Source of the DNA: Carcharhinus amblyrhynchos
Lineage: Eukaryota
Direction: 5' to 3'
Assembly: GCA_965287045.1 (NCBI GenBank)
Contig: OZ336880.1
Location: 57,908,001-57,972,000 of the forward strand
DNA length: 64,000 bases
Position numbers and translations under genes: made by a program. Positions 1 through 64,000 of this stretch are shown in pieces; position 1 is the stretch's first letter; every line of letters starts with the position of its first letter. The notes beneath the pieces were generated by a model, which made no database searches, was not told where the DNA came from, and saw only the letters and a program-made list of their open reading frames with translations.

Positions 1-331
1 CAACTTATTTAATTATAAAATGTTATTGCCAATCCAGTATGTGATTATAGCATATTCTGACTTTTGAGTTCCAGCAGAGCACCAGCCTCACTTCTATTTT
101 CATCACAGCGACATACGGTGATAAACCTCCATCATGTTAATGTAGTTTAACTTTGTGTGACGTCTGTTGTCCTTCTGAGGCTTTCCTTTCACTCAAGAAT
201 CTCCATTCAGTTACATCAGCAGTTAATGGCACTGAGTGGAAAATATTAGAGATCCAAAGAATGTAGTCCAAATTTATCAAGTCTCTCATCTATGTTCAAC
301 TATGATCAAACATATTAAATAAGAACACAAA

Positions 332-1404
332 GGGGGCAATCTTACCATCTCGCCCTGTTGGTCAAAGGGTGGAATGAGCCGATAATATCGCGAGAGAATG
401 GGAAAATTGGGTTCAAGCTCGATTTCTCACCTCTCGTGATCTTCCCAGCCCTGGATATCCAGTGAGATCAATCCCTCACCCAAAATGGGGTGATTATAAT
501 ATTTAAATTTAAATTCATCACTTGCCTTGGTGATGAAGGCCCTCACTGGCGAGGATCATGTATGGTCCCTATCAATCAGGACCTGTCGGACTGGAGGTCA
601 TTGCGGCTCTCCTGGGAGGTCAGGGGTGGGGTGGTGCCCCTTGGGTGGTGCCAGCTTAGCATGCCTGCCTGGCACTACCAGCCTGACATCCTGGCACTGT
701 CAACAATCACACTGGTAGGGTGTGTAGGGAAGGGGTGGGGTCTGAAGAGGGCAGGGCTTAAGGGGAGGCAGGGAGGGGCACTGAACACTCTACAATAAGG
801 AATGTGGGGGAAGACTCTGTGCACCCTGCATCTGGTGATCTTCAACAGAAAATAGCAATGAACTAGGATTGGATGAGGAAAAGAGTGAAGCGGGTAGGAC
901 AAGGAAGAGACAAGCATGGAGTAGAGGAGGTGGAGAAAATGAAGATATGGAGAAGGAAAGGTGAGCTGGAGCACTGGGCAGGATTCTATGTCCTCCCCAT
1001 CGTGTCTTTCTTGTGGCAGGAGATAGTGTGCCTTTGACTGGCGATGGGATTTTCTGGTCCCACCAAGTGATCAACCTTTTATGCGGGCGGAGGGGGGATC
1101 AGGTTGCTCGTGCAGGAGGGGAACAAACTGCTGCAGAGTCGATGGCGAGGGTGGGAAGCAGTGACAGCTCTCTCTATTCTGTGCTGTTGCACAAGAGCGG
1201 AGGGAACTGTGCGTGCATGACGGCGTCCTCTGCTAAAATGTGCAGCTTTCGGATGAGTTTAGGCCCTGCCCCTCCCCCTGCTGGCAGAAACAAATCTTGC
1301 TTAATTTTTTCCTCAGAGTGTGGCAAGATTGGATTTTTTGGCATGATTCTCTCTTGTTTTCATGCTCGTTCAGCACTTAGAATCTTTTTGTTAAGATTGC
1401 CTCC
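332..1404. mobile_element. Non-autonomous Harbinger-type DNA transposon (MITE) with terminal inverted repeats
   Basis: Left end GGGGGCAATCTTAC (332-345) and right end TTAAGATTGCCTCC (1391-1404) are near reverse complements, with AAA on both sides. The subterminal TTCAGCACTTAGAAT recurs at about 47469. Confidence 0.7.
845..1065 (-). repeat. Inverted copy of 2470-2700 lying inside the MITE
   Basis: The reverse complement aligns with 2470-2700. The ORF track shows the same peptide (PPLLHAxLFLVLPASxFSSSNPSSLLFS) on opposite strands. Confidence 0.9.
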
Positions 1405-1407
1405 AAA

Positions 1408-1667
1408 AAGTAGGAATTGGAGTAGGCCATATGGCCTGTCAAGCCTACTCTGCTATATCGTCAGAACAGGCAAATCTGACCTTTGCCTCAACCCCAAAAC
1501 AATTGACTCCCCTTAACATTAATAATCTGTCTCTGCCTTGAATATATTCAAAGACACAAGCTCTTCCTTTCCTTTGGGTAGAGAGTTTTAAAGATATTTA
1601 ACATTCTGAGAAGAGAAACTCCTCCACGGCTCCATCTTAAATAGGAAACCCCTTATTCTGAAACAAT
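1408..1667 (-). mobile_element. CR1/HER1 LINE 3' fragment, interrupted by a MITE and resuming near 2184
   Basis: Reverse complement of the CR1 tail (GGAGTAGGCCAT..CAAGCC) plus decayed ORF2 end. The element continues ATGCCCCCTAGTT after 2183. Confidence 0.65.
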
Positions 1668-2183
1668 GGACAGAATTTTACCATTTTCTTGCAGTGTGCG
1701 GCAGAAGGTGGGAAAGAAGGTACTGAAGCTATCTGCCCAAATGGCCGCTTTCTCCATTGTATCTTTAGGGGGATAGAATAAAAAATTGGAAAGGAGCCCA
1801 CCAGGCCAGCAACATAGCATTTTTAAAGGCCACACCAATGCACTAATGCTCAAATGGAAAACCCACCAAACCCCTGCATGATGTTATCCCCCTGCCCCCT
1901 GCCCCACCACGCACCTTTCCCCACCCCTGGCCCAAGCACTGTTCCCTGGCACAGTTCCTTGGCACTGCCAGCTGGTGCATGCTTTGAGAGACCAACTCAT
2001 GTCAACATGAATGGATAATTTAATGGGGTGGAATTACCAGGCACAGAAGTCTGGCACAGTGGGGTGGGAGGGGAATGTGGGATAAGCAATCATGATGAGA
2101 TGTTTCACTGATATAAAACACAATTTGGGCCTTCTGCGAGATTTTCCACTCCCTGGAATGAATGGATGTGGAAAATCCTGGCC
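1668..2183. mobile_element. Harbinger-type MITE
   Basis: TIRs GGACAGAATTTT and GAAAATCCTGGCC; it splits a CR1 fragment. Confidence 0.65.
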
Positions 2184-2352
2184 ATGCCCCCTAGTTGTTA
2201 AATGGGTGACTGCTTTGTTCTTCTACTCTATTGAATTGTTTACCATTGTTATTGATTGCCATTTTTCCAAAATTAATCCTTTTACCTTTTTATCTTATTT
2301 GCTCATCCCTCCTTTCCCTCTACTGTCCTGATCGAGAGTTTCTGTGCTTCTT

Positions 2353-2558
2353 GGCTGGAATTTTCTGGCTGTTTGTGCTAGCAGTACCTTCTGGTCCCGC
2401 TGACTGCGCACCTTCACTATAGTTTCCTAGCAGCATGGGATGGAATCAGTGGGAAATCCTATTAACATCAGTGGGACCAGAAAATCCCATCGCTAGTCAA
2501 AGACACATCATCTCCTGCCACAAGAAAGACACTGTGGGGAGGACAGAGAATCCTGCTC
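2353..2558. mobile_element. About 200-bp Harbinger-type MITE (family also at 60697-60903 and 61920-62093)
   Basis: TIRs GGCTGGAATTTTC and GAGAATCCTGCTC. The internal GGGAAATCC(C/T)ATT..CAG..GGGACCAGA motif is shared with the two other copies. Confidence 0.65.
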
Positions 2559-2699
2559 AATGCTCCAGCTCACCTTTCCTTCTCCATATCTTCATTTTCT
2601 CCACCTCTTCTTCACCTCCTCTACTCCATGCCCGTCTCTTCCTTGTCCTACCTGCTTCATTCTTTTCCTCATCCAATCCTAGTTCACTCCTATTTTCTG

Positions 2700-3420
2700 C
2701 ATTTGTTCTCCTTCCTATGTTTTATTCTCAATGTCTTATCTTTCACCTCTCTCTATTTCTTTTACTTCAGTCTGTGCTGTAAACTTTTTCCTCCTGTTCC
2801 TTCACATCTTCTTACCTCTCCATTTTTTCTTCTCTTTCCTTTCTTTCACTTTTACTTTCCCCTTTACTTTTGCCTACCTTTTTCCTATTCTCCTCTTTTT
2901 CTGCCTTGAGTAGTTCACAGCTTGTTCCTTCATTCTCTGCTCTGTCACTTCTCTTTACGTAAGTCTGTCAATTCTTTCCTCATTTTCTTCACTATGACAA
3001 ATAAAAAGTCAAGAAAGAAAAATAATGGATAAGTGACTTGAAATATGGATAAGTGACTTGAAATATGGATTTGCCTTGATCTAATGGAATGGTTAAACAG
3101 GTTTAAGACTCTGAATACCCTATTCCAGTGTATCCTGAGTTATAACTTCTCTGCCGCTATAATTTTGTTTTCCTTATCCTTTATTATCCAATATTTTTCT
3201 TAACTGTTCCATCTTCCCTTTTCTTTATCATGTCCATCGTCTTTCCCTCCCTTTCTTTAACTTCCTGTTTCATTTTATCTTCCTTGTCTTTGTCCCAGTG
3301 CCTCTTCTTCAGTTATTTTTATGTTTCTTTTGTGTGACTTCATTTCATTTTCTTATTTCTTCCCTTCTTACTTTTCTATTTTAACCTTGTTTCCTATTCC
3401 TTCCCATTTATTTCTGCAAC
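2700..3420 (+). repeat. Pyrimidine-rich low-complexity tract, including a 20-bp tandem duplication at about 3025-3070
   Basis: Long C/T-rich stretches; TGGATAAGTGACTTGAAATA occurs twice in tandem. Confidence 0.8.
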
Positions 3421-4049
3421 AGTTCTCCAGCTTTGCTTGCTGCAGTGTCTGCACAATCTCATGGGAATCTCTGCAAGGGGTTGGGGTGCAGGAGTGGGGT
3501 GCAGCGGTGGGATGGCATATTAAAATATCATTGGGAAGTTTAGAGTTACAGACCACAAAAGCAGCAGGGAGAGATTGGAATAAACCAGGCCAGGGTTTTC
3601 TCGTTCAGGGATCCTTCAGAGAATTGTAACCATGGGATTTAAATTAAGAGGCAGACAAATAAACTCCAGCAGACAGACTCCTGGGCATGTTACGGCAGAA
3701 AGGGGAATGCTTGTGCTGTGACTTCTGTGAGCTCTAATGCTGAAGGCAGTCACCGTGGCTCCTGAGAATTTTACTCCAGGGGAAAGACAGATTTAATACA
3801 AGCTTTGCTAGCTTGTTTACTAGTGAAGAATGTGTGGGCCATTGGGCAGATTACCTTGCATTGCAATTGTTAACAGCTCCAGTAAGATGTAGTCTTAAGA
3901 ATTTTTTTAACCAAATTTATTGATGGGTTGGAGATGCTTTGACGTGTTGCTATTATTTTTAGAAACATACAGTACAGTGGATGAGGAACTATAATGTTTT
4001 CTGTGCCTCATAAAATGTGCTTTTATTGAAATACTGGAGTAGAATATTT

Positions 4050-4410
4050 TGAACAGAAAGTAGAGAAAATAAGAGCAGGAATAGACCATTCAGCCTTTTG
4101 AGCTTGTTCCGCCATTCATTATGATCATAGCTGATTATCCAGTTCAGTAACCTGTTTCCATCTTCCACCATATCTTTTGATCCTATTTGCTCCAAGAGTT
4201 ATATCTAACCTCTTCTTGAAGACATACAATGTTTTGGCCACAACTTTTTTCTGTGATAATGAATTCCACAGGCTCACCACCCAGTGGGTGAACAAATTTT
4301 TCCTCATCTCAGTCAGAATGTTATACCCCATATCCTCCCCTGGTTCTGGACTCCCCCACCCTCAGGAACATCCTTCCTGCATCTCTCCTGTCAAGTCCTG
4401 TTAGAATGTT
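4050..4410 (-). mobile_element. CR1/HER1 LINE 3' fragment
   Basis: Minus-strand peptide MRKNLFTHWVVSLWNSLSQKKVVAKTLYVFKKRLD is the CR1 ORF2 C-terminus, followed by the tail. Confidence 0.85.
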
Positions 4411-4627
4411 ATATGTATAAATGTGGGAGCTTCATCAGCATTTGGACTGCAGGGCCTGTGGAGAAAGCCCATTAGGGCAATGAATGTGCATTTAGTGGCA
4501 TTGCCCACATCCTGGGAATGAATTTTAAATATTTTACAAAATTGAACAGTGAATGCGAAAAATAACGATTAGATAAAGGGAAAAAATACAAGGTGCTGAG
4601 TTTTTGCATTTAGGACAGAAATCAGGA

Positions 4628-5246
4628 GGGGGGCTGATTCCAGTTTATCTTCCCACCATTGTTGCCAGGGGATGGGGCTGTCACAAGGTCAGGGTCTCGA
4701 TGACCTCAGAGAAAAGGTCTGCTTTCCTGAGAAGAGGGGCATTGTTGGTGAATGGGAATCAAGGTGGGATTTCTGAGAAACATACCATATTCTAGCCTGA
4801 CTTAATGACCATTGTTGTGACTACTGGTTGGTGAGTGGTCTTTAGAAGCTGAGAGGATCTTCATCATCAAAGTGGCCAGGGTAAATGGTGAGCTGAGAAT
4901 CAAGTTGGTTAGTAACATTTCATTGATGCTCAGTAGTTTCTTTATCCAAACTTGCACTACTTTTCATTAAATTGGACAGTTTCATTCGTGTCACTTGTAT
5001 TCCGGCCAGACTATCCACAGAGTGCTAAAAGCTTCCTGAAGATCTTCGGGTGTCAGAAGGTGAGCTCTTAATGAGACACCCACACTTAATAAGGTGGGTG
5101 ACTTCAGTTTTCTGCCTCCACACCATGTAACCACCACCCCCCCACCCCCCGCGCCCCCACCCATATCCCCACCACACTTCTCCCATCCTCAGAAAAGTCA
5201 GCCAAGCTTTTCCATCCTGCTTCCATTAACCTGAAAATCTGGCCCC
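4628..5246. mobile_element. Harbinger-type MITE
   Basis: Ends GGGGGCTGATTCC and GAAAATCTGGCCCC. Confidence 0.5.
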
Positions 5247-6289
5247 GTAGATGTTACCAATAACTGAACAGCAAAAGTAATGTTTGGCACTCAGCAGCAT
5301 TGACAGGACTACCTGACAGTCATTTTATCATAAAGACATTACATAGTTTACTTGAAGCCAACTGAAAAAACAAAATTGATCAGAGATTGGTTAAATGCAT
5401 TCCCACATTCGAATCGTCTAATTGCAAATGCTACTGCAGTGCACAAATTCTCTAAGATGATTCCAAGAAGAATTTATTGTATTTCACCTTATTTAATATA
5501 ATTCTGTAGGACTCTTAAAAATCTCATGGAGTTTTTAGCAAAGCAGTTCTGTAAGTCCGACGCAAAATGGCTTTTCCAATTTTCCCAATTAATCCTATGA
5601 AGTGGATGGTATTAAATTGCACTAGTTCAATCAATGCTCCATATCTTCAGTTATTATCAACAACTGGACGAGATTAGTTTTAGGAATGTTCACTATTTTA
5701 GTACGTGACTTACCTTAAAACCAGTATCCAGAGATTACTATCTAAAATTTCCATTAAGCCTGGTAGTAGATGTGGGAATCACAATTCGTGATTACCCCAT
5801 ATCCAACTAAGGGGGTAACAGCACACAAACTTCATGCTGCCTGCTCATCACCATGATTTGGACATGCAACCCAGCATGAAATGTACTGTTGACTTGTTGA
5901 TGGTTAGCATGGATTATAACTAGCCATGCATCACTTAAAGGCAACCCACCCCTTTTAAAGGGAAGTGCATTCATTCTGCACCAGCTTGTGGAACATGCCA
6001 TGAATTACACTGAGGGAAGAGAAGGGATTACCAATGAAGGAACAACCAGAGAAATTGTTACCCCAGGTTCCCTGATGTGACATTGAAGGCCTTATTCTAG
6101 GAGATCAAAAGAAGATGAGGAATTTCTTAGGTCCCCAGGAGGCTCTCAAAGTATAGCCTGCAAAATGAATGGGTAGTCAGGAAGGTGACTTACAGGAATC
6201 TGACCCAGAGATTTTGGTTGCAATTCCACAAAAATTTTCAATGACCTCAAATGAGTAATCAAGTTTAATGAGTGCAATTTGCAATGCCA

Positions 6290-6800
6290 TCCAATTGCTG
6301 GCTCAACATTGTGCCTCAATACTGCTGGAATGACTGACTGATACAGGATGAAAGCATCGTGGCTTCTGTCAGAATAACGGACATTGACATGATTCACTGC
6401 GGTTGGTCACACCACAGACTAAAGCAATGATATTCTTCCTGATTGTGATGCATCTCCATATGAAAATATAGCATTTACAGAGCCACATGAGTAATTAATT
6501 GATGGCTCCCTGCTGCACTGAGAACCATAAAGACCTAACAAAGCCATGTGCTAACTCCTTCTGCTTCCCTCTTATTAGGAACATGACCACGAAGTCTTCT
6601 CTCCTCGCACACAGGCCTTTGTTAACTCCATGATGCACCAATTAATGACAAATTGGCCATGTAGCTGCCTGCTGCCTAGAAGGATCTACTTGTGTAGAAA
6701 TTGAAGGCCACAGTGATTTAATGACATCATTATCCTGCTATGCAATTGCAGTTTCTGGTGAAAGCATTCAGTAACCACCTTCTTAATAAACTGTTGCTAC
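6290..6800 (-). pseudogene. Decayed PIF/Harbinger (HARBI1-like) DDE transposase fragment
   Basis: Minus-strand motifs occur in the expected order across frameshifts: TVAFNFYTSRSF (cf. VALNFYASGSFQ), QGAIN..THVAL (cf. GAIDCTHV), HVNVRYSDRSHDAFILYQSVIP..GW (cf. ARYPGSxHDAFILxxS). Confidence 0.8.
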
Positions 6801-7764
6801 CTACGTTTGACTGGCATGGAAACAGAAGAAGGGCTGCCTAAAGACATTTTGTGGATAGGATCTTCTATTGAGAGCCCTTCTTTTCCTCCCTCAATGCACA
6901 GCTTACCCTCTTTTTTGTCTGAACTCCATAGGGAAGTCCTCTGAATTCTTTTTCAAAACCCAGCATCATTCTCTGCTGACAGCAACACCTTTTCAGAACT
7001 CCTCCAGCAACACTCAACACCATCACTCTGCAGCAGTCAACTTCTGTCCTTTGAAACCTCTCTCCTATGCACCTGTTACCCTGGATTTCAAATTAACCCC
7101 ATTTACTCCAGTGACTGTTGGGGGGAAAAATTACTAAGTGCAAAATTAAGCTCTGTAACGCTGGTGATGGCAGGTGTTGTGATACGATGTACATCTATCT
7201 TTAAGAAGGCATATCTTAAACTGATGTCAATCACTGCCACCAAGAAAGGTTGTGAAAGGATCTCCCCTGACTGTACTCAGAATACAGCAATATGTGGCTA
7301 CACGGTCTCTCGGTTTACACGATGAATATAGTTTTATCTTCTGACATTTTTTTTACCAATTCCTATAGTATGATTGGCATGTCAGTGTTGAATAGAAGAT
7401 TTATCAAATGACAGTGTAGTTTTTGAAGGTTTGATTGAGATGCATAATCATCTTCAAACCTTTCACTTGCATCAGAAGAACTGATGTGGAAGTGAGACAA
7501 CAGTTAAGTTCTAACTCACGCTGCGTAAGTTATTGTGCAGAAGTGGAGGGATCCTACATACGTAGTTTCATTCTGGGATATCATACCTCGCTCCAGCCAG
7601 TCAGCACCAGGTTCTAGTAATATTGTTCAAATTTTGGGGAGCTTAATTAGAATAAGTCTACCTGCTGCAAAGTTAAATAATTAATGAATCAATACTGGAG
7701 GATCTGGCTCCAATCAGAACTCCAAAGAGTGAGGAATTTGTTGCTGCTGCTTCGTATCCCCTCA

Positions 7765-7838
7765 GTGAGAAGTCTCACAGCACCAGGTCAAAGTCCAACA
7801 GGTTTATTTGGAATCAAAGCTTTCAGAGTGCTGCTCCC
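7765..7838. mobile_element. Short Penelope-like terminal-repeat fragment
   Basis: AAGTCTCACAGCACCAGGTCAAAGTCCAACAGGTTTATTTGG matches the repeats at 23815 and 24440-24490. Confidence 0.65.
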
Positions 7839-8995
7839 AGGATGGAGACATCTCCACCTCATACTATCCCTTCAGGAGGTGGATGGGGTGGAACACTGGG
7901 ACATGGGGGGAGTGCTTAAACTTTGGGAACTGGCCTGGGAAGAATAGTCCACTCAGTAATAGCTCCCAAAAACTCCTAATAGCCAGAGAAAGCTACAATT
8001 ATTACTTTTTTGCTCTTTAAGATTTCCCTTTGGACCCTTCCATTTTCATGCCAAAAATCTATATTTTGTGAACAGAGCTTCAGTGAGCACAGGAAAGCAG
8101 AAACAGTCCAACAGTACCAACTATGACAAGACAGTTCACAAGCTGTTCAACAGAGGTACAGCAAATCAGAAAGCCGCAGAAAAACCATTTGGGCCACCAA
8201 ATGCATGAATATTTATTCCCCTTCCAGATGATTTTAATAATCCAGCAAAAAGGATGACTACAACATTTCTAACACTCCATTAATAGGCAATGGAACTCCT
8301 GTCTGAGGTTATTTTATTCCGATAATGTGTAAGGCTAGGTTTTCTTGGCCTCAATATTTCTAAACCAGACAAACAACCGGCAATATTTCCAAACAAACTG
8401 CAATATTTCCAAACCAGACAAACAACCATAAGCAATGAAGATCTCTACAGATTGGACACATCAGGACTGTCAGGTGATGACCTTAAAAATCCAGATAAAA
8501 TATGGTCAACAATCAAAGTTCAATTATGAGTAAAGCTCAACTTCCATATGCACAGTGCTGAATCCATGCCTTTTTGGCAAGTATCAATAGAGACCAGGCT
8601 GGCCAGTGCACCGAGCATCTGTGTATGCATTTCCATCAGTGATCTCCCATATGCCACTTCATCAAAGTTCACACTGGAATTCTAACTGAAGGTCTAATCT
8701 GAGACCTCACCCTTCAGGAGCTGCTGCACTTGGTATGCTTTTCCCTGGCCCTGCTGCAGTTCCCTCATGCTCAGTGATTTACCAGTGTGAGAGATTGGTG
8801 GTGCAGTGATCATGACGCATCATTGGAAACTGCATTCACTGACCTTAATTACTGAATAGTATAAAGGTGTTCGGCATAGCCAGAGTTAATGTGTGACTGG
8901 GTGAAAAATATACCCACATTGTGATATAGTGAGACACTTGATGATAGACTGCATGTAGAGAGAGTTTGAGAGGAATTGGCATAATGATAGCACTT

Positions 8996-9452
8996 AGAGT
9001 CATAGAGGTTTACACCATGGAATCATGTCCTTCGGTTCAACTTATCCATGCCGCCCCTTTTTTAAGCAACTCAGTTAGTTCCAATTGCCTGTGTTTGGCC
9101 CATATCCCTCTATCCCCATCCTACCCATCTAATTGTCTAAATGCTTTTTAAAAGACAAACTGTACCTGCCTGTACTATTTATTATCTCTGGCAGCTTGTT
9201 CCAGACACTCACCAACCCCTGTATAAAAAAATTGCTCCTCTGGACCCTTTTGTATCTGTCCCCTCTCACCCCTTTCAAACTGTGCCTTCTAGTTTTAGAC
9301 TCCCCTACATTTGGGAAAAGATACTGACTATCTCACTGATCCAGGCCTCTCATTATTTATAGACCTCTGTAAGATCACCCCAAGCCTCCCATGCTCCAGA
9401 GAAAAAAGTCCCCGTCTATCCAGACTCTATAGAGGCTGGATAGACTGGGACT
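8996..9452 (-). mobile_element. CR1/HER1 3' fragment inserted in the LTR, ending in a fold-back hairpin
   Basis: Reverse complement of the same subfamily as 34990-35415. Inverted repeat at 9407-9452. Confidence 0.85.
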
Positions 9453-10404
9453 TAAATAGAACAATAATTTGGAGGTATCTATAAAGTTGTGTGTTAACAA
9501 TAAATAGTTTATCAATTGCATGAGCCTCCAGACCTCTTAGTGAGATGCCAAACAATCTTACAACATGATGGCAGCTGATGAATGGACCCAGAACCCCAGA
9601 GAAGCTGGGAAAGGACCCAAAATCTGAAAACCTGGAGGAACGGTATCCTGACCTGACTGAAATGTACCTGAACTGAAAATAGAGCTGGAGCTTACCTTAA
9701 AAGAAGCTCCACTAAAGATGTGAAAGTTGGAAGGGTAGAAGAAAAAATCCATGGTGCAGCTAAAAGGACTTCACTGGAGCTCGTGGAGATCTATTGTGAG
9801 TCCCCATCGATTGGAGAGTCAAAGGATCTAATCAGATCGCAAGGGTGAACAAAAAAATAAATCCAGTACAAAGGCTAAGCTAGTCTTTTGCAGAATTCAG
9901 GGCATTGCCCAGGCAATGCAACATGTTTCTTTAATGAACATGGCCAGCCAACCTGGGTCCAGACTTGGCACCAGACCGTGTAGCAGCAGAGCACCTTTCA
10001 AAATAAAAGCCGTTGTGCAACTTCAGAGCCAGGAGTCACCTTTTAATTGGCTTATAATTCCCCAAAGCTTTTTATTTGAAGATTCGCAACAAAAAAATCA
10101 ATCCCTCTGCAATCAGGCCCATGATCGCCACAAGAACACATCAAAACCCAACAAGAGTGGGATAAAACAGACACAACATTTAAAATTATACTCTCCTGTT
10201 CTGAAAAACAGTCAGGGGTAATAAATCAACCTGACCAGATCAATTTGGGCAGATACAAGTACCAGACCAGGTGCAGAATTGGGGGTTTTGGTGAAAATGA
10301 TTTTCACGATACGTGACAACTTCAGAATAAAGACAGAGACTGAACAAGTGAATCCACCACTGTACTGACAGGTCCGAAAGCCAATGAACTCATTACTAAT
10401 TACT

Positions 10405-10652
10405 CATATAGTTGCAACCACACTTCACTACTTTTTTTTCTCTATTCCTTGAGCAATAAATAACAAAATTCCATTTGCTTGTTGTACCTAAATACAAGTT
10501 TTCTGTGATTCATGCGTGAGGACACACAGATCTCTCTGTACTGAAGCAGTCTGAAGTCTCTCTCCATTTGAATAATCAGTTGCCTTTCTGTTTTTCCAAC
10601 CAAATTGGGTAACCATACACTTATCTACGTTAAACTCCATCTGCCAAGTTGC
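10405..10652 (-). mobile_element. CR1 reverse-transcriptase fragment within the Gypsy element
   Basis: AAACTCCATCTGCCA is the reverse complement of WQMEF; it is followed by LCVL.HESQK-like codons. Confidence 0.7.
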
Positions 10653-11239
10653 AGACATTGCGCAGGTGTAGAGCAGGAAGGCTTCACTGTGATGGAGGAT
10701 CTGCTAATATATAATGAGCGGTTAGTCATTCCAGTCTCCCTTCAGCCAGAAATTCTTCAAAGAATCCATCAAGACCACTTGGGCATGACAAAGAGCAGAG
10801 GCTGGGCCTAGTCTGCAGTGGGGTGGCTGAGACTATCAAGGACAATTGAAGGTACCATCTCAAGCTGCACAAGTTAGTCCAGAGGGAGTCTGTTATCCTT
10901 ACACAATTCCCTGCTGGGCTAGGGGAATGGTTGGGAATGGATTCATTCATGTTTAATGGCAGCTCCTTCCTCAATATAGTTTATTATTTATCCTGATGGA
11001 AATGAAGCAGGTACATATGATAACCACAAAAATGGTTGATAGATCTTTGAAGTAAGTGTTTGTGACCCATGGCATCCTGGACCAGGTAAAGTTTGATAAT
11101 GGGATTGGCAGTCAAGCACTACTGAAAGGTTTAGGAGTAAGATCATTCAGATGGGCAGACACAGGCTACAATAAGAGATACTACACCAGAAACCTGCCCC
11201 AATTACACAAAGGTGTCAAAGTTTATGATGAGGCAGTTT

Positions 11240-12490
11240 GCACCTCAAATCTATACAGCTGTGAATTTATTTGAAAGCCTTGCTTGATATTCCATAGAGG
11301 TGGACACTGTCTCGATGGTAGACATCCTCTCAAAAATCTCTGCACCAGTGATCAAGTTCACTCCTCCACTCTCTCCACTATCTTGGAAACTGTGAGTGGC
11401 ATTTTTATCGGTACCTGGAGAAGTTGCTGATGCCCCTCTGGCATTGTACTTCTCAACAACTATTCTCAAGGTTCAGGTATTGTGTTCAACCAAGTAAAGC
11501 TCAGAGGGGTATGCAACCTGACAGGGACTCTCCACAGTTCTCTCTGCCACCTGCCTCTTCTTGTGCTCACTTGCCAGGTCAAAGCCCAACGACTGTCTAA
11601 TTGTGTCCACTGAAGTGTGAGTATTTGAGTCGCTGCATGGCTGTGGGTCCTATGATGGAATAAGTCCTCTGAGGAATCATCCTCTTCCATGGCCAGTGAC
11701 ATTTGCTGCAGATATCAAAGTCCTAGTAGACAAAAGAAAGGAAGATGAATTACTTGTGGCAAAGTCACAAACATTGCAGTCACCAAGCTCAGTCTTCTCA
11801 CATTTCATTCATTGATTAAATGAAATCAGCAAACATGAGTCAAAAATAGTTGTAATTCTATCACCAACTCTCTGCAAGCTCTCTGCCTCTTCATCTCCGA
11901 CTGAGAGAGACAAAGATGTGTCACCTCTTTCCTCAGCAGCCAGCACTGTCAGAGCCCACCTTCAGCCCCTGTCCATTCCACTTACATTTTACACTTTCTT
12001 GTCCTATGAAGTGTGAAAAAAAACAGACATCTGAATAAATGAAGGTCAATATTTACCCAATGGATGCAGTTTATTCAGCAAATGTGGGTATGAAACAGAT
12101 GCATCACATAAGGCTTGGCATGAGTGTCAACAGTGGATGGATAATGAGCAAGTGATGAAGTGCTTAGAAGTTGAAAGCTGAATGTTGCTGAAAATTTACT
12201 GGGTGTGAGGAGTAATGTGATGAACATTTAGCAAGACACAGTACAGAGGGGAGGCTGAAAGTGCAGAATGTGGATGAATCAATACTGTGCACTAATTTTT
12301 CTGATCTGTTTAGGACATTAAATAAGTTTGCACAGTGTATCCAATACTCAGTGCTTCATGTTCACCTTCCTGGTTACCTCCAGCTTTGAGAACTGCAGGT
12401 TTCTTTGTCTCATTGCAAGGTAAAAACTATGTCCTGCTTGCAACCAGCAACAGGAGCATCACTGAATCTGGGTGCTTCCCTTTCTCTTTA
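11240..12490 (-). pseudogene. Decayed Harbinger Myb/SANT-like DNA-binding partner gene
   Basis: The minus strand near 12300-12480 gives APRFSDA...EVTRKVN...FNVLNRS, resembling the intact-looking copy at 39207. A low-complexity or coiled C-terminal ORF lies at 11251-11469. Confidence 0.55.
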
Positions 12491-12512
12491 GGCATCTATT
12501 CTAAACACCAAG

Positions 12513-12893
12513 GGGCAGCATGGTGTCAGAGTAGTCAGTCAGCACAGTGGCACAGTGGTTAGCACTGCTGCCTCACAGTGCTAGAGATCGAGTTCAATTT
12601 CGACCTTGTGTGAATGTCTGTATGGAGTTTGTACATTTTCCTGGTGTCTGTGTGGATTTCCTCTGGATGCACCAGTTTCCTCCCACAGTCCAAAGATGTG
12701 CAGGTTAGGTTAGGTGGACTGCCCATGTTAAATCATCCCATAGTGTCCCAAGATGTGTAGGTTAGGGAGATTATTGGGGTAAATGCGTGGGGTTGTGGGG
12801 ATATGGCAGGGAGTGGGCCTGGGTAAGATGCTCTGTGGAAGAGTTGGTGGAGGCTCATTGGGCCGAATGACCTCCTTCTGCGCTGTAGGGGTT
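12513..12893 (+). mobile_element. HE1-type tRNA-derived SINE, full length with CR1 tail
   Basis: A-box GGCACAGTGGTTAGCACTGCTGCCTCACAG, B-box GAGTTCAATTTC, core GTTTCCTCCCACAGTCCAAAGATGTG, tail GGGCCGAATGACCTCCTTCTG. Confidence 0.9.
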
Positions 12894-13634
12894 CCACAAC
12901 CTCCAGTTTTCTCCAAATGTCATTTCTCAATTGGCCTTTTCGAGAGTGGGCCCCTGATCACATGTTTCTCTGCAGCACACCTGATGTACAGTATAGAAGC
13001 TTAAAACCTGGATGTTAGCATTTATTACCTCAGTCGATGTTGACGTTGAAAGTCAGCACTGATGACTATTGAGTTTTTGCACAATTCCTTGACACCCACC
13101 ACACCATTCCCCCTACAGCTCAGAATCCACCTTTCAATTAATATTGAAGCTACTAATTGCACCATTTATATTCAACATATCACTATGTTTGCCATATCAG
13201 CAGTGGTGTAACCAGGGTATTTGCTTCATATACCCTCAAATCATCACGTGTGCCAGATATGTTCTCAATGTGACATTGACAGTGCAGGAAGATAGGGAGA
13301 AATCAGGCACCAGGTGCCTCCTGATATTATATCAGGCCATTAATAGCACTAGAAAGAAAATAAAGCAATCAACCTGGATATATTAATGAGCTGAAAGGGT
13401 CCTCTCCAAACACAGGGGCAACACTGCAGGAATGAGAATTAATCTCGAAAATACAGACACTCTTACAGTAATGTAATCATTTCCAATCATTCCAATAGCA
13501 GACTTAATACCAATAATAATGACATTTTGAAATTTCAATAATATAAATATGAATAAGATTTTATTTACATTAATAAACACATTGTGGTCAAAGCCGCAAT
13601 TTCATTGTGTCTGACCATGTATTTTATAAAAAGT

Positions 13635-13648
13635 CCACCAGATGGCAC
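13635..13648 (+). promoter_or_regulatory. Candidate CTCF site
   Basis: CCACCAGATGGCAC fits the CCASYAGRKGGCRS consensus and lies in TE-free, AT-rich sequence. Confidence 0.5.
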
Positions 13649-14359
13649 CACGGGCTTAATTGAAAACTTTTTTTAATTTTTCGCCTGCATTTGTTGACAA
13701 AATGCCATTGTGATTGTCAGACAAGAAAATGATTACTTTTAACTCAGAACAATATTCAGCTCAATGCCTTTCATTTCCTTCTCATTAATGTTTAAGTTGC
13801 AATAACAATAATATATTTACTAAAGAGCTCCTCGTTTTGTTATTGTGCTTAGGAAGCTGTCATATTTAATGAAAAGCTTATTAAACAGAAGGGAAGGCTA
13901 TTGTTAGGACTGCTCAAAACAGAAACTACCACACTCGTTCTCACTAATAGGAGTGCAGCATAATTGTGAGCAGGTTGCAATGTAAGGAAAATGTAGTGAC
14001 TACATCTAATGATCTCAGGCCATTAACTCATTGATTGTTTGGTGCTTTCAAAAATACGGAGGCCAATTTTGGCTCAGTTTTTACATGGAAATGGGATGAT
14101 AGTGCATGGAAAATGCCAGTGCTCTACTTATGGCTCCTTTTTCCCATCCAACCCGAAAGCCCCCCAACCTCTCCAAGCACTACTATACTCCATTGCCGCA
14201 AACACTGCAAGGATAAGCAATCCACCTGATCAGTCCTACCTCCTTCTCACCTCCCTCATACAGCAATACCAAGTCTTAAGTATTTTTTTCTGGGGCAGGA
14301 GACCTCCCAGTGAGTTTTCAGATTTATCTGAAGGGTTTCTTAAGTTTAAATTTGAAATC

Positions 14360-14813
14360 ATTTATTAGTGTCACAAGTAGACTTACGTTAACGCTGCGAT
14401 GAAGCTACTACAAAAATCCCCTAGTCACCGCACTCCAGCGTCTGTTCGGGTACACTGAGGGAGAATTTGGCTTGACCACTCCACCTAACCAGCACGTCTT
14501 TCAGACTGTGGGAGGAAACCAGAGCACCCAGAGGACACCCATGTAGACACGGGGGGAATGTGCAGATTCTGCACAGGCAGACACCCAAGCTGGGAATTGA
14601 ACCCAAGTCCCTGGTGCTGTGAGGCCGATAGTAGTCATGATGTGGGTATGCTGGCGTTGGACTGGCGTAAACACAGTAAAAAGTCTGACAACCGATTTAT
14701 TTGATAATATTATCAAATTATCTATTATCAAATAAATCGGTTGGACTAAAACCTGGTGTTGTCAGACTTTTTGCTGTGAGGCAGCAGTGCTAACCACTGT
14801 GCCACCGTGCCGC
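14360..14813 (-). mobile_element. HE1-head SINE with alternative 3' tail, interrupted by a Penelope-like insert
   Basis: Reverse-complement head GCAGCAGTGCTAACCACTGTGCCACCGTGCCGCC. The tail is shared with 17965, 41803 and 58478. Confidence 0.85.
14626..14771. mobile_element. Penelope-like palindromic insert
   Basis: Begins ATGATGTGG..GCTGGCGTTGGACTGG.GTAAACACAG, like 23773. Internal inverted repeat CCGATTTATTTGATAATA / TATTATCAAATAAATCGG. Flanked by duplicated TGCTGTGAGGC. Confidence 0.7.
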
Positions 14814-15639
14814 CAGCCTGATTAGGTGAAAGGATGAAGGTATCTACGTCCCATCAAATGACACCACCGGATCAATTCTGATGGAAAGAAGATGACAAAT
14901 GGCAAGTTAAGACAAATTTTTTCTTACGTAACATGTATCTTTAGGATATCATTTACTTTTACATGAAAAGTTGGGCAGGGTTTTGAGCAGTAACTACTTC
15001 TGCAAACTCTGCCTTCCTTTAAATACAACCCCCCTTGAAAAATGAAGGTTTTGATCAGGAATTGAATGATATTTTAATCATTGGTCTGCATCAGGCCACC
15101 AGAATCACACTGTGTTCTGTCTTCATAAAAAAAAAGTATGAAATGAAAAGGATCCATCAAGTTCAGTTATTTCATTCAAATGGAATCTCATGCCTCCTGC
15201 TACTTCAGCTTAAATTGAGCTGGACACAATGCAATCAATAACAATAGTTCAAAGTGCAGGCACAAGTGTAGCTTTTTGAGCCAATTGCACTTTGTCAAGG
15301 TCTCGAAGGCTCTGATACACAAGCGTGATGTTTGATTTTAACACCCCACCCTGTGCCCAAACAATTGTGGAATTTTAAGCACAAATGGTATTGAATGCAA
15401 CTCAAAGTTCCACCACCTTTTGGGCTTGTTTCACAATAAAAGCATTACACTGGAAGCAGATCGTGAACACAAAACTGGCTTCATCACTGAGGTGAATTAA
15501 TCACCATTGGAGATACCCTCTGATGCTGCTGCTTATTTGCCAGTCTTCAAGATGTTCCAAAGAATAAGTTGCAACTTCAGGGTTCAAAAACTCAAATAGA
15601 TATGTTTCCAAAGGCCCTGAATTATTTAATAAAAGCAAG

Positions 15640-15872
15640 TTTTTGCGAATGCTGGAATCTGAAACCAAAAGATAAAATGCTGGAAAATCTCAGCAGGTTT
15701 GGCAGCATCTGTAGGGAGAGAAAAGAGCTGATGTTTCAAGTTCAGGTGACCCTTTGTCAAAGATGCTGGACAGGCTTTGACAAAGGGTCATCTGGACTCA
15801 GAAAAAAACAACTCTTTTCTCTCCTTACAGATGCTGCCAGGCCTGCTGGGATTTGCCAGTGCTTCCTCATTT
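15640..15872. mobile_element. Penelope-like inverted-repeat element with hammerhead-like cores
   Basis: Arms at about 15680-15762 and 15775-15860 are reverse complements around a 12-nt spacer. Each arm reads TTGACAA-stem II-GAAA. Confidence 0.7.
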
Positions 15873-15934
15873 TGATGTTGAATTATTTTCTTTTAACTTA
15901 TTAGGGAAATAACTAAGGCAACCCATTTGAAACA

Positions 15935-16075
15935 GAAAACAAAATCAGAACACTGCTGATGTTGGAAATCTTAAATACAAACAAAAAGCGCTGGAAATAC
16001 TCAGCATGTTATGGAACATCTGTGGAGAGAAACAAAGTTAACGTTTCAGGCTTGCGACCTTTATTTCGAATTAGA
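15935..16075 (-). mobile_element. Single Penelope-like terminal repeat with a decayed hammerhead motif
   Basis: Related to 15640-15762. The minus strand keeps AGGTC..GCCT-GAAACGTT-AACT. Confidence 0.6.
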
Positions 16076-16147
16076 AAATAGTACTTTTTTACAGAGATTT
16101 TCTATAATTTAAAATCAGGCTCGTCACAGATGGTGGATTGATGGTGT

Positions 16148-16731
16148 GGCTGGAATTTTAACGGTTCAGTAATGCCAGGCTAGAAATCTTGGGAAGACTC
16201 CATCATTTGCCAGTCCTTGCCACATTTACTGGGGGACCGGCAATTAACCAGTTGCCATTGGGACTGCTTCCCTTTAAAGGTAGACCGCTTGGACTGATGG
16301 CTGCTGCTCGGACAACATCCAGAAGGGGAGGACACCTTAAAGGCTGCCATCCTCCCAACCAAGTAAGCTGGGGAGAGGGAGAGGCTAGAGTGGAGGGGGG
16401 TAGAAGAATTGGGGTCCCAAGGAAGGAAGGGGGATTTGTGAGAGCCGTTGGAAAAGAAGATGCCCTTTGTGGGCTTGAGAACACCCAAAAAGAGTAACCG
16501 TGCCCGACTGGAGGCTGCCATGTGGTAAACTCACTGATGGCAAAATGCCAGTGGTGACAAGAAGAGGTTCAACTGGGTCTGGGCAGGAAGCTCTCCATTT
16601 TCCCACCACTGTAAAATGGCATGGTGGCAGGAGACAACTGCCAATTCACCCCTATAATTGTGGTCAGTTTACACCACCCTCTCTCCACCAAGTCTCGGCC
16701 CATTCCCAGAAGGTTGATTAAAATCCAGCCC
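16148..16731. mobile_element. Harbinger-type MITE
   Basis: TIRs GGCTGGAATTTTAA and TTAAAATCCAGCCC. Confidence 0.75.
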
Positions 16732-16829
16732 AAAGATTTAAAATGCTTATTTTTCATCATAAACATTCAATTCAACGAACCAAAGACCAAATGAGCGAAT
16801 GCAATCTTACATGGCCACCTTAAAACTAT

Positions 16830-17770
16830 CAGCAAAGAAATCTACTTTTGGAATTCTCATTGAAGACCTAATCAGGGATTAAGTAGTTTGTGGAATACAT
16901 ATTGCGAGTTAGTCCACATGCAGCTGCTTTGTGGAAAAGTCTTTGGCCAGATTTCCGCAATGTCATACACCCTACTCCTGCTGCGAATTAGAACGGAGAA
17001 TTTGGCACTCAGCCGAATCTCCATTCACTGCAGCAGACCCAGAGAATCTCAGCCGTGGGCAGAGTCAGAGAATTCCAGCCTTAACATTAAAAGTGGCCAT
17101 CAATATCTGTATATTAAATGAACAATGAGAGAAACAAAGCAGAGATTTTAGGCAGGAAACTGAGGTATTCGCACCATTTCAGTCATCTGACCTATGGTAC
17201 CAGCACCCTGAACCAGCAGACCTGTGGACTCCTACAGAGCCCAGTGCAGTGCATGCTGCACCTGACAAACACACAAATGAAATGTCCCATGTTGCTAACA
17301 ATGAGGGCACTGACCACAGAAATATTGTGATCACATGATCCGGGTGTCTGAACATGCTGAACACAAGAGTCTAGGATTTTATTATCACTTAGTCTAGAAC
17401 TGACTTGTAAAGTTCAGTTTTCTCTCCAACAATAAAGGGGAGGGGAGGAGATGTGATGGGCTATACATCATTTGCTACAGCCTAATCCTGCCTCAATATA
17501 TATGTAAATCATTATGCATTGTCAATTTGTTTAATTGTATGCCATACAATGATTTGTGCAGTTGCCTCTCACTGGGTGTTCCAGCTAAACAGGAAAGATG
17601 TAGACTACATGGTTATGTGAGAAAGCAATGATGCAGCCTGACAAGAGAAGGAGTGTGGATGCTATCCCCGCGAGTGCAGGCAAAGCACAAGTGTATATAG
17701 CTGTTGAGTTTCGGAACAAACTACCTGTGTTGGAAGTCCTTGTTATCTGCGAGTTAAGCAACCCGCAACA
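16830..17770 (+). mobile_element. Decayed Gypsy 3' end: integrase C-terminus, polypurine tract 17434-17451, 3' LTR 17452-17770
   Basis: QLLCGK (cf. SPAQLLxGR) and IT*SG (cf. TRSGR). PPT AAAGGGGAGGGGAGGAGA abuts TGTGATGGG...CCCGCAACA. Confidence 0.65.
16945..17080. mobile_element. About 135-bp MITE inside the Gypsy integrase remnant
   Basis: TIRs GGCCAGATTTCC and GAGAATTCCAGCC. Confidence 0.6.
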
Positions 17771-17964
17771 TTCTACATCAAGTTAGAGCACTTAAATTTC
17801 AAGCAGGAACGTTTTTAATGATTTTAAAAACATTTCAAAAATCTAATTCCACATGAAATCGTCAAAAGATTGGACCCTACATTCCAAACAAATCTCGGAA
17901 TTCAAGTGAATTTGGAATGCCATTTGTGCCGGTTGCAAAACTTCCTATAGATATTTATTATTTA

Positions 17965-18154
17965 TTTTTATCAGTGTCTACAAGTAGGTTTACATTAACA
18001 CTGCAATGAAGTTACAGTGAAAATCCCCAAGTTGCCACATTCCGGCATCTGTTTGGGTACATTGAGGTAAATTTAGCATGGTCAATGTATCTAACCAGCA
18101 CGTCTTTCAGGTTGTGGGAGGAAACCGGAGCACCAGGTGGAAACCCACACAGAC
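17965..18154 (-). mobile_element. 5'-truncated HE1-type SINE with alternative tail
   Basis: Matches 14360-14550. Confidence 0.8.
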
Positions 18155-19908
18155 AAATGAAAGAACATTTGCTTTAATCAATCCTATTAGTTTTGATGTC
18201 TTTATTACAGAACATAATGAGTTCCTTCTGGATGGTAATCTATCTCTGCAACAATACATTCATTTATCAGAAGCATTCATCTTTTGTGGAATTACTAATG
18301 CAATATTAAGAACAATTTCCCGACGCAAAATTTTTATCATCATTTTAACTGAATTGGAAAAACATCTGAAATATAAATTGTTTGCTATGGTCTTCAGATA
18401 GTCTTTATTAAGCTGTGACTATACTGTGCTACTGATCTGGGATTCGTATTTACAGATTCGATTTGCACCTTAGTAGCACTTGATTTTATACTGTCAAGTA
18501 ACGGTGCCATTGTCACATCTAGGGGACAGCTCTGCAAAGTACTTACCAGGCATCCTGCCTGATTTTAAATATTTTGAAAGGATGGATAATCACATCTACT
18601 TCTTCAAAATAGCTTTGAAATATTCAGCTTTGCATCCTCAAACACTTAACAGAAATAGTGAGTCGTCAGGCATCGTATGTGTTGGCTATATTTCTGTGTT
18701 GGTGCCTTCACCATTCTGAACCCTCACCTGTACCAACTCCATTATCTGCCATCCTCGTGTTGAATTCAAATATTTTTCCTTTCACTTTGGTTTTAATTAT
18801 TTCAAGTTGCGTCTGACACATGGGCAAATTCTAATTGTTTTTATCCCCCCTTTTTCACATTTGTTTCAAAGCTTTATTGTTAAAATGACCATAAAGACTT
18901 TTAAAATATGGCATGCCTTCTTGTGTAAATATCTGTTCCAGATTGTGGTGAAGGAGCAGCAAGTCTCATGCAAAGGGATTGGCTAAAGAGCATCTGATTG
19001 CCTGATTTAAATACCCAGCACAGTTGCAGGACAAATATGTGTTTCTGTGATTTGTCCTCTGCTCTTGTAGACGATCAGGATTGTAGTAGCAGGATTTGAC
19101 CTCTGGTTGAACCTCACTGCCCTTTGAAGCAGGTTGGAAATGAGTCCTTAGTGTCACACGACAGCTACGTTACATGCAATGCCATCTGCAGTTCTGCACT
19201 GGTCATCTGGTCAGGAACCGAGGCAGTGCCTTGTTAAACATGATACCCTGAGATCTAAATTTTAAGAGCTTCTTTTAGGATGAAATTTGCCCTTCAAGGT
19301 CAACCTTATTGCTGCCAGTTCTTGACTTCCACAGCCAATGAATATGAGTAACAAAGGGCTGGGGGTTCATGAACTCTGACCCTATCACTTACACTAAATC
19401 AGGATCTGAATATAACCTCGGTTGTCACAGCTAATGACTAGGGATGGGGGTTGGCTGGGGTTACAGGGGTTGGGGAACAGTGCGAGCAGAGAGGTGCATA
19501 CATTCATATTACACACATTGATTGTATATTTGTCTGTCTTTCTCTTTTGGCAAAAGCAAGTGTTTCTTTGTGTAATCTCTAATTTGTTCCCTTGGGAATG
19601 CTTATAAATATATGGCTATTTATGAACATCTGGGAATGATTATAACATGATAATATAAATCACATAAAACTTGCATTTCTGAGATTAATCTACTATTTCT
19701 GGTATCCATTATTAGCTGCACTATGGGGTGACATTTTTGTCAGTTTTTGCAGTAAATCTGGTGCAAGTATTAACTATCAGCACATGCCCTTTTATTGCAT
19801 TGTGGATTTAAACAAAAAGAAAAACAATGGAATGATTATAATTACTGGAGTTTAATCAGAATATATTCTGAGGTCAGAATTCAATGTATTATTTGATAAG
19901 TATTAATA

Positions 19909-20429
19909 GGCCGAATTTTGTGACCATCTTCTCCTTTCAGACTCAGGATAGTAGGCGTTGGAGAGGGCATGGCAGATAGAAATTGGGCACCATGTTATCT
20001 GCACCACTCCTGTTACTTAATCACCCAATCCTGCTCCCACTGAAATTCTACCAGTGGCAGGGGAGGCATTGTGTTCTCTGTCACCCTTGGGTCAATTGAG
20101 GCATTTGTATGGCCAGGGCTTGCCAGGCTGACCCGATGTGACATCCCGAAATTGCTTTCAAGTCCACTTGCTTCCTTGGTGGACCAGCTGCAAGCCCCAG
20201 CAGTGGCACTACACACAGTGGCGCTGCTTGGACTGGAGGACAACACGCCATTTTTTTGTCTGGCAGCTTTCAGAGGTGGTGCTTCCTCTTCAACGAAGAC
20301 AGCAGTCTCTTCTGAGGTAGTTAAATGCTATTAAATGGCTGTGGAGCAAACTTGTTACGTTGGGATCTGGGTCACTCCCGACTTTTGCACCAGGAAATGA
20401 GAAATCTAAACCCAACATAAAATTCAGCC
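19909..20429. mobile_element. Harbinger-type MITE
   Basis: Ends GGCCGAATTTT and AAAATTCAGCC. Related partial copies at about 20430-20885 and 21018-21360. Confidence 0.65.
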
Positions 20430-21434
20430 TCTAATCTCTCAGAACAGATATAGGTGAGGGAGGGTAATTGGATATAGATGGGTGTGAATGTTTGTGGCCA
20501 GATGGAGATTTGTGGCATCCAGGCACAAAGGGAGGAGTGCAGCAGCAAGAAGTGTTGTTCTGAGGAGTTCCGAGAATGCTGGGAAAATCAGAGTGTGTAA
20601 GTTGGCATCTGAAAGTCCTTTGCCACCCCCTCTTCCTGCTCTCTTGAGGTACTGCATCCTCTTGGTGCACTGTCAGCAGGTTTGAGGGGCTGGACTCCTG
20701 CTGCTGACTGCCTCAACTATTTCCATCCACATTTGCTCTTTCACCCATTCTTGAGGTAACTTGCCTCACTGCCTGCAACCCCTCACATCCCACAACAGGT
20801 AAGTAAGAGCGAGGGGCCTGGAAAGCAGCCTTCATAGATCTCCTCTCCATTCCTGTAGTTATTAAAGCCTGAAAAATCCAAGTCCCGTTGACCCATTCTA
20901 ACCCACACCATTGCATGTTCAATTAGAAACTCTTTCTTTGATTGTAATTATTGGAGTTCAGTCAAAAAATAATCTTAGGTCAGAATTCTATTATACAATA
21001 ACTGGTAAATATCTATTGGCTGAATTTCACTGCCCCTTCCCCTACTGGTGGGATAGCAAGTGGTGGGGGTTGTAAAATTAGGCACGATGCCAGTGGCTTC
21101 ATTCCTGTCACCTATCCCTGCCAAAACTGTACCAACAGTAAGGGAGGCATTGTGTAGCCTGCATATCTGAGCTAATTAAGATCCTTGTGAGGTCAATTAA
21201 TGGCCACTTAAAGGCCACCTCTTGTCACCATTGGGATTTTACCTGTGGTGAGAAGAGACCAGCACCAACCAATCCAGCTCTTCATCCTGCCCACCCTTCC
21301 TGATCAGCCCAGGAAAGAAGGAGCTTGAATGTTAATGCTATCAGTTAAAGAATCTTGGCAAAACCCACTGACGGAGTTCACAACCCACTTGTGGTCCTGC
21401 TACTTCAGGGAACCAAGCTGAGAAAATTCCACAT

Positions 21435-21850
21435 TTATATTCCAATTCCTTTGTAATAAAGGCAAAAATACCATTTATGTTTCCAATTGGTTGCTGTACT
21501 TGCATGTCAGCTTCCTGTGGTTTGGGCACCCAAGGGCACCCAAGCCTGGCTAAATACCCAAATATCCTAGTCACTGACCGTTTAAAGAATATTCTGCTCT
21601 TGTGTTTTTCCTATCAGAGCAATAAGTTCATATTTTTCCATCTTATATTCCATCTGCGTTGTTCTTGCCTCCTTGTTTAACCTACCTATATATCCCTTTC
21701 CTCCCTCCTCACAAGTTAATTCCAAATGCTAACTCTGAATGGTAAACAAGCTTGGATACATTACTCTTGGTCCCCTCACCTGAGAAATTGATGAAGATTG
21801 TAAATTACTGGTGTCCTAGCACTGATCCTTGTGGTACTCCACTAGATACA
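21435..21850 (-). mobile_element. CR1 reverse-transcriptase fragment
   Basis: Minus strand encodes GVPQGSVLG and MQVQQPIGNINGIFAFITKELEYK. Confidence 0.85.
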
Positions 21851-21864
21851 GAATGAATGGCAAG

Positions 21865-23640
21865 CTTCAGAATGAAGCTGCAGGCATTTCCAGGGTGGTG
21901 CTGGTCTGACATGTCTTGTTGAACATTGTGTAGCTGTGTAGACTGTAGCTCCAAGAGGAAGGAGCTGATGAGCACTCTGCAGCGTTGGAAGAGGAGGAGG
22001 AATCTGCAGTCAGAGAGTTAGGTGCCAGGGAAGTCCAAGACAGACTGATGCACTCTTCAGTTAATCTCTTGCAAGGCATCCACCTGGCATACCAATTCTG
22101 AGCCCAGTGTGGCACCCACTGCCCTTGAACTCCCAGAACAAAGCAATCCCACAAGCAACAGTTCATTACTCTCACAGACACACATCTCTTGTCTTCAACT
22201 CCCTTCATATCATTCTTCACATGGCAAAGGCCACCTGGTGGGTGAGAGGGAAAAATAGGGAACATGGGACAACAAAACTTTGAAATAAATTATATGACTC
22301 AATGACATTAAATAGACATGAAAATTAGCACAGTGTTATACACCTGACTGAATATCCTTGTGCAACCAGAAATATTCCCCTTCCCTTTTTGTAGTACTCT
22401 TACATGGTACAATCGCAATGGTTTCAGTAGATTGCACGTTGCTAGAATTCGTGTTATGACTGCTCCATTGCTGTTGGTCAATATCCTCTGGGTTTTGGAG
22501 TCATTGGGACATAAGACAACATGCAGGACTCCGAGTGGGATGTGAGGGATCGGGAGTGAAAGCACTTTGAGCAGAGTTCCACATGACCTGTCTCCATCTT
22601 TCCTCGCCTGGCATACCCATACTTCCCTGCTCCCCAAGACTGGGAGTACTTTGCTGCATCTCAATGAGGCACTGAATGGTCAAGGTGAGGTTTGATTCCA
22701 TTCTGCTTAAGATGGCAATCTGAGTGTGCAGACAATTGATCAGGATGAGCATTCATTCAATTGCCTGCTCTGTCTGATGCTCCATGCAGGTGACTATTCT
22801 GTTCATGTATATGAAATTCTGAGACATCGTGCCAGAGACTGATTCCTCCATTGTTCCTGTAGTGGTGCCCAGTGCCTCTGGAAAGGCTGACAGAATCTCA
22901 CACATTATCTGCAGCTCTTCTTCATCAAAAACCCCTGGGGGTCCACATCTGTGACCAGCTGATCAGGGCCTGGAAAATGCTGCCACCTCCAGTGGTGACT
23001 TGCCACCACTGTCCCTGTCTCCAACAGCTGCCTCTACTTACTTGTAAAGTGTGTTTTACTGTATATCAACCCACCTACCTGTTTTGGAGGATCCAACCAG
23101 GTGGATGTACCTGCTATACATACAGACAGCATTGGAAGGTGCACATGAATCATGTGAAAGCCCATCCTCACAATAAATGCCTTCAAAGGAATCTTCAACC
23201 TCCTCAGGCACATCCCCTGATGGGTGCCTGGACAAGCTGTGGGAGATGAAAGATGCAAAGTGGAATTGACAAGGTGAGTAAGTCCTAAGTCATTAATGTG
23301 CAGATATACATGCCATAATATGCCAGTGGCTTCCATTATCAATTCAACATAAGAGATATTATAAGCCATGTGGTTAGTTTTGTTACCAAGATGTACTGGG
23401 GAGACATTCATCTCTCCACCAACAAATGGCCATGCTTGCTGAGACCCATTGTTGCTACTGTGTCCTCCTCAACAGCTGAAAAGTGTCGATGAGGATGACT
23501 GCTGTCTCTCCCTGGCGCTCTGCGCTTCTTGGGGCAGAACAAAGAGACTAATGAGTGCAAGGAGTGGAATATTTTGAGAGAATGGATGGAGAACATTTGT
23601 GGAGGGTGACTGTGAGGGATGGGGCATGACATTGTGTGAG
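21865..23640. mobile_element. Internal remnant of an autonomous Harbinger: transposase C-terminus on + (21865-22065) converging with the Myb/SANT gene 3' part on - (about 22400-23640)
   Basis: Plus strand ISRVVLV..VLLNIV...EEEEE...AREVQDRLM (cf. IIxxCCVLHN...acidic...RxxL). Minus strand RRAPG...AVEEDTVATMG resembles exon 2 of the Myb gene at 39702. Confidence 0.6.
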
Positions 23641-23769
23641 TTTCAGTGCTGGCTGGTTGGATTGGAGATGCACGGAGGCGATGTGTGATGATAGTGTAGT
23701 GGTAATGTTACTGGGCTAACAATTCAGAGGCTCCAGGATAATCCTCTGGAAACATGGATTCAAATCCTA

Positions 23770-24495
23770 TGCATGATGTGGAGGTGCTGGCATTGGACTG
23801 GGGTAAACACAGCAAGAAGTCTCACAACACCAGGTTAAAGTCCAACAGGTTAATTTGGTAGCAAAATCCACTAAGTTCTGGGGCGCTGCTCGTTCGTCAG
23901 GTAAGTGGGAGTTCTGTTCACAAACAGGGCACTTAAAGACACAAACTCAATTTACTCAATGTACCACACTTTAGGAAGTACAAACAACAAAGAACAAAAC
24001 AGTCCGGGAAACAGGCCCTTTGGCCCAACGAGCCCATGCCGCCATTTTAACATTACAAGTCCCCCCTCTACCCATGACCCTTATCTATGCTTATGGCATT
24101 CCACATTGAGGGAAAACTAATTTAGGGACAATTTATTACACCAATCAGCCTATCAGTATGTGAAAGCATTAGGGAGGGTGCAGAAACAATTCACAAGGGA
24201 TCCCAGGTATAAGGAACTACAGTTCATTGTGCTAGAAACTATGATCCCTGCTCACAGAAAACAGCTCTCAGGACTCCAAGCTTTTTGGCAGTCTACTTGT
24301 TCGTGACTTTTTAATTCAATCACTTCATTTTCATCTGTTTACTCAACATAAATTGTGTTTGTGTCTTTATATGCCCTGTTTGTGAACAGAACCCCCACTT
24401 ACTTGACGAAGGAGCAGCACTCCGAAAGCTAGTGGATTTTGCTACCAAATAAACCTGTTGGACTTCAACCTGGTGTTGTGAGACTTCTTACTGTG
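23770..24495. mobile_element. Penelope-like element with inverted terminal repeats (about 23805-23955 and 24347-24497) and an 11-bp target duplication
   Basis: The arms are reverse complements. TTCAAATCCTA is duplicated at 23759-23769 and 24496-24506. Confidence 0.8.
24395..24435 (+). ncRNA. Minimal type I hammerhead ribozyme motif (partly decayed)
   Basis: ttac-(T)TGACGA-A-GGAG cagca CTCC-GAAA-GC-TA-gtgg. The mirror arm keeps CTGACGA (minus strand 23894-23900). Confidence 0.6.
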
Positions 24496-24532
24496 TTCAA
24501 ATCCTACCACAGCAACTGGTGAAATTAACAAC

Positions 24533-25690
24533 ATTGGGTGCATAAATCACTGAAAAGTGACAGGACAGGTTGAGAGAGCAGTTAATAAAGCATACCGTAC
24601 CCTGGGCTTTGTTAGTAGGGGCATAGAGTACTACAACAAGGAGGTAAGTCACTAGTTCAGCCTCTGCTGGAATATTGCTTCCAGTTCTGAGCATCACGTT
24701 TTAGGAAGTATGTGAAAACATTAGGGAGGGTGCAGAAACAATTTTCAAGGGATCCCAAGCATAAGGAACTACAGTTCATCGTGCCAGAGACTATGATTCT
24801 TGCTCACAGAAAAGGAGTTCAACAACTCTCAGGAAGCTAAGTTTTTTGGCTGTCTAGTTGTCAGTGACTTTTTAATTCAATCACTTCATTTACATCTGTT
24901 TTCCATGTTTCTCTCAATTCACAGAATTATTACAGTTCCTTATGTTTGGAACAGGGTGGCACAGTGGTTAGCACTGCTGCCTCACAGCGCCAGAGACCTG
25001 GGTTCAATTCCCGGCTTAGGTCACTGTCTGTGTGGTGTTTGCATGTTCCCCCGTGTTTGCTTGAGTTTCCCCTGGGTGCCCCTGTTTCCTCCCACAATCC
25101 AAAGATATATGGGTTAGGTGGATTGGCCATAATTACCCCTTAGTGTCAGGGGGGCCAGCTAGGGTAAATACAGGGGGTTATAGGGATAGGGTCTGGGTAG
25201 GATTATGGTCGCTGCAGACACGATGGGCTGAATGGCCTCCTTCTGCACTGTAAGATTCTATGATCATAAAGATAAGAGTAGAGAAGTTATGACTGTTTTT
25301 TTTCACAGGGAGAATAAGGTTGAGAGGAGATTTGATCGAGGTGTTCAAAATCATGGGTCTGGGCAGAGTAGATAAGGAGAAACTGTTTCCACGCATGAAA
25401 AGATCGTGGGGCCACAGGTTTAAAGTAATTAGTAAAAGAAGCAAAAGTGATATGAGAGGAAAACTTTTTATGCAGTGAGTGGTTAGAGTTTGAAATGCAC
25501 TGCCTAATAGTGTGGCAAGAGGCAGATTCAATTGATGCATCCAGAAGAGAATTAGAAAAGGAAGTCTGTGTAGTATTTTAGGGAGAAGTTAGGGGAACGG
25601 CACTGGGTGAATTGCTCATTCAGCGAGCCAGGGAAGAAAGATGGGCCAAATGGGCTCCTTTTGAACTGTAACAATTCTGTGGTTCTGTGA
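24533..25690 (+). mobile_element. CR1 LINE 3' part, interrupted by an insert and an HE1 SINE
   Basis: LGFVSRGIEY and LLEYCFQF motifs, then RLRGDLIEVFKIMG and the tail. Confidence 0.8.
24948..25264 (+). mobile_element. HE1 SINE, full length
   Basis: Intact A and B boxes (GGGTTCAATTCCC), core and CR1-type tail. Confidence 0.92.
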
Positions 25691-25789
25691 ATTGGCTGAC
25701 AGACCTGGAAAACAGATGCAAATGAAGTGATTGAGTTAAATCGTCATTGACAACCAGATTGCTGAAAAGCTTGGGTTCCTCCTTTCTGT

Positions 25790-26110
25790 GAGCAGGTCCA
25801 AATATTTGTTTACTAGCTCCTTATTCCCCATTTTAATTTCTTCTGTCTCTGTCTCTCAGGGATCACACTTGCTTTTGCTAATCTCTTCCTTTTTACATGT
25901 CTGTAGAGGATTTTATAACCTGTTTTTCTGTCTCTTGCCAGTTTATTCTCATTTTCTATTTACTCTTTCCTTATCAATCTTCTAGTCATCCTTTGCTGAA
26001 TTCTAAAATCCTCCCAATCCTCAGACTCGCTCCTCACTTTGACAACATTATAATTCTCTTCCTTTAATCTAATATCATCTTTAACTTCTCTCGTTAGCAA
26101 CGGTTGGACC
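25790..26110 (-). mobile_element. CR1 ORF2 internal fragment
   Basis: Minus strand LTREVKDDIRLKEENY...EDWEDFRIQQRMTRRLI. Confidence 0.8.
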
Positions 26111-26804
26111 ATAACTATTCTACAACATGCAACACAAAATATTTCAGATGAGGATTTTGTTTCATTAATAATGTATATGCATGTTTAATGTTGTTTATTC
26201 GATAGCAGAGAACGGATTCAGTTGTGCCACTGAACTGACTATTAATTAAGAATCTTTTATTAATTTAAGACTGAAATAGTCACTCCTCACTTGCTTATCT
26301 GCAGGATTTGGTCATTATTAATAATTTTGAATGGAAATACTCCATTCCCAGGGGTCATTTTGCCCAGACATGATCATTATACTTACAACAGAAGCAATGC
26401 TGAAAAACCTTTCTTGCTAATGCATCACTCTATATATTTTTGCTGCACGCATGACTAATAGTAATTTTTTTTAAAAAGTAGTCTGAATAATGTCATCTTT
26501 CTCTTTAGTACAGGGAAGCATATTTAAATACTTTCGCTTCCTGAGGAGAGGTTAACATTGAAAGAAAAAGTCTTAGTCACAATGCTAACTCCCCAGAGAT
26601 GTTTGACATGCATGATGCGGAGATACAGAACTAGCAAGGGAGATACTCCAGTACTTTTTGACAGATGGAATGACTATTGTGTAGTGGGGATATGTAGGAA
26701 CAGGTGTGGTGCAATAATGTGATGTGCAGACTCCATCCCCATTATCATCAGCGTCTGGGAGAGCAGATGGGCAAAGAAAACCATCAGAGACCACGGCTTG
26801 TCAG

Positions 26805-26818
26805 TCACCAGGTGGCGC
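26805..26818 (+). promoter_or_regulatory. Candidate CTCF site
   Basis: TCACCAGGTGGCGC is a near-consensus CTCF core. Confidence 0.5.
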
Positions 26819-29800
26819 CAGGTAATAAACTGCGAAGCAGGAGCCTCTGTATCTCCTGTGAAATCACTGTCAGGTCCTGGGTTCTGCATCTGAAGGCAGA
26901 CAAGTGGATTATCTGCCGCCTGTACTGTTGGGCGTACTATATAACATGCTCATTAGGAGTGCTGAGCTATAGCTCCCTGTTACAATAAAGGCAGGGATCA
27001 CAGCAGGAAAGCGATGGCTCAGACTTCTCACATTCCCACTCTACTTCAGCATTGCCTTGCACAGCCTTTCCTGTCAGCTCATTAGTAGGTGCACTGATGC
27101 ATAAGAGACAGTCATTAGTGGAGTTTTCAGCACTGGCATCCGATCAGGTGATTGGAGAAAACATAAGGAAGAAAAATCCTCTACATTGTCGTCAGTGAAG
27201 TCACTGCCCTTCCTAGCATATTGAGTGTAGATGGGTAGCATATCCAGCGGGTTCCAAGTTTTTCCCAAAGGATAGCCAGCTCTTTGTATGATAATACCAA
27301 CACGAGAATTATCTACTTGAAGTAATTTGCCCTTAGATTTTATCAGCGTTGCAACAGAGCAGGCAGTATTCCTAATGCTTCATCTCCTGTCAGTCACCAG
27401 GTAAAGCACTCATCAATATCCCCAAATTTATGAAAAGGATACATAAACAAACAGCCAGCTGAACAAATCGGTGGTATCAACATTTTTTACAACCTTTTTC
27501 TGAGAAAATGAATCTATTTAGAATAAATCTGCCAGTAATCTTTGCATCTCTGCAGAGTCTTTCATTAAATAGGTCAGTGAAGCGTAATGTCAATAATTTG
27601 GTAAAAATGATCAGGGAAAATGAATTTAAATGGAGACAATGTACACTTCATCTTAGGGATGGTTTCACGTCATTCTGAAGATCTAAAAATTGAGCATGTT
27701 AACTCAGATCAGCGATTTAGTCAATTTCACAAGCAAGAATTTGTTTTAACTTGATGTATCCGTGGACAGGTAAAAATCAGCATAAATCATTTCAAATTCT
27801 GAAACAATCAGCTGACGTTAAAAAGCTGGAAGATAAACTGATCTAAAGTTACTAATGTCCAGAGGCACTCGCTGCAATCTGTGCCGGCAGTTGTGGTTAC
27901 TAGAATGCATATTATTTAACTCTAAAATGAAGCAAACCAAAGAAAAAAATCTATTACAGAGTTAAACCTATTTTACAAAAAAAAGCTAGAAAAGCAATAA
28001 GACTATAATTGTTTCCTAATCTAAAAATCATTTGAAACAATTTTAATCAGTCAGGAAGCCAAATTGAAATGTATGCTCCCTGCACTCTGTCTTTCAATTC
28101 TTCTAAACAAAACTTCCAGTGTGGAAAAAAAATGTCATTCTCTGTTGGTGAATAAAATAATAATTAGCGCCTGATTGCTTAGTGATTGAAAAAGGAGACA
28201 GATTTGTTGTGAATTATCAGTTTCTGAAGAAAACATCTTTCCATAGTCAGGAATTTTGGGCATTTTATTTTGTTTTGAGCCAAAGTGTAAGTAAAAGTGG
28301 CTTTAAGTTCAGTCCTTTCCCTGGACTTGCTGCAATTTGGCAGCCTGTCCTTGTCTTGACCCCTTCTACTTGTAGGCACTTCATTTTCACAGTTTTCCCT
28401 TTTGTGCCAAACTGGAGAAGTGCTTATAAATTTAATTGGGGTCAGGTTGGGCCCATTTCTTTGACAAAAGGAAAGAGTCATAAGTTAACACAGAATGACG
28501 TGAAAGCAGATGAGAAGGGAAAAGCCCTCTTTGTAAAAGTTTACCGAAACAAATCACATCAGCTTAATCAGGTCCGGCGCTGCTATGTTAGAAACTTTGC
28601 ATGCCAATTACATAAAGTTCCAACTGCATCTACCTCCTGCTGACTAATTCGCTGTTGATTGTTTTCCGCTACATGGATTTCAGCATTTGTTAAAGGTAGA
28701 AAAGACAGGCCACAGTCAGGAGAATTCTCCACTTCCATTAAACTGTCTTATGATCGCCAACAATTAGTTAAGCTTCTCGGCAGTAAAATGACAAGATGAG
28801 ACTTGGTCAAGTACAATGTGTAAAGCACATAGGCATCTGCCCCAGCTGAAAGACTTTACAATGTTTGTTAACCTCATGGGTCAGTCCTGATTCACTCCTG
28901 TAGACAGAAAACAAGATTTATATAACGTAGATCAATACATGCTTGAAGACTTTCACCATTGAAGATGCTGGATCTAGGCACTTCTCTTTATCAGTTTATC
29001 ATGACATTAATGTATTTTTTCCTATTTACCCAGGCAGTGATGAATCTGTTGGCAGCAAAAGCAAATAAGTTTTGTTGTTGAGAGACATTCTGTTCATGAT
29101 TTTGCTCATCGTGCATGCTACCCCGCCAGACAATTCATTAGCCATTTACTTCAAGTGGTGTATTTCTCTCCCTCTCGCAGTTCAGTCTTTTATCTAGCGT
29201 ACACACCAATGCCAGATTAACTAGTTTACTTTCTGCTTCTCAGCAATGGCTTGATTATTGGCATTAGAGAACTGAAAGCTATTCATCTTGTACTTAAACT
29301 AAGGATATGCTTCCAATGCATTCTAAAGTATAACCAATTTTGGGGCAAAACCTATTGTCCAATCAGGTGAAACTCTATTAACAGTAAATTCTGTCGTCTT
29401 TTTTGAAAATTCTGGAGAAAATAAGTCTACAACAATTGGATAAATATAACAAAAATACTGCCTTCCAATTTGTTTTCCTTGTTTCTGTTTTTTTTAATAT
29501 TCCCACATGCCCTGAAACATTTAAAATCTTCATTGCTAGAACAAGAAATTGATTACACTGGAGTGGGACATTGCAATAGCTAAATTTATCAATGCAATGA
29601 ACCAGTTAGAAGATTCTAGACTCAATCACTGCCAAGGCAAAAATTGGGAAGCTACAATTGACCTCAGTGCATTTGAGCTAAAAAAAGATAAAATCGGCTG
29701 TGTAATCCATTCTGATTGCTTTCTCGTGATACATGCTGGAAAGTCAATATGTACCATCTCATGAAGACAGGATTGAGTTTGTTAATGATTGGCGAAGAAT

Positions 29801-30574
29801 TATTCCCCATCACAACTGTTTGGGTGGGGATCAATTTCCACGACTTAATCTCCTGAGTGAAATGCCCATGAATGCGTACTGGTGGCAAATGACAGATAAG
29901 GCAGTTGTTAGGCCGCATGATTATGATCATTAGGAGCTTGACGTTAAATTGAGCAAAACTGGGGACAGCAGGTGCTGACATGTTCTACTCATTTTTGGGG
30001 GCTTGTTAAAGTGATCCTCAGACAAACCAGTGGAAGTTTGTGGTGAAAATGACATTTTTTCCAGGAGAAACAGCAGTAACTCCTCCTGCCTCCACAGCCA
30101 TTGGATTGGATGCATTGTTGCCAGCCTGGTGTCACTCACACTCTTATATATTCATCTACCCCTTTCCCCCCACCCCAATTCCACCCCCTCCAGCCCCACC
30201 CAGCCCCCCTCTCCACCCATCAACCAACCAGGACTTAACTGTAGTGACTGAGTCATTGAGCTACTTCAGGAAACCTCAATGATGTTTGCAACTTTCACAC
30301 AATGTGGCTCAATTTGGGACTGAGGTATCAAACAGCCATCTGGAGCAATGGACCTGTATCTCAGCATTCAAGCACAGATAAATGGTGAAAAATAATTGGG
30401 ATTTTTTTTTTCTCACCATTTATATCCAGCAATTGCCCTCATCCAAGTGGTAATTATTCAAATATAAGCCTTGACAGTGTGCGATAGGAGAATATTTCAC
30501 CACGGGAAATAAATTATAGCTGAGGTCAATTATGCTCTCACCTGATAATTACAAATGCACATTTCCAACAGGGG

Positions 30575-30735
30575 CTGTAGGATAACAGGCAGGAATGGGG
30601 AACCCAGCTGATTTTTATCTTCCTTAATCCAGAGGCACTTCTACCACCAGACCAGCTGAGATCAAACAAGAGAACAACAGGCAGCAAGGATTGAACCTGG
30701 AACTTTATTCGCTCTTGGACAGATTTACTGAGCTG
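30575..30735 (-). mobile_element. Old SINE-like fragment (family related to 58240-58440)
   Basis: Minus strand has B-box-like CCAGGTTCAATCCT followed by GATCTCAGCTGG. Weak similarity to 58270-58310. Confidence 0.35.
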
Positions 30736-30859
30736 TCTGACAGGCATTTTTTCATATATCGCTCCTGTGAATTTTGACATTACAGCGAAATATTTACTCA
30801 AAATGTAAATCAATGCATCAGGATTATGACTTTCAATAGATAATGAAGAATTAAAGTGT

Positions 30860-31750
30860 CAAATCTTCCAGTCTCCAGACTGCTGGAAACCCTAAGGGCA
30901 ACTGAAGGCCTGTTTCCAAACCCTATGGAAGCCACCTCCAGCCATCTGACTAGCCCTGCCAAGTGAATGTGACCCAACAGCCCAAGCACCTGACTAATCC
31001 CCACAACACAATTTTTCTCTGCACACTAGATATGACTGTAACACTACATTCTGCACCCTCTACTTTCCTTCTCACTGATGTACTCTATGAACGGTATGCT
31101 TTGTATAATGCGCAAGAAAAATGTTTTTCACTGCATACCAATACATGTGACAATAATAAATCAAATCAACTGACCCCCTGACCCAACCCAACTAACTTCC
31201 ACCCACCCCACCTAGCCCTGTGTTCCCTACAACCTCTGAACACTTATCCACAACCCTACCTAACACTCTGCCCACCTCACCCAATTCACACACATCACCG
31301 CGTCACCCACCTACAGCCCATCCACTCCACCTTCCTACCAACCTCATCAACTTACTCACTTCACATACCCATCTCACACAGCTCATACACTTCACCCACT
31401 ACTCCCCTATCCCACCTACCTATCTCACTCTCACTTCCACTCTATCCACCTCACTCCTACTCACTTGCTTACCTCACTCACTGACTCAGCCATTCATCCA
31501 CTCACCCATTCACTAACATTCAAACTGGAACATTAAACTTACCATATGGCTGCTTGTGCCATATAAGGGTGTTGTATCTTCTGCACTGATTCCCTTTGTG
31601 AGTCTTTGCATGATTTCCTGCTCTGAATGATCTTCAGGGTGCTGCATGAGAAGTTGCATCCTTTTAAACATAACCATATTAGTGCACAGTTTTCTGATTG
31701 AGTCACATTAGATGCAATGGTTCTGATGGTGATGGAAGATTATGGCCAAA
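30860..31750. mobile_element. Non-autonomous element with a C-rich (CTCACCCA-like) interior; copies at 36610-37723 and 60040-61210
   Basis: Shared junction CATTAAACTTACCAT..GC.GCT.GTGCCATA.AA matches the reverse complement of 60300-60340. Confidence 0.6.
31005..31170 (+). mobile_element. Rex1/Babar LINE 3' tail
   Basis: Ends ATACATGTGACAATAATAAATCAAATCAA, the reverse complement of 45046-45160. Confidence 0.8.
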
Positions 31751-34421
31751 GTGTCTATCCCCAAATTCTGTTATATTTTTGCAGTAGAAATGATGTAAAT
31801 GTATTTTCTGTAAGTTAGATGACAGAAAAAGTACGTCTTTGAAAAGCTGCAAAAGATATTTCAGTGCTCAAAAGTGTACATATGTACTGATTCCAAGTTT
31901 GCCACCTTAATCTCCTTGGCAGAATACATTAATTATAACAATGACTTTACCTTTCTTCATCACAAATTTCTTATTAAAATTTCACACATTGTAAGATGTG
32001 TTGCTTGCCAATCGGCAAAATTTACTCAACAAACTTTAATCTTATGAGATTTGCAATGCAAAAAATGACTTATGAACCACGACAGTAGTATCAAAGCTTA
32101 TGAGTGCTTTAGGAGATGCTTTAATTACATGCAAATTACAATATGTCTTGGCAACATATTCATTAAAGGTATAGCATAAAAAGGGACAACAAAGCAGTAA
32201 CTTCCCTCCTGATACATTGGTTCAAATTTTGCATATGCAAAGTTTAATTAAGCAATAGATTTTGTTTGAAAGGAATGTTTAAGGCAATGGATCCCCTGAG
32301 TAGATGTGTGTCGGACCAAAGGTAATTTGTCCTTTCATTGATGCCAATTGCAAGCCTCGCAAAAAGCAGGCATTCTATGTTCACGGCAGAGAGTACATTT
32401 ATGAGAGCAATACATTGTCTTTCTTTCTTTGAGCATATGTCCCAGCAAAATATGAACTGCTGATTAACCTGACATATATTTTGAATGTCAAGAAATCTCA
32501 TCTGTTTCCTCTGCCCCAGACTTACTTAGTATTGAATGGAGTTCCTCATTTCCATTACTTGGTGTTAAGTTGAACTGGAAAATAAAAAAAATCAAATGTT
32601 GTATTTCCATCTTATTTCCAATTGTAAACAGGGGTTTAAAAAGAGAAGCTGTCATGGGGATGAATACTTAATTAAGTGCATGAGTTTATCTATTGTGATG
32701 ATTATTTAGTTGGTTCTCATTTAGTTACATCAAAAATTTAGCTGAAATATATGGAGTGATATTACTTAGAATATTAAAATCCACTAACAGACTTGTGCCA
32801 GCTGCAGCTAGCATCCACACTCATTCCTCTTTTCAGCAGTTCAGAATCAAAGCACCGGTAAGTTAATGCTCATCAGAAATTGCTTGTCTGCACAACTGAT
32901 TCCTAAACCCAGATCAATTAATTCAATTTATTTAGATTTCTCTATTCAATTGTAGTCTAATTGGGTTTAGATTTTGTTCACACTTGAAGTGATCTGAATC
33001 ATATCTCCTCAGGCATGCATTTTCTTAAATAACTTAGGGACCAATAACAATGATTTTTTTTCACAAGTATAAAAATGTCATTCTTTTATTTACATCCTCT
33101 CTTCCTATTTCCTTCTTCAAAATGCTCTTATTGGTTGCTTCCCTTCAAGGGCCATAATTCCCTTCAGTAACAAATTCAGTAACACCTGAAGTGCACAGGG
33201 ATAAACAAGAGGGATAACTGGCAAAAGAGTGGAACTCTTACAAAAGCATAGTTCTGCTTTTCATCATTTACACATGTTACAACGTTTATGATCTGCCCAG
33301 TAATGGAAATATTTTGGCACTGTTTGACATTAGCTGTAGATCCCTGTCTCATCAAACAGAATAATGGACTTGATGAGAAAAGCCTATTGATGTCACTGTG
33401 CCTGTGTCCAAACCTTTAAGGCTACGAAGAGATAAGGCTCAGCTGTCAGTTTTCCACAAGATGATGGAAGAATCACCATACTTGCTGGCACTTATAACAG
33501 ATCTCCCATGTTTATTCCAGGAATCTGTGAGTTATTGCAGCTGTATGTCAACATTTGTTATCAATCCAAAGGTTCTGCAGAAATAACAGTAGGGAAACGC
33601 AGTGCTTGTGAAATTCTTTCCTGAAAATTTTATTGCCTGGACCCCTGTTAGATGTTGGAATGCATAGTTAATCATTACTTTCTGAATAGAGTTACTGGAG
33701 CATGCATCTGGGTATGATAAAACTGTATTGGCAGTTGGTGTTTGAAAACAATTGTTCCAACTTTTTCAGGCAAACCTGGAGATCGTTTTGTGAAATTTCA
33801 GCCCCTGTTATGGGTATCTCCAAATATATGCTTTTATTCTGTCACATAGGCCCAGGCTTTCAGTGCCTCTCCGTTTTTTACTGAGATCTGTGACAAGTGA
33901 GGGGCAGAAAGATGCTTGGGATTATGCTTTGTTGCATTGTCACTTCTTCAGCATACCCTCTCTTCCCTTTTCTCTGGGTCCAATTTTGTTGGGGTACAAT
34001 ACACCACCCTTGATAATAGAACATTAATCAATGTGCCATGATTCCTATATTTGGCCATAAACATTGTATAGAAAATTGGCCCATTTGGCTGAAGCATCCA
34101 ATATAAAATGGGAAACAAAAAGGCAGTGGACAGTTTATTTTGCTTGCAGCTTTCAAAGTGGGCTAAGTTAATAATTCACACAGAGGTCCATTTTTCAGGT
34201 AATCAGGAGGTTGTCTGCAATCAGACATTGAAACAGGACCTCTCTCCCTCCCTACAATGTCTACCATGATTAATACTTCCTATTGACAAGACTCCAATAT
34301 GATAATAAATCATATCCAGAAAGTTAACCAGGTAAAAGGACTGGTCTGGGGAGATTAGTCAAAAAGAAAATGGAAAATCTAGGCTATCTACTGAAAAGAC
34401 CTAACCCTCTGTAAAACTTCC

Positions 34422-35415
34422 AGATCAGTGCTGGGTCCATTGTTATTTGTCACTTATATTAAGGATTTGGATGAGAATATAGGAGGCATGGTTAATAAGT
34501 TTTCAGATAACACCAAGATTGGTGGCATAGTAGACAGTGAAGAAAGTTATCTCCAAATGCAATGGGATCTTGATCAATTGGGCCAGTGGGCTGACGAATG
34601 GCAGATGGAGTCCAATTTAGAAAAATGCGAGGTGATGCATTTTGGTAGATTGAACCAAGGCAGGATTTACTCAGGTAATGGTAGGGCATTGGGGAGAGTT
34701 ACAGAACAAAGAGATCCAGGGGTACATGTTCATAGCTCCTTGAAAGTGGAGTCACAGGTGGACGAAATGATGAAGAAGGCTTTCGGCATGCTTGGTTTCA
34801 TCAGTCAGAACATTGAATACAGGAGTTCGGATGTCTTGTGAAGGTTGTACAAGACATTGGTAAGACCGCACTTGGAATACTATGCGCAGTTCTGGTCACT
34901 CTATTATAGAAAGGATATTATTAAACTAGAAAGAGTGCAGAAAAAATTTACCAGGATGCTACCAGGACTTGATAGCTTGAGTTATAAGGAGAGGTTGGAT
35001 AGACTGGGACTTTTTTCTCTGGACCGTAGGAGGCTGAGGGGTGATCTTACAGAGGTCTATAAAATAATGAGGGTCACAGATCAACTAGATAGTCAATGTC
35101 TTTTCTCAAAGGTAGGGGAGTCTAAAACTAGAGGGCATAGGTTTAAGGTGAGAGAGGAGAGATACAAAAGTGTCCAGAGAGGCAATTTCTTCCCATAGAG
35201 GGTGGCGAGTGTCTGGAACAAGCTGCCAGAGGTAGTAGTAGAGGCAGGTACAATTTTGTCTTTTAAAAAGCATTTCGATAGTTACATGGGTAAGATATGC
35301 ATAGAGGGATATGGGCCAAATGCAGGCAATTGGGATTAGCTTAGAGGTTTAAAAAAGAGGGTGGCATGGACAAGTTGGGCCAAAGGGCTGTTTCCATGCT
35401 GTAAACCTCTATGAC
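34422..35415 (+). mobile_element. CR1/HER1 LINE, 5'-truncated (RT C-terminal part and 3'UTR)
   Basis: SVLGPLLFVTYIKDLD..KFSDNTKIGG (cf. KFADDTK) and YKTLVRPHLEY..QFWS..RRRLRGDL, with stops and frameshifts. Confidence 0.95.
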
Positions 35416-35509
35416 CATTCTCAAATCCTATTCTGAAAAGGGGGCATGTCCTCTCTCTAACCTTCTTGAATTATTAAGCAATCGTTATAGCTGCCCCTCA
35501 TACGAGTAG

Positions 35510-35810
35510 CAGAGAGAGCAGGAATCTGACAAGAAATTGGCAGTTAACATAAAAGGGAATCCCAACGTTTTCTGTAAGTATATACATAGTAAAAAGGTGA
35601 TAAAAGGAGGAGTATGGTGATTAGGGACGTAAAAGGGGATTTAGGCATAAAGGCAGGGGGCACAGTTGGGGTATTAAATGGACACTTTGTCTTCATCGAG
35701 GCAGAAGATGCTACCCAGGCCATGGTATAAGAGGAAGTAGTTAATACCCTGGAAGGATTTCAGATTGATAAGGATATTAATGGGCTGTCTTTACTTAAAG
35801 CTGATCAAAC
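35510..35810 (+). mobile_element. CR1 ORF2 internal fragment
   Basis: KLAVNIKGNPNVFCKYIHSKKVIKGGV. Confidence 0.75.
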
Positions 35811-36064
35811 ATTAAAGAATACAGAGAGAAGAGAGAAGAAGGAAGTGATAGTCTTCCTTCTATCGGATCGTTGTGTCACTATAATGGCATAATAATTGGG
35901 CACGCTCACTGTACATGACGCAGGGCACCAATCACTCATAAGGGATTTGGTTCAAACATTATGGGTTAATTTATTAAGATTTCAGAGAACAATTGTACAT
36001 AGGTACAAAGTTTAAAGGCCTCAGAGCCCTGTATATGTTCTGCTCAAAGCAAAAGTGAAATGAA

Positions 36065-36600
36065 GACTTCCCAAAGCCTGTCCATCATTCACAGGCACAG
36101 GTCAGGAGTGTATTGGATTACTCTCTGCTTGCCTGAAGGAGTGCAGTTCCAATAACACTCAAGAAGCTTGACAAAGCAGTCCATTTGATGGGCAACACAT
36201 CAACTACCTTAAATATTCACTCCTTCCACCACTGACATACAGTAGCAGCAGTGTGGGACAATCTAAAATATGCAATGCAGCCACTCGACAATAGCACCCT
36301 CCAAACCAGTGACTTCTACCACATTATGGACAAGAATAGTACATATATGGGAACACCTCCACATTCCCCTCAAAGTCACACACAATTTTGGAATCATATT
36401 GCCATTCCTTCACTGTCTCTCAATCAAAATTCTGAAACTATCTTCCTGACAGCACTGAATGTACCCGCGTCAATGGACTGCAGTGGTTCAAGAAGCCAGA
36501 TCACTACCAACTTCTGGAAGGCAATTAGGGGTGGGCAAAAAATTTATCCTTGTTAGTGATGTTCATGCCCCAAATCCATAAAAGGAAAAAAAAGAAAAAT
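36065..36600 (+). mobile_element. L2/Crack-like LINE 3' end
   Basis: QVRSVLDYSLLA..AVPITLKKLD, with tail GGACTGCAGTGGTTCAAG..GGCAATTAGGGGTGGGCAA. Same family as 44175-45045. Confidence 0.7.
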
Positions 36601-36609
36601 TAGTCCAGA

Positions 36610-37723
36610 ACTGGCGCGTTGGAAGATGTGTGTAAGGACCCAATGGACCTATATGGAAATTCCCACAGACTTTTAATCTTCAAATGGCCAATTCCCAGAT
36701 AACTGAGGCATTCGTCAATATCTCTGACACTGAGATACAGTCAGAGACTAAGGGAGCAATTTTCTCAGCTCGCTGAGCCTGGTGCAGATCGCATTGACCC
36801 TGGGAAATAGCGTGTGAGCCTGAAAGTGGGTTCCGTGCCAAGTTTGCAATCATCCTGGGCTCTTTCTAATGGGAGTACAAACTGGATCATGCTGATTAGC
36901 ATATTTAAAACAGCATTTAAATTTGCATAGCCCATTTGTTGCGGGATGGCATCCTGGCAGTGCCAGTTGGGCACTGCCTATGTTACAAGGACAGTGTCAA
37001 GGCAGAGATGTCTAAATGGGGATTATGATGGGAGGGCCTATGACGGGGGGGGCGGGGGGGGCCTATGCCAGGGAGGCTACATAGGGAGATGGCGTGCAGG
37101 GGTGAGGGTCGTACAGGGGTGGAACATGTTGGGGGAATAAAAGTGGGCATGTCGACGTCATGAAAGGGAGCCATCTGAATATCCTCTGGCCCAAAATGGC
37201 TCTCCCCCAACCACATGACTAACGTTGACCTGACTACCTACCTGCTTACATCACCAACCTATTTACTCAACTACCTCGTTACCTCACCCAGTTATTGATT
37301 CACCCATTTACCCCTCTCACCCATCCCACCTTAGTCACTCACCCACCTTCACACCTACACACCTCACCCATTCATGCACCTACCCATTCATTCACTTACT
37401 CTCTCACCCATTCATGTATTCATTCATCCCCTCACTCATCCTTTCACTCATCCATTCACTGACACATATACATTCATTAAGAAACAGAATCCTTAAGTAC
37501 TTACCAGAACATTGTAACAAGCGCCTTAAACAGCAGGTGTAACCTCTTGTTCTGCTGACTCTCCTCAACTCACAGGAGATAGATGGGAGACTTTGTCTTG
37601 CACTTTTTTTACAGCTGCTACCAGAAGATCTGGGGAGAAATGCACAATAGTATCAGGTTGTGAGAAACCTTGTGGCCAGTAGCATTGTCCCCAGTATTGC
37701 CACTGACCAGAAGATTCAGACCA
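36610..37723. mobile_element. C-rich-interior element with another MITE piece nested at about 36752-37160
   Basis: 36625-36680 resembles the reverse complement of 61090-61157. C-rich interior at 37220-37480. Confidence 0.5.
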
Positions 37724-39206
37724 TTATGTCCTGACCCCAAGGATTCTATCCAAAAATTACTCCACCTGTCACTGGGTGGTCTTGTCTTTAACCACACCTT
37801 TTATTTCTCCCCTGAGATCCCATGCCAAACATCTTACCACTTTCTTACTCATTTTCTGTTGGAAAAGTGTTCTTGACATTTTATTATGTTGTCCAAAAGA
37901 CTCTGCCAAGATGGAAGTAGCCAGAAAGTGAGATAAATTTGCATTGATTTGTGAACTTTTGACTCTTATTAATTTGACATAACCTCTTCTTCTTGTGATG
38001 CTCATTCCAGAATGAAAGTGCCAATGCCATTCTCCGGCTGCCCGATTCAGCACCAGGAGGCCATGATTAAACCTAACCCCACTAAGTTTTGATTTGCTGC
38101 CTCAGGTGAATTTTTTTGCTGGTTGTCCTCAACAACTTCATGGTCACGTGGCTGTTTTACTCTGAAACATGACTGTCGTGAATATTTTTGCATTCCTTAT
38201 TCTAAGCTGCTTCCAGCAATTGTAATATACATCCTGTAACAATGACAAATTTGCAAATAAAGATAAAGATTTTTAAAATGTATGTTAACAAACTAAATTT
38301 ATCGTAAGATGAAAATTAATAGATCTCAAAAAGATAAGTTTAATTACAGGGAATTTCTACATATTGTTTTATTCATTACTCATTCAGGAGCTCCCAGTGT
38401 AAATATCATGGAATAATTAATGACAGATTTTGTCTGAAAGCAAAATGTAAAATATAGATGAATTATTGAGTAAGACTTGCTAACAGGACAAGTTAAATAG
38501 CAATGTTGGGTGTTTGGGGATAGCATTAGAATTGACTTGTAGCTCTCATCCAAACTACTTATAAAGTATACGAATTGCTGTGAATTCTGATTTACTTTTC
38601 ATGATGTGTAGCTTGTAGAAAATATTAATTGTACTACTGTCCTAGAATTAGGCGGCTTATTTCTCTCCAGATGCCTAATATGTGTAATCCTGCATCATTT
38701 TGCTTTTAGTTTGGCAGAAGTGGTTGTGTAATGGACCTGAGGCATCTCGCTTAATAAATCACATTGAATATTACTGCCAATGCATATTTTGTATTGCACT
38801 GTCTATAGGTCCTAAGTTTAGATCAGCTACATAGCCAGGTGTGTCATTTGTAAATGTGTGCTGAATTTCACTTCTCTCTAACATGAGCAACAAGGCCAGG
38901 AGTAAGGCTATTCAGCCCTTCAAGCCTTTTCTGCCATTCAATAAGCTGAGACACTGGGCAAAATTTTCCCATATTTGCTAGCAGTGTCAGTGAGAAAACT
39001 GATGAGAATCCCACCAGTGACATCAGTGAAAAAAATATCGTATCTTCCGCCACTTTGAAAAAGGAAACATTTTTCCATGTGTTTCATGCTGCAGTCATGG
39101 CTGTTTGCCTCTGTTTTGCCTGCCTGGAATTACTTCATGTCAGCAATCAGTGAGTGAGATCCTTTTAAACGCTTCCCCAGCACTCCTTCCAAGTCCAAGC
39201 AGGGGG

Positions 39207-40500
39207 ATGGCAGCCAGGAAGAAAGCACCACATTTCTCAGAGAGAGCCCTGGCCAAGGTGCTGGATGGGATGGTGTAGAGGTGTGACATCCTCTACCCTC
39301 ACATGGGTAGATGACCTGCCAGCAGGGTCACCAACCCCGTATGGGAGATGGTGGCAGTGAGAATGAGCACCAGTCCGCTACATAAGAGGACAGGGATCCA
39401 AGTGCAGGAAGAAGATGAATGACTTGCTTCGTGGGGTTAGGATACGTCAGCTTCCTCATGTGTCCATCCGCATCGCACCACACCCATCACACTTGCATGG
39501 TGATCTCTCACCCAGCCGCCTCGCAAGATCCCAACACTCATCCTGCCACCTGCACTCCCACCTTGAGTCCCCATCGTCGTCCAGTGACTTCTGTCTGTCT
39601 CATATCCCTGCTCCCACTGACCTTCCACACATGTCAGACTTCATTACCATCTAACCTGGCACAAGTCCTGCCCTACATTCTCTCCACCTATCTCATTGCA
39701 GGATAAACTCGGAGCACAATAGGCGCGAGTAGACATAGCCAGCCATGTGACGGCTGAGCTGAAGGCCCTCATACAGTTTGAGGAAAGAGCTCTTGGGATG
39801 ACTGGTGAGGAGCAGGACTGCACCTGTGCAGAGGGCAAGTTGGGACAAGAGAAAAAAGTGGGAGACCTTAACACATTCAGCCATGGCGCCATCTACACGT
39901 CAGGTCTGTTTCTTCAATCCTTATGACCCTGTCCTGCACCAATGCCAGCTTGCTTTCCTTGCAGGTCAATCGGTTGACTAACCCGGCCCAACCTCTTGCC
40001 CTCTGGAGACCACAGACCCAAGCAGCTCCAGAGGAGACATCTCAGAGACCAACATCGAAGGGTCAGCACAGTTGTCACCCTGACCTTCCACCAGCACAGA
40101 TATTCACACCTCAGTGAGAATAACTAGTAGGCAGACTTCTGCATCACTCACTGGTGAGCCCCTCATAGCCGATGATCCACAGCAGGCAGAGGCAGGGTCT
40201 CACTTGTACTCAGGGGATGCCGGAACCTAGGACTCTGCTGAGCCCCAGGCCAATGATGTTCCCCTAGGCCTGGTCGTCCCAGTGCTGCTGGAGCCTCAAA
40301 AGCACAATCATATCAGGAAGGGATCCCTCTTCAGCCTGCAAGGTCAACTGGAGGTGTCCCATTGCCTTCTGTCCGAAGAGCTGTTGCCATCACATGAGGC
40401 CAACACTGCCAACAGTGGAGACCTTGATGCAAGATACATGGTCCATGATGAGGGATGTCCACTCCATGGTTTAGGTCATGATTTCCACGTCTAAGGGAGG
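39207..40500 (+). pseudogene. Decayed Harbinger Myb/SANT-like gene with three recognisable exons (39207-39441, from 39702, from 39965) in an element spanning about 38957-41195
   Basis: MAARKKAPHFSERALAKVLDGMV*RCDILYP...WEMVAVRMS...RTG../CRKKMNDLLR. Exon 2 follows TCTCATTGCAG and reads HNRRE...FEERALGMTG. Stops and frameshifts are present, and there is a TIR-like GGGCAAAATTTTC at 38957. Confidence 0.8.
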
Positions 40501-41529
40501 GAGCTCCAGGGCTCCAACTGCATGGTGTAGGCCTTTGTGGGAATCCACAACTGTTGGCGCCAGAGGACGGCAGGGATTCTGGATTTCAATCCAGCTGCAA
40601 CTCTATCAGATGAGGTCAACAATAACGATGGCCCACCATGGCTGCAAGCAAGCCCCCAGCTCCACCCACCACAAAGCCTAGACTCAACACCCACCCCCCG
40701 GTCCCAAGAATTACTTTGCTGATTACTGCCCCCCCCCACACCCCCACACCCCCACCCCTCCCCACACCCCCACACCCCCCACCAATCCCCTGCCACCATC
40801 CCCAACCTCTCCAATGCCTCTTTCCATTTGACTGTCTGCTGGATAATGGTAACCTATGTGCTTGCTTCTGATTTCTCCCTGGGAAGTGAGGTCACAGGTT
40901 CATGTTTCTATAGAGATGATGTAAATCACGCCGGCAGAATATCGCACTGACACGGAGTGATTATTCAGAAAGGGTGTAAATCCTGATGGGATGGCTCGCA
41001 AATGAAATGCTCATGTAATTAAATGAGGTTCCAGACCTTCCAGGGTGGAAGCCTTCTTACGTCACAGCACAGGATGTGGAAAATCAGGAAGCAAGATCTT
41101 GCCCGCAGGCAAGAATCTCATTTCCTGTCTGTGGGTGGGATTTTGCACCCATGTCACCATTTACTCTGACAGCGAGCATGGGTTCAAACTTGCACCAATC
41201 ATCTCAACATCACCTTCATGCGCTAGTCCTTTATCCTCTAATTCCCTGTGCATTATCTGACCATTATCACAGCGTTGCTTGTGTGATCACGTGCAAGCAC
41301 AACTGTGCATAAACACATATGCAAATGTTGTGGTTGCCATGTTCCATACTTCACAACAGTGACCTCATTTCACATGAATGTTGTTACCTACAAAGTGCTT
41401 TGAGATGGCCTAAGGTTGTGAAAAGAGCTACATAAATTATAGCATTTTTATACCAGGCATGCCTATTAATCGAATGGATTATTACTGCAAGAATGCAATT
41501 CCTTATACGACCTCCCACCAAAAATCATG

Positions 41530-42990
41530 TGGCTCTATCAAGGTTTAAATCTTAAGAGAGAAATAAGAAATAGAAACGTTTGAATTTTTTTCTCTCAGAG
41601 GGTTGCGAGTCTTTGGAACCCTCTTTTCCACTGTGGTGGAGGCAGTGTCGTTGAATAATTTTAAGGTGGAAGTCAAAAGATTTTTGGCTAACTAGGGATT
41701 CAAAGCATATCAAAGGTTGATGGGAAGTTTGCAGATGATATTAAAATTGGCAGAGTTGCGGATAGTGATGAAGATTGTCAGAGAATAAACAGGCTATAGA
41801 TAGGTAGTACAGAGGCACAGTGGTTAGCACTGCTGCCTCACAGCACTGTGGCCCAGGGTTCAATTCCTGCCTTGGGTCACTGTCTACGTGAAGTTTGCAC
41901 ATTCTCCCTGTGAGCGCGTGGATTTTTTTCTAGGTGCTCTGGTTTCCTCCCACAGTCTGAAAGACATGCTAATTAGCTGCATTGACCCAAACAGGTGCTG
42001 GAGTACGGCGACTAGGGGAATTTCATGGTAACTTCATTGCAGTGTTAATGTAAGCCTTACTTGTGACTAATAAATAAGCTTTAAACATTTAAAAATGGGC
42101 GGAGAAATAGCAGATAGAATTTAATCCGCACAAATGTGAGCTGATGCATTTTGGTAGATCCAATTCAGGTAGGAGTTCTAAAACAAATGGCAGAACCATC
42201 AGGAGCATTGACACATAGAGAAATCTGGGAGTACAGGTCCACAGATCCTTAAAAGTGGCAGCACAGGTGGAAAAGGTGATGAAGAAAGCATATGGTATGC
42301 TTATCTTCATTGGATGGGGCATCGAGTATAGAAGTTGGCAAATTATGTTACAGTTGTATAAAACATTAGTTAGGCCACATTTGGAATACTGTGTCCAATT
42401 CTGATCACCACGCTACCAGAAGGATGAGGAGGCTTTGGAGAGAGTACAGGAAGATTTACAAAAAGGATGTTGGAGGATATTAGCTATGAAGAGAGGTTGA
42501 ATAAACTGGGACAGTTCTCCCTGGAAAAATGGTGGCTGAGGCTGATAGAAGTTTATAAAATTATGAGAGGCATAGATAGAGTGTACAGTTGGATGCCTTT
42601 TCTCAGGGCAAAAATGACAATTACAAGGGGGCACAAGTTCAAGATAAGGGGGAACAGTTTAATGGAGGTGTGCGAGAGAAGTTTTTTACACAGAGGACAG
42701 TGGGAGTCTGGAATGCATTGCCAAGTGAGATGGTTGACGCAGTTACATTGGCCACATTTCAGACTAACCTTGATAGGCATATGAACAAATGGGGAATAGT
42801 GCAATATAAGCGGTTGGTTTAGGTAGGACAACATGATCGGCGCAGACTTGAAGAGCTGAGGGGCCTGTTCCTGTGTTGTACCGTTCTTTGTTGTTTTTGA
42901 ATGCAGAATTGAGGCCACAATCAGATCAGCCATGATCTTATTGATTAGTGGAGCAAGCTTGAAGAAGCTAAATGGCATACTCCTGTGTCT
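41530..42990 (+). mobile_element. Nested CR1 LINEs: older 3' end (41530-41726 and 42900-42990) containing a younger RT fragment (41727-42898)
   Basis: KFADDIKIG at 41726, YKTLVRPHLEYCVQF and LIEVYKIMRGIDRV. Two separate CR1 tails are present. Confidence 0.85.
41803..42082 (+). mobile_element. HE1-head SINE with alternative tail, inside the CR1
   Basis: A and B boxes present; tail CTTGTGACTAATAAATAA. It splits the CR1 between IDR and KWAEK. Confidence 0.88.
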
Positions 42991-43244
42991 AATGTGTGTG
43001 TTTGCACGATCATGTGATAGGCAGCCTCCTGAATAACTGCTTAGCATCAACTCTAGTTTGATATAGTAAGACTGACTAATTTTAAACTCATGAGTATTCA
43101 TTCATTTTAATGTGCAATTGTTGGTGTTTAACAATATGTGTGGAATAATGACCATGTAATTCCATCTCCATATATAACAGTTATTGTTTCTTTTAGAAGT
43201 GCCATAGTGCTTGTTTTACATGTTTTTAATTCCATTGTGTGATA

Positions 43245-43561
43245 TGAGCATCGTCAGCTGAGCCAACATTTGCTGTCCATTGTTACTTGTCTTTGAAGGG
43301 GAAGCTAAGAGTCAACCAAAGAGCTGTGGATCTACAGCAGGCCGGGTAAGGATGGCAGAGATTTCCTTCCCTAAAGGGCATTAAGTGAACCAGATGGGTA
43401 TTACGACAATTGACAATATTTTCATGGTCTTCATTAGATACTTAATTCCAGATTTTTAATGGATTCAAATTTCACCATCAGCCATGGTGGAATTCAAACC
43501 CACGTCCCAAAACATTACCTGGGCCCCTGGATTACTAATCTGGTGACAATACCTCTGCACC
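43245..43561 (-). mobile_element. tRNA-derived SINE (second family) with an L2/Crack-like tail
   Basis: The head matches 23692-23769 in reverse complement; the tail resembles the 44175 LINE tail. Confidence 0.7.
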
Positions 43562-44174
43562 AAGGTGCAATTCTTTTTCTGGATATTCTTTAAACTTCTT
43601 GCTATAGAACAGCATGTTTTAGTCACATAGTGCCAAACTCTTGGGGCAGGATTTTCGGCTACACACACCCCAAAACTGGAAAATCCCACCCAAGATCAAC
43701 AGACATTTGCACAGCCTATCCCCCCATGATGGGAAAATTCCCCTCCCCAGTATCCAGAACATGTTTATGGGCTACCCAGTTTGATGGAAAAGATGTTATC
43801 AAGAAGCAAGAACTGTTTGAATTTGACACCAAAAGATTATTGTAAGATTTTGTGCATTCCACAGCTGGGTGAACAAAATGTCATCACTTCCACAAGTTAA
43901 TTGGTTTGTTTACTCCTTGGGAAGAGTATAAGTTGGATCATGATTTGCCAATTTTCTATTTCCACTAAGAAAATGATTAAGCACCAAAGCGATAGTAGCA
44001 ATTTTGGGATCAATCTCCACTTTTGATTCACTGTTGTTGAAATCTACCATAAAAGATTAGTGATCATTTATTTCAAAAAAGAGGAAAATATAGCCCATTT
44101 GTGTATTAATGAATTTGCTTAAAGTATTATCAAAAACTGATGCTATGACCCACACCAATTCTATACATTTTTAT

Positions 44175-45765
44175 TAATTTACAGGATGTGGTCATTGCTA
44201 ACAAGGCCAGCATTTATTGCTGACCTTTACTGTCCTTGAGAAGATGTTGATCAAACTACAACATGAGCCATCGCAAACTATATAATAAAGGTACTCCCAC
44301 AATACTGGCCCAGAGATAATCAAGGAATGGCAATATATTTCCAGGTTGGTATGGTGTATGACTTGGAGGGGAACTTAGAAGTCTTGATGTTCCCATGTGT
44401 TTATTGGTCTTATTGAAGTGCAGCTCATAGACAGTACCCACTGCAGCAACAACATGGCAGTGATAGAGGGAGTGAATGTGATAGAGGGAGTGATAGAGGT
44501 GGTGAATGAGGTGCCAGTCAAGTGAACTGTATTGTGCTTGATGATATCAAGCTTCTTGACTGTGGTTGGAATGGCACTCATCCAGGAAGTGGTGGGTATT
44601 CCATCACACTCCTAACTTGTATCTTGCAGATGGTGAACATGCTTTGGGGAGCCAGGAAGTAAGTAACTCACCACAAATTACCCAGTCCCTGACTTTTTCT
44701 TGTAGTTACAACATCTATATGCCAAAGTGTCTGGTAAATGGTGAACCCAAGGATGTTGATGATAGGGGATTTTACAATAGCAATGCCACTGATGACAATG
44801 GGAGCTGGTAAGACTCAACGTTTGCAGATAGTTGTTATCTGGTACTTTTTCTGGTACAAATGTTACTTTGCCACTTCTGAGCCCTAACCTGAAAATTGTC
44901 AAGGTCTTAATACAAATGGGAAAAGACTGTTTCATTATCCAAGGAATTGCAAATGAAATGGAGCACTGTGCCATTATCCATGAACATTTCCACATTTGAT
45001 CTGTATTGAAGAGAATGTCACTGATGAAATAGCTGAAGGTAGTTTGATTTGATTTGATTTATTATTGTCACATGTATTAGCATACAGTGATGAGTATTGC
45101 TTCTTGTACACTATATAAAGTATACTGTATAAAGAGAAGGAGAGAGTGCAGAATGTAGTAACATAGAAACATAGAAAATAGGTGCAGGAGTAGGCCATTC
45201 AGCCCTTTGAGCCTGCACCACCATTCAATATGATCATGGCTGATCACGCACTTCCAGTATCCCACTCTTGCTTTCTTTCCATACCCACTTGATCCCTTTA
45301 GTTACAAAACCATGTCCAGCTCCCTCTTGAACATATCTAATGAACCAGCCCCTGCAACTATAGTGTTATAGTCATAGCTAAGGTGTGGAGAAAGATCAAC
45401 ATAATGTGTGGTAGGTTTGATGACGGAGGAGAAGTTCTAGAGTCAGTTGGTACGTGACCTCAAACTTCTGTATTTTTTTCCTGACAAAAGACAGCGGAAG
45501 AGAATATGTCCAGGGTATGTGGAGTCCTTAATTACGCTGGCTGCTTTTCCAAGGCAGCGGAAATTGTAGATAGAGTCAATGAATGGGCAGCTGGTTTAAG
45601 TGATGGACTGGGCTTTGTTCACGACCTTTTCTGGTTTCTTGCAGTCTTGGGCAGAGCAGGGGCCACACCAAGCTGTGCTACCATCAGAAAAGTGATTTCT
45701 ATGGTGCTTTCTATAATTAGGCCTTGGACACTACCTTGAGGAACTCCTGCAGCGATGACCTGTAA
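44175..45765 (-). mobile_element. L2/Crack-like LINE fragment hosting a Rex1 insertion
   Basis: Minus strand GVPQGSVQG at about 45725-45755, then VTFVPEK and PTTVKKLDII, and the tail at about 44180-44250. Confidence 0.7.
45046..45712 (-). mobile_element. Rex1/Babar LINE 3' fragment, itself interrupted by a CR1 tail at 45160-45355
   Basis: Minus strand AWCGPCSAQDCKKPEKVVNKAQSIT..CLGKAASVIKDSTYPGH is typical of the Rex1 ORF end. (CAAAT)n tail. Confidence 0.8.
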
Positions 45766-46699
45766 TGTTCATTCTTTATTATAAATAATCAAATTTGTTG
45801 ATAAAGCAAAAAAAATACAAAATAACAAAGGAAACTGTTGAACTGCTCAGAGATTTTCTACCTTGTTTATTCGTACAGATAAGCATCAGGAAGGATTATC
45901 GTTTCAGGCTTTATCTAAAGGCACAGCAATATGAAATTTGTAAATATATATGAAGCTTTGGGTACTGCATAGAAAGGGCTGCTGCAATTATAATTGATTT
46001 TCTTCTTCTTGGTGTTTAATTTGTTAACCAAATGAATCAGTTTTCAAACTTCAGATCTAAGTAAGTGAATACTGTGCTAGCATTTGCTATTTTGTATGTA
46101 CTTGTGCATAACAGTGAATGTTAAAATTAAAGCGAAACTTGTAAAAAGGAAGCAAATAAAAGTCATACAGATAGAGAACAGATCAGGTGACATCAATTAT
46201 TTTGTTCTTTCAGGAGAACCAGCTATTAAGTAGGTATTTTCAACCGCGCTCATGGATTTGATGTAGTTGACAATGAGTCACTTTCGCAATGGTCTTGCAG
46301 CAACTTACAACAGGTTTTGTTTCATAGTGCCCTTCAGTTTTGCAAGAACTGAGTGACCTTCAGACTTTTTAAAAAGTGAAGGGGACTAAGAGTACCACAT
46401 TTGGTAGCAGTTCATTATACTACTTACGGTGCCATTTCTGCACACACCCTCATTTATATAAGGACACCTTTGGTGCTTACCTTATCCAGATAATATGAAA
46501 CCAGATGTATTAGCTACAGCTTATGTCTTATATTTTTTATCCTACATTTTCCAACAAATCATTTCCTATCTTTCAGAACAAAAGTCCAGAATTCAAATGG
46601 TCCCTGCTAAATTGTGCAGAATGCTTCACTTCACAATTAAAATACATTCTAAATATATCTTTCATGCATTAATGAAAATGTTGATACCAATTTCACAAA

Positions 46700-47500
46700 C
46701 TGTAATAATGCTCCCGACCAACAGAGATCAGATGTGATGGCCTCGCTGGTGGGAATGGATGTTATTGAAGCCCCTTCAAGTGACCCAGAGCAGGCTAAGC
46801 AGTGTCCCTTGGGCAGTGCCAGCCTGGCACCCTGGAGTTGCCAGCCTGGCACTCTGGCACTGCCCACTGGGTACTCTGACTGTGTCCACTGGGCACCATT
46901 ACTGTGTCGGGACAGTGCCAAAGGGTTGGAGCCAGAGTGGGTGGAGGCATGATTGGAGGGGAGACAAGTGGGTAGCTCTGCAAATGTGGGGGAGGGAATT
47001 TGCTGAGGTGGAAGGAAAGAAGGGGACTCTGTCCGGGGGAGCAATCAGTGGGGGAAATGACAGAACTCTACTGGAGGACAATTGCTGTGGTGAGGGGCTC
47101 TCCCTCTGGGAGGGGCCAATCAATGGGGGAGGGAAGGGAAAAATCCAATGGGGGGGGCGCAATCAGCAAATGAGTAAGGAGGGAAATCTGCAGGGCGATG
47201 ATTGGGGAGGGAGGAAGGAAATTCTGTGGAGGGGAGGGGCAATTGGTAGAGGTGGTTGGTGATTTCCACAGTGGGGTGGTGGGTGTGGAAGGAAATCTCC
47301 CAGTGCACAGAGATTGGGCGCCTGTGCAATGGTGCCCTTAGAGCTCAGTAGCTGGCTTCCTCAATGAGCTAAGGCTCCACCCCACCCCATGTTGGTGAGA
47401 ATTGCATGAAAATTGCATTTTCAAACTTGCTGGACAGATGCATCTGAAACTCTTCCATTTCTCACTCATTCAGCACTTAGAATTTTTTTGTAAAATGTTG
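46700..47500. mobile_element. Harbinger-type MITE (partial)
   Basis: Ends TTCAGCACTTAGAATTTTTTTGTAAAAT, like 1369-1400; internal TGCCAGCCTGGCAC repeats. Confidence 0.6.
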
Positions 47501-47925
47501 TCATTGGTCTTGAATTACCATGAGCTTTCAAACGTTCACACAGTCTCGCAGGGATCCAGCCACCAATTACTTCAACTTTTGAACTCTCTGGCTTCTCACT
47601 CATCAACTTCACCAGGTCTGCCCATTTCAGCTGTCTTTAACCTCAGTAAACAGTGCCCTGTTCCACTTGCAGTTCCTCTGTTATCTTAAATTCAAACTTC
47701 CTGGAATTCCTCTTTTCATTCCCTGGTTTCTAGATCTATCCTTTGGTTTCTCTGGGATTTGCGTTCTTGTCCATTATGCCATGGTTCTGCTTCTGTTTCT
47801 AGCGGGGCTGAAAGAACTGTTCTCTCTCTAGCTGCTAAGCTTCTTCTGCCTAAGCCCAGTTCAACCACAATAACCAGGGGTTTAATCTTCCTAAACAAAT
47901 TCTAATTTTACCAAAGAAATTCTAT

Positions 47926-49784
47926 GGGTGGAATTTTATGAGAAGTATTCTAAGTGCCAAGCGTCAAAATTAAAAAAAGAATCGTGTTGGTTTTGTGGCC
48001 GAGCGCCCAGTCACAATTGTATAGCACTTTGGTAAAAAAAAGTGCTGAGATGCAATTCTTGCCAGCGATGGGTTTGGGGCCAGTGGGGGAGGTGGAGCTT
48101 AATCTCAGGGGAGAGAGGGGTGGAGCCTATGGACGCTGGTGAAGCTGGCTTCAGAACACTTGGGCATTATTGCGCAGGCACCCCAATCTCCCAGTCCACT
48201 GGGAGACCCCCTGCCACCCCTCCCACAGACATCAGATGCATCCTCCCAACCCACCCATCATCAGTGGCAGCGTAAACTCCCAAAGCAACACGGGTTGCTG
48301 GCATCAGGGCATTGGGACCCTCCCAGTAAGTCCCTCCGTTATGACCCCTCTACAGCCCCCCCATTGCACTTTTGCCGATCACCTCCCAATCTTCCTATCA
48401 TCCCCGTCTGCCATTCACCCCTCATCAGCAACCCCCAATGTAGATCTCCCCAGTGCATATTCTCTGTAGAGTTTCTCCCCACTGCATATCTCTATGTTTC
48501 TGAACACTGCCTACCTGACACTATCCCCAGTGCCATGCGCTATCACAGTGGGGGCTGCCGATCACTGCCATATCATCACCATAGCGGGCACTGACAGGAT
48601 GAGGATAGTTGTGTGGGGTCCACATTGGGAACTCCTGAAGCATAGTCATGACTGTACCCCCGGATGTCTGTTCAGTGGCTTCCAGGAATGGCTAGCAGTT
48701 CAGACAAATGGGGAAGGGCACATGATGGGTGGCCATTGCAGGAAGCACTGCAGAATCCATGTAGGATGAGGAGTCATGTTAACAACCACGGAACTCCCTT
48801 GATTGTGGCAACAGCTGCCAGACCTGCTGCCTGTTACTGTTAAGGAGGCCTGGAATGGAATGTCAGTGGTCAGCCTTGGAACCTATCCAGCAGACAGATG
48901 GTAGGATAACCATGGTGACATCAATGGGGTTGGGAGTTGACTTCATACGCAACTACTCAGGAGTTATAGAATCATAGAATCCTACAGTGCAGAAAGAGGC
49001 CCTTCGGCCCATCGAGTCTGCACCAAACACAATCCCACCCAGGCCCTACCCCCATATCCCTACATATTATACCCACTAATCCCTCTAACCTATGCATCCC
49101 TAGACACTAAGGGGCAATTTCTTAGCATGGCCAATCAACCTAACCCGCACATCTTTGGACTGTGGGAGGAAACCCGAGTACCCGAACGAAATCCATGTTG
49201 ACACAAGGAGAATGTGCAAACTCCATACAGACAGTGACCCGAACCAGGAATCGAACCCAGGACCCTGGAGCTGTGAAGCAGCAGCGATAACTACTGCGCT
49301 ACCGTGCCGCAGTGTCCAGTGGGAATGCACACAACACAAATCCAAGCCAGTGACGATTCCAATCCTGAGGACCCCCATATTGGCACAAGCCCCCCAAGAC
49401 CCTTAACACATGCATGCCCCCCCCCCCCCCACCCACCCTGCACTTTGGCCTGGGTGTTGGTGCTCAGTGGTACTCACTCCTGCTCACTACTGCTGTGCCT
49501 GAACCACACTTTTACAGAGCAGTAGTGATTTGTGCTGGCATGATGACACAAAGGCGAGGTGGGGAGATTCCAGGAGGGGGGAACAATAGCATGCCAACCT
49601 CACTAATAAGATTGAAAACCATTTTAATTCATGCTAATATGGGCACCAAGTGGATCTTGCCATGAGAAAAGTGAAGATACCAAACCATTTAGTGCAGGTG
49701 TAAATCTGATTTTTAACGTCATATGCAATCTTCTCAGCTCGCCATGCTGATTGACAGGCAAGAAGAGGTGGTAAGATTGTGCCC
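47926..49784. mobile_element. Harbinger-type non-autonomous element with an HE1 inserted
   Basis: TIR-like ends GGGTGGAATTTTAT and GTAAGATTGTGCCC; subterminal ATTCTAAGTGC. Confidence 0.6.
48965..49309 (-). mobile_element. HE1 SINE, full length
   Basis: Reverse-complement head, core and CR1-type tail. Confidence 0.9.
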
Positions 49785-50638
49785 AAAGGTTTAGAATTGT
49801 CAGCAATTTTGGTTATTCTTTCAATTTTAGATTTGAGTTTGTCATGTGGAGTAACAGCTGTTCCAGATTTGCTTGTCCATGTGGTCCACAGACTCAGATT
49901 CCAAGCACATCTTTTTGTTCCAAATGATAAAGTCAGCTACTCAGTTATACAGTAAAAGTATTTTGGAGACATTTTAGCTAGAATTTGGCAACAGTATTTA
50001 GAAAATAAAGCAGACTTCACGTAAGCAATGGTAAAATGAAATATAAAAAGGCAGATGAGTGCTATTTTAACAAAAATGGAAATTAACAACAAAAAAAATT
50101 CCAAGTAGGTAAAATGCAGAATAGGAAAAATAGAGTTCTAGGAACAGTTAAGGGATTAAAGGATTAACTCCATGGTCACGTCTATTCACATGCTAATGTA
50201 TGCAAGGAGCTAATGAGAGGGCAATTCACACCTAGACTAGGTGTGAAAAGGTTTAGGTGTGTGTTTGCATATTAAATCCTAGTTAGCTGTGCCTAACTAG
50301 ATTGCTTTATGAGATTAAATTAGTCCTATCAAGGCAAAAAAGTGATCCTAAAGAAATTAATGGAAACATTTTGGTACTTTGGAATTCCATGCTAATAAGC
50401 AATTATGATATAAAATAATATAATAAGAACAGGCATCGGTATATTGGCAAGAAGCATGTCCTAATACATATTTATCAGTAGTGTTAGGATAATGTGGCAC
50501 TGGTCAGCCCTTAATTACACTTGTCTTGATTCTGCATGCCCAGTAGCGATAGAGCACCAGTCATCCTTTAAATAAAGAATCTAAAAACATAACATTACAG
50601 TCTGGCAATATAGATGTTAATGTTGTTACCCTCTAACT

Positions 50639-50655
50639 TGACTCACAGTGAGTCA
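50639..50655. promoter_or_regulatory. Paired AP-1 sites
   Basis: TGACTCA-CAG-TGAGTCA. Confidence 0.35.
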
Positions 50656-52879
50656 TTGAATTTGATGTCACTTTACAGCTGAGCACTAAGGTGTGGGTTT
50701 GCGGGCTCATTTTAAACCTTCATTCCACTAGTGAACATTGAAGAATAAATACATTTGGTTATTATTAACCTTTTCACCTTAGCATCCTGGAATCTTAGTA
50801 TTCGATCATCGAGTGTTCCGAAATTCATATAATATCGCTGGCCAGTAATTTGATAGAAAAATTTTCAGAAAATCATTTTAAATTTTGCAGTACTCCCTCC
50901 CTGTGCACAGGTGTATCAGGGCTGATGGTGCTAAGGGGGCCTTCTCTTTTATGTATCATATTCATCCGCAAGTAACATGATTTATCAAATGTCATATTCT
51001 GCTCTGCCATACTCATCTGGTGCTACTGGCCACAAAAGTTAATTGCTGCGAAAGGCCCTCATTGCAAATCACTATCTGAAGGCCTTATTAGCTTCTGAAT
51101 GCAAACACAAGTCATACTGCAGAGATAGCTGTACACTAATGACACCAAGGCTAGGTAATTGCAATTTTTTAACCTTTTAAATACCACACATTATGCACTA
51201 CAGCTCAGAGCAGAAAGAGCAAAGTGGTAGTGATTGAAAATGTAGATTTGCAAAATATCATGCATATATCGTCATAAATCTTGTGTGGACAATGAATAAA
51301 TAAGCTAAATGCTAATGCAATTTTAATCAGTATTACTACAGCAGTTGTGCTTTAAAACAACTGGATTAAACATTTCTTTGTGTTCTAAGTTTACAAAAGC
51401 TGCTAGGAATGCAATTGATTCCACTTTATTGCATATATATAACCTTGTCATTTGCATATACTTTCTATGTGTCATTAATATTTATTATTATGTAAAATAC
51501 TTCTACTAATTATACTGTATTTCCATGATGCTTTTGCGTGTTTAGCTATTCTCTTGTTTCTGTTTAGTTTTCACTATACTGTCTATGGTTCTGGACTAAG
51601 TTTCTACCTTCGACAGGGGTGGGATGAAAACAATTGATGGTGCTCATAGCTAAAGAACTTCATAAAATATTAAGAAGCCTTCTTTCAAAATAATATTTTT
51701 AAATTGCATATTAGGGCTAAATGTGAGAGACAATTGTTATACCTTGAGCAACAAAATTCAGTGTATTATAATATCACTCAATTTGTAATTGTATAACTTT
51801 GTTGACACTAAGAGGAAAGAGTTCTAATGTATTTTCTTTTCATGGTCTATAATATACATAAGTAGGTTTGCATTTTACTTTGTTTTATCTTTTATTTTTC
51901 CTTCTTTGTCCCTTTTACTATCTCTCCTTGCCTTTGTCTCCATCTCTCCCTGCATCGTAATTCTAATCTCAATGGCTGGCGGTATTTTTCCTCCATGAAA
52001 ATTACTTGCCTGTTATTTTCTTTCAGGCCCTGACCCTGAAATCATCTGATCAAGCTGTTGATGCTGAGTGCATTTGCACATCCTGTCAATGGGATGAGAA
52101 TAAGTCCCCAGCTTTTTTAATTACAAGGATAACATATTCACTCATCTAATAATGTAGATGGTTAGCAATTTTAAATTTTAATAATCAATTACTAGAAGTA
52201 ATTCTCCATTAAATCACAAGAGAGTCATTAAATCTCAAAAGACAGAACACGGCTGCATGCAAAAGCAGCAAATGCGCTATTTTTAACTACCATTAGGGAA
52301 TATCTTATTCTCTTTCATTTCTATGCATTTCTCATACGTTTTCATGCAAACTGTCTCAATTACCACAGAAAGAGAATGCCTGATCATATAAATAATGAAG
52401 GAAAACACAGGAAAGAGTACAAGGTTTGAGATTATTCCTTTGTTAAAGTAATGGAATAATTCAGAATGTGAATATATTTGGAGTGAAAGGCTCCAGTACT
52501 TCAACATATAATGACACAAGCTATCACATTTAATTCCCCACAAACACTTCATATGTGATGTTAAGCAGTGAAATGGTGTGACACATGCTGGAAGGAATAT
52601 TATTATGTTTTACAACTTTTTAGATCCTGGCCATTGATATTTGAGAGTACTGATTATAAAATGGCAGAATGCCAACTCCATTTTGGGGGCTGCAATATCT
52701 CAGTCAGGACTGAAAAGCACAGGCACCGTCATTCACTGGGCACATTTTTCATATATACATATTCCTACCATTAAATAAATAATGAACTCAGGTGAAAATA
52801 AAGGAGATTGGCCAGGGGTCCATCCTACTGGCTGACCATTTTAATTTTTTATAAGGGTTTGACATCCCAGGTGGACATT

Positions 52880-53830
52880 GGGAAACAGTTTACCTAACGT
52901 TGCAGATGATGTTTGAAAAAGTCAAGCATGAAAAGATGTTATGTAAGTTTAAAGCGTTGGGTATTGTATTTAAAACTTGAAGGTGAATAAAGAATTTATA
53001 TTATTCCAGTCTATGATTACTCTATCCTTGAAAGAGAGAAAGCAACGTTTGGTTTCTACTAAGGTGAGTGAAATTCACTAAGTACCCAAGTTTGGATGCA
53101 AATTAGGGAGGGTCAGTCTCATGGAAAAGCCAAGAAGTTACAGAATGGCCCAAGGAAAAGGCAAGAAAGAAAGCATGGAGAGAGTATAAAATTAAAGATG
53201 GATAGTTGTAAGGTTACAGACTTTGGAAGAGAAAAAAACAAGATACATATTTAATAGGTAACATTGCAATTGCTAGGAAAAAGGCAGATCAAGCTCTGAG
53301 AGTTATCATTTGCTGAAATGTTACCCGTGTCCAGTTATCAAAAAGCAGTAATTAACAAAACGGAATGCTGAGCTTGGACAGCGCTAAGGCCAGGCCAAAC
53401 ATTGAATATTGCTTTCAATTCTGGCCATTGAGACACAAGGGAAATATCTAAGCCCAGGAAAGATTGTAAAGAAGGGTCATGAGGTTGATCCTTGGTGTTA
53501 GGGAACTGAAAATCTAAAAACAGGTAAATAAAACTTGACTTTTTACAAGGATGTAAGAAACTAAATTAAATAGAAAACAGTACTGCAAGTTAAATCGTAA
53601 CAATAGGATGAGGAGGTATACAAGCAGAACTTTGTAAGGACAAGCCTCAGGCTCATTTTCTGAAGCAAATCATCATAAAAAGGATGATAATTGCTTGGAA
53701 TGACCCTCATTGTAAGCATAATAGAAGCCTTTAAGATGCAATAAAGTGGTAGAAGGGGAACAACAGTATGTTGTCACTGGAAGATTAGCAAGATGGGCCA
53801 AATAGTCTCCTTCATTGGTACTTACCTATG
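52880..53830 (+). mobile_element. Ancient, highly decayed CR1 LINE
   Basis: FEKVKHEKMLCKFKALGI, then RPNIEYCFQFWP..RRVMRLILGVR, then a tail GATGGGCCAAATAGTCTCC. Confidence 0.7.
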
Positions 53831-54274
53831 TGACATAAAGACAATAAGGGGAAGTATTAATCCACAAGAATAAATTTTTAATTGCCCAAGTAAGATCAAT
53901 CTGGTCACTAGCCACAGAAGCATTTCTGGCACAAATCTTTATATCATTTTAGAGGAAGCACACCAGCAATAGACACCAGTAGGATTAAACAAGAATTTTG
54001 CAGAACAGTTATATTCGTAGTAACATAAAAGCAGCCTACAAATCCTTGTATAGAGTTGCTGAGTCAACAAGCTATGCTGATTCTACTAAACTCCATCCAA
54101 GTTGCTATCCAATGAATTATATTAACATTGACCTAACAACAGATCGTCACAATCTAAGCTATAACAATGAGCGGTATGGAAATTATCCTCTCAATTTGCA
54201 CAACCAGTTGGACTGAGGTGGTACCACTAATGATTGTTAGTATAAGTTTAGTATTGGTATCAAACTAAGACTCA

Positions 54275-54632
54275 TGGAGTTCCTGCTGTGAGGTAGGAAG
54301 CCATTCGGCCCACTGAGTCTTCCTCAGAGCATACTATCCAGGCCCTATTCCCATAATCCAATATATTTTCCCCACCAATCCCCCTAACCTACACAACTTG
54401 AGACACTAATGGGCAATTTAACATTGCCAATCCATCTAATCTGCACAGCTTTGGAGTGTGGGAGGAAACCTGAGCACCCAGAGGGAATACACACAAACAT
54501 GGTGGGGGAGAGGAGGGGGGGTTGGGGAGGGAATGTGCAAACTCAACACACACAGTGACCCAAGGCCAGGATTGATCCTGTGAGCCTGGCACTGTGATGC
54601 AGCAGTGCTAACCACTGTGCTACCTTGCTGCC
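54275..54632 (-). mobile_element. HE1 SINE
   Basis: Reverse-complement head at 54580-54632, plus core and tail. Confidence 0.88.
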
Positions 54633-56386
54633 AAGTTCATTTATTAAGATTAAATATAACATTGAAATTAACAGAAGAATAGAAAGTAATAGATGTTAGA
54701 GCTCAACGGGTCCTGGAAGTCAGGAAAGAATTCCTTTATAATGCAGCAGGGAGAAAAACGGTCTCTCTCTTTTGACTTCAGGGACAATTTAATTGTTTGG
54801 CTCAGCAATCCTGTTCACTGGTGATACTTTGGTTGCTAGAGAAACATTTGTTGTTTTAAGCAGTTTTTCTCCAATGAAGGGGTAACAGCTGTTCAGAGTT
54901 AAACATTCAGTTGTCTATTACTGATGACCTTATAAGGAATGGAACTAGCGCTGTACAAATTGTAGTCCTTGTACTGAAAATCCAGGCTGTAGTACAGTGA
55001 GTATGTTATGTATGTGAGGGGTAATTATCAATATCTTGCTTTTGGGATTATAGTGCTGGCCTACATTTCTACATCAACTGTGAATGGGCAGAAATGTAGC
55101 CCTGTGTTCACAAATGTAAGGTATCAACTGTATTGTCCCTTCTGAGTGGAAAGCAGAAAGGTGTCAAAATGAGATCTCATTAAAGGCAGACCAGTGTCCT
55201 TATTACCAGAGTCCATCTTTTATAAATTTTCAGAGATATGGCTGTGCTGTCTGTCAAGACAGACACTGGAACAGCATTAAAAGATTGATAGGGCTTAAGT
55301 CAGGTCTCCTTGTTCATGCCATGTCAGTCTGCTGTTTCAACCTGAAAACTCTACTCAGAATATCACAGTAAAACTTCACACAATGATCCTTGTGTTTTGT
55401 GAGACTCTCCCAGGCAGTGTCATTGTCTGTCCTTTGTAGACAGAAGTTCAAATGTAGAGTTAGCGACCACTTGGTGAATAGAGGTCAAACAAGCGTGCAT
55501 TCGTTTATGGGAGATCGGTGATTTGCCTGTTGAAACATTAGCAGAATTGCATCAGGTCCTTTTGTGCTTTCTACATTGGCCAGGATCACATTTGTGAGAT
55601 GCCTGTTCTTATTACAGTTTGACTTCTGGCTCCTGCATTTTGATAGTTTTGAACATGTTTTTTCTTTATCCTTGTATGTGGATTAATAATCTGTGGGTCT
55701 GTACTGTATATTTGAGGTGACTGTTGAAATTCTGTGGTATAGTTGACCAGTAATAGAAAGGTAGTGATATGTTTTTGTAGCTGTGAAAACCTGTAATTGA
55801 TGATCACTACAGTTATGAGTGAGTTGAAATGGCTTTTCACAAGTGAAGGAACATTCAGAATGTCCACCACGGGTTAATAGCTCTTCAACTCTGTTAGTTA
55901 AGTTTGAATTGGCCATGCATCTAGCTAGCATTAAGTGAGATTGCACTTCAGGTGGGTTATGATATTTATCTTACACTGAAGTATACTGCAACTTCCGTGA
56001 CTGGCATAGATGTTATTTATCCTGTAGAATATAGTCCATTGCTTTTCCCTTTATCTGATGCTATGGCAATTACATTCTGATTGCGAATTCCACTAAATGT
56101 TTATCACAAATCACAGGAACTTCAACAAAATCAGGTCTCCCTCTCAATAAATACTAGGCTGTATCCAATTCACAGAGGAGAGCACTTCCAGTTTTGAACT
56201 AGTATAATTTAAAACTCAACTGGCAAAATATGTATATGTACTAACTTGTGATTAAAACACACCCACAAAATATTGTATAAATACTAAAATGCCAAATAGA
56301 TTTAGTCTTTTTGCTTAAAACTACTTTACATATTTCTTTTGGATGGTTGCAATTTGTTGGATAAATTAACATTGTTTAAAATAATA

Positions 56387-57426
56387 GGACATGATTCTCC
56401 CAGAAGTGCTGAATTGGTGGGAGAACTATTCTAAATCCCAACTGTTTTGTCAGTTGAGCTTCTCACCTTAATCTCTGCACTCTGTGCACTGCAGAGGTCC
56501 CAGTCATGAATATCATTAAAAACTCAGGGAGGCAGGGCCTATTCATGTCAAATTTTGACAGTTCTGGAGCTCTGCGCATGCGCAGTGGTCCCGATCTGTC
56601 AGACTCCCCGTTTGCTGGCCAGCTCAATTGCTGGCTAGTCCAGGACCACCTTAGTGCTGCTCCTGTAGCCCCGCCATGGCCTGATTGCAGCCCCCACAAC
56701 AATTCCCAGGCCAGTCCTGACCCTCCGTCCTGTTCCGGAGCGCCCCAATGCATAGTCCACCCTCCCAGCAGTAACAATGCCCTCACATCCCCCCATCCCA
56801 GCAGATCCCCCCAACGCTGACTCCCCTCAGGGTCCGAATGCCTCCCTCCCCCCCAAGAGGCAGGTGCCACAGACCACAATCCTCCCCCCATTAGCCCGTC
56901 CCAATCACTGCCCTCCTTCTAGCCCAAACTGATCCTGTCTGCAGAGTGGCAGTGGTCCTAGGCCCCACCCACAATAGGTCCCACTCCCTTAGCATTGCCT
57001 GATGGGCAGCACCAAGGTGTCTCCTGGGCATGGGCACTTTGACCCTTGGGCAGTCCACGGGGCACCCCCCCACCCCCCTGCTGCTCGACCTCCTGGGTGG
57101 CCCCAATTGCCCCCCTTCAATCTGGCAGGGTCTCCCAGTAGTTCCCCAAACATGAAGAACTAGTCTGAACCCCACCAGAATGAAGTACTCCTGGTGAGGT
57201 GGGGATTCATTTGGGACCTGAACGTTCTCAATAATGAATGGCTAAGCATATTTAAAACATATTAAAAAAAGATTGAAATGATTTACCTGCCTTTCTGTCG
57301 GCTTCCAGCGTGGTCTGACCGACGACTTTTTGCTGGCTCTGGGAGATGCGCATGCATTCCCGGCACTTGCGCAAATCCCGGTACAAGGCCAGAAAAGTTG
57401 CGGGTTGCAATGGGAGAATCGCGGCT
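56387..57426. mobile_element. Harbinger-type MITE, about 1 kb
   Basis: TIRs GGACATGATTCTCCC and GGGAGAATCGCGGCT; GC-rich interior. Confidence 0.7.
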
Positions 57427-58477
57427 GTAGTTTCCAAAGTGAGAAAGGTTTCTTGCTGTTCGGTTTGAAACTAAAAGCACTTCAGACTTGAGTTGGTAAA
57501 TGATCTTGCATTGTGATATAACTTCTTACGATAACTGAGGTAAGCGAGAAACAATATTTTTAAAGCATTGATACACCGGGGTATTTTTGCAAATAGAAGG
57601 TAGAAGAAAAACATGGTTACCTAGGGAACATGCTCGAAGTTTCCCTATGTAAATAGTCAATAAACACCTTGGCTTTACCTTTTCACTTTTACATTTGCTG
57701 AGGGGTCATTCTCCTGCACATTCCCCAAATGCAGTGGTTTATTGCATAAACATCCAATCAATGCCACACCTGGAAGATTGTGTATCTTTATTCAATAATA
57801 GGGCGTGGATATAGTGTACAGAACTCGTTAGACATACCCACAGGGAGTGTCAGTACTCCCAGTGTTTCCTTTGCCAGAAGGTAGTCTAAAAACAGTCTAA
57901 AAATTCAATATCACATTGACTCAATATGTTGTACAATCTCACTTGGCTCCTAAGCTGTTACCGCTTCACTGTAATGTCTGTTACTGAGAGCAAGCTTTGA
58001 GACAAAACTTATTTCAAGTACAAATTTTGGTCTTGCATTACAAAATATAGAAGTATTTAAAATATTGATTTTTGTACTGTAACAATTAATTTCTTTATTA
58101 CAACTTGTTTCTGTGTGTTGCAAAGGTAGCAGGGTAGGAGTCAATCTAAGTTCCCAGCAGTATTGGACTGAATTGAAGATTTTCAGCCTTAATCATGAAT
58201 TTAGTACAATTCACCTCTGTTCTTCTGGTTCATGTGGATAATATTGAACCATATAGGCTAGGAACGTCCTTGGTTAATCCCTGGTTTGTGCTGAGTTAGC
58301 TGAGTCCACCAACTGAAGTGCTGCAATTAGTATCAGCGTCCTAAGAATAGCGAGATTCAAAATAAGCGCTGTTGGGAAGTACATTTGTGTGAAGATCAAG
58401 TGAGGTAGGAACAGATACAGCACTGTCATCAATCACTTCCCTCCTCACAGCCAGCGTGTATATGTTGCACATACACA

Positions 58478-58748
58478 CACGGTGTCACAATGGTTAGCAC
58501 TACTGCCTCACAGTGCCACGGACCCAGGTTTAATTCCAGGCTTGGGTCACTATCCGTGTGGAGTCTGCATGTTCTCCCTGTGTCTACATGGGTTTGCTCT
58601 GGATGCTCCAATTTCCTCCCAAAATCCAAAAGACATGCTGGTTAGGCGGATTGGCCATGCTAAATTCTCCCTCAGTGTATCCAAACAGGTGCCGGACTTG
58701 GGGATTTTCACAGTAACTTCATTGCAGTGTTAATGTAAGCCTACTGTG
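58478..58748 (+). mobile_element. HE1-head SINE with alternative tail
   Basis: TGGTTAGCACTACTGCCTCACAG...TTCATTGCAGTGTTAATGTAAGCC. Confidence 0.88.
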
Positions 58749-59154
58749 GCAGTAAACACACGCAGTTTCCTGAGTGCGCATTTGTTCTCACATGCATTTG
58801 CAGAGTTAAAAGGCAAAATCACTGTCTGAATGAGCAATGTGAAAGTTGAAGAATATTTTTAGAATCATGTGCCGCATGGATAAGTTCCTTCAGGAGACAG
58901 CAGGCAATAAAACGTAGAGGAAAAAACATGAACATTGAGGGGAAGTTTCTTTGTGTGCTGTGTGGAGATTGAATGCAAGTTATCAATCCACAGATGAAAA
59001 ACAAAACTAATTATCACTAATGTTATAGTTAGAGTACCCTCTTTATTTTTCCCTTCAAAATCAGGGTGGAGTGGGCCCATTATTTAGTAGTTGACCGACT
59101 GAGGTTTTATCTAGCAGTGTGAGTGGAGGAAACATTTGATTCCTGATATGAATA

Positions 59155-60035
59155 TAAAAGAACAAAGAACAACCCAGCACGGGAAACAGGCCCTTCGGCC
59201 CAACAAGCCTGCGCCGCCGCATCACCCTATACCTATTCTACCCTGCGTATCTACAAATAGAACCCCTGACTTAGCCAGATTCAGGGGAGAATAGTGTCAA
59301 TTTGGTAAAACCAATCAGCCTAAGAGCACATCTTTGGGGTGTGGGAGGAAACCGGAGCGCCCGGAGGAAACCCACGCAACCACAGGGAGAATGCACAAAC
59401 TCCCACAGACACAGGCCCAAATCCATGTATCTGCACGGCCGGCAGTGCTAGTCACCGAGCTGTTGCGGTGCCCGTCTACCGGTCCAGGATCAAGCACACA
59501 CACCGACACGAAGTACTAGGCCACTCCCGAAACCTCCAGGAGCAGCCCACGCACGACCCACCGTGTGCATGCCCCTCGTTTGACAACGAGGTGGACCTCC
59601 ACCTGCGGAGTGAAAAGACAAAAACGTTAATCACAAGCCTGCCTTTCCGGTGTCTCCCGAGGTTCTAACCCTTATTCAATAACCCCTACCATAACCCTCC
59701 ATCCTCGTTTCACTCATGTGCCTATCTAACTGAACCTTAAACGAGTCCAACGTTCCCGCCTCCACCACCCCACTCGGTAGCGCGTTCCATACCCCCACTA
59801 CTCTCTGCGTAAAGAACCTTCCTCTCATATCCAAATTATACCTCTCCCCCCCTCACCCTTAAATCATGTCCTCTTGTATTCGTAACCAATCTAGGGAGCA
59901 GTCTCTCACTATTGACCCTGTCTATTCCCTTCAGTATCTTATATACCTCTATCATGTCACCCCTCAATCTCCGTCTTTCCAAAGAGAACAGTCCCAGTTT
60001 CTCCAACCTTTCCTTGTAACCCAACCCCTCCATGC
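59155..60035 (-). mobile_element. Young 5'-truncated CR1 whose 3'UTR includes an HE1-like SINE body
   Basis: MEGLGYKERLEKLGLFSLERRRLRGDMIEVYKILKG.., the ORF end near 59675, the UTR, an HE1 core at 59320-59472, then the CR1-type tail. CpG-rich. Confidence 0.8.
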
Positions 60036-60039
60036 CAAT

Positions 60040-61210
60040 ATGAACCCATTTTGTTGTGGTCTCAGCCTGCTTGCATATATGAGGTGGGTGGAGTGGGGGA
60101 GGGGTTTACCTGAGAGGATAGAAACTATCCATTTTCCTTGGTTCTCTTTGTAAACCGATTGGTCTTCTGTGAAACGGCAGTTGTTGTCAGATTGATGCTC
60201 TTTTGCGCTCTTATCAGGTCCCCCGGGCCTGGCTTCTCCAGAAATGTGGAGCACAGTTTCCGTCGCAGAGCTCCATTGTATCGGGGTAGACAAGACACAA
60301 CTTTGTATGGCACCAGCTGCTGTATGGTAAGTTTTAATGTCCATTGTGAAAGTTAGTGCACAGGCAAGTGGATGAATGAGTAAATGAGTGGGGGTAAGTG
60401 GGTAGTGTGGGTAAGGTAATTGGGTAAGTGGGTAGAATGTTAAGGCATGTAAGGTGGAAGGTGGGTGAGGTGATCGATAGCTAGGGTGACAGTTTGGTAA
60501 GTAGGATGGCAGGTGGATACGGTGGTATGTGGGTCAGGGTAGCTGGATCTGGTCAGGAGCCATTGTCAGGTCAGGTCAAGGAGATGATCAGGTGCTGCAG
60601 AATAGTTACGTCTGGTCAAGGAAGAAGTCAGGTTATTGAGGGGTGAGGGTGTCAGGTCAGGTTAGGTCAGGTTGCAGTCCTAGTTGAGAGAATCAATGGA
60701 TGAGATTCTCTGGCCTCCCAACCATGTGTTTCCCGCCAGCAGAAGCTGGCACACTTTCTGCCAGTGGCAGATTTTCTGGTACTGCCACTGTCAGTGGGGA
60801 TTCCCATTGATGTTGACCCACGCTGGCAAGAAACCCATGGGTAGGGGTGCGCTGCCAGCAGGACAGGAGAATCCCACTGGCGTGAATGGCCGGAGAATTC
60901 CAACAAATGTGTGCAATTGGGGAGTTTAGTTCTATAGTTACCCAAGCAGTAGACTAGGTTTTTTTTGTCTAGCTTTTCCAGGGGTGACTATTCAGGTACG
61001 GACCACAGAACTATCCAAAGTCTCCAATGCTAACTCAGATTTGGAGACATTTGCAGAAGATCCTGGGGAGCAGGAGAATTGTCCAACAGAAGTTCAGACC
61101 TTCTGGTTAATTCCCATAGAGGCAGCCCATTAGGACGTCTGTGGGTCCCAATACACACTCTGGGTCATATATGCAGTCCCTGTTGATCCAGTGAGTTGAA
61201 TATCTAGGCC
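60040..61210. mobile_element. C/G-rich-interior element in reverse orientation, with a 200-bp MITE nested at 60697-60903
   Basis: Homologous to 30860-31750 and 36610-37723. Confidence 0.55.
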
Positions 61211-61919
61211 ATTGTTCCAGGAGATGGGTGATTGCTATCATGGTGCAATGTGAGTCTGATTTCTATTGGTGTAAAGTGATGGACAAATGCATTTCTTACC
61301 AAAATAATTGAGAGCAGTATGTTTCCAGATTGTTCTAAGAATTAGATTGCACATAAAAGACAGGCACACAACCACACATGGAATGAGTGTGCATATTTTT
61401 AAGCAGTGTAGGAGATTTATTGTATTTATCTGGTTATAATTCAACCAAAAGGTTAATATATATGGCAATTTTTAACAAAATCCCTTGTTTCAAAAATAGC
61501 TTATGAACTCAGATTGAAAACTAAACGTCCCCAGCTGATCTAATGGAGCAGCTTGTGGAGTATTCTGAGAAAAATCCTTCAATATAATTCCTTCCCAAAT
61601 GCCAGTGAGTATAACCAATGCTTTATGTGGTTTTTGTGAGGAAAAATTCAGAAATGAGAAGACAAGAGATAGAAAAGATCATTGGGGAATTAACAGATAC
61701 ATTTTAAAATAACAAATCTATCTGGATTCATAACTTCCTGAAGGTGTAATGCTTTTTTCTCATCCATCAGTAGGAAATGTACATAACTCCTTTACAACTT
61801 CCAGCTGATCACTTGCCTAGTTCCTTTTTTCAATAGCCCAACTAAGAATCAGTGATATCTGTATCTCTTGAATCACAGGGGTGGGGGAGGTTACAGTGTC
61901 AATGTGAGGGTTGTGACCT

Positions 61920-62093
61920 GAATTCTCCTCCCGGCAGCACACCCCCACCCATGGGTTTTGCAGCGGCCTGGGGTGACTTCAATGAGAAATCCCATTGACA
62001 GCAGCAGGGCCAGAGAACCCCGCAGCGAGCTAACAGTGCCCCACCTTCCACCAACAGGAAACATGTGGCTAAGAGACTGGAGAATCTTGCCCG
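61920..62093. mobile_element. 200-bp MITE family copy (partial)
   Basis: Matches 2390-2558; ends GGAGAATCTTGCCC. Confidence 0.65.
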
Positions 62094-62591
62094 AAAGCTC
62101 TGGTGGCATGATGCAGTTTATTTATTTGCAGAAGAGAAGTGGGTTGTAGTCATGCCACTTTGATGAAAACCCTAGGCACAAAGATCGATCACCAGCACAA
62201 ATGCAGTTAAATTGAACTGATGGGTGCACTATACTGCTTAGGCAGGGCTCCATTAAGTCACCCAACCACAAAAATGCTTACTTACCTCTATTTTTAAGAA
62301 AATGCATCTGTTCCAAATTCATTTTCATCACGGTTTTTCATTAATATTTTTGTTTTACACACCAAATAATAATTATAGCATTGCAAAGATCTAAAATTCC
62401 ATTGGATGTACTGCATGCTGTTACAGATATGTGCAGCACAACAGCAGGAATGCTATACCAACTATACAAGGCAGAAATATAATTACATTTTATATTGATC
62501 AAACAATTGAAAATACAGAATCCTCACATTGCTGTCACTGAAAACACGTTGTTCTGGATTCTGAAAGTATGTCGACTGGGATCAAAGTGGG

Positions 62592-64000
62592 TGATGAGGC
62601 GAACTCGTGCTTCACTGCCCAACTTGTCTCGCTCTCTGTTTAAGGTTACCTGGTGCCTCACTAAGAAGCCTGGAGCCTTGTATGTTCGAACATAAGCCAT
62701 TTATTCATAATCCATAACTATTTACATCTCCAAGATAAAACCCTGCATGGTTGCTGTGTCCATACTAGCTTCTGTCAGACTCTACTAAACATGGTCTACT
62801 ATCATGTGACTCTCTACATCATAACGTGGGTGATATTGTTCTCAGGTCCCACATTATTCCTTACTACACTTTGCTAAATATATTTACAATACAATCTTTA
62901 CCTGATACCCCTTCTTCCTCCTCCCCCAACTTCCGCCTCATTTTCTGACTGTATAAATTCAGAGCATCTGGAGCCTTCATAACTCTTCCAGATCTCCTCC
63001 AGCTCATAATTGGTGGAACGGTAGTCTCTGTTGATTTGGGGTTGAAATCAACTCTTTTTTTTCTGGCATTTGATTGTATCTATTTGATTAGCTTCTTGCA
63101 TTCTGTCAAATTATATTTATCTTTACCAACAACACAACTGCGTTTTTTGGACATCCTGGGTTTGTCCCATTCCTTCCAAAGGGAATATTCATACATTAAT
63201 TCCTAGAGGAGACGCAGATTTTCTTCTCCATGGTGTCCAGCATGTTCATCCTGGAAGCTGACATTTCAAAAATGGAACTTCCATTTCTAGCTGTAGCACA
63301 ATTTCAGATAAATATTCATTTATGTTCTTTTTTACCTTTTTCATTCTAATGAATCATAGAATCCAACAGTGCAGAAGGAGGCATTCGGCCCATAAAACCT
63401 GCACTGATCATAAGCCCTCCCAGGTCCTATTCCCATAACCCCATACATTTACCCTAGCTAGTCCCCCTGACTAAGGGGCAATTTAGCATGGCCAATCCAC
63501 CTAACCCACACATCTTTGGAATGTGGGAGGAAACTGGAGCACCCAGAGGAAACCCACACATACACGGAGAGAATATGCAAACAGTACACAGACTCAAGCT
63601 GGGAAATGAACCCGAGTCCCTGGCACTGTGTGGCAGCAGTGCTAACCACTGTACCATAGTGCCTCTGCACGCCCCATTTTATGAATCCTCATTCAGCACA
63701 GCAACTACTCTGCTGAGTTCCATTGTCTTGTATGTCAAGAGTTCTTGAGAAATTCTTATACATGCGTAACAACCTCAACTCAATATTCAGTTACTTTCAG
63801 AGTTTTTCTTCCCTGGTTACTCTTTAGTCTCGCTCAGATCACTTGTTAGATCCCGTTTCCTAGAACTTTTCTGTTTTTAATACCTGGATTTTCTCTTCCA
63901 CATTGTGCTTCTCATCTTTCATGCTCTTCAGATTAGATTGAAGTTCAAGAATTCCATTGCTCTTTCAACTATGAAGTTCCAACACTTCAATAACTTTTGT
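62592..64000 (-). mobile_element. Probable decayed Gypsy 3' end (pol C-terminus, purine tract, LTR-like segment about 62592-62868), interrupted by HE1
   Basis: Minus strand RRSGRVMKAPDALNL (cf. the Gypsy pol terminus RRSxRxxKPPDRLNL), purine run at 62908-62928, and a TG..CA segment. The PPT does not abut the LTR. Confidence 0.45.
63350..63665 (-). mobile_element. HE1 SINE, full length
   Basis: Reverse-complement head GCAGTGCTAACCACTGTACC, plus core and tail. Confidence 0.92.

Follow-up and report, generated by a model that had tools for sequence, protein, structure and literature searches.

The motifs analysed here resemble the minimal hammerhead ribozymes of Penelope-like elements (PLEs), variants of which Lunse et al. 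in 2017 reportedly found to cleave as dimers; the tolerance of the pair between core positions 3 and 8 is said to have been addressed by Przybilski and Hammann in 2007. In several natural hammerheads C3-G8 covaries to U3-A8, and such covariants are reported as already shown to be active in vitro (Perreault et al. 2011, PMC3088659), in passages that cover neither PLE minimal motifs nor activity in a minimal context. For PLE hammerheads, Cervera and de la Pena (2014, PMC4209133) designed a descriptor with U3-A8, which gave ~1,300 matches; their main account describes PLE hammerhead activity as low and seen in multimers only, and the U3-A8 swap as fixed in a PLE family of Schistosoma mansoni, Cercyon. 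Since that descriptor exists, the variant has not been overlooked in print: the U3-A8 core is already published, and its interpretation is not new. A literature search found no vertebrate U3-A8 PLE family, from sharks or other lineages; Lunse 2017, Przybilski 2007 and the PMC4209133 supplements might contain one, or have a bearing on its activity.

On how such elements insert, Arkhipova et al. (2013, PMC3846280), in the part bearing on junctions, attribute junction palindromes to self-priming. For Poseidon of Anolis carolinensis, the sections of Frangieh et al. (2024, PMC11167929) on insertion describe two internal RT start sites that define the tail, cutting and extension of both target strands, uncleaved RNA as the main template, and a hammerhead that is protein-assisted.

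The window examined in this study is a 64,000-nucleotide stretch of the Carcharhinus amblyrhynchos genome (contig OZ336880.1). It contains a 251-bp palindrome at 15628-15878, slightly larger than the 15640-15872 given in an earlier note on this DNA, and bracketed by identical 10-bp direct repeats, the left and right target-site duplications (15618-15627 and 15879-15888, the same sequence on the plus strand). The inverted-repeat arms are 72-80% complementary, far above chance, and folding of the entire element yields -139.8 kcal/mol (z = -14.8), a stability equalled by 0 of 200 shuffles. The palindrome represents an RT + GIY-YIG PLE that inserted head to head, truncated at the 5' end, and has since decayed. 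Its long arm, on the minus strand at 15628-15764, is a 5'-truncated pLTR end that opens on the first base of helix I and extends as far as the distal 3' end, and matches family copy L132 to offset +130 from position 3; the outermost ~35 nt (15628-15664, minus strand) are the PLE 'tail', present in the long arm only. The short arm (15773-15878, plus strand) is a 5'-truncated pLTR end without the tail, with an alignment that reaches offset +95. Between the two 5' ends lies an 8-nt junction spacer (15765-15772) resembling nearby arm sequence, which we infer to be a templated insertion. Two other repeats were noted. About 50 bp away, at 15932-16070 on the minus strand, is a PLE arm from another subfamily, older and in a worse state of decay, whose core is unreadable and in which GAAA-CG-UU and the tail side survive; at 14672-14778, an AT-rich nested inverted repeat with 21-nt arms (95-100% complementary) sits within another repeat.

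Each arm holds a decayed minimal hammerhead, and re-deriving the coordinates from the sequence placed both motifs where the earlier note had put them. The plus-strand copy (15773-15813) has T15777 at position 3, A15782 at position 8, an intact stem II (15785-15799) and GAAA at 15801-15804; it is damaged by an extra A before GAAA and by the replacement of helix III, including U16.1, with an A run. In the minus-strand copy, a type I motif at 15726-15764, U3 is at 15760, A8 at 15755 and C17 at 15730, with GAAA-CA-TC-AGCTC downstream in the arm; here helix III has gone from CG to CA, and stems I and II carry one mismatch each. The description of these copies as decayed elsewhere thus applies to both arms, and neither copy individually carries the complete PLE minimal hammerhead core (U4 G5 A6 A9 G12 A13 A14 A15.1 U16.1 H17, with 3-8 paired). 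As the two motifs lie on opposite strands, any single transcript would carry one of them together with the other's complement, the two being paired in the hairpin. The hammerheads at the locus are likely inactive. An Rfam search of 14000-18000 at E <= 10 found no hammerhead family among 20 matches, returning only miRNA-hairpin matches under their gathering scores. Because the bare TTGANAA..GAAA motif is common, with 16 matches in the window, support for a hammerhead comes from the family context and not from the motif.

Three further observations concern hammerhead-like sequence in the window. At 24403-24432 on the plus strand, another repeat family carries a minimal hammerhead-like motif in which U3 faces G8 and helix III is GC; one C-to-T substitution within a C3-G8 family probably accounts for it. 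A canonical CUGAUGA...GAAA with a short possible stem II (34781-34804, minus strand) may be another decayed hammerhead, or chance. Finally, at 15774-15784 the U3-A8 core and its neighbours form an 11-nt near-palindrome characteristic of the family to which the locus belongs (subfamily A), which a C3-G8 sister subfamily lacks; it may favour annealing of cDNA ends and templated spacers.

The parent of these arms was sought in a DNA search of the 2.92-Gb genome, which gave 3,934 candidates, 40 of them scored. Upstream of the motif, longer copies carry a pyrimidine-rich region, a GIY-YIG-like frame, a CxxxxCxxC linker and RT motifs. The longest open frame among the best 150 matches scored is 557 aa, found in copy L136 with RT motifs and the start of the GIY-YIG region; no complete pLTR-ORF-pLTR element was found among the best candidates scored. 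Pfam recognized RVT_1 (E 2e-4) and GIY-YIG (E 0.019, in L137) in ORF pieces, both below curated cut-offs, and neither domain in 6 shorter fragments. At E <= 1e-20 the 557-aa frame matches 256 homologs, of which the top-ranking named ones are from sharks and rays; of the 120 homologs listed many have RVT_1 and some GIY-YIG. Loci selected by ORF similarity bear the same arm, a pLTR with the hammerhead, downstream of the ORF, which upholds the earlier note's assignment to a Penelope-type parent; two ORF-bearing loci (L073 and L074) also have an inverted arm. The CxxxxCxxC-type Zn-finger-like linker lies between RT and EN, pointing to Neptune or Nematis; a Zn-finger-like linker is also described for Nematis PLEs in the relevant part of Craig et al. 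(2021, bioRxiv 2021.04.23.441226). Contigs from 4 sequencing runs (3 studies) carry the family, mostly with T at position 3, and some have loose ends at the 5' edge discussed below, although contigs cannot reveal start or expression; the sequencing-run listing contained no RNA run found to carry the family. Along the subfamily A arm (for example L106:2440-2605) there are three splice-acceptor-like pyrimidine-AG tracts. From the first ATG past the hammerhead, the subfamily A frame runs for 22 codons to an in-frame stop, but that of subfamily B, the sister, stays open.

The U3-A8 pair is the master state of the family and is not private. The earlier note had accepted that a CUGANGA consensus, with U3/A8 confined to this copy, would overturn its reading; in a fixed 21-nt context, however, 3,483 of 3,905 exact matches are U3/A8, 121 are U3/non-A8 and 301 non-U3. 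Three samples chosen independently of positions 3 and 8 agree. Among 100 listed of the 337 matches that retain the upstream region, U3 is found in 100/100 and A8 in 98/100; arms picked by ORF similarity are U-A in 37/39; and in 30 loci picked solely on sequence 3' of the cleavage site, two of them identical duplicates, 19 of the 20 arms spanning both positions are U-A and none is C-G. (Two loci ~800 kb apart, L326 and L327, are identical around the element and probably reflect a segmental duplication or an assembly repeat.) An origin of A8 by CpG decay, copy by copy, was rejected: positions 7-8 read CA in 33/37 arms, with no CG or TG, whereas two true CpG sites in the same arms give CG/CA/TG counts of 20/10/5 and 14/13/6. 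The family profile carries the complete minimal core and the helix III consensus GAAA-CG-UC that had been predicted, along with an extra base between 9 and 10.1, G10.1-C11.1, a palindromic 15.2-16.2, and a helix II of 5 bp with a 5-nt loop. For a master-like copy, the hammerhead fold is not the minimum-energy fold (p = 0.024). A literal CUGANGA search does, as anticipated, miss several thousand motifs in this genome.

How this master arose can be read from its sister. Subfamily B has 1,611 matches, shares stem II with subfamily A, and is 71-75% identical to it in the ORF region. A hand count of the first 100 sister matches listed gave C3 in 86, with positions 7-8 reading CG in 31, TG in 25, CA in 28 and TA in 2; because this is the pattern of a decaying CG, the sister master is C3-G8. 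Positions 3 and 8 therefore changed together, given a sister with the same stem II and a C3-G8 master. Older relatives point to the direction of change: most of 30 loci are unreadable, and where cores can be read (for example L267, L268, L276 and L294) they are C3-G8, so U3-A8 is probably the derived state. A joint alignment of 65 rows (A1) contains 37 UA, 14 CG and 14 unpaired combinations, the unpaired rows being C-A decay products; the relatedness of the copies inflates its shuffle control (2-3 of 500). Covariation inside subfamily A was considered and set aside. Among the first 100 matches listed, C3-G8 occurs in 9 of 64 C3 copies, against ~2% G8 in U3 copies, but this enrichment is not independent evidence because fetched cases such as L061 belong to the sister. 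The covariation proposed in the earlier note thus stands as a paired switch between two sister subfamilies that happened once (n = 1), and does not extend within the family, where the two positions mostly decay as in neutral copies.

A single switch leaves room for a neutral history, in which the hammerhead was already dispensable, G8A (by CpG decay) and C3U were acquired independently, and the restored pair is a coincidence. The CpG containing G8 decays in about a third of sister copies, hammerhead mutants left Poseidon insertion of Anolis unaffected in vitro in the experiments described in PMC11167929, and the copies here derive from uncleaved RNA, all of which would fit such a relic. However, the 39-nt motif holds six differences between the masters (positions 3 and 8, two in loop II, H17 as C/U, and 1.1 as U-A/U-G), and all six are compatible with the fold, with invariant core bases identical in both masters; the 30 nt upstream, by contrast, differ at roughly a third of positions. 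Fixation of this swap in a PLE family of Schistosoma, described in the relevant part of PMC4209133, likewise argues against coincidence, and we regard the neutral history as unlikely. Selection on the pair is likely, and unproven because the event is single and began with CpG to CpA, a hotspot of mutation. In the history we favour, U3-A8 would have arisen once from C3-G8, probably when the CpG at G8 was lost and C3 then changed so as to restore the pair; it would have been kept because the 3-8 pair still mattered. Since the sister family keeps a standard core, the parent ribozyme is likely to have been functional, as predicted from its sequence; its cleavage would need a dimer, and probably also a protein.

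Formation of the palindrome is recorded in its ends. The 3' ends of 110 copies with an intact core fall into two groups, at about +93 to +107 and +128 to +131, and exactly one long arm with a tail is present in 27/27 distinct palindromic loci, a sample picked by similarity to the window copy that disfavours short-short pairs and not long-long ones. This one-arm tail is the published PLE tail, and fits two internal RT start sites with priming of both target strands. Duplications scoring >= 8 flank 15 of the 27 loci, compared with 17 of 702 mismatched flank pairs used as a control, and vary in length. Spacer length varies between 18 nt and a 4-nt overlap at the self-complementary AGCT, and spacers often echo nearby sequence, a variety that suggests end joining at each insertion and would fit the joining of two cDNAs better than self-priming. 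Internal priming as described in PMC11167929 predicts that the template should extend beyond the tail, as it does in 5 loci (L051, L159, L160, L181 and L304). The sequence shared by these loci, 30-150 nt past the tail, includes an acceptor-like tract and an ATG and may be the true ORF start. We propose that an element protein would nick both target strands ~10 bp apart, that two cDNAs would be primed on uncleaved RNA at two internal sites ~35 nt apart, and that both would extend to the RNA 5' end and then be joined, aided by the self-complementary AGCT, yielding a palindrome with a variable spacer and a duplication.

The same palindromes could also be taken for self-contained mini-elements resembling MITEs or retrozymes, each mobile as a whole and equipped with two active ribozymes. 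Similar short copies do exist in thousands, with target duplications and many palindromes among them; but spacers and 5' ends vary from copy to copy, the tail is always confined to one arm, and the same pLTR end is also found alone or joined to ORF fragments. Moreover, the motifs lie on opposite strands in hairpin pairing, and no long direct repeat, and hence no tandem repeat, was found in 14500-17000, so that we consider a unit of this kind very improbable and retain the joining of two cDNAs as the origin of the palindrome.

This origin depends on where the template RNA begins. In the 110 copies, a set chosen on an intact core, 36 end exactly at -4, the A of AGCT and first base of helix I; 44 others end within the next four bases, 2 at -5 and 5 at -9 to -11, and 23 are long. 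The edge at -4 is less prominent in a core-independent sample, with 5 of 30 copies ending there and 8/30 inside the motif (+5 to +24), and in subfamily B, with 4 of 28 (hand count), which counts against a start at helix I; only 12 short arms occur among the 55 non-targeted arms examined for 5' ends, a small sample. In subfamily A a TATAAA starts 30 nt before the A of AGCT, and this spacing is found in 5/5 long subfamily B copies examined, despite a different intervening sequence. Copying from cleaved RNA was ruled out as the main route. The C preceding the cleavage site is absent in 262 of the 4,840 exact matches beginning there, and in the first 100 of these listed about two thirds are simple C-to-T changes (hand count); of 30 fetched loci 2 truly begin at the cleavage site, both via AGCT microhomology with the other arm. 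A sharp edge at helix I, the TATA motif 30 nt before it and the near absence of starts at the cleavage site therefore make it likely that the hammerhead opens the transcript and that uncleaved RNA is copied; transcription would start at the A of AGCU, 30 nt past the pLTR TATA motif, so that helix I would open the RNA. A putative TATA box is also reported for a rotifer pLTR in the corresponding part of Arkhipova et al. (2013, PMC3846280), whereas Penelope of D. virilis has an internal promoter lacking a TATA box (PMC2377424), which counts against a TATA-driven start.

The sharp edge might instead be a 3' splice site (pyrimidine tract, AG|CT), with the copies made from spliced RNA. The sequence upstream of the edge is a good splice acceptor too, and the letters before it are mostly AG and resemble exon ends. 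At -5, a hand count (n=38) gave G 11, A 13, C 12 and T 2; T is rare immediately before the edge although the flanks are AT-rich. These counts contain no clear excess of G (11/38), and so no clear cap-derived extra G at the edge, a point against a transcription start there. A precedent for splicing exists in D. virilis, where an intron ends at the 5' end of helix I, according to the part of PMC4209133 that treats it. Splicing is, however, at odds with the short copies, which have no shared upstream exon, with the 30-nt TATA spacing kept in two subfamilies, and with the extra sequence between duplication and edge, which is mostly 0-17 nt and has a locally templated look (by eye; many of the 110 copies have no clear duplication). 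We judge it unlikely beside a transcription start at helix I.

If in these vertebrate PLEs a capped, TATA-driven transcript does begin with the hammerhead as its first 39 nt, cleavage would remove only a 35-nt capped leader. It could then act as a self-decapping switch that silences surplus RNA on an encounter between two molecules, or between RNA and protein, leaving retrotransposition to the uncleaved RNA. The two sister masters, C3-G8 and U3-A8, would amount to a rescue experiment done by nature, showing that the switch stayed under selection, and self-complementarity of the first four bases would account for the head-to-head palindromes. We offer this combined proposal as a speculation, one that is more probably wrong than right. 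What we hold with considerable confidence, from sequence comparison, is the broader account: a decayed head-to-head pair of 5'-truncated ends of an RT + GIY-YIG PLE with a U3-A8 minimal-hammerhead master, likely functional in the parent and likely inactive here, formed by the mechanism proposed above. The locus itself is an ordinary dead insertion. Its family provides a near-identical pair of C3-G8 and U3-A8 ribozymes, useful for asking whether PLE minimal hammerheads are selected for cleavage, and the predicted start at helix I, if true, would explain the abundance of short palindromes in shark-like genomes.

Set beside the PLE hammerheads described in the available parts of PMC4209133, which include Schistosoma mansoni Cercyon, the shark family has in common a type I minimal motif, U3-A8 covariation, a 4-bp helix I, the extra base 9/10.1, G10.1-C11.1 and a palindromic 15.2-16.2, as well as motifs on opposite strands and close together. 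Helix II has 5 bp in the shark and 7-8 bp in the S. mansoni families, whose longer helix does not belong to the core definition. Unlike S. mansoni, the host is a vertebrate, with at least 3,483 exact copies and a near-identical C3-G8 sister subfamily alongside. Poseidon of Anolis, in the portion of PMC11167929 on its insertion, shares the two-start-site tail, double-strand priming and uncleaved template, but is C3-G8 and belongs to the Poseidon clade, whereas the shark family is U3-A8 with a Zn-finger-like linker. Non-LTR retrozymes are head-to-tail tandem hammerhead units, while the arms here are inverted; MITEs have symmetric TIRs and a fixed-length duplication, while here the ends are asymmetric in 27/27 loci, the duplication varies and the parent encodes RT. 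There is a further correspondence with EN+ PLE insertions as described in sections of bioRxiv 2021.04.23.441226 and PMC3846280: a head-to-head inverted 5'-truncated copy, a 30-40 nt tail at one end, 8-10 bp duplications, microhomology junctions and a putative pLTR TATA box. Both arms here differ from those insertions in being only ~100-135 nt long and stopping at a fixed point at helix I. The family nevertheless has the features that define EN+ PLEs, namely RT with GIY-YIG, a downstream hammerhead-bearing pLTR, an inverted truncated copy with a tail, and a short, variable duplication.
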